DNA from: Nibricoccus sp.
Lineage (GTDB): Bacteria; Verrucomicrobiota; Verrucomicrobiia; Opitutales; Opitutaceae
Direction: 5' to 3'
Assembly (NCBI GenBank): GCA_047602425.1
Contig: JASGHG010000001.1
Coordinates: forward strand, 2,048,001-2,112,000
Length of the DNA stretch: 64,000 nucleotides
Shown here: positions 1 to 64,000 of the stretch, piece after piece
Layout of the letters: each line of letters opens with the position of its first letter
Position numbering within the stretch: position 1 is the stretch's first letter
The notes under the pieces: model-generated
Told to the model about the DNA's origin: nothing
Seen by the model: only the letters and a program-made list of their open reading frames with translations
Databases searched by the model: none
Made by a program: the position numbers and the translations under genes

Positions 1-1203
1 GGCGCAATGGTCGCGACGGGCTGGACTCTCGTGCGCCGTCCCGCGTCGGGTTTTCTTGCCGCTTGGTTCTTCGCCGTTCTTGCACCCAGTTCCAGCTTCA
101 TTCCGGTCAATACGCAGACGGTCGCTGAACATCGCGTCTATCTCGCGCTCGGCGCAATCGTCGTTGCGGCAGCAGTCCTCACCTGCAAATTCCTCGGCCG
201 CCGCAGTTGGATTCCACTGGGCCTTCTCATTGTACCCATCGCCACCGCAACGGTCGCACGCAATCGTTTTTATCTGAACGAGGTCACCATTTGGGAGGAT
301 ACCGTGGCCAAACGCCCGGAAAACTATCGCGCGTGGGTCAGCCTCGGTGCCTACCGATTGCACAAGGAGAAAAATCCGGCTGCCGCGGAAAAGGACTTTG
401 AACGCGCACTGGCATTAAAACCAAACCACAAAGAAGGTCTAAATTGTCTCGGCCAGACCTGGGTCAAACTCGGCCGGCATGCCGAAGGCCTGGCCTTGAT
501 CGTGCAATCGCTGCAGATCGACCCGGAAAATCCCGGTCTCAACGCAGGAGCCGGGGGCGCTTATATGGACGCCGGTCGCTATGAGCAGGCTTTGCCGCAT
601 TTCACAAAAGCCCTCGAACCAAATCCCACCAACAGCACGATCAACTATAACCTCGCCAACTGCCTGATGAAGCTCGGCCGCGATGCCGAGGCTGAGCGAC
701 GTTTTCGCGTTGCGATTGAAGGCAGTCCGGACGACATCGATGCGCTTAACAACCTCGGCACACTTCTGCGTCGCAATGGCCGGATCGATGAAGCCATTGG
801 TTTTTTCAGTCGTGCGATAGAGCTTTTCCCTGGTTCGGCCAAGGCCCACAACAATCTTGGTGTCGCCTTCATGATGCAGCGCAAAACGGACGATGGCCTA
901 AAGCATCTTCGTGAAGCCAGACGCTTGGAACCCGAATCCTACGAAACACGTTCCAATCTTGCGCAGGCGCTGACCCATACCGGCCAAATTGACGAAGCTA
1001 TTCCGCTCTGTGAGCAACTCCTCAAAGAAAAGCCCGACGCCGAACTCGCCAACAACCTCGGCGTGCTCTACGGCCAACTCGGCCAGCTCGACAAAGCCGA
1101 ACAAGCCTTTCACACCGCACTCAAAGTCGATCCCAATCACGCCAGTGCCCGCGAGAATTACGAAAAACTCCGCGCGTATCTCGACGCGCGACACCAGCAG
1201 TGA
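1..1203 (+). CDS. TMTC-like membrane glycosyltransferase with C-terminal TPR repeats (5' truncated)
   Basis: TM segments with SSSFIPV..VAEHRVYL and T..RN..Y.NE..IWEDTV motifs, followed by many TPRs (AHNNLG, ALNNLG, INYNLA); the frame is open at the window edge. Confidence 0.75.
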   Translation, partial: GAMVATGWTLVRRPASGFLAAWFFAVLAPSSSFIPVNTQTVAEHRVYLALGAIVVAAAVLTCKFLGRRSWIPLGLLIVPIATATVARNRFYLNEVTIWEDTVAKRPENYRAWVSLGAYRLHKEKNPAAAEKDFERALALKPNHKEGLNCLGQTWVKLGRHAEGLALIVQSLQIDPENPGLNAGAGGAYMDAGRYEQALPHFTKALEPNPTNSTINYNLANCLMKLGRDAEAERRFRVAIEGSPDDIDALNNLGTLLRRNGRIDEAIGFFSRAIELFPGSAKAHNNLGVAFMMQRKTDDGLKHLREARRLEPESYETRSNLAQALTHTGQIDEAIPLCEQLLKEKPDAELANNLGVLYGQLGQLDKAEQAFHTALKVDPNHASARENYEKLRAYLDARHQQ

Positions 1204-1782
1204 TCAACGCTTCGATCCGCTCAATCGCGCGATAACGGCAGGTAATAAAGCGTGTTCGGCCGCGTGAACCTTGGCCTCCAACGATTCCAGCGTATCAGTT
1301 TCCTCGATACGGATCGCAGTTTGATCGATAATTGGTCCGCCATCGACCTCGGCCGTCACGTAGTGAACCGTACAACCGGTGATTTTTACGCCACGGCGCC
1401 AAGCCTGGCCGATACCATCAAGACCGGGAAAACTCGGGAGCAGACTCGGGTGCAGATTGATGATCTTTCCGGCAAAGGCGTCGATAAAACGCGGCTTCAG
1501 AATGCGCATAAATCCTGCGAGTACCACCAAGTCGGGGCGTAGTGCCGTAATACCATCGATGTAACGCGTCTCGCCTGCGTCGTCGAATTTTGTCTTGAAC
1601 GGTCCTGGATCGAGGAATGCCGCCGGCACGCCGAACTTTTTGCCATGCGCTAAAATTCCCGCCTCGCGCCTATCGGCAAAGATCTGCGTCACCTTCGCGT
1701 TCCCAAGCTCGCCGGCGGCTTGCGCGCGCAGGATTGCCTCGGCGTTGCTGCCCCGACCGGAACCAAGAATGACGATTTTCAT
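1204..1782 (-). CDS. purN: phosphoribosylglycinamide formyltransferase
   Basis: [42 protein letters not shown]. Confidence 0.97.
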
Positions 1783-1797
1783 GAACGGGATTTCAGG

Positions 1798-2298
1798 TCA
1801 GACCTCGCCCGCGGCTTTGATTTTCGCGATCAAATTGGTGGTGCTGAAGCCCGGCAGAAATGGCATGAATTTGATCTGCGCACCGACCTGCTCAAGCGCG
1901 CGGCGTTCGTCAGGATCGAGTTTTTCGAGCGTGTAATCGCCCGCCTTGCAGTAGACGTCCGGTTTGAGCGCCAGGATTTCCGCGGTCAGACGTTTGTTTT
2001 GGAATACCACGATGCCATCGACAAACCAGGTCGCGGCGAGGGCGTAGGCGCGATGTTCCTCAGCCTGCACGGGACGGAGCGGACCTTTGAGTTCGCGCAC
2101 ACTGCGATCACCGTTGAGCGCAATGAAGAGCGCGTCACCCAGGGCGCGCGCCTGCTGCAAATAAAAAAGGTGACCCGTGTGGAGAAGATCGAACACCCCA
2201 TTGGTCAGCACCACGCGTTTGCCTGCGGCACGAAGTCTTTCGCGCGCAGACACTGCGGCCTCCAGCGAGGCATGGAGCTTGGGGTTTTCGAGAGTCAT
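1798..2298 (-). CDS. rfaE2: cytidylyltransferase-family enzyme, D-glycero-beta-D-manno-heptose 1-phosphate adenylyltransferase-like (RfaE domain II)
   Basis: TNGVFDLLHTGH (HIGH-type), LNGDRSVRELKGPLRP, KAGDY, STTNLI. Confidence 0.85.
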   Translation of the reverse strand: MTLENPKLHASLEAAVSARERLRAAGKRVVLTNGVFDLLHTGHLFYLQQARALGDALFIALNGDRSVRELKGPLRPVQAEEHRAYALAATWFVDGIVVFQNKRLTAEILALKPDVYCKAGDYTLEKLDPDERRALEQVGAQIKFMPFLPGFSTTNLIAKIKAAGEV

Positions 2299-2301
2299 CG
2301 G

Positions 2302-3462
2302 TCAGCTGAAGTATTTCTTGGCCTTCTCAAAAAAGCTTCTGGCCATTGGTTCGTTGGCATCGCCGCTGAGAAGTGCGAATTCCTCAAGTTTTTTCCGCGC
2401 TTCCGAGGAAAGATTGGTGGGAACTTCGACATGCACCCGGACCAGCTGGTCGCCATGATGGCCACCACGGAGATTGGGCAGGCCCTTCGATTTGAGGCGA
2501 AACGTCGTGCCGCTCTGCGTGCCAACCGGAATCTTGAGCGAGGCCTTGCCGGAAAGCGTTGGAACTTCGATTGTGCCGCCGAGCGTGGCGAGCGTGAACT
2601 TGATCGGTATTTCGCAAAACAAGTCGTCGCCCTGACGTTCGAAGATCTCGTGCTCTTTTACCGATAGCACAATGTAAAGGTCTCCGGCCTGGCCGCCCGA
2701 CATGCCAGCCTCGCCGTTTCCAACCGACCGCAGCCGCGAGCCTGTATCGACGCCGGGCGGGATTCGAACGTTGAGCTTGGTGTTCTTGGCAACGCGACCT
2801 TCACCTCGACAGGCGGTGCAGGCCTTTTCAACCTTCGATCCCGCGCCACCGCAGGTCGGGCAAGTCTGGGTGAAGGTAATAATGCCGCCGGAGCGCCGAA
2901 TCTGGCCGGCGCCGCGGCAGGTCGGGCAAGTGACTTTTTTCGAGCCAGGCTCCGCACCCGAACCATCGCAACGGTCACAAGTGACGGCCTTGCGGAAGGA
3001 AATTTCCTTCTCCACGCCGCGGGCCGCCTCTTCGAGGGTGATTTCGAGATCGTAACGCAGGTCGGCGCCATCGCGCCCGCCGTCACGGCCACCGCCGCCG
3101 CCAAAAAATTCTTCGAAAATGCCGCCGGCGCCACCGCCGCCACCACCGGCTCCGAATACTTCCCGAAAGATGTCGAATGGATCGTGGAAACCACCGCCCA
3201 TGCCGCCGGCTCCGCGTGGACCCGCGCCACCGCCCTGTTGGAAGGCGGCATGGCCATAACGGTCGTAGGCCGCGCGTTTCTGCGGATCCTTGAGCACTTC
3301 GTAGGCTTCGGAGACTTTTTTGAACATCTCCTCAGCTTCCTTATTACCCTGATTTTTGTCGGGATGATATTGGACGGCTTTTTTTCGATACGCCTTTTTC
3401 AGGTCGTCTTCGGAAGCGTTTTTCTCAACGCCGAGCAGTTCGTAATAATCTTCTTTGGCCAT
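2302..3462 (-). CDS. dnaJ: chaperone DnaJ
   Basis: J-domain with HPD, G/F region, four CxxCxGxG repeats; start at MAKEDYY. Confidence 0.98.
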
Positions 3463-3511
3463 GTTGGTTGATTTTGGAGACACGTCCGCGGATTAGCGGC
3501 GCCGACCCGGT

Positions 3512-4132
3512 TCAGGCTCCGGCCTCCGTTTTCGCGGGGCCACTGGAAAGGATGACCGAGGCGGGGCGGAGCAGGCGGCCGTTGAGCGCATAGCCAACGC
3601 GGACGACCTGCAAAACCGAACCTTCCGCCACCTCCTTGCTGGGCTGGCTGGCGATGGATTCGTGCTGGTTGGGATCGAATTTTTCGCCCACCGGGTTGAT
3701 TTCTTTCAAACCGTGATTGACGAGCGCGCCTTTCAACTGGCCGAGAACCATCTCGATGCCTCCGACCAAAGTTTTAAGATCCGCATTCGGCGCTTTGGCC
3801 GCCCCGATGCCGAGCGCGAGGTTGTCGAGCACGGGAAGCAGATCTTCGAGCACGCGGCCGGCCGCAAATTGGCGAAGTTCGTCCTTTTCGCGGACAACGC
3901 GACGGCGGAAATTTTCCAAGTCCGCCATGGCGCGCACATAATGATCGTGGCTTTTCGCAGCGGCTTTTTTCGCCTCGTCGAGCTGCTGTTCCAGACTGGG
4001 GCCGGCCGCAGGCGTTTCGACTTTTGCGGGTTCAGGTGCAGCCTCCGGCGCAGGTTTTTGCTCGGCCGGAGCTGGGGCCGGATTGGCGGCCACATTGGTC
4101 TTGGAAGGATCGGGAGTTTCAGACGCGGTCAT
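3512..4132 (-). CDS. grpE: nucleotide exchange factor GrpE
   Basis: ADLENFRRR, LLPVLDNL, FDPNQHE, GY.LNGRLLRPA.V. Confidence 0.97.
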   Translation of the reverse strand: MTASETPDPSKTNVAANPAPAPAEQKPAPEAAPEPAKVETPAAGPSLEQQLDEAKKAAAKSHDHYVRAMADLENFRRRVVREKDELRQFAAGRVLEDLLPVLDNLALGIGAAKAPNADLKTLVGGIEMVLGQLKGALVNHGLKEINPVGEKFDPNQHESIASQPSKEVAEGSVLQVVRVGYALNGRLLRPASVILSSGPAKTEAGA

Positions 4133-4150
4133 GTTGAACCGCGGAGTAAA

Positions 4151-5131
4151 CTACGGCTTCTGCGATTCTTCAAGTTTCTCGACAACCGTTTTTAATGGGT
4201 CGGCCGCCTGCTCGGTTTTGGGTTTGAGCATCGGGTCAACCGGTTGAGTGGCAGCACCAAATGCCTTGCCGATGTCGCCCGGAATCAGACCCTGAATGGC
4301 TGCGCCGACGGACTGCAGGCTCTTAAACGCGAAGGGCGCCATGAGCTGCTTGGGGTCGGTGAAATCATTGAAGGTGTAGTGAAGCTTGCACTTGTATTCG
4401 CGAATATCGGGGGTCGCGGCCATGTAGTCGGCCACAATGACTCGATCGAGGCTGAGCTCCAGGCGGCGGATCGTGAACCGCATCGGTTTCTCAACCGGAA
4501 CGACCTCAGCCTCCTTGGAATTTGATTTTTTATCCTTGGCCGCCGTTTCGCCGGTTTTGGCTCTGGCCTTGGGATCGGCAGGAGAAGTCTTCGCCGGTTC
4601 GGCTTTGGGTTTGACCGGACCGCCTTGGGTCGCGGAGGCGTCGCGAACGGGCTCATCTTTTCCAAAAAGCTTCTTCTTTTCGTCGCCTTCGTTTTCCGCA
4701 CGCGGAGGCGGATTGAGCCGGTCGTTGAAAAGCTGGCTGTTCAGGACACCGTCGGCGTCGCGCACGAGCGCAACATAGGCGACCTCGATGCGGGCATAGT
4801 CAAAAACGGGATGATTGCTGAACAGGGTCTGCATTTGCGCATTCGCATTGAAGGACGTGACCTCGATGAAATGCGGACGAGGAAAACCAGGCGGGTTGGA
4901 AATCACCAACCCTGTGAGATCGACGCGAGCGGTGAAGGGATTGAACGCCATCTGCGTGATCTTCACCCGGAAACCCGTGTGCTTTTGTAGTGTGCTGGCC
5001 AATACAACCGGCAGAAAATAGACCCACGCCGCAGCAATCACACAACCAAACACTACAAAGAAAACCAGCAGCTTCATCAGTGTTCCGCCGCGGTTGCCCG
5101 CCTTCGTGATGCCAATGTTGTGTGCGTTCAT
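4151..5131 (-). CDS. AsmA-like membrane-anchored protein
   Basis: N-terminal TM helix, then beta-rich ISNPPGF region typical of AsmA-type proteins; start overlaps the manA stop (ATGA). Confidence 0.6.
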   Translation of the reverse strand: MNAHNIGITKAGNRGGTLMKLLVFFVVFGCVIAAAWVYFLPVVLASTLQKHTGFRVKITQMAFNPFTARVDLTGLVISNPPGFPRPHFIEVTSFNANAQMQTLFSNHPVFDYARIEVAYVALVRDADGVLNSQLFNDRLNPPPRAENEGDEKKKLFGKDEPVRDASATQGGPVKPKAEPAKTSPADPKARAKTGETAAKDKKSNSKEAEVVPVEKPMRFTIRRLELSLDRVIVADYMAATPDIREYKCKLHYTFNDFTDPKQLMAPFAFKSLQSVGAAIQGLIPGDIGKAFGAATQPVDPMLKPKTEQAADPLKTVVEKLEESQKP

Positions 5132-6108
5132 GTTGTGATCTGGGAGAAATTCTCCGTGACGAGCAATACGGAGGGACCAGCCGCCTCGCAACTCATCGTG
5201 CTATCAAAAGGCAGTAAAACATTCTCACCGGCAACCAGCTTTGAGGCACCATTTCCGCCGCCATCCGCCACCGCCAAAGTCAATTCGCCACTCACTACAC
5301 TAATAATCCTCGCTTGCTCACGCGGGGCGAAGCTCAGGCTTTCTCCCTTGGCCAGCGGCACGCGATGGATGCAAAACTCCTCCGCGTCAGCGATAACCGC
5401 AGCCTTGTTTTCCGCACGCTGCGGCACCGGCTCAAAATCGTCCCACTTGATCGAGCGGAGCGATTCCGCCACATGCATTTGACGCGGTTTGCCATCGAGT
5501 CCCACACGACCCCAATCGTAAACGCGGTACGTCGTATCCGAGTTTTGCTGGATTTCGAGGATCAGATTGCCCGCATCGATCGCATGCACCTGCCCGCTTC
5601 GAACCAATATGGAGTCGCCTGCGGCCACGGGAAAACGATGCACGCAGGACTCCAGCGTATTGTTGCGGATCGCAGTCTCGAACTGTTCGCGAGTCACACC
5701 GCGTTTTAGTCCGACGATCAACGACGAGCCGGGCGTCGTGGCCGCGATGAACCAGTTTTCCGTCTTGGGTTCGCCTTTGAGTTCCGGCGCCACCGCAGCC
5801 GGCGGGTGCACTTGCAAGCTCAGCCGTTCGCGGCAATCGAGCCATTTAACCAATATGGGGAAACGCTGCTCTTTGGCCCAACCGGGCCCCATCAGCCAAG
5901 CGCCGCGCCGCTCAATCACTTCGCGTAAAGTCCAGCCATCCAACTCACCACCGACAACCCGGGATTGCGCCTCCGGCCGATCCACAATCTCCCAGCTCTC
6001 GCCAATCGGGCCGCCCGCCGGCAAAGCCCTCGAAAACGCCTTGGAGAGCTCTTTACCGCCCCAAACTCGTTCTTGATAAATGGGTTGGAACTTTAGGAGT
6101 TGTTGCAT
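5128..6108 (-). CDS. manA: mannose-6-phosphate isomerase, class I
   Basis: ERVWGG, IGESWE, FPILVKWLD..LSLQVHP, KTENW, HAI..EIQQNSDTTYRVYDWGR. Confidence 0.93.
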   Translation of the reverse strand: MQQLLKFQPIYQERVWGGKELSKAFSRALPAGGPIGESWEIVDRPEAQSRVVGGELDGWTLREVIERRGAWLMGPGWAKEQRFPILVKWLDCRERLSLQVHPPAAVAPELKGEPKTENWFIAATTPGSSLIVGLKRGVTREQFETAIRNNTLESCVHRFPVAAGDSILVRSGQVHAIDAGNLILEIQQNSDTTYRVYDWGRVGLDGKPRQMHVAESLRSIKWDDFEPVPQRAENKAAVIADAEEFCIHRVPLAKGESLSFAPREQARIISVVSGELTLAVADGGGNGASKLVAGENVLLPFDSTMSCEAAGPSVLLVTENFSQITT

Positions 6109-6214
6109 GGTATTAGCAAGAATTTTGTGAATTTGCTGACAACGCTTTATAAAATTGACCGGACCTCGCGGCAGTCCGGGAATCGCCGCGGGACAGCTCG
6201 GTTACATAAATCAC

Positions 6215-8782
6215 ATGGCTAAGTCTTCGAGTTCAAACTCAAACAACAACCCCCTCAACCCTCCGCGCTATCCTCCGCGCTGGGCTATCGGAAGTGTCTG
6301 CTTTCTCATCGGCGTGCTGCTGACCGTGGCATTTGTCGATTTTTCTCCAGAACAAAGCCTCATGGTCTCGACCAATCCGACCCAGAAAAACCTCGTGGGT
6401 CGCTTCGGAGCGGAAATCTCGTGGTGGTCACTCCACATCGTCGGCATCAGCACCTGGCTGATCCCGGCGTTTCTGCTCTGGATGTCGTATGTCGCCGTGC
6501 GCAATGCTAAGCGTCTCGCCAATACTCGCATCATCGCGATGATTCTCTGCATCATCTCGCTGTCGGGCCTGGCGAGCATGGTCGATGGGTTCAAAAACAC
6601 CCAATATTTCTCCGCTGATCTCGGCGGCATCGTCGGCGGCCTGATCTACCACGATTTGCTCAAGGATATCCTTGGCCCGTTTGGTACCGGTCTTCTCTTG
6701 GGCATGATCTATGTCATCGGATTGATGTTCATTCTCACAAAAGACATCTCCGCCGAATTCGAAAAAATCGGCAGCGGCTTCGCCGAATGGCGCTCCCATC
6801 GTTCCGAGCGCAAGGCTGAGAAACAGGCCATCAAGCAGGAAACCAAAGAAGCCAAAAACCGCCAAAAGCATGCCTCCGTGCCCGTTGCGGTCGGCCCTCC
6901 TCCTGTCAACAAGCTCTCTATCGCCTCGCGCAATACCACCCCGCCCGTCGGCTCTTCCGACAGCAAATCGCCCAACACCTCCACCAAGAGCCCTCTTGCC
7001 ACCGCCGAATCGAAAAACCCTCTCGTAGAAACCAAAGCTTCCACGTCTGAGCCGAAAACCGCCGCTGCCACAACCGAGCCGGCCACCACAACTTCCAGCA
7101 CCCGCGGCGGAATCCGCACCGGCCAGGGCACCGTCAGTCCTTTCGGGGATGAAGCCCCGCTCGCCAACGCGTCAAAGAGTCCTTTCGCCGGCACCCCCGG
7201 TCGCATCGAGCTCAACATCGTCAAACCCGAGACAACCAAGAAGGCAGCCAAACCGGTCATCCCGGAAAGCGACGAGAAATACTTCTTCCCGCCCATAACC
7301 CTGCTCAAGGACCAAGTTAAGGGCGGCGTCGGCAATTCCGAGGACGAACACCGTCGCAATGCCGAAAACCTTCTCCGCATCCTCAGCGAATTTGGTGTGG
7401 AAGTTTCCCTCGGCGAAATCCATGTCGGACCGGTTATTACCCGCTACGAAGTCATTCCCGCGCCCGGCGTCCGCGTCGAAAAAATCGCCGGCCTCGACAA
7501 AAATATTGCCCTCGGCATGCGCGCCCAATCCGTGCGCATCCTCGCCCCCATCCCCGGTAAAGCCGCCGTCGGCGTCGAAGTCCCGAACCAACACCCCACA
7601 CCCGTTGGCCTCCGCGAAATCCTCGAATCTGAAGACTGGGTCAACGCCAAGGCCGAAATTCCCATTGCCCTCGGCAAGGACGTCTCCGGCGCTCCGCTCG
7701 TCTCCGATCTAACTAAAATGCCGCACTTGTTGATCGCAGGTGCCACCGGCTCCGGAAAATCCGTCTGCATCAACGCCATCATCGCTTCCATCCTTTATTC
7801 GAAGAGCCCCAAGGATGTTCGTCTCCTGATGGTCGATCCGAAGATTGTTGAACTTAAAATCTTCAACACCCTTCCCCACATGCTCATCCCGGTGGTGACC
7901 GAGCCCAAGAAAGTGCCCGGCGCGCTCAAATGGCTCCTCGCCGAGATGGAGCAACGCTACCAAATCTTCGCCAAAGTCGGCGTCCGCAACATCACCGCCT
8001 TCAACAATCGCAAGAAAGAAGCGGCCAAAGCCGAACCAAAACCGGCCGAAACACAGACCCCGCTTCCCGGGGTCACTCCTGATGCCGACGACACCATAGA
8101 AATTCCGCCGCGCCTGCCGTACATGATCGCCATCATCGACGAACTTGCCGATTTGATGATGGTTGCGCCCGCCGAGATCGAAACCTCGATCGCCCGTCTC
8201 GCCCAGCTCGCCCGCGCCGCCGGCATTCACCTCATCATCGCCACCCAACGCCCCTCGGTCAACGTCATCACCGGCGTCATCAAGGCCAACCTGCCTTCCC
8301 GCATCGCCTTCCAGGTCGCCTCGCAGGTCGACTCCCGAACCATCCTCGATACCAAGGGCGCCGACACACTCATTGGCCGTGGCGACATGCTCTTCTCGCC
8401 GCCAGGCTCCTCGCGCCTCGTGCGTGCCCAAGGCGCCTTCGTCTCCGATGACGAAATCCAATCCATCATCGAAGCCCTCAAGAAAAACGGCCCGCCGCAG
8501 TACGCGCAGGAAGTTCAAGCGCAGATCGATCGCGACCCCGAAGACGACGACAACGAAGACGGCGACGAGGAGGATATTGGCGACGACGACGAAATGCTGC
8601 AGGAGGCCATCGGCGTCCTCAAAGCCACCCGTCGCGCCTCGACCTCGATGCTTCAGCGACGCCTTCGCATTGGTTACAACCGCGCCGCGCGCATCATGGA
8701 GATCATGGAAGACCGCGGCATCGTTGGACCCGAAAACGGCGCCCAGCCTCGCGAAATCCTCAAGGACCTCGACGCCATGTAG
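6215..8782 (+). CDS. ftsK: DNA translocase FtsK
   Basis: 4TM N-terminus, low-complexity linker, PHLLIAGATGSGKS, IIDELADLM, ATQRPS, gamma domain STSMLQRRLRIGYNRAAR. Confidence 0.97.
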   Translation: MAKSSSSNSNNNPLNPPRYPPRWAIGSVCFLIGVLLTVAFVDFSPEQSLMVSTNPTQKNLVGRFGAEISWWSLHIVGISTWLIPAFLLWMSYVAVRNAKRLANTRIIAMILCIISLSGLASMVDGFKNTQYFSADLGGIVGGLIYHDLLKDILGPFGTGLLLGMIYVIGLMFILTKDISAEFEKIGSGFAEWRSHRSERKAEKQAIKQETKEAKNRQKHASVPVAVGPPPVNKLSIASRNTTPPVGSSDSKSPNTSTKSPLATAESKNPLVETKASTSEPKTAAATTEPATTTSSTRGGIRTGQGTVSPFGDEAPLANASKSPFAGTPGRIELNIVKPETTKKAAKPVIPESDEKYFFPPITLLKDQVKGGVGNSEDEHRRNAENLLRILSEFGVEVSLGEIHVGPVITRYEVIPAPGVRVEKIAGLDKNIALGMRAQSVRILAPIPGKAAVGVEVPNQHPTPVGLREILESEDWVNAKAEIPIALGKDVSGAPLVSDLTKMPHLLIAGATGSGKSVCINAIIASILYSKSPKDVRLLMVDPKIVELKIFNTLPHMLIPVVTEPKKVPGALKWLLAEMEQRYQIFAKVGVRNITAFNNRKKEAAKAEPKPAETQTPLPGVTPDADDTIEIPPRLPYMIAIIDELADLMMVAPAEIETSIARLAQLARAAGIHLIIATQRPSVNVITGVIKANLPSRIAFQVASQVDSRTILDTKGADTLIGRGDMLFSPPGSSRLVRAQGAFVSDDEIQSIIEALKKNGPPQYAQEVQAQIDRDPEDDDNEDGDEEDIGDDDEMLQEAIGVLKATRRASTSMLQRRLRIGYNRAARIMEIMEDRGIVGPENGAQPREILKDLDAM

Positions 8783-8935
8783 GCATCCTCCCGCGGCCTT
8801 CTGTAGACGACGCGAGAAAACAGTTCGCTTTTCCTAGACGCACGCCTCCGCGTGCGTTTAGTTTTTCCGCAGCAGAATTACCGCCACCGCACTTCCTGCT
8901 TCCCCTCTCACACCTTTTACCCTAACTGACTTTAC

Positions 8936-9763
8936 ATGCAATCGATCGGCGAACGCCTGGAAGAAGCACGCAAACGCAAAGGCCTGTCCATCCGCGAGGC
9001 CTCTGAAGCGACAAAAATTCGCAGCGACTACCTGCATAAATTCGAAAGCAACCAATTCGACATCAATCTTCCCGAAATTTACGTGAAGGGCTTCCTGCGC
9101 ACCTACGCCAATTTCCTCAAGGCGCCCTCGGAAAAAATCATCGCCGACTACGTCGGTCTCGGTCTCGGCGAAAACCGCAGCACCCGCCAGCTCAATCGCG
9201 AAGTCTACGGCCGTATGGATCTGTCCGTTGGTTCCAAAATGGACAAGGACACCAAGGAGAAGCCCGCGGCCGCCGCCGGCGTTGCCGAACCAGTTGCCAC
9301 CAACGAAGACGCCGCTCCGCGCAACCCCGCCACCTTCGTTCCGCCGCGCTCGGAGTCCGGCCGCCGAAACCCGCTCAATCTCGACCTCATCGTCAAAGGC
9401 GGCGGCCTCGTTCTCGGCTTGATTATCGTGATCATGCTCGGCATCTGGCTGTTCCGCGGCGGCAGCGGCACTCCCAAACCAACCAATACCTCCGCCACCA
9501 GCACCGATTCCATCTGGGTCCGGCCGCAAGCCGGGGAGTCCATTCTTCCCCTCGTCGCCGTCGGCCCGGTCTCAGTCACCGTCACCACGCAGAAAGACGG
9601 CATCACGCTTTTCCAAGGCACGATTCCCCGCGGCGACCGTCGAGACATTCCGTGGCGCGGCGCCCTCAAAATTGTTTCCGACCCAAGCCAGAACCTGATG
9701 GTCGAATTCAATGGCAAACAATTCGGCATGTCAGGCCGGGAAACCAACATCCGCCAACCATAA
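8936..9763 (+). CDS. rodZ: RodZ-like HTH membrane protein
   Basis: IGERLEEARKRKGLS..TKIRSDYL..YVKGFLRTYA HTH, single TM; follows ftsK. Confidence 0.8.
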   Translation: MQSIGERLEEARKRKGLSIREASEATKIRSDYLHKFESNQFDINLPEIYVKGFLRTYANFLKAPSEKIIADYVGLGLGENRSTRQLNREVYGRMDLSVGSKMDKDTKEKPAAAAGVAEPVATNEDAAPRNPATFVPPRSESGRRNPLNLDLIVKGGGLVLGLIIVIMLGIWLFRGGSGTPKPTNTSATSTDSIWVRPQAGESILPLVAVGPVSVTVTTQKDGITLFQGTIPRGDRRDIPWRGALKIVSDPSQNLMVEFNGKQFGMSGRETNIRQP

Positions 9764-9792
9764 CGGGTATCTAAAAATCCCCTACAATTTCC

Positions 9793-9821
9793 AACCCGCG
9801 CCGCATGCGCGGGTTTTTTTT
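9793..9821 (+). terminator. Rho-independent terminator after ftsK-rodZ
   Basis: AACCCGCGC-cgcat-GCGCGGGTT followed by a T run. Confidence 0.85.
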
Positions 9822-9907
9822 ATTCAAACCTAACGCCTGAAGAGAAAGCGGGCCGAGTGGCTGAAAGGCACCACTGCAAAAAGGCCGCCTTTCACATTCG
9901 GAAGAAA

Positions 9908-10519
9908 CTACCGCAACGCCACCGGAGGGCCAAGTACCTCGCGCAACACAATCGCACGTCGCACCGAAGCCGGATTTCGCAAATCTGCCAGCAAACTGCC
10001 CCGCGCCGCCGTGTCGGACGACGCCATCGCCGCCGCCGTTTTTTCGGCAAAAGCCTCGGCCTTGCCAACCGTATGCCGGCGTTTCTCGTCCAGCTCGCGC
10101 AACTGCGCCGACAATCGTTGCTGCCGCTCCAAAACCGCCTGATCAAGCGCTGCCGCTTGCTCCTCGGCTGCGGCCTGTGCATAGGCATCCGGTTCCGCCG
10201 GCATGCGCGTCTGCACAGGAGCCGGTCCCGGCAAAACTTCTTCCCGATAACGCGGCTCAGGCATTGGCGGTGGCTGTGGTTTCGGAACAGCCCCGCCCGC
10301 CCGCTCAAGGATCTTGCGGCGAATTTCCTCTTGTATGCGGCGTACCCGCTCCGCCTCGTCGTCGACCGGCCTTTGCATCTGAACCGGCCGGGCCTGCTGA
10401 GCCTCAAGCTCCCGCATGGCCTCGGCTTCTTCCTTCGCCTTGCGGCGCTGGTTCAGCCAATAGGCGATCGCACCGCCCACCAGGACTACCAGCTGCATGT
10501 GCTCAAAGATCCAGTTCAT
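9908..10519 (-). CDS. membrane-anchored coiled-coil protein downstream of floA (YqfB-like position)
   Basis: N-terminal TM, charged helices, C-terminal RRAIVLREVLGPPVALR. Confidence 0.7.
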   Translation of the reverse strand: MNWIFEHMQLVVLVGGAIAYWLNQRRKAKEEAEAMRELEAQQARPVQMQRPVDDEAERVRRIQEEIRRKILERAGGAVPKPQPPPMPEPRYREEVLPGPAPVQTRMPAEPDAYAQAAAEEQAAALDQAVLERQQRLSAQLRELDEKRRHTVGKAEAFAEKTAAAMASSDTAARGSLLADLRNPASVRRAIVLREVLGPPVALR

Positions 10520-10562
10520 CTCGGGAAGAAGCTTGTATCAAAATTACAACTACGTGGTGCGA

Positions 10563-11561
10563 TTACTTCTTGCCTTCAGGATGCGCGATCGAGCTGCGCA
10601 TCGACGTGTCCGACTGGATGTTTTCCATCTTGTAGTAATCCATCACACCGAGTCGGCCGTTGCGGAAAGCCTCGGCCATTGCCATCGGCACTTGCGCTTG
10701 CGCCTCGACCACCTTGGCCTGCATTTCCTGCACCTTGGCTTTCATTTCTTGTTCGAGGGCCACGGCGGCCGCGCGACGGATTTCCGCCTGAGCCTGGGCA
10801 ATGGATTTATTCGCCTCCGCCTGCGCTTCCTGCAACTTCGCGCCGACGTTCTCGCCGATGTCGACGTCCGCAATATCGATCGAGAGAATTTCGAATGCCG
10901 AGCCCACGTCGAGACCGCGCGCCAGCACCGTCTTGGAAATATTATCCGGCGCTTCCAGCACCTGTTTGTAGCTGTCGGCCGAACCAATCGTCGTAACAAT
11001 ACCTTCGCCTACACGCGCGATGATCGTATCTTCCTTGGCGCCGCCGACGAAACGATCTAGATGCGTGCGCACCGTTACCCGGGCCTTTACCTTCACCTGA
11101 ATGCCGTCTTTCGCCACACCGTCGATGGTGGTACGACCTTGTTCGGGATTCGGGCAATCGATCACCTTCGGATCCACCGAGGTGCGCACTGCCTCAACTA
11201 CAGATTTGTTCGACCCCTTCGTCGCAAGATCGATCGCACAGGCGCGATCCCAGTTGAGCTCGATGCCGGCCTTTTGTGCGGCCACCAGCGCCTGCACTGT
11301 CGGTACCACATTGCCACCGGCAAGATAATGCGCCGCGATGCGATCGGTCGAAACCTCAATCCCCGCCTTCACCGCCGTGATCCGCGCATCAACAACCAAT
11401 CCATAAGGGACACCGCCGAGCCGCATACCCACCAGATTCAACACGCTTACCGGCGCGCCGTTCAGACGAGCCTTCAGCCAGGTGCCAATGAACGAAATAA
11501 ACACGCCGAAAATAATCAGCGCAACCAGTACGATCGGTACAATGTATACGAGGGGATTCAT
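10563..11561 (-). CDS. floA: flotillin-like protein FloA (YqfA/UPF0365)
   Basis: [55 protein letters not shown]. Confidence 0.93.
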
Positions 11562-11566
11562 AAGAT

Positions 11567-12034
11567 TCAGATTTTGGATACGATGAGACGAAAGTTGTCG
11601 ACGCCAACCACGGTCATCCGGTCGCCTTTGGCCGCGAGACCGGATCGGCAGAAAGCCTCGTAGCGCTTGCCTTCAATTTCGACATAACCGCTCGGCGCGA
11701 GCGTCGTCAGCGCCTCAGCAGTCTTTCCAACAACCGCCTCAGCCTGCGCCGGTGCGGGCTGGCTTTTGCCGTCCACTTTGGATTGCACCACCATTTCGCG
11801 CCCAAACCGCGATTTCGGCAGCCAGACCAATTCAATGTAAATGGTCAGGGAGAGCAGCAACACCGCCACGACCGTCGCACCGCCCGCAGCCGCGCCACCA
11901 AAACGCGCATATGCAAGCACGCAACCACCGAACATCGCCAAACCGCCAATAACGGCCATCACAAAACTCGAAACAAATACGTCAGCAGCCAGCAAAATCA
12001 CACCCGCCATGAACAGGATAAGGATTAAACTCAT
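11567..12034 (-). CDS. short NfeD family protein
   Basis: Three TM helices, then OB-fold with VGK.A.A.T.L.PSG.V.IEG.RYEA. Confidence 0.85.
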
Positions 12035-13476
12035 GATTGGGCCTCCTCGACCTGGAGTTCGAAGCCCGAACGACCTGACACCACCACGGTCGTCCCGGAC
12101 GACACCGTCCGAAATGCAACACGGGCTTCATAACGTTTGCCTTCAACCTCCACCTGTCCCGTGGGTCGCAAATCCGTCACGGCCAGACCACGTTTGCCGA
12201 TCAACGAATCCACTTGCCCCGCCGCTTCGGGCGCGCCGCCAGCAACCTGGGCCGAGCCTCCAACCGTAGCGCCGACGACCAAACGGTCCCACACCCAGCC
12301 TTGCGGCAGATATTTGAGTAGCATGACCGCCAAAATCGCGGCGATCAGGATTCCCAATCCGAGATTCACCATCGGCTGCACCAGCATGTCACTGGACCAA
12401 GTAACCGATATCGGTTGGTTCGGCCAGAAATCGGCCATCGCCCAGACCAACGAGCCCGCCATCATCACTAGGCCCAGCACGCCGAGCACACCCGCGGTGT
12501 GAAAAAAGACCAGCTCCAGTGCCAGCAGGATAACTCCGAGCGCGAAGACTAAAATCGGTTCGTGCCCCGATAGCCCAGCAACGTAACTGCTCAGGAAAAC
12601 AACGCTGAATAACACGATCGCACTCACACCAAAAACCCCGAAACCCGGCGTTTTGAATTCGATAAAAAGCGCGAGCATCGCCAGCGCCAGCAGAACGGGC
12701 TTAACGGCATTTAAATACTGCGCCAGCTGTTCGGACCAAGTCACCTTGAAGGTCTTCTTCTCATAGTTGCCCGGTCCGAATTTCTGCGTGAGCAAATCGT
12801 CAATATCCTTGGCCGTTCCCGCGGCCAGCAAAGGTTGCGGCGGCTCCCCATATTGTTTCGAAGCCTCCGTCGCGGTGAGTGACAACAACTCGCCTTTGGC
12901 CTTCAGCACCTTGTCGCCAATTTTCAGCTCAAAGTCTTTGTCGATCATCGCCGAGACAACTTCACCACGATAACCTTTACCCTCGGTGATCGCGCGGATT
13001 TTCGCTTTGAGAAAACTATTGATCTTCAGACGCATCGTTTCCGGGATATCTTGCCCATCTGAGTTCACTGCAGCGGCTGCACCAATTACACCCCCGGGCG
13101 AAAACCAAATTTCTTCAGTCGCTGCGGAAATAAAAGCCCCTGCCGACATGGCCTCGTCGTTCACGTAGGTAATCGTTTTCCCGGAAAACTTGTTGAGCGC
13201 CTCCATCATTTCGAGTGCAGTGCCCGCGCTTCCACCCGGCGTCTTCATATCCAGCACCACCACATCCGCTCCCTCCTTCAATCCACGCCGCAATATATAA
13301 TGCACGGGTTCTGCAATATGGTCCCGCACCGGGATCACGATCACCGAAACTTTTTTTCCTTTTGAAGGAGCAATCTCCTTCGCTACCGGAGCGATCGCGT
13401 CGGCAGCCCGGCCTGCGAGTGCCAAGACTCCGACCAGCACGGACCATAGCAGCGCTTGAATGGGCGAACGAAGCAT
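12031..13476 (-). CDS. long NfeD protein (ClpP-like periplasmic protease + TM domain + OB-fold)
   Basis: Signal peptide, KTPGG, AMSAGAFI, FIEFKTPGFG, C-terminal TDLRPTG; start taken at MLRSP. Confidence 0.85.
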   Translation of the reverse strand: MLRSPIQALLWSVLVGVLALAGRAADAIAPVAKEIAPSKGKKVSVIVIPVRDHIAEPVHYILRRGLKEGADVVVLDMKTPGGSAGTALEMMEALNKFSGKTITYVNDEAMSAGAFISAATEEIWFSPGGVIGAAAAVNSDGQDIPETMRLKINSFLKAKIRAITEGKGYRGEVVSAMIDKDFELKIGDKVLKAKGELLSLTATEASKQYGEPPQPLLAAGTAKDIDDLLTQKFGPGNYEKKTFKVTWSEQLAQYLNAVKPVLLALAMLALFIEFKTPGFGVFGVSAIVLFSVVFLSSYVAGLSGHEPILVFALGVILLALELVFFHTAGVLGVLGLVMMAGSLVWAMADFWPNQPISVTWSSDMLVQPMVNLGLGILIAAILAVMLLKYLPQGWVWDRLVVGATVGGSAQVAGGAPEAAGQVDSLIGKRGLAVTDLRPTGQVEVEGKRYEARVAFRTVSSGTTVVVSGRSGFELQVEEAQS

Positions 13477-13653
13477 GAGAGCCAAAAATTGACGCTTCGC
13501 CTCGTTGGATGCAAGCGCCAGTCCGCACCACACCCGTGGAAATCTGCCGCCTTGTTTCCACAGCGCCCTTCCCTCCAGCCGCAAGCGAACGGCATTATTT
13601 TTTATCTTCAAAAACGTTTTGCCTGCGCACCGTAACGGACTAACACCTGTCGC

Positions 13654-14577
13654 ATGGAAAAAGTTCCGTACCTCGATGCCGAAGTCTACCGCTGGGAAGT
13701 AGGCAGCTCGACCTTTCTGGCATCGCCCGAGCGCGGCGCACGGCTCATGCACTGGCACGTCACCCACGGCGACGGCTCCCTGCGCGAGGTAATCCACTGG
13801 CCAGAGCTAAAATCCATGGAAGAGTTCGTGAAGGCCCGCGGCGGCAATCCGGTGCTTTTTCCCTTCAATGGCCGCTGCTTCGACGGTTCTGACATTCATT
13901 TCTGGCGCGACCCTGCCGGGGAACGCCGGCCCATGCCGATGCATGGTTTGGCCCGCCAGGGAAAATTCGCGCCAACGCGGATCGACGCCCGCGGTTTCTC
14001 CGCCCAGTTTGTGCCCGACGCCTACGCCCGCTCTGCTTATCCCTACGAATACGAGTTTTCGGTCACCTACCGCTTCGAGGCGCTCAGCCTTTTTTGCGAA
14101 TATTCGCTGCGCAATCTTGACCGTCAGCCTATTCCGTGGAGCGCCGGTCATCATTTTTATTTCGCCGTACCGTGGCGCGATGGTCTCAAGCGCAGCGATT
14201 ATGCCATCCGCATTCCCTCAACTAAAACCTACCGCCAGGACCACGGCAATGGCCAGCTCACCCCTGGACCCGCCCTCCACCTTCAGGAGTCGCTCGACAG
14301 CCGTGCGCTCATCGACACGTTCCACCTCGGCCTGAAAAGCAACTCAGCGGTTTTTGGGCCCAAATCACTGCCCGGCGAGGTCACGGTCAAAATCGGCACC
14401 AATAAGATTCCGCATCCTGAAGCCACCATCGTGACTTGGAGCGCCGACGATTCCGTGCCCTACTATTGCGTGGAGCCTTGGATGGGACCCGCCAACGCTC
14501 CCTCGCACAAGATCGGCCTGCACACGGTTCCTCCCGGCCAAAGCCAGAGCTTCGTGGTCGAAATCCAAGTGAAATAA
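13654..14577 (+). CDS. aldose 1-epimerase (galactose mutarotase-like) family protein
   Basis: RGGNPVLFPF, MHGLAR, GHHFYF, YCVEPW. Confidence 0.88.
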   Translation: MEKVPYLDAEVYRWEVGSSTFLASPERGARLMHWHVTHGDGSLREVIHWPELKSMEEFVKARGGNPVLFPFNGRCFDGSDIHFWRDPAGERRPMPMHGLARQGKFAPTRIDARGFSAQFVPDAYARSAYPYEYEFSVTYRFEALSLFCEYSLRNLDRQPIPWSAGHHFYFAVPWRDGLKRSDYAIRIPSTKTYRQDHGNGQLTPGPALHLQESLDSRALIDTFHLGLKSNSAVFGPKSLPGEVTVKIGTNKIPHPEATIVTWSADDSVPYYCVEPWMGPANAPSHKIGLHTVPPGQSQSFVVEIQVK

Positions 14578-14623
14578 CGCTCCCGCTCGCCACGCGGCCG
14601 AAAGGCCGTCATGTTTTCAACCG

Positions 14624-14950
14624 ATGCCCAGCCACACCCATTTGTTCGCCTTTCTCGACGTCGGCGGTCCCGAGGTGTTGATGATCATGGCCCTCGTGCT
14701 TTTTCTTTTTGGCGGCAAAAAGCTGCCTGAATTCGCACGCGGTCTTGGCAAATCCATCCGTGAATTCAAAAAAGCCACCGCGGGCGTAGAGGACGAAATC
14801 AAGCGCGCCATCAACACAATCGAGGAGCCCGACGAACCAAAACCAAGCTCCACTCCTAAACTGCCGCCTGCACCGGCGCCATCTCCCGCGCAGAAAAACC
14901 CCTTTCTTCCTCCGCCTCCGCCGCCTCCCGAAAAACCGACGGAAACCTGA
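14624..14950 (+). CDS. tatA: twin-arginine translocase subunit TatA
   Basis: GGPEVLMI..LFLFGGKKLPEFARGLGKSIREFKKA. Confidence 0.93.
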   Translation: MPSHTHLFAFLDVGGPEVLMIMALVLFLFGGKKLPEFARGLGKSIREFKKATAGVEDEIKRAINTIEEPDEPKPSSTPKLPPAPAPSPAQKNPFLPPPPPPPEKPTET

Positions 14951-14970
14951 AATTTGCGGAGGCTCCGACC

Positions 14971-15252
14971 ATGCCCGACGAGGACGCCGTGCACATCCCC
15001 ATTACCGGCGAACTCGATCTGCATACTTTTGCCCCGCACGAGACCAAAACCGTTTTGGACGCCTATTTCGAAGCCTGCCTCGCAAAAAACATTCAAAGCG
15101 TGCGCGTCATTCACGGCAAAGGCACAGGCACTCTCCGCGAAACGGTCCACGCTCACCTGCGCCGTTCGCCGCTCGTCGAGAGCTTCCGCCTTGGCGATGA
15201 AACCTCCGGCGGCTGGGGCGCAACGCTCGTCACACTTCGAAATATTAGCTGA
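14971..15252 (+). CDS. Smr/MutS2 C-terminal domain protein
   Basis: ELDLH, VIHGKGTGTLR, GGWGATLV. Confidence 0.9.
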   Translation: MPDEDAVHIPITGELDLHTFAPHETKTVLDAYFEACLAKNIQSVRVIHGKGTGTLRETVHAHLRRSPLVESFRLGDETSGGWGATLVTLRNIS

Positions 15253-15302
15253 CCGACGAGCGGAGGTTGCATCGGTGACCAATCTCGAAGAGCCTGCGGC
15301 AA

Positions 15303-15842
15303 ATGAGAAGCTACTTCAACAATGGTATATTGATCGCCGGTTGTAATGCACTCTTCACCCTCGCACTTTACTTGGGCGGATTCCAAACGGATCTGGCAAA
15401 AATCGAACTTAGCGCATCTCTTTCGCTCTCGTTTAGTGTTGCACTCACTACTGTCGTTTTAGTGCGCAGCGTACGTTCAAGACGCATCCTCACTCCGCCA
15501 ACCGACCCGTTTCCATTCGGGCTTGCATTAGGAATTGCGACAACGATTTCGCTCGTCTCAGCAATTTCTTGGGCAGTTTTTCAGTTTATCTATCTACGTT
15601 TTATCAACACGGATTACATCGCACAAGTGATCGAGGCAAAAGTGACAACGATGCAGGCCAATGGGAAATCTCCTGCTGAAATAGAGGTTGCCCGACAATC
15701 ATTGACTCTGACCCCGGCAGCCTACGTAGCGATCGAGTTTCTGCTCGGCACCGCCATTAACGTCATTATTTCCCTGATCATCGCTGCCGTCATGCGTCGG
15801 AAGGCTGTGGAAGATCTCCCGGCGTCGCCGTCAGGGCTTTAA
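15303..15842 (+). CDS. DUF4199-like 4TM membrane protein
   Basis: Four hydrophobic helices, FIY.RFINTDY..., G.IISLIIAA; visibly lower GC than its neighbours. Confidence 0.65.
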   Translation: MRSYFNNGILIAGCNALFTLALYLGGFQTDLAKIELSASLSLSFSVALTTVVLVRSVRSRRILTPPTDPFPFGLALGIATTISLVSAISWAVFQFIYLRFINTDYIAQVIEAKVTTMQANGKSPAEIEVARQSLTLTPAAYVAIEFLLGTAINVIISLIIAAVMRRKAVEDLPASPSGL

Positions 15843-15901
15843 TTTCGAAATTCAAAGCGCCCCGCTTCAGTGTCGCCTAGCTCGATCCCTATAAATTAGA
15901 A

Positions 15902-15925
15902 GGGCCCCGGATTTCTCCGGGGCCC
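15902..15925. terminator. probably bidirectional terminator
   Basis: GGGCCCCGGA-tttc-TCCGGGGCCC between convergent genes. Confidence 0.8.
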
Positions 15926-15965
15926 CGTTGTTTACTGGATTATAAACTAACGATTTCTCGCTAGC

Positions 15966-16151
15966 TTACTTGCCGAACACTCGCCCACTGAGTCGATAGT
16001 CGATGGCCGCGAAGGCCAGGAGAGCGCCAACGACCGCGAAGCCGACGACGCCTTCCACACCGACAACCGGAGTTTTAATCCCGGCGACCGCCGCCACGAC
16101 AGCCAGTAGACCGGCAGCGACAAGGGCGATAGTAGTGCGATATGTTTTCAT
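15966..16151 (-). CDS. small (61 aa) two-TM hypothetical protein
   Basis: ATG preceded by AAAGGAAA RBS, own terminator, divergent from the LysR gene. Confidence 0.7.
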   Translation of the reverse strand: MKTYRTTIALVAAGLLAVVAAVAGIKTPVVGVEGVVGFAVVGALLAFAAIDYRLSGRVFGK

Positions 16152-16222
16152 GTTATTTCCTTTATTTAAGTGTCCGATTTCTCGGACGCGGAGATAATAC
16201 CCTAGTAAAACCAATAGTTGAA

Positions 16223-16259
16223 ATAATTGGTTTCTATTGTATTCATAGGCGTATCCTAT
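16223..16259. promoter_or_regulatory. OxyR-type LysR operator
   Basis: ATAA-N7-CTAT-N7-ATAG-N7-CTAT, overlapping the LysR start codon. Confidence 0.75.
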
Positions 16260-17145
16260 GGAACTACACCAACTCCGTTACTTCGTCGCGGTCGCTGAAA
16301 CAGGAAACTTCACCCGCGCCTCGGAACGCAGCAATGTCAGTCAGCCTTCGCTAAGCCAGCAAATCATTAATCTTGAACAAGAACTGAGTCACAAACTCTT
16401 TCACCGCTTGGGCCGAAAAGCCGTTCTAACCGAGGCTGGCTCCGTCTTTTTGGAGCGGGCCCGCCGCATCCTTTTTGAAGTCGACGATAGCACGCGCGAA
16501 CTCCAAGACAGCCCTGGCTTGGAGCGAAAAATCACCATTGGCGCCATCACGACGCTTGCGCCTTATCTGATTCCGCAGTTGCTCGCCCTCTGCAAAACAC
16601 GGCTTCCTCATCTGCAAGTTCATCTGCGTGAAGATTTTCGGCCAGATCTTACCAAAGCCGTGCTTGATGGCGAACTCGACCTCGCCATCGTTTCACTTCC
16701 CGTCAAGGACACGCAAATCTCGGTCGAACCGCTTTTCGATGAGACGCTCATGCTCGTGGTGGGTAAATCTCACCCGCTCGCGGGCAAACCCATCGTCACG
16801 CGCGAGGACCTGGCCGACCAAACATTTATTCTCCTCGGCAGTGGATCGAGCTTGGCCGGACAAATCCGGAGATTTTGCGGCGATCATAATTTTGAACCCA
16901 AGATCGGTTATCACTGCGCGCAAGTCGCCACCGTCAAAGCTCTGGTCGCCCTCGGCGCGGGTATTTCCATTCTTCCGCAAATCGCCCTCGATCCCGAGGA
17001 TCGCTCGCGACTGATCGTCAAAACTTTCGCGGATAGAAATCCTACGCGCCAGATCGGCATCATTCGCCACATGCAGCGCTATCAAAGCCTCGGAGCAGAA
17101 CAGTTCATCGGTTTGTTGCGCGAACACGTGAAAAAACCCGGCTAA
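16258..17145 (+). CDS. LysR-family regulator (OxyR-like)
   Basis: MELHQLRYFVAVAE.GNFTRA...VSQPSLSQQI HTH; GAITTLAPYLIP substrate domain. Confidence 0.93.
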   Translation: MELHQLRYFVAVAETGNFTRASERSNVSQPSLSQQIINLEQELSHKLFHRLGRKAVLTEAGSVFLERARRILFEVDDSTRELQDSPGLERKITIGAITTLAPYLIPQLLALCKTRLPHLQVHLREDFRPDLTKAVLDGELDLAIVSLPVKDTQISVEPLFDETLMLVVGKSHPLAGKPIVTREDLADQTFILLGSGSSLAGQIRRFCGDHNFEPKIGYHCAQVATVKALVALGAGISILPQIALDPEDRSRLIVKTFADRNPTRQIGIIRHMQRYQSLGAEQFIGLLREHVKKPG

Positions 17146-17201
17146 GGCCGATGTTCGGTTTGTTGTTTCGTCCGCAGACTGTACGTTGCGTGCCCTTTTT
17201 C

Positions 17202-18476
17202 ATGAAACCCGACCAGCCATCCTCAGCTTCTATCAACGAGAGACTCGTGCTCTCGATTTTGGCGCTGGTGCAATTCACGCACATCATGGACTTCATGATC
17301 ATGATGCCGCTTGGCTCTCATCTGATGCGCGTGTTTTCGATCTCGCCCGGCCAATTCAGTCATCTCGTTGCGGCGTATGGGTTGTCGGCCGGCGTTTTTG
17401 GCTTTGCCGGCGGGTTCGTCCTTGATCGCTTTGAACGCAAACACGCCCTGCTCACTCTGTACTCGGGTTTCACGTTGGCCACGCTGGCCTGCGCGCTCGC
17501 GCCCAACTACGTCTTTCTCCTGCTCGCCCGCGTTTGCGCCGGTGCTTGTGGCGGCGTGGCTGGTTCGGTCGTGACAGCGATGGTCGGCGATCTCGTGCCG
17601 CCTGCGCGACGCGGCCGCGCGATGGGCTTGGTCATGGCGGCCTTCCCCCTCGCTTCGGTGGCGGGTGTACCCTGCGGACTCTGGCTCGCCGGCCTCTATG
17701 AATGGCACGCGCCGTTCTTCCTACTCTCCGGGCTGAGCCTTTTGATTCTGCTCTTCGCGCTCCGCGTTCTGCCGCACGTGAAAAGTCAGCTGTCGACCGC
17801 GCATCCGTGGACGCAGATGAGAGCAATCCTCACCCATCGCATCCACTGGCGGGGGTTTTTGTTGAGCGCAGTGCTGGTCTTCGCCGGCGGCTGCGTGATT
17901 CCGTTCATGGCTCCGTCGATGGTGGCCAACGTCGGTCTGCCGGAGGACAGTATTTTCAAAATCTACCTTTGCGGCGGCATCGCGACGTTCTTCTCGACCT
18001 TCCTGATCGGCCGCCTTTCGGACCGTTTCGACAAGCTCTACGTCCTCGCCGGCATCTCGGTGATCGCCGCCGTCACTGTATTTTTTCTCACTCGCCTCAA
18101 ACCAGGACCTATCGCCATCACGCTCACGGTAACATCGCTGTTGTTCGTAAGTATGTCGGGCCGCTTCTCGCCCACCATGGCGATGATCTCCAACGCCGTC
18201 GAGGCGCGCTACCGCGGCGGTTTCATGAGCGTCAATTCCGCCATCCAGCAACTCGCCAGCGGACTCGCCAACCTCACCGCGGGACTACTCGTCACCAGCG
18301 ACGCATCCGGCAAGCTTGTCGGGTATCCTGATGTCGGATACCTTTCGCTCACGGCCTTCGCCGGCACGGTTGTGCTCGCGTGGTGGCTGCGCGCCGCGGT
18401 CCCGCACGCAGCGAAACCCATTCGACCGAGCGGACCGCCACCCCTTCCTGAGCCAGCGATCTCACTCGCCGAGTAA
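17202..18476 (+). CDS. MFS transporter
   Basis: About 12 TM helices, DRFERK and GRLSDRFDK motif-A loops. Confidence 0.92.
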   Translation: MKPDQPSSASINERLVLSILALVQFTHIMDFMIMMPLGSHLMRVFSISPGQFSHLVAAYGLSAGVFGFAGGFVLDRFERKHALLTLYSGFTLATLACALAPNYVFLLLARVCAGACGGVAGSVVTAMVGDLVPPARRGRAMGLVMAAFPLASVAGVPCGLWLAGLYEWHAPFFLLSGLSLLILLFALRVLPHVKSQLSTAHPWTQMRAILTHRIHWRGFLLSAVLVFAGGCVIPFMAPSMVANVGLPEDSIFKIYLCGGIATFFSTFLIGRLSDRFDKLYVLAGISVIAAVTVFFLTRLKPGPIAITLTVTSLLFVSMSGRFSPTMAMISNAVEARYRGGFMSVNSAIQQLASGLANLTAGLLVTSDASGKLVGYPDVGYLSLTAFAGTVVLAWWLRAAVPHAAKPIRPSGPPPLPEPAISLAE

Positions 18477-18485
18477 CCGCCGCCC

Positions 18486-21089
18486 ATGCCCAAACCCGAT
18501 CCCCTTCCCAATTCGACCGACGCCGCGAGTCCGCTGCGTCGCCCAGAGGTGCTTGCGCCCGCTGGCGACTGGGATTGCGTGCGCGCCGCGGTCGAGAATG
18601 GCGCCGACGCGGTCTACTTCGGGCTCGAACGTTTCAACGCCCGCATGCGCGCCCACAATTTTACCGTGGCCGACCTCCCGCGCCTCATGGAGTTTCTCCA
18701 CCGCCGAGGCGTGCGCGGCTATGTGACGTTCAATGTCCTCGTGTTCGCCGACGAACTCGCCGGCGCAGCCGACTACCTGCGCTCGATCATCGCCGCTGGC
18801 GTCGACGCCGCCATCGTGCAGGATGTTGGTATCTTTCGCCTGATTCGGCAGCTCTCACCCGATTTTCCGATCCATGCTTCCACGCAGATGACGGTGACCA
18901 GTGCAGCGGGCGTGGAGTTTGCCCGCAACCTCGGCGCCGAGCTTGTCGTGCTTGCCCGTGAGAACAACCTTGACGACATCGCCAAAATCCAGGCCGCAAC
19001 CGCCGCCAATGGCACTGCACTTCCGCTTGAAGTCTTCGTGCATGGCGCACTCTGCGTCGCCTACTCCGGTCAATGCCTCACCAGCGAATCGCTCGGAGGA
19101 CGTTCCGCCAATCGCGGCGAATGCGCCCAAGCCTGCCGCTTGCCGTACGACCTGATTTCGGATGGCGAGAAAGTCGATCTCGGCGACCGCCGCTACCTGC
19201 TCAGCCCCCGCGATCTTGCCGGCATCGATGTATTGCCCGATCTGATACGCAATGGCGTCGCCTCGCTAAAAATCGAAGGTCGTCTGAAAAGCCCCGAGTA
19301 CGTCGCCAGCATCACACGCATTTATCGACAGGCCGTCGATCGCGCCATATCTGCCCTCGGTGCCGAGTCCCCGGCGGCCAAAATGTTTTCAATCCCTGCT
19401 AGCGACCGCTACGAGCTAGAAATGAGTTTCTCGCGCGGTCTTTACACCGGCTGGTTCGGCGGCACGAACAATCGAGAACTTGTCCACGCCCGTTTCGGTA
19501 CCAAGCGTGGCGTTTTTCTCGGCGAAATTTCCCGGGTGGAACGCGAGACCGTTTCCCTGCGTCTCCTCGCTCCGCTCAAACCTGGCGATGGCGTGGTGTT
19601 CGACGCCGGCCGGCCGGAAGACCGCGAAGAAGGCGGTCGCGTCTACACCATAGACCAGCAGGGCGCCGAATCCGTTCTCGCCTTCGGCCATGGCGACATC
19701 GATTTCCGCCGTGTTCACCCGAGCCAGCTTCTCTGGAAAACCAACGACCCCGCGCTTGATCGGACCGTACGACAGACTTTTGACGGCGAAAAAATCCGCC
19801 ATCAACGCCCGCTCTCGCTCGAAATCCACGGTCACGCCGGTTCTCCGCTTTCCCTGGTAGCCGACGATGGCGAAGGCCACGTCGTTCGTGTCGATTCTCA
19901 ACTCGCCCTCGTTCCCGCCACCAACCAACCGCTTACTCCAAATCGTTTGCGCGATCAACTTGGCCGCCTCGGCGGCACGCCCTTCAAGCTCGGTGAATTT
20001 TCCTCACGACTCGAAGGCGACGTCATGCTGCCCGTAAGCGAACTCAACCGCCTGCGCCGTGACGCCGTCGCCGAACTCGAACGCTTACGCGCCGCGCCCA
20101 AACGCTGGACGTTAAACTCTCCTGCTGTAGGAGCGGCTTTACGCCGCGATGGTTTGGAGGATCGCTCCATAAAGCCGCTCCTACAAACGAACCAATCGCC
20201 GGAGCTCATTCTTGTCGTCCGCGATCTCGCCCAGCTCGAAGCAGCGCTTCGCTGCGAAGGCGCCGACACGGTTTATTGCGAGTTCGAGAATCCAAAACAC
20301 TATCGCGACGCCGTTCGTCTCTTCCGCGACGACAACGCGAAACGCGATTCCGCCGATGCCGCCCGCCGCACGATCTGGGTTTTGCCTCCACGCATCTTCA
20401 AACCCGGCGAAGAATGGATCTTGAAGCAGGTTCGTTCTTCCGAGGCCGACGGCTATCTCGTACGCAACTACGACCACCTTGCCTTTTTCGCCGGTGACCG
20501 CAGGCGCGGAGATTTTTCGCTCAACGTCGCGAACCCGCTCTCGGCCGACTATTTCATCAACCATTGCGGCCTAGAGCGCGTCACGATTTCCTACGATCTA
20601 AATGTCGCGCAAACAGAGGCGCTTCTCGCGAATGCTCCTGCAAATTGGTTCGATCTTACGCTTCACCAGCACATGCCGATGTTTCATATGGAACATTGCG
20701 TATTTTGCGCGTTTCTTTCCGATGGGAAAGACTATCGGGATTGCGGGCGTCCATGCGACAAACATCAGGTAAAACTTCGTGACCGCGTGGGTGCCGAGCT
20801 ACCGCTGAAAGCCGACGCTGGATGCCGTAACACCGTTTTCAACAATCGCGCGCAAACTGGCGCCGAGTTTCTTGACCGCTTCCTTGCGCATGGCGCTCGC
20901 CATTTTCGCGTGGAATTTGCCGACGAAAAACCCGAGGAAGTCATTCGTATCGCCAATCGATATCGGCAACTATTGCGCGGGGAAATCAAAGGCGCGGACC
21001 TGTGGCGCGAATTCAAATTTATCAATCAGCTCGGCGTCACCCGTGGCCAGCTGGAAACCGCACCGCAACTCCTGCAACGCAAGACTTGA
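18486..21089 (+). CDS. peptidase U32 family Fe-S protein with DUF3656 (RlhA-like RNA hydroxylase)
   Basis: PEVLAPAG, GADAVY, IHASTQ, EVFVHGALCVAYSGQC, ANRGECAQACR, LKIEGR; LGRLGGTPF..SELNRLRR (DUF3656). Confidence 0.88.
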   Translation: MPKPDPLPNSTDAASPLRRPEVLAPAGDWDCVRAAVENGADAVYFGLERFNARMRAHNFTVADLPRLMEFLHRRGVRGYVTFNVLVFADELAGAADYLRSIIAAGVDAAIVQDVGIFRLIRQLSPDFPIHASTQMTVTSAAGVEFARNLGAELVVLARENNLDDIAKIQAATAANGTALPLEVFVHGALCVAYSGQCLTSESLGGRSANRGECAQACRLPYDLISDGEKVDLGDRRYLLSPRDLAGIDVLPDLIRNGVASLKIEGRLKSPEYVASITRIYRQAVDRAISALGAESPAAKMFSIPASDRYELEMSFSRGLYTGWFGGTNNRELVHARFGTKRGVFLGEISRVERETVSLRLLAPLKPGDGVVFDAGRPEDREEGGRVYTIDQQGAESVLAFGHGDIDFRRVHPSQLLWKTNDPALDRTVRQTFDGEKIRHQRPLSLEIHGHAGSPLSLVADDGEGHVVRVDSQLALVPATNQPLTPNRLRDQLGRLGGTPFKLGEFSSRLEGDVMLPVSELNRLRRDAVAELERLRAAPKRWTLNSPAVGAALRRDGLEDRSIKPLLQTNQSPELILVVRDLAQLEAALRCEGADTVYCEFENPKHYRDAVRLFRDDNAKRDSADAARRTIWVLPPRIFKPGEEWILKQVRSSEADGYLVRNYDHLAFFAGDRRRGDFSLNVANPLSADYFINHCGLERVTISYDLNVAQTEALLANAPANWFDLTLHQHMPMFHMEHCVFCAFLSDGKDYRDCGRPCDKHQVKLRDRVGAELPLKADAGCRNTVFNNRAQTGAEFLDRFLAHGARHFRVEFADEKPEEVIRIANRYRQLLRGEIKGADLWREFKFINQLGVTRGQLETAPQLLQRKT
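20126..20185. repeat. GTAG-type REP doublet (REPIN) inside the U32 coding sequence
   Basis: TGTAGGAGCGGCTTTACGCCGCGAT-10 nt-ATCGCTCCATAAAGCCGCTCCTACA. Confidence 0.85.
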
Positions 21090-21103
21090 GTTGCGGCGTA
21101 TCC

Positions 21104-22909
21104 TCACGCGTCGATTTTCAATTCCGTGGGAATTAAGAAATAAAAGTCGCTGCCCTCACCCGGTTTACTTGTACATGCAATAGTTCCCCCATGCGCCGTG
21201 ACAATATCGCGCGCAATTGTCAGGCCGATGCCCGCACCTTTTTTTGGCTGGCCGGGCACGCGAAAGAAACGTTCGAAAACGCGGGCTTGGTGATCCTCGG
21301 CAATACCAGGCCCCTGGTCGCGCACTCCGAAACGCACAAAACCATCGGGCGTATTTTGGGCGTAGAGAGTGATTTCGGTGCCGGCGGGCGAATATTTCGA
21401 GGCATTGGCCAGCAGATTGATGAACACGTGGCGCAACCGATCCGGATCGACCTTCACCGAACCAATGCCACCTCCAATTCTAACGACGATTTTCTGATCC
21501 ACATCGTCCGTGATGGGCTTGATCTCCCGCGCCATCTCGCCGAGCAGTGCGTCGACTTGAACCTCGCGTCGATTGAGCTGCGATGCCCCGCTTTCCAGAC
21601 GCGCGACGTCGAGCAAGTCATTCAGGATGCGCAACAGCCGGTCGGCACCGTCGCGGGCGGTTTCGAGCAATTCGCGCTGTGCCGCGGTCAGCGGTCCGAG
21701 CTGCGGTTCCAGCATGAGGTAAACCGCCATGCGCAGGCTGGTGAGCGGAGTCTTGAGCTCGTGGCTCACTGTGCCAACCAGATTGCTTTTCGCATCGTCG
21801 AGCAGACGGAATTTTGTGACGTCCTGCAAAATCAGCGCAGCGCCGCCGAAGCCCGTGAGCGTATCGCCGATCGCCAGAATGCGGGGCAAAAAATGTTTTT
21901 CTTCTCCATCCAGACGGACCGAAACCACACGATCGTAGCTTGCCGGTAAATAATGGTTTCCTGTTTTTAGCACCTGCTGCAATTGCTCCGAAAGGTCGGA
22001 TGGAAAACCCCCGGCAAATTCAGGCGCAGCCGCGATCGCCTCCGCCGCCGGGTTGCGAACCTCATGCGTGCCATCGCGAGCAATGACAAACAGCGGATCG
22101 GGCGTCGAGGTAAGGGTCGCCTCCATCGTGCGCTGCGTCCGCACCACTTTCGCTGCAGTCGCATCGCGATAAGCACGGAGCTTGGCCGACATGGTGTTAA
22201 AGGTGCGAGCCAGCTCTCCCAGTTCATCGCGTGAAAAAACCGGCACTTCCTTATCCCAATTGCCATCGCCCACGGCAACGGCCGAGGCGGTCAGCGCCTT
22301 CACAGGCCGGAGAATGGAATGAGCCAGCTGGAAAGACAAAAACAGCGAAAGCAGGATGCCGCCGATCAAAGAGGCCAGCAGGATGTTGATGCCCGTCCGC
22401 ACGATTTGGGCGGCTCGATTGGTTGCGGACCGCAGGTCGGCATAGTCGAACTCCGTGATTTCCTTCAGTGTGCGCAGCGTGCGAAAGAGCGCGACCTCAG
22501 TTTCCTGATAGGTCTGCATCGAAGCTGGCGCGCTACGCTCGAATACCGCGTCCCCCAATGCCCTGAGCTGAAAAAAAGCCTCCCCCAGTTTTTCCACCGC
22601 AGCGGCGCGGGGCGTGCCCGCCGAGGTTCCGGATTGTTCCATCAACGCTTTATTGAAACGCCCGCGATGGTTCTCGTAGGCCGGTTTCGATTCGAGCACG
22701 CGGCCGTTTTGCGCGGCGTGGATCGCCTGCACCATCTGCGCCGCTTCCTCGCTCATTTCATAACAGCCAATCATCCACCGGTAGCTGGATGCCAGGCGGT
22801 GTTCCATGGAGCGCGCCAGATCGCGTGCAATGTACACCGTGGTCAATCCAACACCAATAAACAGAAGCAAGAGCGGCAACAATCCAAGATATAGCCGGGT
22901 GCGAAGCAT
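21104..22909 (-). CDS. HAMP/PAS sensor histidine kinase (KinB-like)
   Basis: Two TMs, HAMP (DELGELARTFN), SHELKTPLTS, NLLANASKY, DQGPGI, GAGIGL. Confidence 0.9.
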   Translation of the reverse strand: MLRTRLYLGLLPLLLLFIGVGLTTVYIARDLARSMEHRLASSYRWMIGCYEMSEEAAQMVQAIHAAQNGRVLESKPAYENHRGRFNKALMEQSGTSAGTPRAAAVEKLGEAFFQLRALGDAVFERSAPASMQTYQETEVALFRTLRTLKEITEFDYADLRSATNRAAQIVRTGINILLASLIGGILLSLFLSFQLAHSILRPVKALTASAVAVGDGNWDKEVPVFSRDELGELARTFNTMSAKLRAYRDATAAKVVRTQRTMEATLTSTPDPLFVIARDGTHEVRNPAAEAIAAAPEFAGGFPSDLSEQLQQVLKTGNHYLPASYDRVVSVRLDGEEKHFLPRILAIGDTLTGFGGAALILQDVTKFRLLDDAKSNLVGTVSHELKTPLTSLRMAVYLMLEPQLGPLTAAQRELLETARDGADRLLRILNDLLDVARLESGASQLNRREVQVDALLGEMAREIKPITDDVDQKIVVRIGGGIGSVKVDPDRLRHVFINLLANASKYSPAGTEITLYAQNTPDGFVRFGVRDQGPGIAEDHQARVFERFFRVPGQPKKGAGIGLTIARDIVTAHGGTIACTSKPGEGSDFYFLIPTELKIDA

Positions 22910-22928
22910 TGTCGTGGGCGCCAAAGGC

Positions 22929-24263
22929 TCAGAGCAGGCCGAGCTTCTGGCGTTTTCGATAGAGCGTGGCGGGATCGATGCCGAGCGTGCGAGCGGCTTC
23001 GTCGAGATTGCGGGCGCTGGCCAGCGTCCGGCGGATATGCTCGGTTTCCAGCTGTTCCAGCGTCACCCGGGCGCCAACGGAAACACTGTCGTCCGCCCGG
23101 TGGGAAAACTCCTCCGGCAAGTCCGCGCTGTCGATCAAATCGCCAGAGGCAAGAATGACGGCGCGCTCGATGACGTTGCGCAATTCGCGCAAGTTGCCCG
23201 GCCAGGCATAGCGGACAAAAGCCTCCCGCACCGCGGGAGAAAAACCCCGGGTCTTTTTTCCGAGGCCGGCGGCAAAGAACGAGCAGTAGTTTTCCGCCAT
23301 TCGCATAAGGTCGGCCGGACGATCCCTAAGGCCGGGAAGATGAAGGCTGATGACGTTGAGCCGATAAAAGAGATCCTCGCGGAAACGCCCGGTTTTTACC
23401 TCTTCCGCCAGGTTCCGGTTGGTGGCGGCGATGACCCGCACATTCGAGCGACGCACCTTGGCCTCGCCCACGCGCTCATATTCCCGTTCCTGCAGCAGAC
23501 GGAGCAGCTTCGGCTGGATCTCGCGAGGGAGTTCGCCAATTTCGTCGAGAAAAAGCGTGCCGCCCTCGGCCGCGGCGACTTTGCCCAACGTGTCGCTGAC
23601 CGCGCCGGTGAAGGAGCCCTTCACGTGACCGAAGAGTTCGCTTTCGAGCAATTCGCGCGAAAGACTCGGGCAGTTGACGGTGACAAATGCGTTATCCTTC
23701 TGTGCACCGCGCCGGTGAATTTCACGGGCGAGCATGCTTTTGCCGGTCCCGCTCGGTCCGAGAATGAGAATTGTCGCCGGCGTTTCGGCCGCCTTGAATG
23801 CCATCTGCAGCACGCGCTGCACGGCGGGTTCGCTGGATTCGAAATCGATTTGCGGCGATTGCTCGACGAGTTGGGTTTCCAGCTGCTGAACGCGCTGCTC
23901 CAGCTTTCGCGCACGCGCGACCTTTTCGAGCACCTGGCGAATTTGGTCCGGAGTAAATGGTTTTGGAATGAAGTCGAAAGCGCCCCGGCGCATCGCCTCG
24001 ACCGCGGTGCTGATATTCGCAAACGCAGTGAACATCACGACGACGAGCGAAGGTTGCGCTTGTAATAGTTTTCCCAATACAGCGAGGCCGTCTTCCTGGC
24101 CAAGATTCACGTCGAGGAAGCATACGTCCACCGCTCCTTCCTCCAGCGTTTTAAGTGCGCGCAGGCCGTTAGGAACGGCAACCGCTTCGTGCCCCATGGT
24201 TTCTACGGCCAGACCGGTCGTTTTCCGGATGCCAGGTTCATCGTCAACAATCATTACGCGCAT
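22929..24263 (-). CDS. sigma54-dependent response regulator (AlgB/NtrC-like)
   Basis: Receiver domain, GPSGTGKS, ESELFGHVKGSFTGA, FLDEIGEL, WPGNLREL, HTH LGIDPATLYRK. Confidence 0.93.
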   Translation of the reverse strand: MRVMIVDDEPGIRKTTGLAVETMGHEAVAVPNGLRALKTLEEGAVDVCFLDVNLGQEDGLAVLGKLLQAQPSLVVVMFTAFANISTAVEAMRRGAFDFIPKPFTPDQIRQVLEKVARARKLEQRVQQLETQLVEQSPQIDFESSEPAVQRVLQMAFKAAETPATILILGPSGTGKSMLAREIHRRGAQKDNAFVTVNCPSLSRELLESELFGHVKGSFTGAVSDTLGKVAAAEGGTLFLDEIGELPREIQPKLLRLLQEREYERVGEAKVRRSNVRVIAATNRNLAEEVKTGRFREDLFYRLNVISLHLPGLRDRPADLMRMAENYCSFFAAGLGKKTRGFSPAVREAFVRYAWPGNLRELRNVIERAVILASGDLIDSADLPEEFSHRADDSVSVGARVTLEQLETEHIRRTLASARNLDEAARTLGIDPATLYRKRQKLGLL

Positions 24264-24451
24264 GTCGGTGCGGGAGGGGGATTATGTTCCAGCCATCTTG
24301 TTCACAGCCATGGAGGTGGTGCAAGCGCCGGCTGTATAAAAAGCCAAGGCGGGGCCGCTTGCGCGACCCCGCCAGGTCCAGCTTCAACTAACAATCCCGG
24401 AGGCTATGCCCCCGGGAATTCAAAAAATTTTTTCGAAAAGAACGGAGATAA

Positions 24452-24715
24452 TCAACCCGTGCCAGTACGTCGATGACGGTGCCAAATATACACCCAAAAA
24501 CTCACCAACGCCAGCAACAGACAGCTTATCGCCACTACGCCCCCCAAGAGACTCGCAAGGTGACTCCCAGTTCCCAAAAAAGTGAAGACAGAGCTCACAA
24601 TTGCAATCAAGAATAGCGTAATTGCCCAATTTAAAAGCAGGGCATCGTCGATCTTCAAACGCCCACAATTTTTGTGGGAGTCGGGCGGTTCGGTATATGA
24701 CTGGTAAGAGGACAT
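24452..24715 (-). CDS. divergent DUF1328 (UPF0391)-like small membrane protein
   Basis: LLNWAITLFLIAIVSSVFTF resembles the DUF1328 N-terminus; lies downstream of a sigma54-like promoter. Confidence 0.5.
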   Translation of the reverse strand: MSSYQSYTEPPDSHKNCGRLKIDDALLLNWAITLFLIAIVSSVFTFLGTGSHLASLLGGVVAISCLLLALVSFWVYIWHRHRRTGTG

Positions 24716-24750
24716 GGCGACGTGCGCTGTTTATCGACGTAAGTGCATTC

Positions 24751-24766
24751 TGCGAATTTCGTGCCA
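24751..24766 (-). promoter_or_regulatory. sigma54 -24/-12 promoter
   Basis: Minus strand TGGCACGAAATTCGCA (GG-N10-GC; one mismatch to TGGCAC-N5-TTGCA). Confidence 0.65.
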
Positions 24767-24995
24767 CCTGCAGACGCGTGAGCTACGCGTTTAAAATGAA
24801 TGCATTAGGAAAATCTTCAGAAAGACTTTCGGACGCGGCATGCAGTTTGCGGCCCGGCGGCAGACCGATTTCCCGCAAAATGCATGCCCTGCAAACGGCT
24901 CTTATACGCTCGCTTGGCGAGGGGATTTCCCGCGAAAATTCGATTTCTAATGTCGAGCCCGCAGGAATATCCGTTCACATTTTTAACCTTTGATC

Positions 24996-26234
24996 ATGTC
25001 AGCCGATTCCACTCCCTCCATATCCGCCGCTAAAAAATCCGCCGAAAGCCCGACGGCAGGAGCTCGCTTGCCCGATCTTGAAATTAAAGACGCTCAACTG
25101 ATCTTCGAGGTCGCGTGGCAGGAACTGGAGGCCGCTTTCCCTCGTAGCGAACTTCGTTTCCCAAAGGAACTCCTGCTTCTCGGTGGCGCACCTGGCGCAG
25201 GTAAAGGCACGAACACGGCTTTCATCGCGAAGGCGCGCGGGCTCACTTGCCCTCCGATCGTGATGAGTGCGTTGCTCGATTCACCCGAAGCCCGCCGCAT
25301 CAAAGATGCCGGCAGCATGGTCGGCGACCGCGAAGTCGTGGGCATTTTATTGAAGGAATTGCTGCGTCCTGAATACCGCGACGGCGTCATTCTCGACGGT
25401 TTTCCGCGTACGAAAGTTCAAGTCGAATGCTTGAAACATCTGGTCAACAAAATGCACCAGCTGCGTCGCGAGTTTTATCACACGCCGCTGAGTATTCATT
25501 TTCGTCAGCCGACGATCCACATCATGGTGCTCTTTGTCGACGAGCGCGAAAGCGTGGCGCGTCAATTGAAACGCGGCCGCGAAATCCAAAAGTACAACGA
25601 AGAAGTCCGACGGACGGGGATCGGCGAGATTCAAGAAGAACGCGCCACCGATTACGACGAGGCGCTGGCTCAACGGCGTTACCGCGTGTTCAAGGAACAA
25701 ACTTGGGCCGCCCTTCAGTCTCTGAAGGAGATTTTCTATTACCACTTCATCAACGCCCAAGGTTCGATCGCCGAGGTCGAGCAGAACATTCTTAAGGAAC
25801 TTCAATATCAGAGCACCCTCGAACTCGATCCGCGGACGCACGATATTTTGCGAAATCTGCCGGTCGCAAACGAGATCATCGTTCATGCCCGCCAGGAACT
25901 TGTGAAGCGACTCGATAGCTATCAATTCGAGCACGCGGAACTGCTCACCCGCGTCGTGGTGTTTATAGAAAAGAAAATTCTACCGATTGTGCTGCGCCAC
26001 GCGATTTCAGGCATCGCTCAGGTCAATACCGAGGATTCGCTATTGGACGATTCGCTCGCGTTGGCCATGCTCATCGACGTTTTTTCCGAACGCGGTTTCC
26101 ACGCCGTGGTCGATCTTCACCGCATCGAAATCCCGGAAAAATGCGATCTTACGACCGGGCTTATCACGTGCCGGACCAAGAAAGTGTACCGCGTCCAGAT
26201 CCGCTTCCAAGGCTCCGAAATCCGCCGCGGCTAA
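24996..26234 (+). CDS. extended adenylate kinase family protein
   Basis: GGAPGAGKGT P-loop, G.MVGD, ILDGFPRT..Q, about 140 aa C-terminal extension. Confidence 0.85.
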   Translation: MSADSTPSISAAKKSAESPTAGARLPDLEIKDAQLIFEVAWQELEAAFPRSELRFPKELLLLGGAPGAGKGTNTAFIAKARGLTCPPIVMSALLDSPEARRIKDAGSMVGDREVVGILLKELLRPEYRDGVILDGFPRTKVQVECLKHLVNKMHQLRREFYHTPLSIHFRQPTIHIMVLFVDERESVARQLKRGREIQKYNEEVRRTGIGEIQEERATDYDEALAQRRYRVFKEQTWAALQSLKEIFYYHFINAQGSIAEVEQNILKELQYQSTLELDPRTHDILRNLPVANEIIVHARQELVKRLDSYQFEHAELLTRVVVFIEKKILPIVLRHAISGIAQVNTEDSLLDDSLALAMLIDVFSERGFHAVVDLHRIEIPEKCDLTTGLITCRTKKVYRVQIRFQGSEIRRG

Positions 26235-26526
26235 AGGCCTAAAGGCGGTGGCGAGGTGCCGACTTTAGGAGAAGTTCAAGTGAATCAGGGCGTTACACTC
26301 GTCTCGGCGCTGCGTGATAGCCCATTTCGCACGGCGGCGGGTTAATCCGCCGATAGTAAGCCTCTAACCCGGATTTCTTTAATTGATTTTTTACATCGCT
26401 TTAACTTCTCCCTGTTTGGGCCGATGTAAAAGTGATGGAACCACGCCGCCCAGAAGTTGTAGCTACTGCACCGCCCCGTGACTATATTGTCGCCGTTGCG
26501 CAGCACGTTTCACCGTTTCGCTCGCG

Positions 26527-27522
26527 ATGAGTCAGCCGCTCACAAATTCCTCTCCAGCCCGCCATAGCTTCCAGGATTTGCCGGAAGCCGTGCAGACATT
26601 GTTGCGTGACGAGGCCAACCTGTCCATGGCGCGGCATATTCTCGAAGATGCCCGAAATGACGCCTTTGTTCGCAAAGATGAATTGCAGCAAAGCCGTCCG
26701 AAAATCGGTTTGCTGATGTCGAAACAACAGCGCGAGGAACTGGCCGCGGCCACTGCGGCCCTGCAAAATCAAACTCAAGTGATAGAAGCCATGCTGGCTC
26801 GCGTCGCTGCTGCACGCGAACGTCTGCAAGCCCCGCTCCGAACTCTTCTGCTCCACCACATAGAACAGGCCGATCCGCTTTATAAACAGGGCCTGCGCGC
26901 TTCGCGTTTTCATGAACACTGGCGGCGCGGCCACGCTGTCGTCGCCGATCGTCTGCAAGGGTTTCTCCGCGATCTCAAAGTCGCCCGCGCATCCCTCGGG
27001 CTCGCCGCATCCAAAGGGCAGCTCAACCATACGGAAGAGACAAACTGGAGCATCACCACTTTGCATGGCGCCAGCGCCGCACTCGATCTCGAGATCGAAC
27101 GGCTCAATCATTGGGCGGTGGAGCACGCGGCGTGCGTGAAAGGCACTCATTTTGCCCGGGTGCAACTTCCACAGCTCGAACAATGGTCCTGCGTCGCCCG
27201 CACCGAAATGCTCGGTCGCAGCACACCTTCCGTTGCCTATGCGACGGTGGAAGCGCTGTATTCCGAGTTCATCGAATATCGCCAGCCCAGCCTCGATACT
27301 CTCACCGGGATGTTTCAAGCCGCCGCCGACGAACACAGCCAGATCGCGGAGGCGCGACTGCGGCAACGCTGGAGTCAGTATTTGAATTATGCCGAGTGCC
27401 ATCTCGTCACCGATGCCGATCTCGAGCCGACGCTCGTCGACATCGAGAAACGTCTTTCCTCCAGCGAACGCGCGCGCCTCGCCGCACAATTGCCTTTCGA
27501 TCCGTTCACCACTGAACGGTGA
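26527..27522 (+). CDS. hypothetical alpha-helical protein
   Basis: 331-codon ORF with genome-like codon use filling the gap; no recognised motif. Confidence 0.65.
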   Translation: MSQPLTNSSPARHSFQDLPEAVQTLLRDEANLSMARHILEDARNDAFVRKDELQQSRPKIGLLMSKQQREELAAATAALQNQTQVIEAMLARVAAARERLQAPLRTLLLHHIEQADPLYKQGLRASRFHEHWRRGHAVVADRLQGFLRDLKVARASLGLAASKGQLNHTEETNWSITTLHGASAALDLEIERLNHWAVEHAACVKGTHFARVQLPQLEQWSCVARTEMLGRSTPSVAYATVEALYSEFIEYRQPSLDTLTGMFQAAADEHSQIAEARLRQRWSQYLNYAECHLVTDADLEPTLVDIEKRLSSSERARLAAQLPFDPFTTER

Positions 27523-27531
27523 ACCTGCCTC

Positions 27532-28209
27532 TCAGTCCGACCGATGCCGTCGAGCGCGTCCGGTCATTGGGACGAAAGAAACCGGCAGTAATTCCTCCTC
27601 TGTCCAGTCCTCGCCATTGAGATCGCGTGTGACCAGGACCAAATGCTGCCAGTGCAACGAACCTACTGGCATCACTAACCGCGCTCCCGGCCTCAATTGA
27701 TTCAGCAAAGCCTCAGGCACCTTGTCGGCCGCCGCTGCCACGAGTATGCCGTCATAAGGCGCATGCTCCGGCCAGCCGGAAAATCCATCCCGCACTGCAA
27801 TTTCAACGTTCGATAAGCCCAGTTCCGCCAGTAGCGCCTGCGCGCGCTCCGCCAGCCGCGGTACAATTTCCACGCTGTACACCGCTGTGGCCACAGCGGA
27901 CAAGACCGCGGCCTGATAAGCTGAACCGGTTCCAACATCCAAAACGCGGGCGCCTTCAGCGGGAAGCTGAAGCACCTCGGTCATGTATGCCACGATGTAG
28001 GGTTGGGAAATCGTCTGGGCCGCGCCAATCGGAAGCGGACGATCCTCGTAAGCCGCCTCGCGCTCCGATTCCGGCACAAACATATGCCTTGGCACATGCC
28101 GCATGGCTTCGAGCACCCGCTCATCCCGAATCCCGCGTGCAGCAATTTGATCGCGCACCATCTCCGAGCGCTGAAGGTCGAAAACATCGTCCGACGTTTT
28201 CATGGGCAT
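27532..28209 (-). CDS. pcm: protein-L-isoaspartate O-methyltransferase
   Basis: VPRHMFV, QTISQPY, VLDVGTGSAYQAA, APYDGI. Confidence 0.95.
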   Translation of the reverse strand: MPMKTSDDVFDLQRSEMVRDQIAARGIRDERVLEAMRHVPRHMFVPESEREAAYEDRPLPIGAAQTISQPYIVAYMTEVLQLPAEGARVLDVGTGSAYQAAVLSAVATAVYSVEIVPRLAERAQALLAELGLSNVEIAVRDGFSGWPEHAPYDGILVAAAADKVPEALLNQLRPGARLVMPVGSLHWQHLVLVTRDLNGEDWTEEELLPVSFVPMTGRARRHRSD

Positions 28210-28247
28210 AGCATAGGCCCATTTTGCCGCGGCTCAAGCCGCGCTGA

Positions 28248-29474
28248 CTATTCGTAGCGCAGCGCCTCGATCGGATCGAGCCGCGCAGCCTTCCAGGCTG
28301 GGTAAAAACCGAAGATCACGCCAATGCCGCCGCAAACCAGCAGGCCCACCGCCACCCAGACCCACGGGAAAACCAGCGCGCCTTTCATGAAAAGCGCGAG
28401 CGCAATACCGCCGCCGACTCCGATGGCAACCCCGACCAAACCACCCACCAGCGACAAAGCCACCGCCTCGATGAGGAATTGCATCAGGATGTTTTTCTGT
28501 TTCGCGCCAATGCTCTTGCGAACCCCAATCTCTTTCGTGCGCTCCGTCACGCTCACGAGCATGATGTTCATCACGCCCACGCCGGCCGCGAGCAAGGCGA
28601 TCGCACTGATGACAAAAGCGCCGATGGAAATGATGTCCGCGATTTTGTTGAACGACTCGATGAGCGAGTCGTTGGAAAAGATTTCGAAATCGTTTGGATC
28701 TTCGGGATCGAGCCCGCGCACCTGGCGCATCAAACCGATCGCTTTATCCTGCGTCGGCCCAAGTTCGTCCTGGCTTGGCGCCTGCACGGTGATGCCGATC
28801 GAACGCCATTGGCGTCCGTAAATGGCCAGCCAGCGCGTGATTGGGGTGACGATAAAATTATCCTGACTCTGCCCGAACGACGTTCCTTTGGGTGCAAATT
28901 GACCGACCACATTAAAATTCTGCCCGCCGACACGCACGTTGCGTCCCAGGGGATTTTCGTTGGGGAAAAGGACCCGCGCCACCTCGTCGCCAATCACGCA
29001 AACCGGGCGGCCCAGCGCCACGTCCTCGGGGCTCAAATTACGACCGTTCGCAATTTCGTAGTTTCGCGAAGTGCTGAAATTTTCATCGGTGCCAACCAAC
29101 CCCGTGTTCGGGTTGGTTTTCTTGTCGCCGTTCACCACGCGCAATCCGCGGCGCCAGATCGTGAGGTTAATCTTTGCACTGTCACCCATCTGCTCCTTGA
29201 AACGATCCGCCATCGGATAGGTGATGTCCCGTCGGTTGCGAAAACGCTCCCGAGGATCGCTGAAATTAATGGCGGGATATTTGTTGATTTGAAAACTGGC
29301 CGAACCCAGCACCGTGAGATTTGCCTCAACCTGCCCGCGCAGGCCCGCAATCACCGTCATCACTCCAATGACAGAAAAAATACCAACCGATATGCCTAAA
29401 ACGGTCAGGCTTGAGCGAAGCTTGTTTGCGTTCAGCGAAGCCAGGGCGAGGCGGAGAATTTCAATCAACAGCAT
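28248..29474 (-). CDS. MacB/FtsX-type ABC permease
   Basis: NKLRSSLTVLGI, VMNIMLVSVTERTKEIGVRKSIGA, AARLDPIEALRYE. Confidence 0.93.
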   Translation of the reverse strand: MLLIEILRLALASLNANKLRSSLTVLGISVGIFSVIGVMTVIAGLRGQVEANLTVLGSASFQINKYPAINFSDPRERFRNRRDITYPMADRFKEQMGDSAKINLTIWRRGLRVVNGDKKTNPNTGLVGTDENFSTSRNYEIANGRNLSPEDVALGRPVCVIGDEVARVLFPNENPLGRNVRVGGQNFNVVGQFAPKGTSFGQSQDNFIVTPITRWLAIYGRQWRSIGITVQAPSQDELGPTQDKAIGLMRQVRGLDPEDPNDFEIFSNDSLIESFNKIADIISIGAFVISAIALLAAGVGVMNIMLVSVTERTKEIGVRKSIGAKQKNILMQFLIEAVALSLVGGLVGVAIGVGGGIALALFMKGALVFPWVWVAVGLLVCGGIGVIFGFYPAWKAARLDPIEALRYE

Positions 29475-29480
29475 GGCAGT

Positions 29481-30734
29481 TTACTCGTAACGAAGAGCCT
29501 CCACTGGATCGAGCTTGCTGGCCTGAAACGCGGGAATGAAACCGCTGAGCACGCCTGTCATCACGGATAAAAACAAACCAACCCCCACCAACAAAGGCGA
29601 AAACACCAGCGGGAAGGTTTCTGAAATGCGTCCGACGAGAGTCGCAAGACCCCAGGCGACGGCGAGCCCCGCGACACCGCCGACCAGGCAAATGCTCACG
29701 GCTTCGATCAAAAATTGCAGCAGGATCGTGCGTCTGCGTGCGCCGAGCGCCTTGCGCGTGCCGATTTCCTTCGTGCGTTCTTTTACGCTCACGTAAGTAA
29801 TGTTCATGATGCCGATGGCGCCGACCAACAGCGCAAGCCCCGTGATACCGAGGCCGGCGATGGCGATGCCTCGCTTGATCGGATCGAGCTGTTCACGCAC
29901 AACTTGCTGACTGTTGATTTCAAAATCGTCCTTCTTCTCGGGCCCCAGCTGGCGAATGCGTCTCATCAGGCCACGCAACTCTTCCTTGGCTTCGTCCATG
30001 CGCGCCGTGTCAACCTGCACACGAATACTTGGATCTGCCCAATTGATCGGGAAGTAGCGTCGAAACGTGTTGATTGGCATGATCGCCATTTGATCGAGGC
30101 TGAAAAGCCCAAGGAAACTGCCCTGCCGCGCCGCCACGCCGATCACCGTAAACTGCTGGTCGCGGATCCGAACATTTTTTCCTTCCGGCGACTCGTTAGG
30201 GAAAAGCGCGTTGGCCACGTCGACGCCCAGAATGAGCACATTGCGCGCACTGTGCGCCTCGATCTCGCTGAAAAAACGCCCCTCGCGCATGTCGGCACGC
30301 ATGATCCGGGGGTAATCGGCACCGTAGCCGTTGATATGGATATTGGTCACACGGTATTCTCCGCGAACCAGCGTAGCGCTCCAATCGGCCGCCGGCACCG
30401 CCAGCTTAAGCGGGCATTCGGGATGAGCATCGACCCATTCGTTGATGCGCTCGGCAAAGGCGGGTTTGATCGGCGGACGATTGCGGTAATTCCACCAGTC
30501 GTTTGAAGCATCGCGCCATGGCCATTTCGTCACGTACAAGACGTCGTCGCCAAAGCCGGCCAGGCTTTTTTCCACTCCAGCATCTATCCCTAAAATCGCC
30601 GTGCCCATCAGCGTGACAGCGATGATGCCGATAATCACGCCAAGTGCCGTCAGAAGCGAACGCATCTTGTTCGCGCGAATTTGCGTCCACGCGATGCGAA
30701 ACGATTCAGACAATTCGTAATAAAGACGCCGCAT
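29481..30734 (-). CDS. MacB/FtsX-type ABC permease
   Basis: NKMRSLLTALG, IMNITYVSVKERTKEIG, ASKLDPVEALRYE. Confidence 0.93.
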   Translation of the reverse strand: MRRLYYELSESFRIAWTQIRANKMRSLLTALGVIIGIIAVTLMGTAILGIDAGVEKSLAGFGDDVLYVTKWPWRDASNDWWNYRNRPPIKPAFAERINEWVDAHPECPLKLAVPAADWSATLVRGEYRVTNIHINGYGADYPRIMRADMREGRFFSEIEAHSARNVLILGVDVANALFPNESPEGKNVRIRDQQFTVIGVAARQGSFLGLFSLDQMAIMPINTFRRYFPINWADPSIRVQVDTARMDEAKEELRGLMRRIRQLGPEKKDDFEINSQQVVREQLDPIKRGIAIAGLGITGLALLVGAIGIMNITYVSVKERTKEIGTRKALGARRRTILLQFLIEAVSICLVGGVAGLAVAWGLATLVGRISETFPLVFSPLLVGVGLFLSVMTGVLSGFIPAFQASKLDPVEALRYE

Positions 30735-30740
30735 GGAAAT

Positions 30741-31478
30741 TCAGGCCGTCACGTCCGACTCGATCAGGCCGTCGCGCAGACGCACGACACGACGGGCGTG
30801 GCGGGCAATGTCTTCCTCGTGCGTGACAACAATGATGGTGTTGCCCTGAGCGTAGAGCTGTTCGAAGAGTGCCATGATTTCTTCGCCGGTGCGTGAGTCG
30901 AGATTGCCGGTTGGTTCGTCAGCGAGGATGATCGAGGGCTTGTTGACGAGAGCGCGGGCAATGGCCACGCGCTGACGCTGGCCGCCGGAAAGTTCATTCG
31001 GCTTGTGAAACATGCGTTCGCCGAGACCGACGTTGTGCAATGCCTGCTGCGCGAGCTCCAGCCGTTCGGCCTTGCGCACGCCGGCATAGATCAGCGGAAG
31101 CTCGACGTTATGCAGGGCGTTGGAGCGTGGCAGAAGGTTAAAGGTCTGGAAAACGAAACCGATCTCCTTGTTACGGATTTCAGCCAGTTCGTCATCGACC
31201 ATGTGCGCTACGTTTTTGCTGTTGAATTCGTAGCGACCGGCGGTGGGCGTATCGAGGCAGCCAAGCATATTCATGAGCGTGGACTTGCCGCTGCCGGACG
31301 GGCCCATGATGGCGAGGTACTCGTTGCGATGAATTTTCAGGCTCACGCCGTTGAGCGCGCGGATGAGTTCCGAGCCCATCTGGTAGAACTTTGTCACCGC
31401 CTCGATCTCGATGACGAGCGCGCCTTTCGGTCGGATGACGCGCGGGCCTGAGGCGGCCGCTGGAGAGGGAGAAATCAT
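30741..31478 (-). CDS. ABC transporter ATPase (MacB/LolD type)
   Basis: [34 protein letters not shown]. Confidence 0.95.
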
Positions 31479-31499
31479 GATAACTTCGACGGTCGCCCG

Positions 31500-32879
31500 T
31501 TATTTTTTTCCGCCCTTTTTCGGGTCATCGACTTTCACCTTCATGCCATCCTTGAGGGTGCGACTGATGGCGGCGTAACTACCGCTCACCACTTCGTCGC
31601 CCTCCTTCACTCCTGATTTCACTTCCATGTGGGAGGTGTCAGCGATGCCGGTTTCGACGGAAACCATTTTGACGGTATCGCCATTGCGGATGAAGACGAC
31701 GCGGTTGAGTTTTTCGCGGTCGGACTTTTCGGCCTGCTTCTGCTGTTTTTCGCTGACCGCGGCGGCATCGCCGGAGCCTTTTTTCTCGTCGATCTTTTTC
31801 TGGCGGTCGTCGGCCTGTTCGGTCACCGATTTTTTCGTCTCACGATCGCGGGTGGTGACGGATTGTATCGGGACGGCCACTACATTCTCGACGGTCTTCG
31901 TTTCAACATCGGCGTTGGCGCTCATGCCGGGGCGGAGAGGCACGTCCTTGTCGAGGATGCGGATTTTGACTTGGAAGTTCGTGATTTCGTCCTGCGTGCC
32001 CTGGCCGGTGACTTTGGCCGCGGAACCGATTTCCTTGACGACGGCTTCGAATTTGCGGCCGGGAAACGCATCGATGGCGACCTTGGCCTTATCGCCCACC
32101 TTCACGTTGACGATGTCGTTTTCGTTAATGTTCACGCGGACTTCCATGTTGGTGAGATCCGCGACGCGCATGACTTCGGCCATGCCGTAGGAGCCCGTGG
32201 CGGCAACGCGTTCGCCGACTTCGCTGGAGCGCGAGCTGACGGTGCCATCGATTGGGGAATAGATGGTGGTTTTGGCGAAAAGGTCGCGGGCCTGTTTGAG
32301 CGAACCTTCGCTGCGGCGGATGTTGGCCTGGGCGCTTTCGAGATCCGCCTGAGCGCTATCGAGCGTGGTTTTGGCGGTGGTGAAATCGGCGTCGGAAATC
32401 AAGTTCCGCGAGTGCAGGTCCTGACTGCGTTTAAAATCTTCCTCGGCCTTCGCAAGACGGGCGGTTTGGTCGACGAATGCGGCTTTGGAGGCGGCGAGCG
32501 AGGCCTCGGCCTGGTCGACTTGGTAGCGATAGTTGTCGGGCTTGATGCTCACGAGGAGATCGCCTTTTTTGACCGCGTTGCCCTCGCGCAATGGCAGTTG
32601 AATGATTTCGCCGGAGACTTCCGGTGCGATCTTCACCTCGACCTCGGGCTGAATCTTGCCGGAGGCGGAAACGAGCTGGGTGATGGTTTTGATCACAGCC
32701 TTCTCAACGTTGATGCGCACCACGCTGGCTTCGGCTTTCCGTTTCATGATCGAGGTCGTGATCAGCGCAATGATCACGACTACAGCGATAATGATGTAGA
32801 GAGGCAGGCGGGAGCGTTTCTTTTTGGCAACAGGGACAATGCCCGGCCGGAGCTGGTCGGAGGAGGTTGCAGGCGTCAT
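31500..32879 (-). CDS. MacA-like periplasmic adaptor (MFP)
   Basis: TM anchor, SGKIQP, VKKGDLL, alpha-hairpin, IYSPIDGTV, LRPGMSA. Confidence 0.92.
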   Translation of the reverse strand: MTPATSSDQLRPGIVPVAKKKRSRLPLYIIIAVVVIIALITTSIMKRKAEASVVRINVEKAVIKTITQLVSASGKIQPEVEVKIAPEVSGEIIQLPLREGNAVKKGDLLVSIKPDNYRYQVDQAEASLAASKAAFVDQTARLAKAEEDFKRSQDLHSRNLISDADFTTAKTTLDSAQADLESAQANIRRSEGSLKQARDLFAKTTIYSPIDGTVSSRSSEVGERVAATGSYGMAEVMRVADLTNMEVRVNINENDIVNVKVGDKAKVAIDAFPGRKFEAVVKEIGSAAKVTGQGTQDEITNFQVKIRILDKDVPLRPGMSANADVETKTVENVVAVPIQSVTTRDRETKKSVTEQADDRQKKIDEKKGSGDAAAVSEKQQKQAEKSDREKLNRVVFIRNGDTVKMVSVETGIADTSHMEVKSGVKEGDEVVSGSYAAISRTLKDGMKVKVDDPKKGGKK

Positions 32880-33032
32880 GTTAAAGTCTTGGCTGTTATA
32901 AGAACACCGGGTGCGAGACGTTTGTTACACGAAAAAGCTACAAACGGTGCAAACCCCGGCTGAACGGTTATTCCCGTGCTTATGTGTGCGTTAAGCCACC
33001 GAAATCCACGCGAATTTTGAGGACCCGCGAGG

Positions 33033-33773
33033 TTAGGTCTTTCCACCTCCGTGGAGCGCCGCGCCGACAATTCCGGCAGCATTGTGCATTTGGGCCGCCA
33101 CGAGAGGCGCGCGGGTTTTCAGGTGGGGAAAAAATTTCTCGCTCTTCGAACTAACGCCTCCGCCCAGAATGATCAGATCCGGGCTGAACAGCAGTTCCAT
33201 TAGTGCCAAGTAGCCGTTGAGACGCTTGCTCCACGCGTGCCAGCTCAAGCCGCGGTCTTTGCGGACGGAGGCGGCGACGTCTTTTTCGTAATCGTGACCT
33301 TTGTGCGGCACGTGGCCCAGTTCGGTATTGGGTACCAGTACGCCGTGGCGAAACAATGCCGAACCCACGCCCGTACCCAACGTGAAAAGCATCACCGTGC
33401 CCTTCCGGCCTTTGCCCGCGCCAAAATGCATCTCGGCCACGCCAGCCGCATCGGCGTCGTTGATCACTTTCACCGTCCGGCAACGTGCAACCTTGGCCAC
33501 CAACCGGCCGAGATCGCAATCGATGAAATCGTGATCCACGTTGGCCGCTGTTTTCACCACGCCGTTCAATACCACCCCAGGGAAACCAATTCCTATCGGC
33601 CCCCGCCATTCGAAATGTTTCGCGATGTCCGCCACCACGCGCGCCATGTGTTTTGGCGATATTTTTTCCGGCGTTTCGATGCGATGACGCTCCGCTAAAA
33701 GCTTGCCCGTGGAAATATTGACCGGAGCGCCTTTTACCGCCGAGCCGCCAATGTCGATGCCGAGAACGTGCAT
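33033..33773 (-). CDS. ppgK: polyphosphate glucokinase (ROK family)
   Basis: GIDIGGSAVKGAPV, NDADAAG.AE, TLGTGVGSALF, PNTELGH, IILGGGVS, NAAGIVGAA. Confidence 0.9.
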   Translation of the reverse strand: MHVLGIDIGGSAVKGAPVNISTGKLLAERHRIETPEKISPKHMARVVADIAKHFEWRGPIGIGFPGVVLNGVVKTAANVDHDFIDCDLGRLVAKVARCRTVKVINDADAAGVAEMHFGAGKGRKGTVMLFTLGTGVGSALFRHGVLVPNTELGHVPHKGHDYEKDVAASVRKDRGLSWHAWSKRLNGYLALMELLFSPDLIILGGGVSSKSEKFFPHLKTRAPLVAAQMHNAAGIVGAALHGGGKT

Positions 33774-33789
33774 GCGGGAAGCTTGGTTT

Positions 33790-34266
33790 TCAACAACCGC
33801 ATTGTCCATCCTGACCATGCGGATGACCGTGCGAAATTTCATCCGCCGTCGCCGGACGCACCGCGACGATTTCGACGTCAAACGTCAGGTCCACGCCAGC
33901 CAACGGATGATTCGCGTCGAGCCATACTTCGTCGCCTTCGATTTTTGTCACCATCACGACCGGAGCGAAGCGGTCGTCGCCGGCCTGAAAGCGATCGCCG
34001 ACGTTCAACTCGCCTTCGATCGGCAATGCGCCTCGCGCTACGCGTTGCACCTGGGACTCGTCGCGAACGCCGTAAGCCTTTGCCGCCGGCACCGCGACGC
34101 GACGTTTTACGCCCGCGACTTCACCGCGCAATTGCTCCTCGAGGCCTTCGATGATTTGCCCGGCGCCTTCCAAGTAGCTCACCGGGTCGCCGCCGCCCGA
34201 CATATCCAAAACCCGGCCCTGCGAATCGCGCAGCGTATAGTGAAAAGTGACAACAGATCGCTCCAT
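33790..34266 (-). CDS. slyD: FKBP-type PPIase SlyD
   Basis: YLEGAGQII.GLE, DANHPLAG..L.FDVE, His/Cys tail HGHPHG..GQCGC. Confidence 0.92.
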   Translation of the reverse strand: MERSVVTFHYTLRDSQGRVLDMSGGGDPVSYLEGAGQIIEGLEEQLRGEVAGVKRRVAVPAAKAYGVRDESQVQRVARGALPIEGELNVGDRFQAGDDRFAPVVMVTKIEGDEVWLDANHPLAGVDLTFDVEIVAVRPATADEISHGHPHGQDGQCGC

Positions 34267-34461
34267 ACCGCGATGCAGGCTAAATCCTTGATTCCGTGCA
34301 ATCCTTCGTCCCGAAAATTGGGGAATTCTGCGATAAATCCATTTCTCCAATAACTTCCGTTACTTTTTACCTAAGTTGCACCCCGTAAAACCCTTCTTAA
34401 ATTGCCAATTAATTACATCTAGCAGCTTGCAACCCGTCGTCAATGGGGCCAAATCCCTACC

Positions 34462-36561
34462 ATGCGCTTTTTGCGCCTATCCCTTATTGTCCTCATTGCA
34501 ACCGCTTCGGTCGCGACTGCAATCGCGTCGATCAGCGAGGCATTTACTTGGACGGGCTCGGCCGGGGATCAGAACTACAATAATCCGTCCAATTGGCTCG
34601 GCGGCGTGGTTCCGCCCAACAATGGCAGCGCCACACTCATCTTCGGCGATGCCGCTGGCACCCGTGTCACGCTACCGCTCGTGCTCGATGTCGCCCAGAT
34701 CCAGTTCGAAAACAGTCCGTCCAAAAACTATACGTTCAACACCGGTCTGCTCACGTTCCTCACGGTCCGAAACGGCCTGAGTGTCACTTCTGGCGGTAGC
34801 ACGTTTCTCGGCGAAAACATCACGCTCAACATCGCCGACACGCAGTATTTCTACGTTGCTTCCGGCAAACTCGATATTGCCGGCGGTCTCATCGGCGGCG
34901 GTGATCTTGTGAAATCCGGCGGCGGCCTGCTTCGTCTCGACGGTTTCAATCTCCTGCATGGCAGCACGCAGGTCGATGGCGGCGCGCTTATCTTTTCCAA
35001 CACTTACGCGCTGCCTTCGGGCAGCATTTCCGCCTCGGCCAACGGTTACGTCGGCGCGGAAAATCAGAGCACGCTCAAACTCATGCTCGGCCAGCTCAAC
35101 TCCAGCACTTTCGCCGGGTCCATTGGCCTCGATTCCGCGCCAGGAGGCTCGCTCTCGACTTTCACCGATCAAATCGACGTCACCAATCTCACCAACTACG
35201 CCGGCCTCGGTTCAACCACGGTGGCGAAACTCACCGGCAATTTCCGCGTCTCTTCCAACCAGGACTACCGTTTCAGCGGCGGCGCCGGCACTCTCTTCGT
35301 CCAGACCAATCTCACGAATTACGGCTCCGACCTGCGTCTCACGTCGGTCCATGGCACCCCGCTCAGCGTTTTCCTGCAGGGTTCGAATAATTTCGGCGGC
35401 AGCGTCAACGTCCTCAATTCCGTCCTCGTTCTCGACAGCCATCAGGCAGTATCCAGCGGAAAAGTACTGAACATCGACGGCCCCGGCTACATCGGTGCCA
35501 CTGAGCGTTTTGGCGGTTCAACCTCCAGCTTCCTCTCCCAGCTCAAGGCCGGAAGCCCCAACTCCATCGCCGGCTTCGACTCCACCAACATTTCCGCGCC
35601 CCGCACGATTACCGAGGACATTGACCTCTCCGTCGGCGGCACGCGCAACGACCCTTACTACCTCGGCACCACGACCAAGGTCACGCTCACTGGCAAACTC
35701 ACGCCGACCAATGGCGATTCGCTTTATCTCACCGCAGTCAAAGGTGGGCATCTGATCGTTGGTTCGACCTTGGGCAACAACATCCCCGGCGTCGTGGTCG
35801 GTCAGGCCAATTCCTTCGATCCGCAAGGCGGCACAGTGGAACTCACCGGCCACAACAACTACTCCGGCGGCACCAAGATCCTCGGCGGCACCCTCCGCGC
35901 CAGCAATAACTCCGCTCTCGGCACCGGCTCCGTCGACGTCGGCTCGGGCGCCACGCTCGACATCAGCTCCGGAACCAGCATCTCGAACCAACTCGACATT
36001 GCCTCCGGTGGACGTCTTTCCGGCCGCGGCGCCATCGGCACACCCGGCGGAGTTTACTTTGGAAACGGAGCCATCCTTTCGCCCGGCGGCCCCGGCAGCA
36101 TCGGCACCCTCACGTTTAATTCCAAGGTCACCTTCGGCTCCGGTTCGGTCCTCGAATTTGACATCGGCAACCTCAACGCCGGTGCCGGCATCGGCTGGGA
36201 CCTCGTCAACGTCAACAGCCTCGTCAATCTCGCCGCCCAAGGTGGTTCGCTCATCACGCTCGATCTCAAGACGCTCACGCTCGGTGGCTCCGCGGGCTTG
36301 CTTACGGGTTTTGACGCCACGCAGTCATATAGCTGGCTGTTTCTCTCCGCGAACAACATCTCGGGTTTCTCCAGCGACAAATTCGTCTTCGATACCTCCG
36401 GTTTCGCCAACAGCCTCGGCAACGGAAACTTCTTCGTCACGCAGGGAAATGCCGGCCTTTCGATTAATTTCACCCCGGTACCCGAGCCCGGCACCTACGC
36501 GCTCTTCGCTCTTGGTCTTGGCATTCTTGGCCTGCGCGAACTCCGCCGCCGGCGGAAGTAA
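34462..36561 (+). CDS. PEP-CTERM surface protein with autotransporter-associated beta-strand repeats
   Basis: Signal peptide, L.G.NNYSGGT.I.GGTL repeats, C-terminal VPEPGTYAL-TM-RRRRK. Confidence 0.92.
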   Translation: MRFLRLSLIVLIATASVATAIASISEAFTWTGSAGDQNYNNPSNWLGGVVPPNNGSATLIFGDAAGTRVTLPLVLDVAQIQFENSPSKNYTFNTGLLTFLTVRNGLSVTSGGSTFLGENITLNIADTQYFYVASGKLDIAGGLIGGGDLVKSGGGLLRLDGFNLLHGSTQVDGGALIFSNTYALPSGSISASANGYVGAENQSTLKLMLGQLNSSTFAGSIGLDSAPGGSLSTFTDQIDVTNLTNYAGLGSTTVAKLTGNFRVSSNQDYRFSGGAGTLFVQTNLTNYGSDLRLTSVHGTPLSVFLQGSNNFGGSVNVLNSVLVLDSHQAVSSGKVLNIDGPGYIGATERFGGSTSSFLSQLKAGSPNSIAGFDSTNISAPRTITEDIDLSVGGTRNDPYYLGTTTKVTLTGKLTPTNGDSLYLTAVKGGHLIVGSTLGNNIPGVVVGQANSFDPQGGTVELTGHNNYSGGTKILGGTLRASNNSALGTGSVDVGSGATLDISSGTSISNQLDIASGGRLSGRGAIGTPGGVYFGNGAILSPGGPGSIGTLTFNSKVTFGSGSVLEFDIGNLNAGAGIGWDLVNVNSLVNLAAQGGSLITLDLKTLTLGGSAGLLTGFDATQSYSWLFLSANNISGFSSDKFVFDTSGFANSLGNGNFFVTQGNAGLSINFTPVPEPGTYALFALGLGILGLRELRRRRK

Positions 36562-36598
36562 AACCGGTTCAGGCGCACAAGAATATCTGGCGTTTGAA

Positions 36599-36684
36599 GG
36601 CAGGGACGACCCGCCGGTCGTCGGAAAATGTATCCTTGGGAAATCCCCGCTCCCACACGGACGTCCCGGCGGTCCGTCCCTACC
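36599..36684. repeat. GTAG-type REP doublet (second family)
   Basis: GGCAGGGACGACCCGCCGGTCGTCGG ... inverted copy reading GGTAGGGACGGACCGCCGGGACGTCCG on the minus strand. Confidence 0.75.
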
Positions 36685-36704
36685 AGCCGAGCCGCGGCAG
36701 TCGT

Positions 36705-37289
36705 TTATCTGTCTGAGCTAGAACGTATATTTTTCAGACGAAAATGGTCAAAATTGCCTGCAAAAGCTCGTTGTTTGGCTGTTTGTCTCAATTGCGTAGC
36801 CGCAGTCTCAATTGCTACGTTGTTTGTCTCAATTGCTAGGCTGCCTGTCTCATTTGCTAGGCTGTTTGAGCCGGTTGCTAGCGTGTGCGAGGTCGTTGCT
36901 TTGGCGTACGCAGCCATTGCTTTCGCGTCACAGGTCGTTGCTAGACCGTTCGTGCTCATTGTTTGGACGTTCGACCTAGTTGCTCGACGGTACGATCTCG
37001 TTGCTGCGTCCTCAGCGGTCATTGTTTTGTGGTCAGAGCTCATTGTTTGCGTGTCAGCGGCTGTTGCGCGGCTGTTCGCATGAGTTGTTTCAATGTTTGC
37101 GTGAGTTGTTTCGACGTCTGCATGAGTTGTTTGGATGTCTACATGAGTTGCGTGGCCGTTTGCCTGCATTGTTTCGATGTTCGTGCGAGATGCGCGGCTG
37201 TCTGAGTGTGTTGCTTGGCTGTCCGGACGAGTTGCGGCGCTGTTCGGATGAGTTGTTTGAAGGTTAGCAACTGTTGCGACGCCGTTCAT
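36705..37289 (-). other. possible heptad-repeat ORF over the array ([ND]xx[AT][TM]xx); coding status uncertain
   Basis: Open frame from ATG 37289 with GGAG upstream; heptad phase is lost at the 20-nt unit; atypical codon use. Confidence 0.35.
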
Positions 37290-37290
37290 T
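36770..37290. repeat. degenerate 21-bp periodic tandem array (~25 units)
   Basis: TTG recurs exactly every 21 nt from 36812 to 37274 (one ATG variant at 37190), with GT 10 nt after each TTG; two further units at 36771 and 36792 across one 20-nt unit. Confidence 0.9.
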
Positions 37291-37313
37291 TCAGCTGCTC
37301 CGCCGCTCCGACG

Positions 37314-37348
37314 AAAAAACACGCCTGCCGGATTTCCAGCAGACGTGT
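37314..37348 (-). terminator. Rho-independent terminator of the sigma-vWA operon
   Basis: Minus strand ACACGTCTGCTGG-aaat-CCGGCAGGCGTGT-TTTTT. Confidence 0.85.
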
Positions 37349-37400
37349 CTTGGCTAAAACAACCTGACTCAAATGCAGCGGCTTCCGCGGCGATGAGAAC

Positions 37401-39737
37401 TCACCCGCTGATGATGCCTTTGGCTTTCCTCACGAGGTCCATGAATTCGTGACGGTAGCCATTCGCATCTTCGCCGAGACCGGACTCCGCCCAGCCTTGC
37501 ACCGCCTCGAAGGAGGTCGTGCCTTTGTGCGGCGACTCGCGCAGCAACATGCCGAATCCGGCAACGGCGGCAGCGAATTTGAAGTCCTGGCTCGCATTCG
37601 CGAACACTTCGCCGATGTCAATCAGCGGGAATTCCAACTTGCTGCTCACATCGGAAGACGGGGCTTTGTAGCGAAGCTTCAGGGTGAGTAGTTCGGGAGA
37701 CGCGTCGGCTTTGGCGGTCTTGGCATCTTTTTTGGCGGTGGCGGGCTGGTATTTCAATGGGTCGACCGCGGGGATGTCCGTCGGCGATTCGACGCCGACC
37801 GGCACGATTTCGTAGAGCGCTGTCACGGTGTGGCCCGCGCCGATTTCGCCGGCGTCGATCTTGTCGTTGTTGAAATCCTCCTTCTTGAGCATGCGGTTCT
37901 CGTATCCGATCAGGCGATACGACTGGACCCTGGCGGGGTTGAACTCGACCTGGATCTTCACGTCCTTCGCGATCGTCACGAGCGTGCCACTGAGCTGATC
38001 GGCGAGGAGCTTTTTCGCCTCGGCAAGGTTGTCGACGTAACCGTAGTTGCCGTTGCCCTTGTCGGCGAGCTTCTCGAGCGTGGAGTCCTTGTAGTTGTTC
38101 ATGCCGAAACCAAGCGCCGTAAGGAACACGCCGGACTTCGCCTTTTCCTCGACGAAGCGGATGAGGTCGCCCTGGTTGGTCACGCCGACATTAAAATCGC
38201 CGTCGGTGCAGAGCACGACGCGGTTGGCGCCGTCCTTGATGAAGTTGGCCTTGGCGATGTCGTAGGCGAGCTGGATGCCCATCGCGCCGTTGGTCGAGCC
38301 GCCCGGCCGCAACGCGTCGATCGCGTCGAGGATTTCCTGCTTCTGCGAGATTGGCGTCGAAGGCAGCGCGAGGCCCGAGGCTCCGGCGTAGACTGCAATG
38401 GCCACGCGATCGGTCGGCTTGAGCTTCTCGACGAGCACGCGCATCGATTCCTTCACGAGCGGGAGTTTATTCGGCTCGTTCATGGAACCCGAAACATCCA
38501 ACAGGAACACAAGGTTCAGCACGGGACGTTCCACTTCGGAAAGTTCGCGGCCCTTCAGCCCGATGCGCACGAGGCGGTGCTGCGGATTCCAAGGCGCGCT
38601 GGCGACCTCCATCGTGGTGGCGAATGGCTTGTCGTCTTTTGGCGCAGTGTAGTTGTAAGGGAAATAATTGACCATTTCCTCGATGCGCACGGCATCGCGC
38701 GGCGGACGGCGGCCGAAGTTCAGGAAGCGCCGCAGGTTCGAATACGCCGCGGTGTCGACATCGATGGAGAACGTCGAAAGCGGATTGCCCGCGGTGTCGA
38801 GATAGCTGTTATCGACAATCTGGTCGTAGGTCTCGGTGTTGAAGGACTTGGCGGCTCCGCCGACGGCGGCGACAGCGACTTCCGCCGGCATTTCCATGCG
38901 AGGCGGTTCGGTGGCGACGCTGAAACTATTCAGCGCAATCATCCCTTCGTTGTTTGAGGCCAGCGGCGGCGGAGCGGAAGGCACTCCACGAGCCCGCCCT
39001 GCAGGCGCCGCTGCGGCTTCCTGGCGTTTTTGCATTTGGGAGCGGACTGAATTCTGAACCACCGCACCCACGTCGCTCGCCGCCAAGGAGCCCAAACTTT
39101 GATTAAACGTAACGGTGCTCGGCTGCTGCAATGCGAGCGCAGTCGCGCTGCCCTGGCGCTGCCCTTCGACATTCATTTTTTCGAGCTGTACGACCTCGGG
39201 ATACATGTCGTTTTTGGCGTCCGGCTTCGCCTTATCCGCGAAGGATGGCAGGTGGACGACGTCATCGCCGTCCTTCTTCAATTCGACCTCGATCAAACCG
39301 CGGCTGATCGCATCGAGCTTGGCCATCTCCGCGGCCATTTTGCGCTGTTGCACCGCCTCGGCTTTCAGCTGGGCGAGCCTGACGTCCTCACGTTTCAATT
39401 TTTGATCCTGCAAAACGAAGATTGCCGCCACACAGGCGGCGGCCAAACCGCCCACGAGGTAGAAGGGCAGGCGCAGAAACTTGCGCGGACGATAGGCTTC
39501 GCGCGCAGTCGGCGGTGCATCCTTCACTTGCGGCGGCGGCACGACGAAGGGCAAGGGCTCCTTGGCGAGGGCGGCGGAGAGATCGCCGCTGAGCGCGCGG
39601 ATTTGCGCGACGGTTGCCTGCGCGGCGGGATTGTCTTTGAGCGCCGCTTCAACGGCCACGTGTTCGGCGGCGTCGAGTTCGCCGAGGGCATAGGCGGTCA
39701 GGCGGGGATCGTCGGGCGTGAGATGGGAAATTTTCAT
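37401..39737 (-). CDS. anti-sigma-like N-terminus fused to YfbK-type vWA/DUF3520 protein
   Basis: LTAYALGELD anti-sigma-like helix, TM, PLSTFSIDVDTA.Y, LVFLLDVSGSM (MIDAS), TIAKDVKIQVEFNP, DAGEIGAGH.VTALYE. Confidence 0.88.
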   Translation of the reverse strand: MKISHLTPDDPRLTAYALGELDAAEHVAVEAALKDNPAAQATVAQIRALSGDLSAALAKEPLPFVVPPPQVKDAPPTAREAYRPRKFLRLPFYLVGGLAAACVAAIFVLQDQKLKREDVRLAQLKAEAVQQRKMAAEMAKLDAISRGLIEVELKKDGDDVVHLPSFADKAKPDAKNDMYPEVVQLEKMNVEGQRQGSATALALQQPSTVTFNQSLGSLAASDVGAVVQNSVRSQMQKRQEAAAAPAGRARGVPSAPPPLASNNEGMIALNSFSVATEPPRMEMPAEVAVAAVGGAAKSFNTETYDQIVDNSYLDTAGNPLSTFSIDVDTAAYSNLRRFLNFGRRPPRDAVRIEEMVNYFPYNYTAPKDDKPFATTMEVASAPWNPQHRLVRIGLKGRELSEVERPVLNLVFLLDVSGSMNEPNKLPLVKESMRVLVEKLKPTDRVAIAVYAGASGLALPSTPISQKQEILDAIDALRPGGSTNGAMGIQLAYDIAKANFIKDGANRVVLCTDGDFNVGVTNQGDLIRFVEEKAKSGVFLTALGFGMNNYKDSTLEKLADKGNGNYGYVDNLAEAKKLLADQLSGTLVTIAKDVKIQVEFNPARVQSYRLIGYENRMLKKEDFNNDKIDAGEIGAGHTVTALYEIVPVGVESPTDIPAVDPLKYQPATAKKDAKTAKADASPELLTLKLRYKAPSSDVSSKLEFPLIDIGEVFANASQDFKFAAAVAGFGMLLRESPHKGTTSFEAVQGWAESGLGEDANGYRHEFMDLVRKAKGIISG

Positions 39738-39757
39738 CGGTTCGTTCTCCTTGTATT

Positions 39758-40282
39758 TCAGGTGCGCTGCGCGGCGTATTCGGCGCGGAGGCGGGTGACG
39801 GCGTGGTGGATCAAAACGCCGACGTGGCTCACGGAGTGAGCGGTGATGCGGCTGATTTCCTTGTAGCTGAAGCCGCTCTGGAATTTGAGTCTTAGTACTT
39901 CCTGCTGGTTCGGCGGTAGCTTGTCGATCATGCGCAGGAGGGCATCGTGGGTTTCCTCCGCTTCGAGGGAACGCGTTGGCCGGGGGTCCTCGGTGCTCAC
40001 GCGCTCCAGTTCGCCTTCTTCAAAGCGTTTCATGCGCCCCTCCTTCCGCATGACGTCGAGCGCACGATGGCGGCAGACCGTGAAAAGCCATTCGGCGAGG
40101 TGGCCGTTAACCGCCGCGGGCGGCTGGCCCATGAGTTTAACAAAAGTATCCTGAACGATGTCGCGCGCGCGATCGGGGTCGCCGACCAGACGCGTCGCGT
40201 AGCGAGTGAGCGGCGATTGATAGTCCGCCACCGCGTTCTGCACAAAATTCTCAGCGTGTTCATGGGAGTTATCCCGGTTCAT
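39758..40282 (-). CDS. ECF RNA polymerase sigma factor
   Basis: ARDIVQDTFVKL, WLFTVCRHRALD, LPPNQQEVL.L...GFSYKEIS. Confidence 0.93.
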   Translation of the reverse strand: MNRDNSHEHAENFVQNAVADYQSPLTRYATRLVGDPDRARDIVQDTFVKLMGQPPAAVNGHLAEWLFTVCRHRALDVMRKEGRMKRFEEGELERVSTEDPRPTRSLEAEETHDALLRMIDKLPPNQQEVLRLKFQSGFSYKEISRITAHSVSHVGVLIHHAVTRLRAEYAAQRT

Positions 40283-40386
40283 TTTGGGGTCTCTGGTTGA
40301 AGTGACCTACGCTGGGTTTAACGCACGAACACGCGCTTTCTTACTAAAAATCTTTTCGCGGCCTTCCGCCGCCTCGGAGCTCCGGG

Positions 40387-41106
40387 TTAATGCTTGCGCT
40401 TGTAGACCACGCGAGTGTCGCAGAAGTGGTCGTGCATGGCGCGTTTCTCGGAGTCGAAGCCGGCAACAATGTAGCCGATGCAAAGCGTGAAGTACTTCGC
40501 GAGAACCTCGGAAAAATAGCGGCCAACAATCTGGCCAGTCCCGAGCGAATCGCCGCGCGTGCTTATCACCTGCAAGCCGAAGATCATTTTACCCGGGGTG
40601 GCGGCGAACTTCTTTAGGAAGAACCAGTAGAACGCCAAACGGATGACGCTATCCAAAAATGCCAGCAGCATGATGCGCTGAAAGAGCGGCTGCATCGCCT
40701 CCGGGCTCATCTGCAAAATATCGAACGGGTTGAGGTCTCCAAGACCGAGCGAACGCGTCAGCACTTGTGCGATTCCCCACAAAATCACCCAATCAATCAG
40801 CTTCGCCGCAACTCGGATCCAAAATCCCGCGTAGTTGACCCGCTCGCCCAAAATCGCCGAGACGTTAACGCTTTCGAAGGAGGCTGCAGGGCGCATATCC
40901 CCAACGGAGGGTTCGACAGACGGCGCTGTTCGTATCTCGGGCGGCGGCAGCGTCGACTCGACCTCGGCGTACGTTTTCCAATCCGCCATGCCGTGCTTCC
41001 AGACGAGCGTTTCTTCGCGAATGATTTTTTCGCGCGCGAGCCGCGCAAATTCCGAATCGCTCACCGGGCCGAGCCGCTGGTTGTTATTGGCGTAGTACCA
41101 AGGCAT
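40387..41106 (-). CDS. GYF_2 (DUF4339) + RDD family membrane protein
   Basis: WYY...QRLGPV..TLVW..GM.DW; YAGFWIRVAAKLID, TPGK, HDHFCDTRVV. Confidence 0.88.
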   Translation of the reverse strand: MPWYYANNNQRLGPVSDSEFARLAREKIIREETLVWKHGMADWKTYAEVESTLPPPEIRTAPSVEPSVGDMRPAASFESVNVSAILGERVNYAGFWIRVAAKLIDWVILWGIAQVLTRSLGLGDLNPFDILQMSPEAMQPLFQRIMLLAFLDSVIRLAFYWFFLKKFAATPGKMIFGLQVISTRGDSLGTGQIVGRYFSEVLAKYFTLCIGYIVAGFDSEKRAMHDHFCDTRVVYKRKH

Positions 41107-41347
41107 ATTTCGCCCCCGAATTTCCCGGCCCCGACGCGCCAACGCAATGGGAAACTTTGCCCTGAATCCGCCCACGCTCCCGGCTGGGATTTCTCGAATT
41201 TCGCGCAACCGCCGCTCGATAGCGGAAAATCCACCGCAACCTACGAGCCTATTTTAAACGCAAACTTCCACGTCGTGTGACCGTGCGCGCATTTTCTTTT
41301 GGTGTATTTTGAGTCTTTTTGTGGCCAACCTCTGCTAGATTTCTCTT

Positions 41348-42958
41348 ATGCGCACACTCACTGCCGCACTTTTCGTCTTCGCCGCCTTCGCGCCCTGCGA
41401 TGTTTTCGCCAAACGCGAGTCACCCGTCGAACAAGCCATCCGCACTCATACGCTTCTTCTCGGCAATGGCGCCGAACCCCGCGACCTCGATCCTCACGTC
41501 GTCAACGCTTATACCGACTACAACATCCTTATCGCCCTCTTCGAAGGGCTCACCGTGCTTGATGAAGCCACATCGCGCCCGCTGCCCGGCATGGCCGAAC
41601 GTTGGGATATCTCCAACGACGGACTCGTCTACACCTTCCATCTTCGCGCCGACGCCACGTGGTCCAATGGTGACGCTCTTACGGCCGACGATTTTGTTTT
41701 TTCGATGGAGCGCATCCTTTCGCCAGACCTCGCTTCGCAATATGCCTACATGCTCGCCCCGATCAAAGGCGCCGAGGATTACACCGCTGGCAAAATTAAA
41801 AACTTCGCCGAAGTCGGCGTCCGCGCCCTCGATCCCCGCACACTCCAGATCACCCTCGCCCGACCCACTCCCTATCTCCTATCGCTCGCCGCACACCAGG
41901 CCTGGTTCCCCGTGCACAAGTCCACCATCCTCAAGTTCGGCAAAGCCCACGACCGGGATACGCGCTGGACCCGCCCCGAAAACCTCGTCGGCAACGGCCC
42001 GTTCACCCTCGTCTCGTGGGAACCCAATGTGCGCATCGTGGTGAAAAAAAATCCGCGCCATCACGACGCTGCCACCAACCGCATCGAACAAGTCGTGTTT
42101 TTCCCGTACGACGATCCCGCGACTGAAGAACGCGCCTTCCGCACCGGCCAGCTTCACGCGACTTACAGCGTGCCCACGAGCCGCATCCCGGTTTATCGCA
42201 CTCAAAACCCCTCTCCTCTCCGCATCGAACCATTACTCGAAACCAATTATTTTCGCTTCAATGTCACCAAGCCTCCCTTCGACGACCCCCGCGTGCGCCG
42301 CGCCCTGAGCCTGGCCCTTGATCGCGCCACCATTGTGCGCGCGGTTCTTCAGGATACCCGCCTGCCCGCCGCCTCCCTCGTCCCGCCCAATACCGCGGGG
42401 TACAACTCCACCGCCCGCGCCACCACCGACTTCGCCGCCGCCCGCAAACTCCTGGCCGAAGCTGGATTTCCCGGTGGAAAAGGGTTCCCCCGCGTGGAGC
42501 TTCAATACAGCACGCCCGTGATCGATCCCAAGGTTGTCGAGGCCGTCCAGGAAATCTGGCGCCGGGAACTCGGCATCGACGTCGCCCTCGCCGCCCTTGA
42601 ATTTCGCGTGCACATCGACAACCAGCACAGCCTCGCCTTCCAGATTTCCGCCTCGCGCTGGATCGGCGATTACAACGACCCCTCGACCTTCACCGACCTC
42701 ATGCTTTCGGTGGGCGGCAACAACGACACGGGCTGGAAAAGCCCGGCCTACGACCAACTCGCCGACGAAGCTGCGCGCGAACGCGACGAGGCCAAGCGTT
42801 ACGCTCTCCTGCAAAAAGCCGAACAGCTTGTTATCGATGAGGCGCCGGTCGCCCCGTTCTATTTCGGCACCCGCGTTTATCTGATTCGTCCAGAAGTGAA
42901 AGGTTGGGTCTCCACCCTTCTCGGCATCCATCGGTACCAGACGCTCTCGCTCGAATAG
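41348..42958 (+). CDS. oppA: peptide ABC transporter substrate-binding protein (OppA-like)
   Basis: EPRDLDP, LFEGL, DGLVYTFHLR.DA.WSNG..LTA.DF, NGPF, PFDDPRVRRAL, WIGDYNDP. Confidence 0.9.
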   Translation: MRTLTAALFVFAAFAPCDVFAKRESPVEQAIRTHTLLLGNGAEPRDLDPHVVNAYTDYNILIALFEGLTVLDEATSRPLPGMAERWDISNDGLVYTFHLRADATWSNGDALTADDFVFSMERILSPDLASQYAYMLAPIKGAEDYTAGKIKNFAEVGVRALDPRTLQITLARPTPYLLSLAAHQAWFPVHKSTILKFGKAHDRDTRWTRPENLVGNGPFTLVSWEPNVRIVVKKNPRHHDAATNRIEQVVFFPYDDPATEERAFRTGQLHATYSVPTSRIPVYRTQNPSPLRIEPLLETNYFRFNVTKPPFDDPRVRRALSLALDRATIVRAVLQDTRLPAASLVPPNTAGYNSTARATTDFAAARKLLAEAGFPGGKGFPRVELQYSTPVIDPKVVEAVQEIWRRELGIDVALAALEFRVHIDNQHSLAFQISASRWIGDYNDPSTFTDLMLSVGGNNDTGWKSPAYDQLADEAARERDEAKRYALLQKAEQLVIDEAPVAPFYFGTRVYLIRPEVKGWVSTLLGIHRYQTLSLE

Positions 42959-43063
42959 CTTCATTTCGAACGGAGCGGGCCCTTCCATTTCGAGCCTCAG
43001 GCCGAGGGCGACTTGTGCCGATATTAAGGATGTAACCGGACAGCCTTACATCTCTAAGCCGCC

Positions 43064-43363
43064 ATGCCGCTCGGCGATTACAATCACTATCGCCATGGCC
43101 ACCACCCGTCGACGTGGGGGCAAGCTTCGCACGCGCTTGACTCAAAAACCCTGACGTGGCTCCCGGACGCGATCGCCACCGTAGAAGAAACTGTGCATCG
43201 CGGACGCTTGCTCACGCCATCTGAGGCGATGGCGCTCGCATGTGGCGAAGCGCGCCAAGACGAAACACTGTACTCGATTGCGCTAAAATTTTCGTATCGG
43301 CACGACTTGGATCTGGACGTGCTGTTGAAGGCGCTGCAGCAGCGGTTTCCAGGGTACGCGTGA
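43064..43363 (+). CDS. hypothetical protein (99 aa)
   Basis: Only plausible ORF in the gap; FliA-like element and palindrome upstream. Confidence 0.45.
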   Translation: MPLGDYNHYRHGHHPSTWGQASHALDSKTLTWLPDAIATVEETVHRGRLLTPSEAMALACGEARQDETLYSIALKFSYRHDLDLDVLLKALQQRFPGYA

Positions 43364-43413
43364 GCTTCAGGAGAAGATTACACCAACTCACTTCACCTCA
43401 ATGCAGCATGCCC

Positions 43414-43447
43414 AAAAAAAAAGGCCGGCGTTTTGCACGCCGGCCTT
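43414..43447 (-). terminator. Rho-independent terminator
   Basis: AAGGCCGGCGT-tttgc-ACGCCGGCCTT with an A9 run on the + side. Confidence 0.85.
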
Positions 43448-43475
43448 GAAGTTTAGTTCAGTGGGTTAGTTTCGA

Positions 43476-46400
43476 TTACAGACCCGGGTCGATCAACAGA
43501 CCGTTGCCATTGAGCGTCAGGTTGTCGGCTGCAACGCGTCCGGTGAGCTTGGCGCTGCCGTTAATTGTCACCCGACCATTCGGAATGACAACCGAGGCGC
43601 TCAAGGAGACGCTGCCGTTCAAGGTGAGATCACCATTGGCGATCTCGAGCGTGAAGGGCTGATCGGCTGCGCCCGACGCACCGGCGCCGTTGAAGTTGAC
43701 CCCGTTGGCGAGACGAAGCACCACCGGCCCGACGATCTGGATGGTCGAGTTACCATTCATCGTGAGGCGCTGCAGATTATAGACCGCTGGTTCGGTCGCA
43801 CCGGCAACACCGAGGACGAAGGTGTTGTTGCCGTTCGAGGTCAGGTCACCGTAAGTACCAGCAGGGATCGCAACCGCGCCGATCGCGCCGTTCAACGTGA
43901 GGTTGCGCAACGTCGCGAAGTCGCCGATTGGATCTGTTGCCTTGTTCAGGTAAACATAGCGTGTGCCAGCAGGCTGCGGCACAGCGGCGACCACCGGCAA
44001 TGCGGGAGCGTCGACACGGCGCACAGCGTGACGGAGGACCGCGCCGCCGTTCAGCGTAACGCCGTAGTTATTCGGCGTTTCAATACCGGTGAAGTCGAGC
44101 GTGCCGCCGTAGGTGGGACTGCCATTGAGGCGAACCGTTGGCAGACCGGACACGAGGAGATCGAGGGAGACCATCGCTCCACCGTTCAGCGTCACCCATT
44201 CGCCGGCGATCATCTGCACCGAACCATCGACATCGCCATTCAACGTTGGTGCATGACGCACGGTTGCGGTGGCGGCGATCTTGAAGGAACCTGTCGCGGA
44301 GCCTTCGTAGTTGGCTTCGTCAATCGTGGCCGTAACCGCGTAGGTGCCGGGATAAGTCGGCGAAGAAGTCAGTCCGTCGTAGGTGAAGGCAACATTGAGA
44401 TCGGCGGGAGCAGTCGTGGCCGTCGGATTGAGCGGCTGACCCGTGTACGAACGGAGCAGATCGCTCAAGGTCACGGTCGCTGGAGCCTTTGCAATGGTTA
44501 TGGTCAGCATGGCGTTGCCCGTGCCCGCGATATTGGTCGCGCCAATTTCGAGCGTGTACGTGCCAGCCGCGGAAGGTATGCCGGAAATCACACCCGTCGC
44601 AGTGTCGAGCGCGAGACCAGGGGGCAGGCTCGAAGCGCTGAAGCTCGTAGGCACATTGCCCGCAGTGATGGCGTAACTGAAGGGCGTGCCGTACATGCCG
44701 TCGGCGGCCGTGGCGCTCGTGATGAAGGGCGTGCCGACAATCGTCATCTGCAGCGTGTTGCCGACGAGTGCGAACGAGGCGGCAAATCCGGCGGGCAGGC
44801 CGGTGGCAGAGAAGTCCGCCGCGTTGAAATCGGTCGAGCCGAAGGTGCCCACGGTGTAGACGTTGCCTGCGGCGAAAGCCGGACCGGTCGTGCAGGCAAA
44901 TGAATAACTGCCTGCCGTGCCCTTGAGGAGCGCGCCGGAAATCACCAGACCGTCGGAGCCGGTATCGAGATTGACCGAAACACTGCCGCCCGAATTCCAG
45001 GTCAGAGACGAACCAGTCACCTCGCCCAAGCCGGCAACCCCGGGAGCGATGGTGCCGCCGTCGCCCAGTGCAATGCCGCGATTGAGCGTGCCGGTGACGA
45101 CAAGCTTGCCGCCGTTGTTGACGGTGACGTTGCCACCCGCGCCGACCACGCCGGAAACGAGCAGCGTGCCCGCGTCGACGGAAACGTCACCGGTGAAGGT
45201 GTTGGTGCCAGCCAGATTCAACGTGCCGAGACCCGTTTTGCTGAAACCGCCCGTGCCGGTGAGAGATCCACCCAGCACAATGTCAAAAGCCGAACCATTG
45301 GCATCGCCAGCCCGGATCGCGGAATCGGCTGGAGTGCCGGCAAGTGCGATTGGATGCGTGGTGCCCCAGGAAGCGATCGCGCCGAGCACGCCGCTGTTCA
45401 GTGTCACCGAGGAATTCAGACCGCTCGTACCGTTTTTCACAATGCCTCCCGAACCGAGATTGAGTTCGCCAGTCGCGATCGAAACCGTGGCCGAACCAGC
45501 TGTTACGGTAGAATCATAGCCGAGTGTGAGCCGCGCGAGGTTGGTCGCGCCACCGGTGATCAGGAGCTTCGAGACGTTGTTGGCGTTTGTCCCGGGGTTG
45601 CGCGACATGATCAGACCGTAAGCGGAATCGAGCACATTGAGCTCGCCGCCGGAGACGTAGATCACGCCGCCGCGTGTCGAGGTGACTTGATAGCCGTTGT
45701 GAACGACACCAGTGACAGTGAGTTTGCCACCAGAGACGGTCATGCCGCCCCAGGAATTGCCCGTGCCAAGGCCGATGGTGCCAACAGTGGATTCGCCGCC
45801 GCCGATGAGGACGCCGGTGTTCACCGTCTGCGCTTCAGAGTCGCCACTGCGCTGGAACGTGATGTCGTCGGCCGTCATCACGCCTCCCGTTACTCTCACC
45901 CAAGCGTTGCGAGCATTGGATGGAATAATCTTTTTGAACGCCGCGGTACCGCCGCTGACCCAAACGCCTGTACCTGTGCCGGAGGTTAGCGTGATGTTGC
46001 CCGGCGTGCTGAAGGAGCCACCCGAAATGCGCAATTGCTGCGACGTCGCAATCGCGACGGAAGCCGGGGTAAATGAACCTCCCTCGCCCACTTCGACAAT
46101 GCCCTTCGTGATCGTAAGCGCCCCGGTCAATTGGGGATTAGGCTGGGTTAGTTTCAGGGTGCCCACGCCGGTCTTGGTCCAGCCCGTGGCACAAACGAGG
46201 CTTGCATCAAGAATCGTCGGGGTGGCGTTGGCCGCAGGCACATCCGCCGTGTCGCCCGTCGGCGTCGTGGCACCATCGATTTGGATGGTAGGCGTGCCAG
46301 CGCTCGCGAGCGTCAGTGTGTTGGCCGAGTTGCCGCCATTGGTGATCGTCCAACTCGCCGGGCTCGAAAAATCAACATCGCCCGTAATGAGACGCCCGAC

Positions 46401-49049
46401 CGTGCGAGGTGAATCAAGCACCACGGAAATGTCGGTCGTAAGGTCCATACCGCTGAAGTCCGCCGTGGCGCTCGTGCCACCGGCAACGCCGCCCCAAGCG
46501 GGATCCCAGTTTGCCGCGACGCTCCAGAGGTTGCCGGATTCGTCATTAATCCAGACGCCGCTTCCAGGGAGGCGCATGGCGTAGAATTGCCCACCCGTGT
46601 AGGTGCCGGAGCTGACCGTGTTGCCGGCCAGATCATTGATCGTCGAGTTGGCCTTGCGGTCGAGGCGAAGGGTGCCGTCGCCGCCTGCGCCCGTCACCGT
46701 CACATCATAAACCGAACTGTTAATTTGAACCAGCGAGGCAATGGCGCCGGTCATTCCCGTGCCCGTGGCGGTGAGTGTGAAATCTCCCGTATCCACACCC
46801 GTGACCGCCTCGGCAAAGGTCACACGGTAAACCAGTGTGCTCGAAAGCGTGCTCGCGGTGGATGGATTGCGCCGCGTGATGGAATTGATTGTCGGCGCGA
46901 CGGTGTCGACGGTGACCGTCAATGGAGCTGAAGCCGGACTGGAACTTCCGCTAAGCGTAGCCGTTGCAGTGAACTTATAAACGCCGGACGCAAGTGTGGT
47001 CCCAGTGTAGTTGAACGAGAAAGTTCCGGACGCCGTGGCCGTAACCGAACCGATCACTCCTGTGCCAACTCGGGTGATCGTCACAACAGAGCCTGCAGGA
47101 GCGGTGCCATTGAGAAAGAGCGAGGTGTCTTTGGTGATGAAGTCATTCGTCGGGGTGCCCGTGTCGTCAACAATGGCGGTGAAGACCGGCGGCGCGACCG
47201 TCGTATCGATCAAGTAAGCCGCGGAAGCCGAACCTGTGTTACCCGCCAAATCCGTCGCGATTGCCGTGAACGAGTATGCGCCAGGTGAAAGCGCCGCACC
47301 GGTGTAGGCCGCGCTCCATGCGCCCAGGCCGTCAGTGACGGCGGAGCCAACGGCTGTGCCGTCGAGCCATACTGTAATGGTCGCGTTTGCTTCAGCCGTA
47401 CCGGAGAAAACCATGCTCGGCGTGGTCACGATGCTGGTGATCGAGGGCGCGGCAGCCGCGACCGTATCGATCTTGACCACATAGACCGGCGTGGCCGGTG
47501 AAGATTTTCCGCCACCGAGGTCCGCCACCGCATAAAACGCATAGTAGCGATCGGCCAGCACCGTGCCGGTGTAATCGAATGTCCATTGTCCCGCGCCGTC
47601 CGCGAGGACGGTGCCGATCAAGCCGGTATCGACACGATAAATTGAAACTGCATTGCCGGCAGCGGCGGTGCCTTTGACGAAAACGGTTTGATCCGATGTC
47701 ACGCCGTCGGTGGTCGAGGCGCCGGAATCGCTCACAATCCCGGTTATAGCCGCGCCGGGAACACCGGTCACCGCCAGAGAATTAATGTAGTGTTCGAGAT
47801 TAGTATAGCCGTCTGCATTGAGGACGTTGTTGTCGGCAACGAGTGGATCGGTGCCGGCAGCCTGCTCCCACCAATCGGGCATGCCATCGCTGTCGATGTC
47901 GGTGGGGGCAAGCCCGCCGTTCAGCGTGCCAATGCCGCCCACTTCACTCTCGTTGAAAATTTGCGCTCCGGTCGTGCCGTACGAAAGCACTTCGTTGACC
48001 ATATAGGTATCCACGGAGTCACGACTGCGCGAGGCGCCTGAGTAGGTCAGCACTTGTTGCAAAGCCTGCGCGGGAGAGAGCGTCGTCGCGGGTGCGGGAT
48101 AGGCAAAGGCGGTTGGCACCATCTGGAGCGTCGGGAAATCCGCGTCGGTCACAGGAATGGCATCGAGCACGCCGTCGAGGTTGGTGTCCTGAAGGTTGTT
48201 GTTGTGATAAAGGCGGTAGTTGAGATTACCGGTTTTAAATGGTGAGGTGCCCACGCCGGAATTCGGGCCGCCGATGAAATAGCAGCCGATCATGTTGGCA
48301 AAAGTATCGCCCGCAGAATCACCCGCCGGGATATAGCCGCCGCCGCTGCCCCAGTTGTAGACGACGTTGTTGATGTAGTCGTTCACACCCTTGACCTTCG
48401 GATTGCGCATCCAGTTGTCCGCATAGAGCGTGCGGAAAATGCTTACGCCGCCGCTTGTCTGGATAAGACCGCCAGCCGAATGGATCAGCAGGCCCTGGCC
48501 GATGATGCTGTCCTGGATCGTGATGTTGCTGATCGGGGATCCGCTGACTGAAAACGTTTCATCGCGTCCCCAAGAAGCGGATACATGGTCAAAAATCATG
48601 TCGTGCCCCGAGGCGATGCCCACGGTGTCCGTGCCGCTGTCTCCGTTGATACCCTCGCGAAAACGCATGTAACGACAGATGGTGTTATTGGCATCCGAAA
48701 ACGAGATGCGGTTGCCGTAAAGCGCGATACCATCGCCCGGCGCGGTCTGGCCGGCAATGGTGATGTTGGCTTTCACGACCACCGGGGAGGTGATGCGGAT
48801 GATTCCGCCCACGTCGAAAACCACCGTGCGTCCCGGGGCGCTTACGGCGTCGCGAAAGGAACCGGTGCCGGAATCGTTGAGATTGGTCACGTGATAAACG
48901 GTGCCGCCACGGCCGCCGACGGCATTGGCACCGAACCCTTCGGCACCGGGAAACGCCGGGACAGCGGACAGGCTTCCGGCGGACAATAACATTGCACAAG
49001 CTGCGCTCAGACTGAGGCGCAGCGCGGAGAGAACACGCGAAGTATTCAT
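43476..49049 (-). CDS. large secreted pectate-lyase-like (PL1) multidomain protein: Ig-like repeats, autotransporter-associated repeats, putative Ig/MBG domains, C-terminal beta-solenoid
   Basis: Signal peptide, AFPGAEGFG...GGRGG.VY.VTNLND.G.GSFRDA, IAGQTAPG.GI, IFDHVSASWG.DE, D.DSDGMPDWWE, DTVAP Ig repeats, LPPGL.LD..TGVISG. Confidence 0.85.
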   Translation of the reverse strand: MNTSRVLSALRLSLSAACAMLLSAGSLSAVPAFPGAEGFGANAVGGRGGTVYHVTNLNDSGTGSFRDAVSAPGRTVVFDVGGIIRITSPVVVKANITIAGQTAPGDGIALYGNRISFSDANNTICRYMRFREGINGDSGTDTVGIASGHDMIFDHVSASWGRDETFSVSGSPISNITIQDSIIGQGLLIHSAGGLIQTSGGVSIFRTLYADNWMRNPKVKGVNDYINNVVYNWGSGGGYIPAGDSAGDTFANMIGCYFIGGPNSGVGTSPFKTGNLNYRLYHNNNLQDTNLDGVLDAIPVTDADFPTLQMVPTAFAYPAPATTLSPAQALQQVLTYSGASRSRDSVDTYMVNEVLSYGTTGAQIFNESEVGGIGTLNGGLAPTDIDSDGMPDWWEQAAGTDPLVADNNVLNADGYTNLEHYINSLAVTGVPGAAITGIVSDSGASTTDGVTSDQTVFVKGTAAAGNAVSIYRVDTGLIGTVLADGAGQWTFDYTGTVLADRYYAFYAVADLGGGKSSPATPVYVVKIDTVAAAAPSITSIVTTPSMVFSGTAEANATITVWLDGTAVGSAVTDGLGAWSAAYTGAALSPGAYSFTAIATDLAGNTGSASAAYLIDTTVAPPVFTAIVDDTGTPTNDFITKDTSLFLNGTAPAGSVVTITRVGTGVIGSVTATASGTFSFNYTGTTLASGVYKFTATATLSGSSSPASAPLTVTVDTVAPTINSITRRNPSTASTLSSTLVYRVTFAEAVTGVDTGDFTLTATGTGMTGAIASLVQINSSVYDVTVTGAGGDGTLRLDRKANSTINDLAGNTVSSGTYTGGQFYAMRLPGSGVWINDESGNLWSVAANWDPAWGGVAGGTSATADFSGMDLTTDISVVLDSPRTVGRLITGDVDFSSPASWTITNGGNSANTLTLASAGTPTIQIDGATTPTGDTADVPAANATPTILDASLVCATGWTKTGVGTLKLTQPNPQLTGALTITKGIVEVGEGGSFTPASVAIATSQQLRISGGSFSTPGNITLTSGTGTGVWVSGGTAAFKKIIPSNARNAWVRVTGGVMTADDITFQRSGDSEAQTVNTGVLIGGGESTVGTIGLGTGNSWGGMTVSGGKLTVTGVVHNGYQVTSTRGGVIYVSGGELNVLDSAYGLIMSRNPGTNANNVSKLLITGGATNLARLTLGYDSTVTAGSATVSIATGELNLGSGGIVKNGTSGLNSSVTLNSGVLGAIASWGTTHPIALAGTPADSAIRAGDANGSAFDIVLGGSLTGTGGFSKTGLGTLNLAGTNTFTGDVSVDAGTLLVSGVVGAGGNVTVNNGGKLVVTGTLNRGIALGDGGTIAPGVAGLGEVTGSSLTWNSGGSVSVNLDTGSDGLVISGALLKGTAGSYSFACTTGPAFAAGNVYTVGTFGSTDFNAADFSATGLPAGFAASFALVGNTLQMTIVGTPFITSATAADGMYGTPFSYAITAGNVPTSFSASSLPPGLALDTATGVISGIPSAAGTYTLEIGATNIAGTGNAMLTITIAKAPATVTLSDLLRSYTGQPLNPTATTAPADLNVAFTYDGLTSSPTYPGTYAVTATIDEANYEGSATGSFKIAATATVRHAPTLNGDVDGSVQMIAGEWVTLNGGAMVSLDLLVSGLPTVRLNGSPTYGGTLDFTGIETPNNYGVTLNGGAVLRHAVRRVDAPALPVVAAVPQPAGTRYVYLNKATDPIGDFATLRNLTLNGAIGAVAIPAGTYGDLTSNGNNTFVLGVAGATEPAVYNLQRLTMNGNSTIQIVGPVVLRLANGVNFNGAGASGAADQPFTLEIANGDLTLNGSVSLSASVVIPNGRVTINGSAKLTGRVAADNLTLNGNGLLIDPGL

Positions 49050-49285
49050 AGAGGTGGGAGGTCTAGGCCAGGGTGATGAAGCCTGGTTGGGGAACAGTTG
49101 AAACAGACGGGGGTTGAAGCGAAAGGCCGCCACGCACTAGACACGTCCGATGCGAATCAGTTCGCCTCCCTTCCACACACAACGCATGCGAAAACAGGAA
49201 ACGATAAATCGACAGCAGAGGTGAGAGGAGTGTGGCGCGAAAACGGAAGCCCTGCCCTTCCTGTGCGTCAACGGCAAACTCCGCC

Positions 49286-50446
49286 TTATTGCTGGACAGT
49301 CAGCACGCTCAACAACTCGTCAGCTGTGAGCACAAGTGGGTTCGCTTTCATGCTGCTGGCCTGCTGCGCCTGAGAGACTATTTCATGAAAATTCCCTAAC
49401 CTCACGCCGTAAGCAGCTAGCGTTGGGATTTTAAGCTTCGCGACGAGCGCTTCGATGTGGCGGACACCGGCTTCGGGCTTCGCCTTCGCGCGACCTGTGA
49501 GCCAACTGGCGATTTCACCGTACCGTAACAACGCCCGACTCTCCGGCGCACGCGCGCGCAAAGCCGCAATATTTGCCGCCATCACCGGCGCGAGCAACGT
49601 GCCGCAGACCGCTCCGTGTGGCGCGGAAAACATGCCGCCAATCGGTCCGGCAAATCCATGCACAGCGCCGAGCCCGGCATTCGCCAGCGCGATTCCGCTC
49701 CACATCGCCGCCTGCGATAAATCCGTACGCGAAGCGATATCGCGAGGATTGGCCCACACCAAATGCAACGCTCGCACGGCGCGCGGAATTCCACTCGCGC
49801 ACAACGGATCGACCATGGGGTGCGCCCGATTGCAAACGTAGGCTTCGATCAACTGCGTGAGCGCATCCATGCCCGTCGCGGCGGTGATGGCGGGCGGCAA
49901 ATCCAGTGTCAGCTCGGGGTCGATCAAAGCCGCCCGCGCCAACAAATGCGAACTGCGCAAGCTCACCTTCACCCGACGCTCGGGCACCGCCAGCACGGCA
50001 TTGCGCGTAACCTCGGCTCCCGTTCCCGCCGTCGTCGGAATCGCCAGCCAGGGCAACGCCGGATTTTTCAAAGGCTTTCCCGCGCCCACCACTTCGAGAT
50101 AGTCGAGCACTGCGCCCGGGTTGGTCGACAGACCCGCTATGGCCTTCGCAGTGTCGATCACACTGCCACCGCCAAAACCGACAATCAATTCCGCCTGCAC
50201 CGCGCGCGCCGCCGCCAGTCCTTGCGCGACGGTGTCGATCGATGGCTCGTGCGCGACAGTAAATAACGTCACGTCGATGCCAACGCTCACCAACACCTTC
50301 ACCAGATAATCGGCCCGCGCCGGGTTGCGTCCGGTTACAACGAGCGCTCGCTTGCCCCAGGGGCGTACCAATTTCCCTGCCTCGCTGAGCGTCCCGGCCC
50401 CGAAAACAATTTGCGAGGCCGTCGCGTATTCGAAACGTGTACTCAT
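49286..50446 (-). CDS. iron-containing alcohol dehydrogenase
   Basis: GFGGGSVIDTAKA, PTTAGTGAEVT, GMDALTQLIE, GLGAVHG...HG. Confidence 0.93.
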   Translation of the reverse strand: MSTRFEYATASQIVFGAGTLSEAGKLVRPWGKRALVVTGRNPARADYLVKVLVSVGIDVTLFTVAHEPSIDTVAQGLAAARAVQAELIVGFGGGSVIDTAKAIAGLSTNPGAVLDYLEVVGAGKPLKNPALPWLAIPTTAGTGAEVTRNAVLAVPERRVKVSLRSSHLLARAALIDPELTLDLPPAITAATGMDALTQLIEAYVCNRAHPMVDPLCASGIPRAVRALHLVWANPRDIASRTDLSQAAMWSGIALANAGLGAVHGFAGPIGGMFSAPHGAVCGTLLAPVMAANIAALRARAPESRALLRYGEIASWLTGRAKAKPEAGVRHIEALVAKLKIPTLAAYGVRLGNFHEIVSQAQQASSMKANPLVLTADELLSVLTVQQ

Positions 50447-50468
50447 CCGCAGAAAATCCGTCGCCTCT

Positions 50469-50774
50469 TCACCACGCTGAATCTTCGGGAAACAAATTCG
50501 CGCACTTCGTACTCGTGCGCGTCGATGCCATCATCGCATTCACCGTATCGCGCCAAGTCGCATAGTGCGCCGTCTCACGATGAGCCGCATGTCCCGCCGC
50601 ATCGTGATAAGCTTCGATCAACACGAAGCGCGAAGGATCGTCGTTTTGCTGGCAGACGTCGAAGCGTGCGCAGCCCGGTTCCTGCATGCTCGCCATGGCA
50701 TTGGCCAGCGTCGCCTTCTTAAACGTCTCGATATATTCCGCCTTCACGTGAACATTAACCAATAGGATCAACAT
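50469..50774 (-). CDS. ABM-family (LsrG/YgiN-like) monooxygenase/isomerase
   Basis: [26 protein letters not shown]. Confidence 0.88.
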
Positions 50775-50864
50775 AAATTTTGCGTCATCCATGACATGTG
50801 TGCGCCCTGACGACAAGCCCCGGCCGCCAGGAAAGTTTTCCCACCGTCAGATTGTTCCGCTCGC

Positions 50865-53360
50865 TCAACGCCGATTCGTCGCGGCCCGCACGTCCTTTAA
50901 CATTTCCGACGGCAACAATTCCGTCGCCAGGCGCATGATTTCCGGACGACTCGCGCCTTCACCGGTGTCCTGGGCAAACAAAACGAAGCACAACAGCGTA
51001 TTCGCGTTCAACCTGCGCAAACCAGCTTCGTCGGCCGTGTTCACACAAAGGCGAATTTGTTTTCGCATTCCGTCGATGTCACCCGCCGTCGCCAGCACGG
51101 TGGCCAAACCGATCCGGTCATCCAGAGCCAAAGCATCCGTCTGCCCCTGGAGCGAAACAATCCTGCCGAGGCTCGCTTGAAACGCCTCCTTGTGTTCCAG
51201 CGAAAGCTGCACTTGGGCGAGCGCAACCCACCCGGGCAAATAATCCGGAAAATGACGAACCAATATACCGAGAAATTTTTCCGCGGGTTCTCGCTCGCCA
51301 CGTTCAAACACCATTTGCCCGTAACGCAACGCCGCTTCCTCGCGACTTTGCTCGGGCACCACTTCGTAAACCAACACGAAATCGTCCTTCAACGCCTCCA
51401 TCTCCGGCGCAGGATAGTAGACCGGTCGCAGCCAGAAAGGACAACCATGCCCTTTCGACAAACGCGCTTGAAATGTATTATCGGGCGCTTCCTCCCCTCG
51501 CCTGAGCCCCAGCGCCAGCCGGCTCGATTCCGCCGCAAACGCGTCCCATGACACCACCACGATGTGAGTGATGCCATGCCGCACGACCAGATCGTGTGCG
51601 ACTTCATCCTTCGTCGTGCTGAAAATATCCACCATCGAGTGCAGACCGTCTTTATTTTCCCAATACAATGTGCCCACGCCTTTAAATCCGCCAAAATAGA
51701 TCAATGCGGTCGTCGCACTCGGCCCGCCGAGAACAACCCCGCCCCGAGCACCTTCCCGCGCCCGCAGCCACCGCGCCAGGTCGCGCATCACACCCAACCG
51801 CAGATTCAGCTTCGCAAAACCTTTCGCACCCCGAACCAACGACACACCGGTAGCGGCCGTTTGGTACATCCACGGCAAAACCGTCGCCAGCGCAAGTACC
51901 GCCAGTGCGATTTTTGCACCACGAGAAAAACGCGGCCGCGCCTCGTTTATTGCAGCCATCCCCGCGACTTGAACCAACACAACCAGCCAGAGCGCACAGC
52001 TTTCCCCCGACCAACGCACTTGGTAAAGTGCCAGCCCAAAAAACACCATGGCCGGGCCCAATACGAGCGCTAGTCGAACCTTATGGACCGCGCTTATTTC
52101 GCTGCGGAATATGCGCCAGCAAAGAATGCCGGCCAAAATCGGCAACGGACTAAAAGTCATCAACCAACGCGAGGGCGCCACATCCGCCAACCTCCTAAAC
52201 ACGCTGCAAAACTCTATAATGTAGTCGCGATGCAGCGCCCACAACAGCCGGTCTCCGACCCAGAATGTGCTGTCGCCCGCCAAAAAAATGGTCGCCGGCA
52301 ACAAAACGACGCCAGCTATCGCCAAGAGAGCGAGTACCTGTTCCTTGCCCGGCTTCGCAAAACCACCGCCCGTCAGCCAACGCGTCAGACGAAAAAGCAA
52401 CTCGCCGCCGCCCAACCAAGCGATTGCGTAAAACGGGTGATTTACCTCCAACCGCATTCCCATATGCGATGGAAAGTATTCCAACAGATAAAAGAAAGCC
52501 GAACTCGCCGCTCCCGCGATACCCCACCAACGCCAAAGTTCGGGCACTTGTTTCAGCTGAGATTTTACGCTTTGCAATTTATGCCCTAACCACCAAACAC
52601 CGCCCATTACGCCCACTGCAATACCGATCAAAACCGGAACCTGTGTTGCCGAGCTCACCCAGAGCCCCGCGCCGCCCGCTATACCGGAGGCAATAAACCA
52701 ACGTCGCGAAGCCTTGGTATCATCGCCGTCGACCCATCCGCCACCGCCATAGAGCAGAAATAAAACAGTGAGCATCCCGAATGCCGCTACAAGACCGTGA
52801 TGATCCGGATCACCCATGGTGAACATTTCGGCGAACGGTCCAACCACAACCAGTCCGAGCACGAGCACGCCGGCCGCCACTCCACCATTCCGGCGCCAAA
52901 CCATCGGCACCAGCGTCACCAAAAGAAGGAGCTGCAACAAGGGGCTCGCCCACACCGCCGCTTGTTCGACTGCAATGGGAGTTGGATTTCCACCGAACGC
53001 GCTAAACAACCATGCCAACCCGCCAAGCCACCAGTGGATGCTGGAACTCCAGTGAACCTCGCGGCCTTCGGGATGGTTGTCGTAATCCACGGAACGCACA
53101 CGCAGGTCTCCCTTCGCCAGCATGGATTGTGTCTGCATCGCCCAATGAAAACCATCCGGTGAGAGCATTTCGCTCCGTTGCCCAAATTGGTAACCCGTTG
53201 GCGACCGAATGTCGCGCTTCACTGGATGCAAACTCTGTTGTTCCAGCGCCACGATGTCGCGACGAATGGCGGCGAGTTCGACATTTCGCATCACAAACAA
53301 AGCCAGCACCACGCTCACCGTGATCAAGCAGAGCTTCTTTGATGCGAGTGGCAAATTCAT
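50865..53360 (-). CDS. STT3/AglB-like GT-C membrane glycosyltransferase with C-terminal TPR-like helices
   Basis: SPDGFHW, D.DNHPEGREVHW, GDPDHHG, YIIEF motifs and about 13 TMs. Confidence 0.6.
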   Translation of the reverse strand: MNLPLASKKLCLITVSVVLALFVMRNVELAAIRRDIVALEQQSLHPVKRDIRSPTGYQFGQRSEMLSPDGFHWAMQTQSMLAKGDLRVRSVDYDNHPEGREVHWSSSIHWWLGGLAWLFSAFGGNPTPIAVEQAAVWASPLLQLLLLVTLVPMVWRRNGGVAAGVLVLGLVVVGPFAEMFTMGDPDHHGLVAAFGMLTVLFLLYGGGGWVDGDDTKASRRWFIASGIAGGAGLWVSSATQVPVLIGIAVGVMGGVWWLGHKLQSVKSQLKQVPELWRWWGIAGAASSAFFYLLEYFPSHMGMRLEVNHPFYAIAWLGGGELLFRLTRWLTGGGFAKPGKEQVLALLAIAGVVLLPATIFLAGDSTFWVGDRLLWALHRDYIIEFCSVFRRLADVAPSRWLMTFSPLPILAGILCWRIFRSEISAVHKVRLALVLGPAMVFFGLALYQVRWSGESCALWLVVLVQVAGMAAINEARPRFSRGAKIALAVLALATVLPWMYQTAATGVSLVRGAKGFAKLNLRLGVMRDLARWLRAREGARGGVVLGGPSATTALIYFGGFKGVGTLYWENKDGLHSMVDIFSTTKDEVAHDLVVRHGITHIVVVSWDAFAAESSRLALGLRRGEEAPDNTFQARLSKGHGCPFWLRPVYYPAPEMEALKDDFVLVYEVVPEQSREEAALRYGQMVFERGEREPAEKFLGILVRHFPDYLPGWVALAQVQLSLEHKEAFQASLGRIVSLQGQTDALALDDRIGLATVLATAGDIDGMRKQIRLCVNTADEAGLRRLNANTLLCFVLFAQDTGEGASRPEIMRLATELLPSEMLKDVRAATNRR

Positions 53361-53565
53361 GTCTGCCGCAGTGTGGGTTTGTTGCGCAAGCAGGCAAGCG
53401 CTCACCGGTGCTGTCGCCATGCAACTTCAACCAGAAGCGTTCCGCCTGAGATTGCAACGCGCCGTCAGGCCACCCCAAAAGGCGATCGGAACGAGCGGCA
53501 TCGATAAAACAACACTCCGCGAAAAACCAAAGCCGCTAACAATGCTTCGCCCGACTATTTTTTGA

Positions 53566-53596
53566 CCTAGCTTTTTTTAAAACGAAAAAAGCTAGG
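53566..53596. other. inverted repeat downstream of the MCP gene
   Basis: CCTAGCTTTTTT-N7-AAAAAAGCTAGG. Confidence 0.6.
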
Positions 53597-53624
53597 CCCC
53601 TTCTTCCTGTAGAAACAAATCTGG

Positions 53625-55682
53625 TCAGACGTCTTTGAAAAAGCGTTCTGAATCCTCGCCGCCGTGGGCAGGGGGCGTCGGGTGGCTATTCCGATTAGGG
53701 ATAGGGCCGTGATCGGCCTTCACCGATTTCGCCGCATGGCGGCCATTTTCAGAGGGAGTTGCCTGAACTCGCGCAGCGGTAGGCGGACGCGCTCCTTTTG
53801 GAGCAGCTGGCGCCCGCCGGGCAGAGGTCGTCTTGGCAGCGGTCGCGGCTTTACGCACTGGAGCAGTTTCGTCGTGTGCAACGGCAAGCTCATTGCCGCC
53901 GTTCACCATTTGAATGAGTTCGCGGATGACGCCTTTTAGCTGGTCGGTCTGGTTGTTGAGCTCGGCGGCGGCGGCGCTGGTTTCCTCGGCGGTGGCGGCG
54001 TTGGCTTGCGTGACGCTGTCCATGTCGGAAACCGCACGCGAAACTTGATCGATGCCCTGACTTTGCTCCTGCGAAGCGACGGCAATTTCGGCAATCAACT
54101 CGTCCACTTGGCGCGCCTTCGCCGTGATTTCATCGAGGCTCTTCGCAACTTTATCGCTGATTTTGGCGCCTTGCTCGCTCTTGGCGGTGGAATCGGAAAT
54201 TTTCTGCGCCGTTTCCCGAGCGGCCTGCACGCTGCGTTGAGCGAGCGAGCGAACTTCCTCGGCGACGACCGCGAATCCGAGACCGGCTTCGCCTGCGCGA
54301 GCCGCTTCAACGGCGGCGTTGAGCGCAAGAAGATTGGTCTGAAATGCAATTTCGTCGATGGTCTTGATGATCTTCGAAACTTCCACGCTGGAGGCCTGAA
54401 TCGCGCTCATGGCGGTTTTCATTTCCTTCATGTCGTCAGAACCTGCGTCGGCAGCCGCGCGTGTCTGATTGGCGAGAGCTTTGGCGGATTGCGCGTTCTC
54501 GGCATTCTTCCGCGTCATGCCGGCCATTTCCTCAAGGGAGGCGGAGCTTTCTTCGAGCGCAGCAGCCTGGCGAGAGGATCCTTCGGCCATGCTTTGGCTG
54601 GCGGTGGTAACTTGGTTGGCGGCGGCGGCAGTGTGCTCGGCCCCACCCGTAAGCCGGGTGGTGAGCGCGCGAATCGGACGGTTAACGCTCGAAATGATCC
54701 ACCAAGCGCCAGCAAGGCCAAGGATTACGCCGGCAACGCTGAAAATTAGAACAAGGCCTTGGTTCTTTTTCTTAACATTGATGGCCTCAACATCGAGTTT
54801 GTCCTGAAGCTCACGCAGGGAGCCACGGACTCTGCCGATCTTTTCAGTAATTCGGGGCGCGAGTTTTTCGAGAGAATCTTTAACGATGGAAGAGCTGCTG
54901 TCGGTGACGGCGACAACTTTGTCGAAACCGGCGAGGTAGGCGGTGGTATTTTCCTGAAGTTGCTTCAGCAATTTCATCTTCGCCGGATCGGCGAGGCTGG
55001 CGTCGAGCATTTCGGCTTCCTTCAGCTCTTTTTCGATGGTGGTGAGCTGCTTTTGCATCGCGGTGAAGGACTCACGCGCCTTGGCGACGTGGGCTTTGTC
55101 ACGCGTGAGGAGAAAACTATTCACCGAGGCGAGGCCTTCGAAGAAATTTTGGAGGGAAGAAGAGGTTTTGAACGAGGCGCTTTGATCGCCACTTTGCCGG
55201 GCGGCCACAAGCATGCCTTTCAATGCATCACTGATGGCGGCGGAGCGGGGATCGAGTGTGTTGGCCACTTCTTTCTGGCGGTCGTGAAACAAGCCCACGA
55301 TGCGGCGGTACGCAGCATCGTAATCGACCAGCAGCTTGAGCGCGTCATTGAGTTCCTGTGCGAGTTCGCCGCGGTTTTGCAGATCGCGTTGTGCATCGGC
55401 GACGGCGCCATCGACGGCTTTTTTGGAGCGGTCGTATTCAGCGATGCTTTCGTCGCTGCCGGAGAGGAGAAATTCGTTAATGCTCATCCTGAGGCCGAGA
55501 ATCGAGGCCTCAAGTTTGGTGATGGAATTTGTTTCCCCCGTGCTTTTCGAAAACTCGTTCATGCTCCGGCCCGCCTGATTCATCGCGTAGTAGGCCAGGC
55601 CGGCGACAAAAGCGAGCAACACGAGGACGAGAGCAAATCCAGAGGTGATTCTCTGGCCAATGGTAAGCGATGATAGTTTCAC
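53625..55682 (-). CDS. methyl-accepting chemotaxis protein
   Basis: Two TMs around a large helical periplasmic domain; [33 protein letters not shown]. Confidence 0.96.
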
Positions 55683-55709
55683 GGTAATAAAGCTGGCTGG
55701 GAGGACTGG

Positions 55710-56081
55710 TTAGTCTTCGAGATTAAAACGGATCGGAACGGTGACCTTCATTTTGACCGGAACACCGTCTTTCTGCGCCGGCTTGAATTTCCATTTCTTC
55801 ACGGCCTCCATCGCAGGAGTCTCAAACTCGGGTTGGGAAGACTTCGCCACGGTCGTGCTGACCACGGAGCCTTTCTCATCGATCACAATTGAAACAGCCA
55901 CCACGCCGGACACGCCCTGCCGCTTCATTGCATCCGGATAGTCCGGTGGCGGGGTTTTTACCGGAACGGGGTTAACATCAACTTTTGTGTAGATGGTGTC
56001 GTCTGCCGCAGCCGTGAGCGGCAACAGCGCCAGTGCAATGACGACGCCGAGACAGGTTTTGCGGAAAGCGATGAGGTCCAT
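55710..56081 (-). CDS. secreted stand-alone TonB C-terminal domain protein
   Basis: Signal peptide, P.YP...G.SG.V.V..VIDEKG.V, A..AV.KWKFKPA.KDG.PV. Confidence 0.88.
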   Translation of the reverse strand: MDLIAFRKTCLGVVIALALLPLTAAADDTIYTKVDVNPVPVKTPPPDYPDAMKRQGVSGVVAVSIVIDEKGSVVSTTVAKSSQPEFETPAMEAVKKWKFKPAQKDGVPVKMKVTVPIRFNLED

Positions 56082-56099
56082 GGGGAGCAGGTGGTTGAA

Positions 56100-56126
56100 C
56101 TATCGGCACCAAGGGGGTTCTACTTA
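56100..56126 (-). promoter_or_regulatory. sigma28 (FliA)-type promoter
   Basis: Minus strand TAAG-N15-GCCGATAG upstream of the TonB_C-MCP genes. Confidence 0.75.
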
Positions 56127-56239
56127 AATGCGGGAATGCCCATGACATACCTTTAAAATAGGCCGCCCATTGCCTAATGCATCCTTTTTGCATGTAAGTC
56201 TCCTTCCTTAATGGCTTTAAGATAGATTCTTATATAACG

Positions 56240-56266
56240 AAAAACCCGCTCAGGGGTGTGAGCGGG
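56240..56266 (-). terminator. Rho-independent terminator
   Basis: CCCGCTCA-N6-TGAGCGGG with an A5 run on the + side. Confidence 0.75.
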
Positions 56267-56299
56267 GGCCAAATTATATGAGCTACTTGCGCGGAGTAG

Positions 56300-56761
56300 C
56301 TATTTCTTCGCTTCAAGAAGGTGCACTTCGAAGATCAAAGTGGCACGAGGCGGGATGGAGGGCGGATGGCCGCGGGTTCCATACGCTAGCTCGTAGGGAA
56401 TGATGAGCAGGCGTTTCTCGCCCGGGCGCATGAGTTGGATGCCCTGATCCCAGCCATCAATGACGTTGTTGCGGCCAAGTCGAAATTGCAGCGGTTTTTC
56501 GGGGTCGAGCGCCTTGTCAAAAACAGTGCCGTCGAGCAGCCAACCCGTATAGAGCACCTTGACCATATCGCCCTGCTTGGCGAGGTCGCCCTTGCCCTCG
56601 GAGAGCAGCACGTGGCGCAGACCGGTGGACGTGCGCTGGGCGTGCGGCCAGGTCTTGTTAACAAATTCAAGATCTTCAGGAGGCAGTTTCTCGCGTTGCG
56701 CATGCACGAGCGCTGGCGAGATCAACAAAGCAAACATCAAAAGAAATCGGGGAAGACGCAT
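56300..56761 (-). CDS. exported FKBP-type PPIase
   Basis: Signal peptide, YTGWLLDGTVFD, VIDGWDQGI, IP.ELAYG..G....IPP.ATL.FEV.L. Confidence 0.93.
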   Translation of the reverse strand: MRLPRFLLMFALLISPALVHAQREKLPPEDLEFVNKTWPHAQRTSTGLRHVLLSEGKGDLAKQGDMVKVLYTGWLLDGTVFDKALDPEKPLQFRLGRNNVIDGWDQGIQLMRPGEKRLLIIPYELAYGTRGHPPSIPPRATLIFEVHLLEAKK

Positions 56762-56817
56762 GGAGCGAACTTGGCAACTCCCTGCGTCGGCTGCAATCCC
56801 GAGCATGCGCAAAATCG

Positions 56818-57435
56818 TCATCGCGCCGAGACCTTCATCGCCGGATGCCGGGCGACGAGCGCGAGGGCTTGCTTGAGCAGTGTCAGCCCCGGCTCGGTGC
56901 GGTGCCAGGGCGATGCACCCGAAGGATGCGGCAAGGGGATCACGTCCAAACGCCGCCCCACCCTCTCGACCGAAAATTTTCGTCCAATGATTTCTGTCAG
57001 CGGCGGCAGCGGCTCCGGCAAAAACTGCGCAATTGCGAGCTTGCCGACCGGCAACACGAGTTCTGGCTTCAGCAAAGCGATTTCCCGGTCAAGCCAGCGC
57101 GAACAATTGGCGATTTCATCCGGGTTCGGCACGCGATCGCCGCCTTCGGGCCTCTTGCCGGGGAAACAACGGCAGACCGCCGCAAAATATATCCGGTCGC
57201 GGGTTTCGTCCTCGGTCCAGCCGAGCGCATTGCCGAACCATTTGAAAAGAGTCTTGCCGGCCGTCCACGCGAAAGGACGGCCCAGTTTCGGCTCTTTGTC
57301 CCCCGGAGCCTGGCCGACGAGAATCACCCGGCTCTCGACGGGGCGGCCTACGACGACCGGCTTGAACATGAGCGGGCAAATTTCGCACGCGCTCAGTACG
57401 GAAAGATGTTTCGCAATGGCCGAACCTTTTGCCAT
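56818..57435 (-). CDS. uracil-DNA glycosylase superfamily protein
   Basis: VGQAPG, RCFPG, PLPHPSGAS; four Cys. Confidence 0.88.
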   Translation of the reverse strand: MAKGSAIAKHLSVLSACEICPLMFKPVVVGRPVESRVILVGQAPGDKEPKLGRPFAWTAGKTLFKWFGNALGWTEDETRDRIYFAAVCRCFPGKRPEGGDRVPNPDEIANCSRWLDREIALLKPELVLPVGKLAIAQFLPEPLPPLTEIIGRKFSVERVGRRLDVIPLPHPSGASPWHRTEPGLTLLKQALALVARHPAMKVSAR

Positions 57436-57452
57436 GGGTCAACAGCGTCCAA

Positions 57453-58745
57453 TCAACGATGCCCGCGTCGCCGGCCAAACCGGCCGCGGCCGCCGGCGCG
57501 TTGTTCGCCTCCGTGGCTTTGTCCGCCCTGGCGCGAAGGGCCTCCGGAGTGTCCACTGTGATGATGGCCTCCGCCGCCACCGCGCTTTTGGTGTTGTCCA
57601 GTGGGTTTGTCCGGCCGGGCGGTGAAGGGCTCGTAGGCGAAGCCTTCAAGTTTCAATTCTGGGATGGTCTGTCCGATGAAACGCTGGATGTCGCGGATGT
57701 CGTTTCTGTTTTCCGGCGTCACGAGCGTAAACGCGTCGCCCACCGCTTGTGCACGGCCGGTGCGGCCGATGCGGTGAACGTAGTCCTCGGGATTTTCCGG
57801 AACGTCGTAATTGATCACGTGCGAAATGCCCGCGACGTCGATGCCGCGCGCGGCGATATCGGTCGCGACCATGATTTCGTATTTGCCGCTTTTGAATCCG
57901 GCGAGCGCCTCGATGCGTTGGTTCTGCGAACGGTTAGCATGCAGAACGGCGACGGAGTGATTCGCAGCCTTGAGTCTGCGGGCAATTTTATCGGCGCCGT
58001 GTTTTGTGCGGGAAAAAACGAGCACGCTATCGTAGTCGATTTTCGCCAGAAGCGCCGCGAGTAGTTCAAACTTTTGATTCCAAGAGACCGGATAAAGCGC
58101 GTGGTTGACCGACTTGTTGACGGAGCGATTGACGCCGACCTCGATACGTTCGGGGTTGCGCAGCGCGAACGACGCCACGGCTTGAATTTCCGGCGGCACC
58201 GTCGCGGAGAAAAAGAGGGTTTGTCGCTCTTTGGGGCAACGACCGATGATGTCCTTCACCACAGGCAAAAAGCCCATGTCGAGCATCCGGTCGACCTCGT
58301 CGAGAACCAGGATTTGGATGTCGCGCAGCGAGATCGTACCTTCCTTCAAATAATCCATCAAACGGCCGGGCGTGGCGACGATCACGTCGACACCGCGCTT
58401 GAGTTCGCTGCGCTGGAGCCCGTAACCCACACCACCAAATATCGCCACCGTGCGAATATCGGTGAAACGGGCGAAATCGCGGAAAGACGTTTCCACCTGC
58501 GCTGCCAGTTCGCGGGTCGGCTCAAGTACCAAAACGCGCGGCCGGCCGTGGTTGCCGAGTTTGGAAATAATCGGCAGGGCAAAGGCGGCGGTTTTGCCGG
58601 TGCCGGTTTGGGCGGAGGCGATGAGGTCGCGGCCCGAGATAACGACCGGAATCGCGCGAAGCTGGATCGGCGTCGGGTCCGTGTAGCCGGCGGCCTGGAT
58701 GCCACGCAAAACGGGTGCGGAGAGATTGAGGGCTTTAAAAGGCAT
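57453..58745 (-). CDS. DEAD-box RNA helicase (RhlE-like)
   Basis: PTPIQ, AQTGTGKT, PTRELA, DEVD, SAT, ARGID, HRIGRTGR. Confidence 0.95.
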   Translation of the reverse strand: MPFKALNLSAPVLRGIQAAGYTDPTPIQLRAIPVVISGRDLIASAQTGTGKTAAFALPIISKLGNHGRPRVLVLEPTRELAAQVETSFRDFARFTDIRTVAIFGGVGYGLQRSELKRGVDVIVATPGRLMDYLKEGTISLRDIQILVLDEVDRMLDMGFLPVVKDIIGRCPKERQTLFFSATVPPEIQAVASFALRNPERIEVGVNRSVNKSVNHALYPVSWNQKFELLAALLAKIDYDSVLVFSRTKHGADKIARRLKAANHSVAVLHANRSQNQRIEALAGFKSGKYEIMVATDIAARGIDVAGISHVINYDVPENPEDYVHRIGRTGRAQAVGDAFTLVTPENRNDIRDIQRFIGQTIPELKLEGFAYEPFTARPDKPTGQHQKRGGGGGHHHSGHSGGPSRQGGQSHGGEQRAGGRGRFGRRRGHR

Positions 58746-58805
58746 GAGAAAAGGCGCGGCGGAAAAATCGACAGGATGCGCGCAGCGCCTGACGTGAGAA
58801 AAATG

Positions 58806-58842
58806 AAAAAAGAAAAGGACGAAGCGTTGTGCGCTTCGTCCT
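58806..58842 (-). terminator. terminator between the RRM gene and the helicase gene
   Basis: AGGACGAAGCG-N5-CGCTTCGTCCT with an A-rich run on the + side. Confidence 0.8.
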
Positions 58843-58876
58843 CGTTTAAAATCGGTCCGATAGACCGACAGGTTTC

Positions 58877-59254
58877 TTAGTAACGACGGTCACCGCGATC
58901 GCCGCGGTCGCCACCGCGACCACCGAAGCCGCCACGGCGTTCGCCGCCGCCGAAGCCACGGCCACCACCGCCGCCACCACCAAAGGAACGGCCAGCGCCT
59001 TCTTCCTTCGGACGGGCTTCATTGACGGTGAGCGTGCGACCACCGAGGTCGACGCCATTGAGCTTTTCAGCAGCAGCCTTCGCCTCTTCAGGCGTGCCCA
59101 TGGTGACGAACGCGAAACCGCGGGGGCGGCCGGTCATCTTATCCATGGCGACGTAAACATCGGTCACGGTGCCAAAAGCGCCGAAAGCCGTACGGAGTTC
59201 GTCTTCGGAGGTCTTGAAGGACATGTTGCCGACGTAGAGTTTGGAATTACCCAT
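58877..59254 (-). CDS. RRM RNA-binding protein with Gly/Arg tail
   Basis: RNP2 LYVGNM, RNP1 [11 protein letters not shown] tail. Confidence 0.95.
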
Positions 59255-59452
59255 TGTATGATTTCGTAGATCTACCGTCTCTGCCAGTTCCGTTCCCGAC
59301 CATCGGGTTTCGAAATCATCACTTGAACTCGACGCTCACCTGACGACTCACCAGTACCTGTCATCTAACGTTTTCTCTAACGAGGATCCGGAGCACAAAC
59401 GATCACCGGGCAAAGGCAAGGTAAATCTCGTAAGCCTTTCAGCTAACGCAAT

Positions 59453-59881
59453 TCACTGGCCTTGAGCCCGGATGCTGTACTTTTCGCGAAAAGCGGCGGG
59501 AAGTGGCGTGGAGCGGCCGGTGGCGAGCGTGATCAGAGTGTAATCGCAATGCCCCTCACAGGAACGCTTTCGGTTGGGCAGACGGTCGATTTCAAACCCG
59601 ACGCGCACACCGTCTTCCGCGAATTGTTCAATCCAAGTCCGAACAACCATTCGATCGCCCATGCCGAGCGGCCGACGGTAGTGAATAGTAGCGGATTTCA
59701 TAAACCAGCCGAGACCGAGTTTGCCGAATTCCTGCATCGACATATCGTAACAACGTTCCATCTGGTCGAAACGCGCGGCGAGCACGTAATCGAGATAACG
59801 CGTGCTGTGAACGTGCTGGTAAAGGTCGATGTCGTCGGGTCGGACGGCGAGCTCTGTCTCGAAACGTGCGTAGATGTCCAT
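59453..59881 (-). CDS. acyl-CoA thioesterase (4HBT/YbgC family)
   Basis: VRPDDIDLYQHV...YLDY...AR hot-dog motif. Confidence 0.88.
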   Translation of the reverse strand: MDIYARFETELAVRPDDIDLYQHVHSTRYLDYVLAARFDQMERCYDMSMQEFGKLGLGWFMKSATIHYRRPLGMGDRMVVRTWIEQFAEDGVRVGFEIDRLPNRKRSCEGHCDYTLITLATGRSTPLPAAFREKYSIRAQGQ

Positions 59882-60010
59882 GGCGGAAGCTCGCGAGCTG
59901 AGCAGAACCTTGCGGGGTTAAGCGAAGTTTTTCGGCGGTCCCGCAGGACTCCAACTTCAGCATGGCGCAAAAGCGGCCGCGTCAATTTGCGCGACAAGCA
60001 CGGTTTCGCC

Positions 60011-60394
60011 TCAGCCAAACAACCGGTCGAGCGCGCGGCGGTCGCGTTTGGTTGGCCGGCCCGAACCTTTTTCGCGGGCCAAAAACTGTTGCACGGGTTG
60101 CACGCGGGCCTTGGCGTATTCCTCGGGCGGCGTGCGGTCTTCGCAAAAGGCGGCAACGAGCTTCGGGCCGATGCGCCGCACCGGCAAACCCAGCACCACG
60201 ACGGTCCGCGTGATCAATCCCTGCCGGATGGTTATGGTTTCGCCGGCGCGCACATCACGCGCGGGCTTCACCGTCTGGCTGCCGATTTGCACGCTGCCCG
60301 CGCGGCACGCATCGGTGGCCAGCCCGCGCGTCTTAAAAATGCGCACGGTCCAGAGCCACTTGTCGATGCGTTCGGCCGTCGGGGCGTCGTTCAT
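60011..60394 (-). CDS. hslR: ribosome-associated heat shock protein Hsp15
   Basis: RIDKWLW.VR.FKTR, GRPTKRDRR. Confidence 0.92.
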   Translation of the reverse strand: MNDAPTAERIDKWLWTVRIFKTRGLATDACRAGSVQIGSQTVKPARDVRAGETITIRQGLITRTVVVLGLPVRRIGPKLVAAFCEDRTPPEEYAKARVQPVQQFLAREKGSGRPTKRDRRALDRLFG

Positions 60395-60396
60395 CC

Positions 60397-60933
60397 CTAT
60401 TTTTTAGCGTCAGCTTTCTTTGGCTTTGGAAAAGTATCGCGCAGCCAGTTGTCGAGCATCGCTTTTTCGTAGCGGAGCGAATCGGTCGCGTTCACCGGGC
60501 TCGCGTTCATTTGGAAAGACATGTCCAAAAGTTTTTCCTGCCCTTCCTTCACAACCGAACCAGTTCCGTCCACCAATTTGTAGGTAAAATTCATGCGGGG
60601 CGGATAAATCTCTTTCACGATGCGCACGTCGTTAAAATCGATACCACGCCAGGGCTCGAAGTCGCCGGCCATGTCGATGTTCGTAAATGTTATGGTGAGT
60701 TTCTGGCCTTCGGTCAGGTACCGCGGCGCGCGTTCCTGCAAATGATCTTTTAAGAGCGCGAGGTAGCCGTCGCGTCCTTTTTCAGAACCCATCTGCGAGT
60801 CCTTCACGTCGGTAAAGTTTTCAGGATGATCGAAAATAACGTCGACTTGGTTTTTCTGGGCAGCGGTCGGAGCCGCGAGCAAGGCGGTGGCGCTGACAAG
60901 CAAGGCCACGAGGGAAGCGGTGGTTTTTTTCAT
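60397..60933 (-). CDS. DUF3016 family exported protein
   Basis: Signal peptide, PENFTDV, IDMAGD, RIVK.IYPPR, LRYEK.ML.NW. Confidence 0.8.
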   Translation of the reverse strand: MKKTTASLVALLVSATALLAAPTAAQKNQVDVIFDHPENFTDVKDSQMGSEKGRDGYLALLKDHLQERAPRYLTEGQKLTITFTNIDMAGDFEPWRGIDFNDVRIVKEIYPPRMNFTYKLVDGTGSVVKEGQEKLLDMSFQMNASPVNATDSLRYEKAMLDNWLRDTFPKPKKADAKK

Positions 60934-61102
60934 GACGAGAATGGGCAGGGTTGTCTCTGATTCATTGGATCGATGCCGGTACTCCGGGTTCCGTCTATAT
61001 TGATGCCGCAAATATACCCTGAGGTGCAAAAAAATCAGCTCCATCTTTCATGGCGCCTGTTTCTGCGTATGTTGTCGCGAGGCCGAAGCCGCCTCCGCCC
61101 CC

Positions 61103-61336
61103 ATGGACAATAAACCCGCCTTCATTGAAGAAGTCCGCACTCTTAACACCCAGAAGACCAACCCATTGATGTCCCGCCTGCTCGCAGTCGGCTGGGCGCT
61201 GATCGCGATAAAATCGGTCATCGTATGGTGGGCCTGCACCCACTACGCGCTGCCCTTTCATCCGCTGTGGATCGTCGGTCCCACTGTGGCCTTCGGGGCG
61301 CTTTGCACGGGAGTGTACTTGTACGCAAAACGATAA
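61103..61336 (+). CDS. small two-TM hypothetical protein
   Basis: Hydrophobic ORF, co-oriented with downstream genes. Confidence 0.6.
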   Translation: MDNKPAFIEEVRTLNTQKTNPLMSRLLAVGWALIAIKSVIVWWACTHYALPFHPLWIVGPTVAFGALCTGVYLYAKR

Positions 61337-61398
61337 ACTGCGGCGTTCGCGGCCGTTTTAAAACTCGCCGCGTCGGCTTCGCCTTCCACTTTTTCCGC

Positions 61399-61863
61399 AT
61401 GGCAAATATTCCCGGTCTCCGCAGTCCCTACGTCAAAGTTGGCCGCTTGGTCTATTTCGGCCGCATGATCGACAAGATCCGTCTTCACGCCGCGGGTAAA
61501 CTTCCCGCCGACTACGTCGAGAATTTTGGCGACGCCCAATCCACCGTCTTCGACGCGCGCTGCTGCCGTTTCCTTGGCATTTCCCATGCCGCGCTGATCG
61601 ATCAGGTTGCCACCGGTAAAAACGAGGAGACTCTCCTCGCTTGGTGCCATGAAACCGGTGGCGCCCGCACTGACGAACAATGCGACATCTGGAACAACTT
61701 CATGATGAAGCGCGGCTGGCGCGACGAGGCGATCGAGCGTCTGCAAACGCGCCTCCGTGAAGCCGGCCTGCAAAATCGCTCTGACCTTCTGACGATGTTC
61801 GACTTTATCGACGCCGATGAAGGACGCGATCCGGCGGTCACGCGTTCGCTCGTGGCAAAATAG
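61399..61863 (+). CDS. DUF5069 family protein
   Basis: RSP...G.LVYFGRMIDKIRL...G.LP.DY, FD..CCRFLG, T.FD.ID.DEGR. Confidence 0.8.
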   Translation: MANIPGLRSPYVKVGRLVYFGRMIDKIRLHAAGKLPADYVENFGDAQSTVFDARCCRFLGISHAALIDQVATGKNEETLLAWCHETGGARTDEQCDIWNNFMMKRGWRDEAIERLQTRLREAGLQNRSDLLTMFDFIDADEGRDPAVTRSLVAK

Positions 61864-61931
61864 CCGGCACGCCCTCCGCGCGGGCAAAAAGCTCTGGCCC
61901 GCGCGCGCTCCGCCTCGTAACGTGGCCGGTC

Positions 61932-64000
61932 ATGAAACCCGCCACCGTCAAACGCCTGCGTCTTCTCGCCCTAGCCATCGGCGTTGTCCTGTTCGTCGCC
62001 CTCGCCGCCGGCGCCTGGTTTTACACCCGACTTCGCTCCAGTTTGCCCCAGCTCGACGGTTCGGCCAAGCTCGCCGGTCTCGGCGCCAGCGTGACGGTGG
62101 AGCGTGACGCGCTCGGCGTTCCCACCATCCACGGCGACAATCGCAACGACGTCGCCCGCGCCCTTGGCTTCCTCCATGCGCAAGACCGTTTCTTCCAGAT
62201 GGATTGCACGCGACGCCATGCCGCGGGAGAGCTCGCCGAGATTTTTGGCAAAGCCGCCCTGCCGCACGATCGCCAAGTGCGTATCCACGATTTCCGTACA
62301 CTTGCCCGCACCGTTCTCACCCGACTGCCCGCCGACCAGCAGGCTCTTCTCCAGGCCTACACCGCGGGCGTGAATGCCGGGCTCGCCGCGCTCGGCGAAA
62401 AACCGTTCGAATATATTCTGCTCCGCGAGACGCCGCGGCCCTGGTCGCCCGAAGACAGCATTCTCATGATCTACGCCATGGCGCTCGATTTGCAGGATGA
62501 GGACGCGGTTTACGAACGCTCGCTTTCCGCGCTCAACGACACGCTGACGCGAAATGCCGTCGACTACTTCGCCCCGCTGATCGGACCCATCGACGCCGCG
62601 TTGGACGGCTCCACGGCGCCCCTCGCGCCCATGCCCACCGAACGCATGATCGACGTCCGCCGCCGCGTCTATGAGTACGAAACCGATAAAAAGAAACAAG
62701 CCAGCCGAACCAACACCGAGAGTCCCGACGTGCTCCCCGGCTCCAACGCCATAGCCCTGGCAGGCATGCGCACCGCCAGTGGCGCCGGTCTCGTCGCGAA
62801 CGACATGCACCTCGCCCTCCGTGTGCCCAACATCTGGTACCGTGTCTCGCTGGTGTTTCCCGCGTCGTCCCAAAATGGCGGCCAAAAAACCGTCACCGGC
62901 GTGACGCTGCCCGGCTCCCCCGTCATCGTTGCCGGCAGCAATGGCTCCATCGCCTGGGGTTTCACCAATTCCTACGCCGACACCGTCGATCTCGTCGTCG
63001 TTAACAGCACCTCCGTCGGCCCCAACACGTATGCAGTGGTCGGCGACGTCGCCCAGTACGAACGACGCACCGCCACCCTCCAAGTCCGCGGCGAAAAACC
63101 CGAAACCATCGACTATCTCTGGACCATCTGGGGCCCGATCGTTGGCAAAAATTCCGACAAACGCGACCTCGCCCTCAAGTGGACTCTGCACGACCCCGAC
63201 GTGGTCAACTTCAATATCCTCGCCCTCGAAGACGCGCGCGATGTGCAGTCGGCCATCGACATCGCCCACCGAACCGGCATCCCCCCGCAAAATCTTTTCG
63301 TCGCAGACTCAAGCGGCGCGATCGGCTGGACAATCTGCGGGCGCCTTCCCCAACGCCAGGGCTTCGACGGACGCCTGCACACTTCGTGGAATTTTGGCGA
63401 CCGTAAATGGATCGGCCTGTTGCCACCCGAAAGCGTCCCGGCCCTGATCGCCCCCGCCGATGGCCAGCTCTGGTCCGGCAACCAGCGCAAGGTCAGCGGC
63501 GAAAAACTCAACCTCATCGGCGACGGCGGCTACGAATACCCCATGCGCGCCGCCCGCATCCACGAACTTCTCGGTCCGCTGGGCAAAGCCACCCCGCGTG
63601 ACCTGCTCGCCATCCAGCTCGACGTGCGAGCCCCGCACCTCGGCCACTGGCAGCAGCTTCTCCTGCAGCTTCTCAAACCAGAAGCCACCGCCACGAAGGC
63701 CGACCGCGCCAAGCTCCGCGCCGCCGTCGAAAGCTGGGACGGCCTCGCCTCGGCCGATTCCGTTGGCTACCGCCTCGTCGCCGCCTTCCGCCAAAACGTC
63801 GTCAAACGCGTGCTGCCTGTCGTCTTCGAGCCCTGCTACGATGCGTATCCCGATTTCAACTACCGCCATTTCAACTACGAGCCCGCGCTCCGCGAGATGA
63901 TCGAGAAACGTCCGCCCCACCTCCTCGGCCAGCAGTATCTCGGCTGGGACGAACTCCTGCTCGCCGCCGTCGACGACACGATCGTCGAGGTGAAAAAAGA
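61932..64000 (+). CDS. penicillin acylase / Ntn-hydrolase family protein (3' truncated; not in the ORF track)
   Basis: Read manually from ATG 61932: TM anchor, RSSLPQLDG, VERDALGVPTI, LGFLHAQDRFFQMD..RR.AAGELAE, GSN nucleophile motif near 62740, ANDMHL, PNIWY, IAWGFTN. Confidence 0.9.
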   Translation, partial: MKPATVKRLRLLALAIGVVLFVALAAGAWFYTRLRSSLPQLDGSAKLAGLGASVTVERDALGVPTIHGDNRNDVARALGFLHAQDRFFQMDCTRRHAAGELAEIFGKAALPHDRQVRIHDFRTLARTVLTRLPADQQALLQAYTAGVNAGLAALGEKPFEYILLRETPRPWSPEDSILMIYAMALDLQDEDAVYERSLSALNDTLTRNAVDYFAPLIGPIDAALDGSTAPLAPMPTERMIDVRRRVYEYETDKKKQASRTNTESPDVLPGSNAIALAGMRTASGAGLVANDMHLALRVPNIWYRVSLVFPASSQNGGQKTVTGVTLPGSPVIVAGSNGSIAWGFTNSYADTVDLVVVNSTSVGPNTYAVVGDVAQYERRTATLQVRGEKPETIDYLWTIWGPIVGKNSDKRDLALKWTLHDPDVVNFNILALEDARDVQSAIDIAHRTGIPPQNLFVADSSGAIGWTICGRLPQRQGFDGRLHTSWNFGDRKWIGLLPPESVPALIAPADGQLWSGNQRKVSGEKLNLIGDGGYEYPMRAARIHELLGPLGKATPRDLLAIQLDVRAPHLGHWQQLLLQLLKPEATATKADRAKLRAAVESWDGLASADSVGYRLVAAFRQNVVKRVLPVVFEPCYDAYPDFNYRHFNYEPALREMIEKRPPHLLGQQYLGWDELLLAAVDDTIVEVKK

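Follow-up and report, generated by a model that had tools for sequence, protein, structure and literature searches.

A polar 21-bp repeat array of Nibricoccus sp., likely a gene-less copy of an array class linked to small all-helical proteins

The array and its position

Why some bacteria carry many repeats of a fixed length of 20-21 nt and of unrelated sequence is a question that Subirana and Messeguer (PMC8161180) could answer only by conjecture. A stretch of 64,000 nt from the genome of Nibricoccus sp. (the window) raises it at a single locus: the spacer between two convergent genes, encoding a PEP-CTERM/PATR and a vWA/YfbK protein, holds an intergenic array of about 25 degenerate 21-base repeats, which we call A1. 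Our analysis makes A1 a likely gene-less member of an array class found elsewhere in front of genes for small helical proteins, which are predicted to bind the arrays. The features of the locus, in window coordinates, are these:

34462..36561, plus strand: left flanking gene, PEP-CTERM/PATR surface protein, ending toward A1 and outside the element
36600..36683, no strand: REP doublet of the GTAGGGACG family, which has about 75 motif matches in the genome; the left copy is degenerate
36705..37289, minus strand: open frame across A1, 194 aa, its ATG having a GGAG 8 nt ahead of it; probably no gene
36720..36769: AT-rich tail at the end of A1; the matching end is also AT-rich in the related arrays A2 and A3
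36770..36794: last part of the array, with a single unit of 20 nt and a final core, offset by one base
36795..37298, no strand: the array A1, made of 24 units of 21 bp in one register, with RCAAY-N5-C-N-RAC-N6 as the consensus on the minus strand; polar, with no dyad symmetry (P 0.90)
37314..37348, minus strand: hairpin and T-run, likely terminator of the vWA gene
37401..39737, minus strand: right flanking gene, vWA/YfbK protein, ending toward A1 and outside the element
39758-40282: ECF sigma gene, behind which the vWA/YfbK gene stands

An earlier note on this DNA had described a strict array with two short cores, and its counts hold when units are numbered from 36811: T and G occupy positions 3-4 in 23/23 units, the full TTG is found in 22/23 and the second GT, at positions 12-13, in 21/23. 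The unit profile upholds the consensus RTTGY-N6-GTY-N7 and adds a third conserved position that had gone unnoticed, G16 (20/23 of the same units). The further units proposed beyond the main register are also there, as the 20-nt unit and one more core that take the array to about 36770. Two other claims need a qualification. By geometry the cores do lie 10 and 11 bp apart, yet their likeness to each other does not exceed chance (half-period test, P 0.28). As to the boundaries, the REP doublet is present, and so are the hairpin and T-run proposed as a terminator, but these are absent from the list returned by a terminator scan. The hairpin sits in a 106-nt minus-strand stretch that folds at z -3.8, and A1 begins about 15 bp past it.

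All 24 units are distinct, with a mean pairwise identity of 0.52, neighbours being closer (0.59) than distant units (0.49). Even the variable positions are 0.39-0.41 identical between units, and there too adjacent pairs are closer than far ones. The profile score of A1 over four units is 87, against a maximum of 3.2 in the shuffled genome. Base composition is strongly skewed between strands, the minus strand counting 174 A, 157 C, 111 G and 62 T. An Rfam search of the window gave no match, and a sigma-70 promoter scan around A1, including the AT-rich tail, gave no site. A second period-21 signal in the window, at 58889-58999, was discarded as the Gly-rich tail of a protein gene (58877-59254; RNA-binding, RRM-like by eye).

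The cores are constrained and are not what neutral decay has left. Across the 75 units of A1-A3, at a mean identity of 0.55, four of the 21 columns are conserved at 95% or more, and none of 2000 neutral coalescent simulations reached four such columns; for A1 alone the same comparison gives P 0.02. The RCAA core is also retained between this genome (G000) and two of the genomes with related arrays, G041 and G764.

In the congener G003 the equivalent two-gene spacer is about 370 bp long and without such an array. G002 and G004 carry the flanking genes apart from each other, the vWA gene having no array behind it. The G003 spacer (L280:2088-2460) contains a tandem repeat of 7 bp, further short repeats that are palindromic, and a REP doublet, and looks like a hot spot for repeat elements. 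Its period-21 score of 28.7 was rejected as a by-product of the 7-bp repeat, which scores 55.1 at period 7. The vWA gene of G003 seems about 530 bp short in its middle.

Dispersed arrays and their partner genes

A search for like arrays, suggested in the earlier note, found them in this genome and in three others. The profile scan returned four family arrays here, A1-A4, and none in the shuffled genome. Alignments among A1, A2 and A3 give 61-65% over about 480 bp, and that of A3 with A4 gives 91% over 211 bp, the homology stopping at the array ends in each case. Related arrays occur in G004 (two), G041 (four) and G764, Oleiharenicola sp. Vm1 (six); long DNA matches are found only inside G000, while matches of 30-50 nt and shared cores extend to these three genomes. 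The family is patchy, with a DNA match in 3/61 relatives and its three-core pattern in 3/301 genomes of the order. The six arrays of G764 share a nearly identical 3' half, differ in their 5' halves and show length differences of whole units; five of them lie among REP copies.

Several observations concern single arrays or wider scans. In G764, a REP-derived stretch is inserted within one 21-bp array (L320). About five 21-bp units of another consensus come before A3 (G000:C1 about 4543970-4544080, L002) and make it a 32-unit composite, and an IS481-type transposase gene adjoins this composite. Scanning with the A1 pattern 'GCAATTGAGAC' gave no match in viral contigs or metagenome contigs. A generic three-core pattern has at least 121 genome matches across many phyla, most of which were set aside as homogeneous minisatellites or coding repeats of other families; L049, in G764, was the only one taken further as A1-related. 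A match in G382 (L272) is a chance one inside a gene.

The A1 family is a small part of what this genome carries. A sequence-blind scan for period 21 returned 32 regions, from which four genic ones were removed and to which one was added, giving 29 arrays of many unrelated consensus types, five of them weak (segment score below 25); about 25 arrays are of sequence types other than that of the A1 family. Eleven of the 29 have a REP nearby, as against 41 of 539 large spacers (P 1e-5), a neighbourhood that is only partly specific to arrays.

The class, rather than the A1 family, has a recurrent neighbouring gene, for which the earlier note had proposed to look. Nine of the 29 arrays stand just upstream of genes resembling either p1 (five arrays), of about 120 aa, or p2 (four, two of whose genes are weak matches, E about 1e-5), of about 220 aa; both are unnamed families of proteins predicted to be all-helical, with basic tails. 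Among 66 distinct p1 loci from metagenomes, a period-21 array was found upstream of the gene in 39 of the 48 with enough upstream DNA and downstream in 0/41; as a control, 5/600 ordinary genes have an array upstream. In related genomes the array is present at 23/30 scored gene loci, the misses being mostly fragments, broken genes or scores just below the cut. The gene-linked module is defined by an array of about 8-27 units, a size into which A1 falls, and a p1- or p2-family gene 50-600 bp downstream. Each p1-linked metagenome array carries its own consensus, and the period stays at about 21 across these unrelated types. The A1 family, by contrast, was found beside a p1 or p2 gene at 0/16 loci, none of the 39 metagenome or 23 genome arrays linked to a gene has its consensus, and G764, with its six related arrays, has no p2 match and one distant p1 only. 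No p1 or p2 gene was found in the flanks of the generic three-core matches either. Having the architecture of such an array and no adjacent partner gene, A1 would work like the module, and we file it as an orphan and not as a full member.

Clusters of p1 and p2 look-alikes are many in Acidobacteriota, Verrucomicrobiota and Gemmatimonadota, and p2 alone has 2713 representatives at 50% identity. In the phylum p2 genes are rare (3/401 sampled genomes); they are present in G000, G004 and G041. Neither protein matched a Pfam family or a specific PDB fold, results which leave room for one of either kind: the models are generic helical bundles (best Z 6.5 and 9.3) in which we recognise none of the DNA-binding folds, and there is no ribbon-helix-helix or winged-helix match among the hits. 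No p1 was found in the viral contigs searched, and p2 has no match to viral folds at E below 0.001. We considered p2 as two fused p1 units and dropped the idea, p1 matching the halves of p2 at a probability below 1%, equal to reversed controls. A weak repeat between the N- and C-terminal halves of p2 itself (P0002; E 0.004, probability 8%) goes with similar helix layouts in its model.

The arrays linked to the two families differ in symmetry. Dyad symmetry is found in 33/34 metagenome and 16/17 genome arrays linked to p1, but in 0/4 arrays linked to p2 and in 0/3 of A1-A3, which are polar. The association of p2 with polar arrays is drawn from few cases and has an exception, the p2-like-linked array 1769691, which scores as a dyad (P 0.02). 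In 49 p1 arrays the mismatches between the arms are G.T and A.C in equal measure (183 versus 181), and the arms abut without a loop in 32; together with the symmetry, this argues for recognition as double-stranded DNA rather than as RNA hairpins. Arm covariation in the p1 arrays is slight (1899 versus 1826 expected). One array upstream of a p2 gene (L292, G041:C408) has a period of 22 bp, scoring 79.5 against 20 at period 21, a change that fits the helical phase and not codons.

Between array and gene, no sigma-70 promoter is enriched at p1 loci (0/39). A motif GAAAYG-N15/16-CTAAT, chosen post hoc, lies 62-67 nt before the start in 7/38 of them (L194, L216, L225, L227, L235, L246 and L264) and in none on the other strand; a conserved GGCGG...CCGCC hairpin follows it, and the motif may be an ECF-sigma promoter. 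At G000:C1:1276562-1276930 a p1 gene with one disrupting TGA has a decayed array upstream and transposase-like ORFs beyond.

Some arrays without a gene have relatives with one. In G000, orphans 59989 and 848132 resemble the p2-linked array 3345077 at 71-72% over about 280 bp, orphan 172514 and, through it, 169111 match the p1-linked array 1276242, and orphan 4076689 matches the p2-like-linked 1769691. Several orphans are therefore copies of gene-linked arrays, so that a gene-less array can derive from the module. The homology ends at the array boundaries in these pairs, and orphans prefer convergent gene ends (11/20, versus 130/539 spacers; P 0.003); taking these together with the preference for REP neighbourhoods, we conclude that entire arrays have been copied to places behind genes where they are tolerated. 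An ORF beside orphan 848132 (G000:C1:848712-849221) looks by eye like an HUH/REP-associated transposase, and is outside the four Y1_Tnp matches of the genome.

What the array may do

The earlier note had offered a phased protein-binding array as one possibility, and a DNA-level reading of this kind is the best fit, with binding as its prediction. We give an even chance to A1 being a track of double-stranded DNA onto which a p2-like helical protein is loaded in trans, each footprint covering two helical turns. The model starts from what is observed, a strict register, constrained cores, dispersed arrays and a gene paired with an upstream array, and from there predicts binding, an oligomeric state and a function. 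The units of A1 are exactly 21 bp, or two turns, with two fixed cores. Both p1 and p2 would bind their arrays as double-stranded DNA, p1 as a symmetric dimer on palindromic units, and p2-like proteins in a head-to-tail row along a single face of the helix, on polar units such as those of A1. A gene-linked array would regulate its own gene's promoter or wrap it. Orphans such as A1 would be copies left behind gene ends, most likely through REP-associated or ectopic recombination, and still bound by the protein in trans. Several results pull the other way: none of the 16 loci of the A1 family has a partner gene at its side, no gene-linked array shares the A1 consensus, G764 with its six related arrays gave no p2 match, the protein models lack a recognisable DNA-binding fold, the polar rule for p2 comes from few arrays with one dyad among them, and a frame through A1-A3 is free of stops, with a GGAG before the ATG in A1.

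It is also conceivable, if on the unlikely side, that A1 is a dispersed minisatellite, selfish or neutral, copied from one gene end to another along with REP clusters or by gene conversion, that binds nothing useful and whose link to a partner is historical or absent. Such an element would be expected to look much as the family does: patchy among relatives, missing in G003 from the orthologous spacer, where other repeats lie instead, enriched near REPs, recently copied (A3 and A4, and the six arrays of G764) and devoid of a partner gene at its 16 loci. Yet its cores are far more conserved than neutral duplication yields, RCAA has been kept across three genomes, and the period is held at about 21 in arrays of unrelated consensus.

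Less probable still is that the array is transcribed, for instance by read-through, and acts as RNA, either processed into short units or as a protein-bound repeat RNA, in the manner of the arrays of TIGR, VIPR or type III toxin-antitoxin systems. A1 is polar, strongly skewed between strands and placed right behind a gene, and type III toxin-antitoxin loci have an array-before-gene layout, which the order found at p1 and p2 loci resembles. Transcription has also been reported for 52-nt repeats of Bacillus, according to the sections of PMC8161180 used here. But the structured or processed RNA array that the earlier note had entertained finds no support in A1, neither strand of which folds better than its shuffles (z 0.42 and 0.33), and the palindromic arrays of the class show no G-U or strand bias. 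Moreover, the variable parts of A1 are related from unit to unit, unlike acquired spacers, the terminator-like hairpin separates the vWA gene from the array, the ECF-like motif, post hoc as it is, lies between array and gene at the seven p1 loci that have it, and no Nop or Cas1 match was found in the genome.

That the minus-strand frame encodes a Thr/Ala/Asn-rich heptad-repeat protein of 194 aa, with the array as its coding sequence, is very improbable given the fixed wobble bases at rare codons, a pN/pS of 1.18 and stops in related arrays, and A1 is probably not a gene, as judged from its sequence. The frame, described earlier as open, is indeed free of stops from 36705 to 37289, and it is open in A4 as well. 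In A1-A3 the heptad frame has no stop where 5.3 are expected (column shuffle, P 0.001, from units that are non-independent), TAA is absent among its 30 NAA codons (P 0.016), and internal unit lengths are all multiples of three, which together with the ribosome-site-like GGAG of A1 is what a coding sequence would show. Against this, the Ala/Thr codon ends in A as had been noted, GCA or ACA in 75/77 units of A1-A3, although each makes up 9.7% of the Ala or Thr codons in genes. The comparison of synonymous and non-synonymous changes, another check put forward earlier, gave the value above for the open frame (49 close unit pairs), with no purifying selection on amino acids and no freedom at the wobble positions, so the constraint is on nucleotides, as the earlier note had supposed. 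Two other frames have pN/pS of 0.30 and 0.44 but contain 10 and 6 stops, and we read their low values as an effect of core placement. All six related arrays of G764 share one in-frame TAA, which already weakens the coding reading, and their copies differ by 21 non-synonymous versus 6 synonymous codon changes; three of the four arrays of G041 have an in-frame TGA. Finally, the 194-aa peptide has no Pfam match, the 123 candidates for a homologue yielded none, neither A2 nor A4 has its own ATG, and 9/39 arrays of the class have stops in all six frames.

Relation to known repeat systems

A1 had been put forward as an undescribed element, which does not hold for the class: constant-size tandem repeats of 20-21 nt with variable sequence are already in print (PMC8161180). 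In the sections of that paper drawn on here, they are defined by at least four repeats, mostly of identical length, with short conserved motifs in each unit; they are generally non-coding, and a genome has several families, alike in length but not in sequence, that are largely species-specific with exceptions. A1 shows the features that we could compare with those sections, namely the length, a motif with a variable remainder and several families per genome (our 29 regions); the non-coding character applies to A1 and its relatives through the pN/pS value and the relatives' stops, A1's own frame being open. The authors remark that the unit length equals two helical turns and suggest a protein that polymerises along the DNA, and the text of those sections names no partner gene or protein and makes no division into palindromic and polar arrays. 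Here, two protein families are attached to such repeats, their cores are found to be constrained and whole arrays to have been copied to new gene ends. Our literature search found no paper on the pairing of gene and array, with the proviso that supplements may list such arrays. A preprint (10.64898/2026.10.21.760802) has no 21-nt class in the part consulted, where clusters with a period that is a multiple of three and a codon peak are excluded.

Two systems in which proteins bind phased repeats deserve comparison. Plasmid iterons (P1, F, R6K, RK2) are bound by Rep monomers and consist of few near-identical copies beside the Rep gene in the origin. Like A1, they are direct repeats about two turns apart, with two cores on one face and an AT-rich end; unlike them, A1 has 24 highly degenerate units in a chromosomal spacer between convergent genes, and a Rep3_N search found no Rep3 gene in the genome. 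In type II and III partition (parC/ParR, tubC/TubR), a small protein coats phased repeats upstream of its own gene, achieving both autoregulation and a filament. This partition centromere offers a works-like model for the gene-linked arrays, with the differences that no motor NTPase is linked to p1 or p2 in the listed G000 loci, that the two proteins match neither of the folds searched, ribbon-helix-helix and winged-helix, and that A1 itself is gene-less.

The claim that A1 is neither CRISPR nor TIGR is borne out by its period, by variable parts that are short and related and by the lack of a Cas1 match in the genome. CRISPR arrays alternate near-identical repeats with unique, unrelated spacers of about 30 nt, whereas the cores of A1 are 3-5 nt and its variable parts 5-6 nt; Cas1, the one Cas protein searched, has no match in this 99.97% complete genome. 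REP/BIME units are GTAG-led palindromic hairpins that go with RAYT transposases. A1 resembles them in its dispersed intergenic copies behind gene ends, often near REPs, in a genome with four Y1_Tnp matches, but it is a long row of direct repeats without GTAG-led hairpins, and the REP doublet is a separate neighbour. TIGR arrays, which work with Tas proteins, are closer in plan, each tandem unit having two conserved boxes and two variable segments, in units of 36 nt according to the part of PMC12045711 used here. A1 shares the two boxes and two segments, at 21 instead of 36 nt. The Nop domain PF01798 has no match in the genome, a search that may miss Tas, and the neighbours of A1 are the PEP-CTERM and vWA genes.

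To the question of fixed-length repeats these results contribute two candidate proteins and a rule that can be tested, by which palindromic arrays go with p1 and polar ones with p2. Should the binding model be true, p1 and p2 would stand for proteins that coat DNA and are sequence-diversifying, a family new to science that could supply orthogonal protein-DNA pairs; A1 itself is the weaker, orphan case. A wider version, tentative and rather doubtful, would have the two-turn repeats of bacteria as tracks to which a large superfamily of helical proteins, as yet without a name, binds. Each paralogue would carry its own 21-bp code along, palindromic for the dimeric p1 type and polar for the p2 type, and orphans such as A1 would serve as additional nucleation sites spread over the chromosome. 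The whole would be a protein-DNA filament system, either centromere-like or nucleoid-organising, whose recognition sequence is recoded rapidly.

Repeats of this length are also found far from the A1 family. Homogeneous intergenic 21-bp arrays occur in many Nostoc genomes, and those at L039, L059, L088, L093, L094, L104, L111 and L114 have stops in the heptad frame. At L100, a 21-bp array of 60 units with an adjacent identity of 0.60 lies within a 1011-aa ORF of a proteobacterial MAG.
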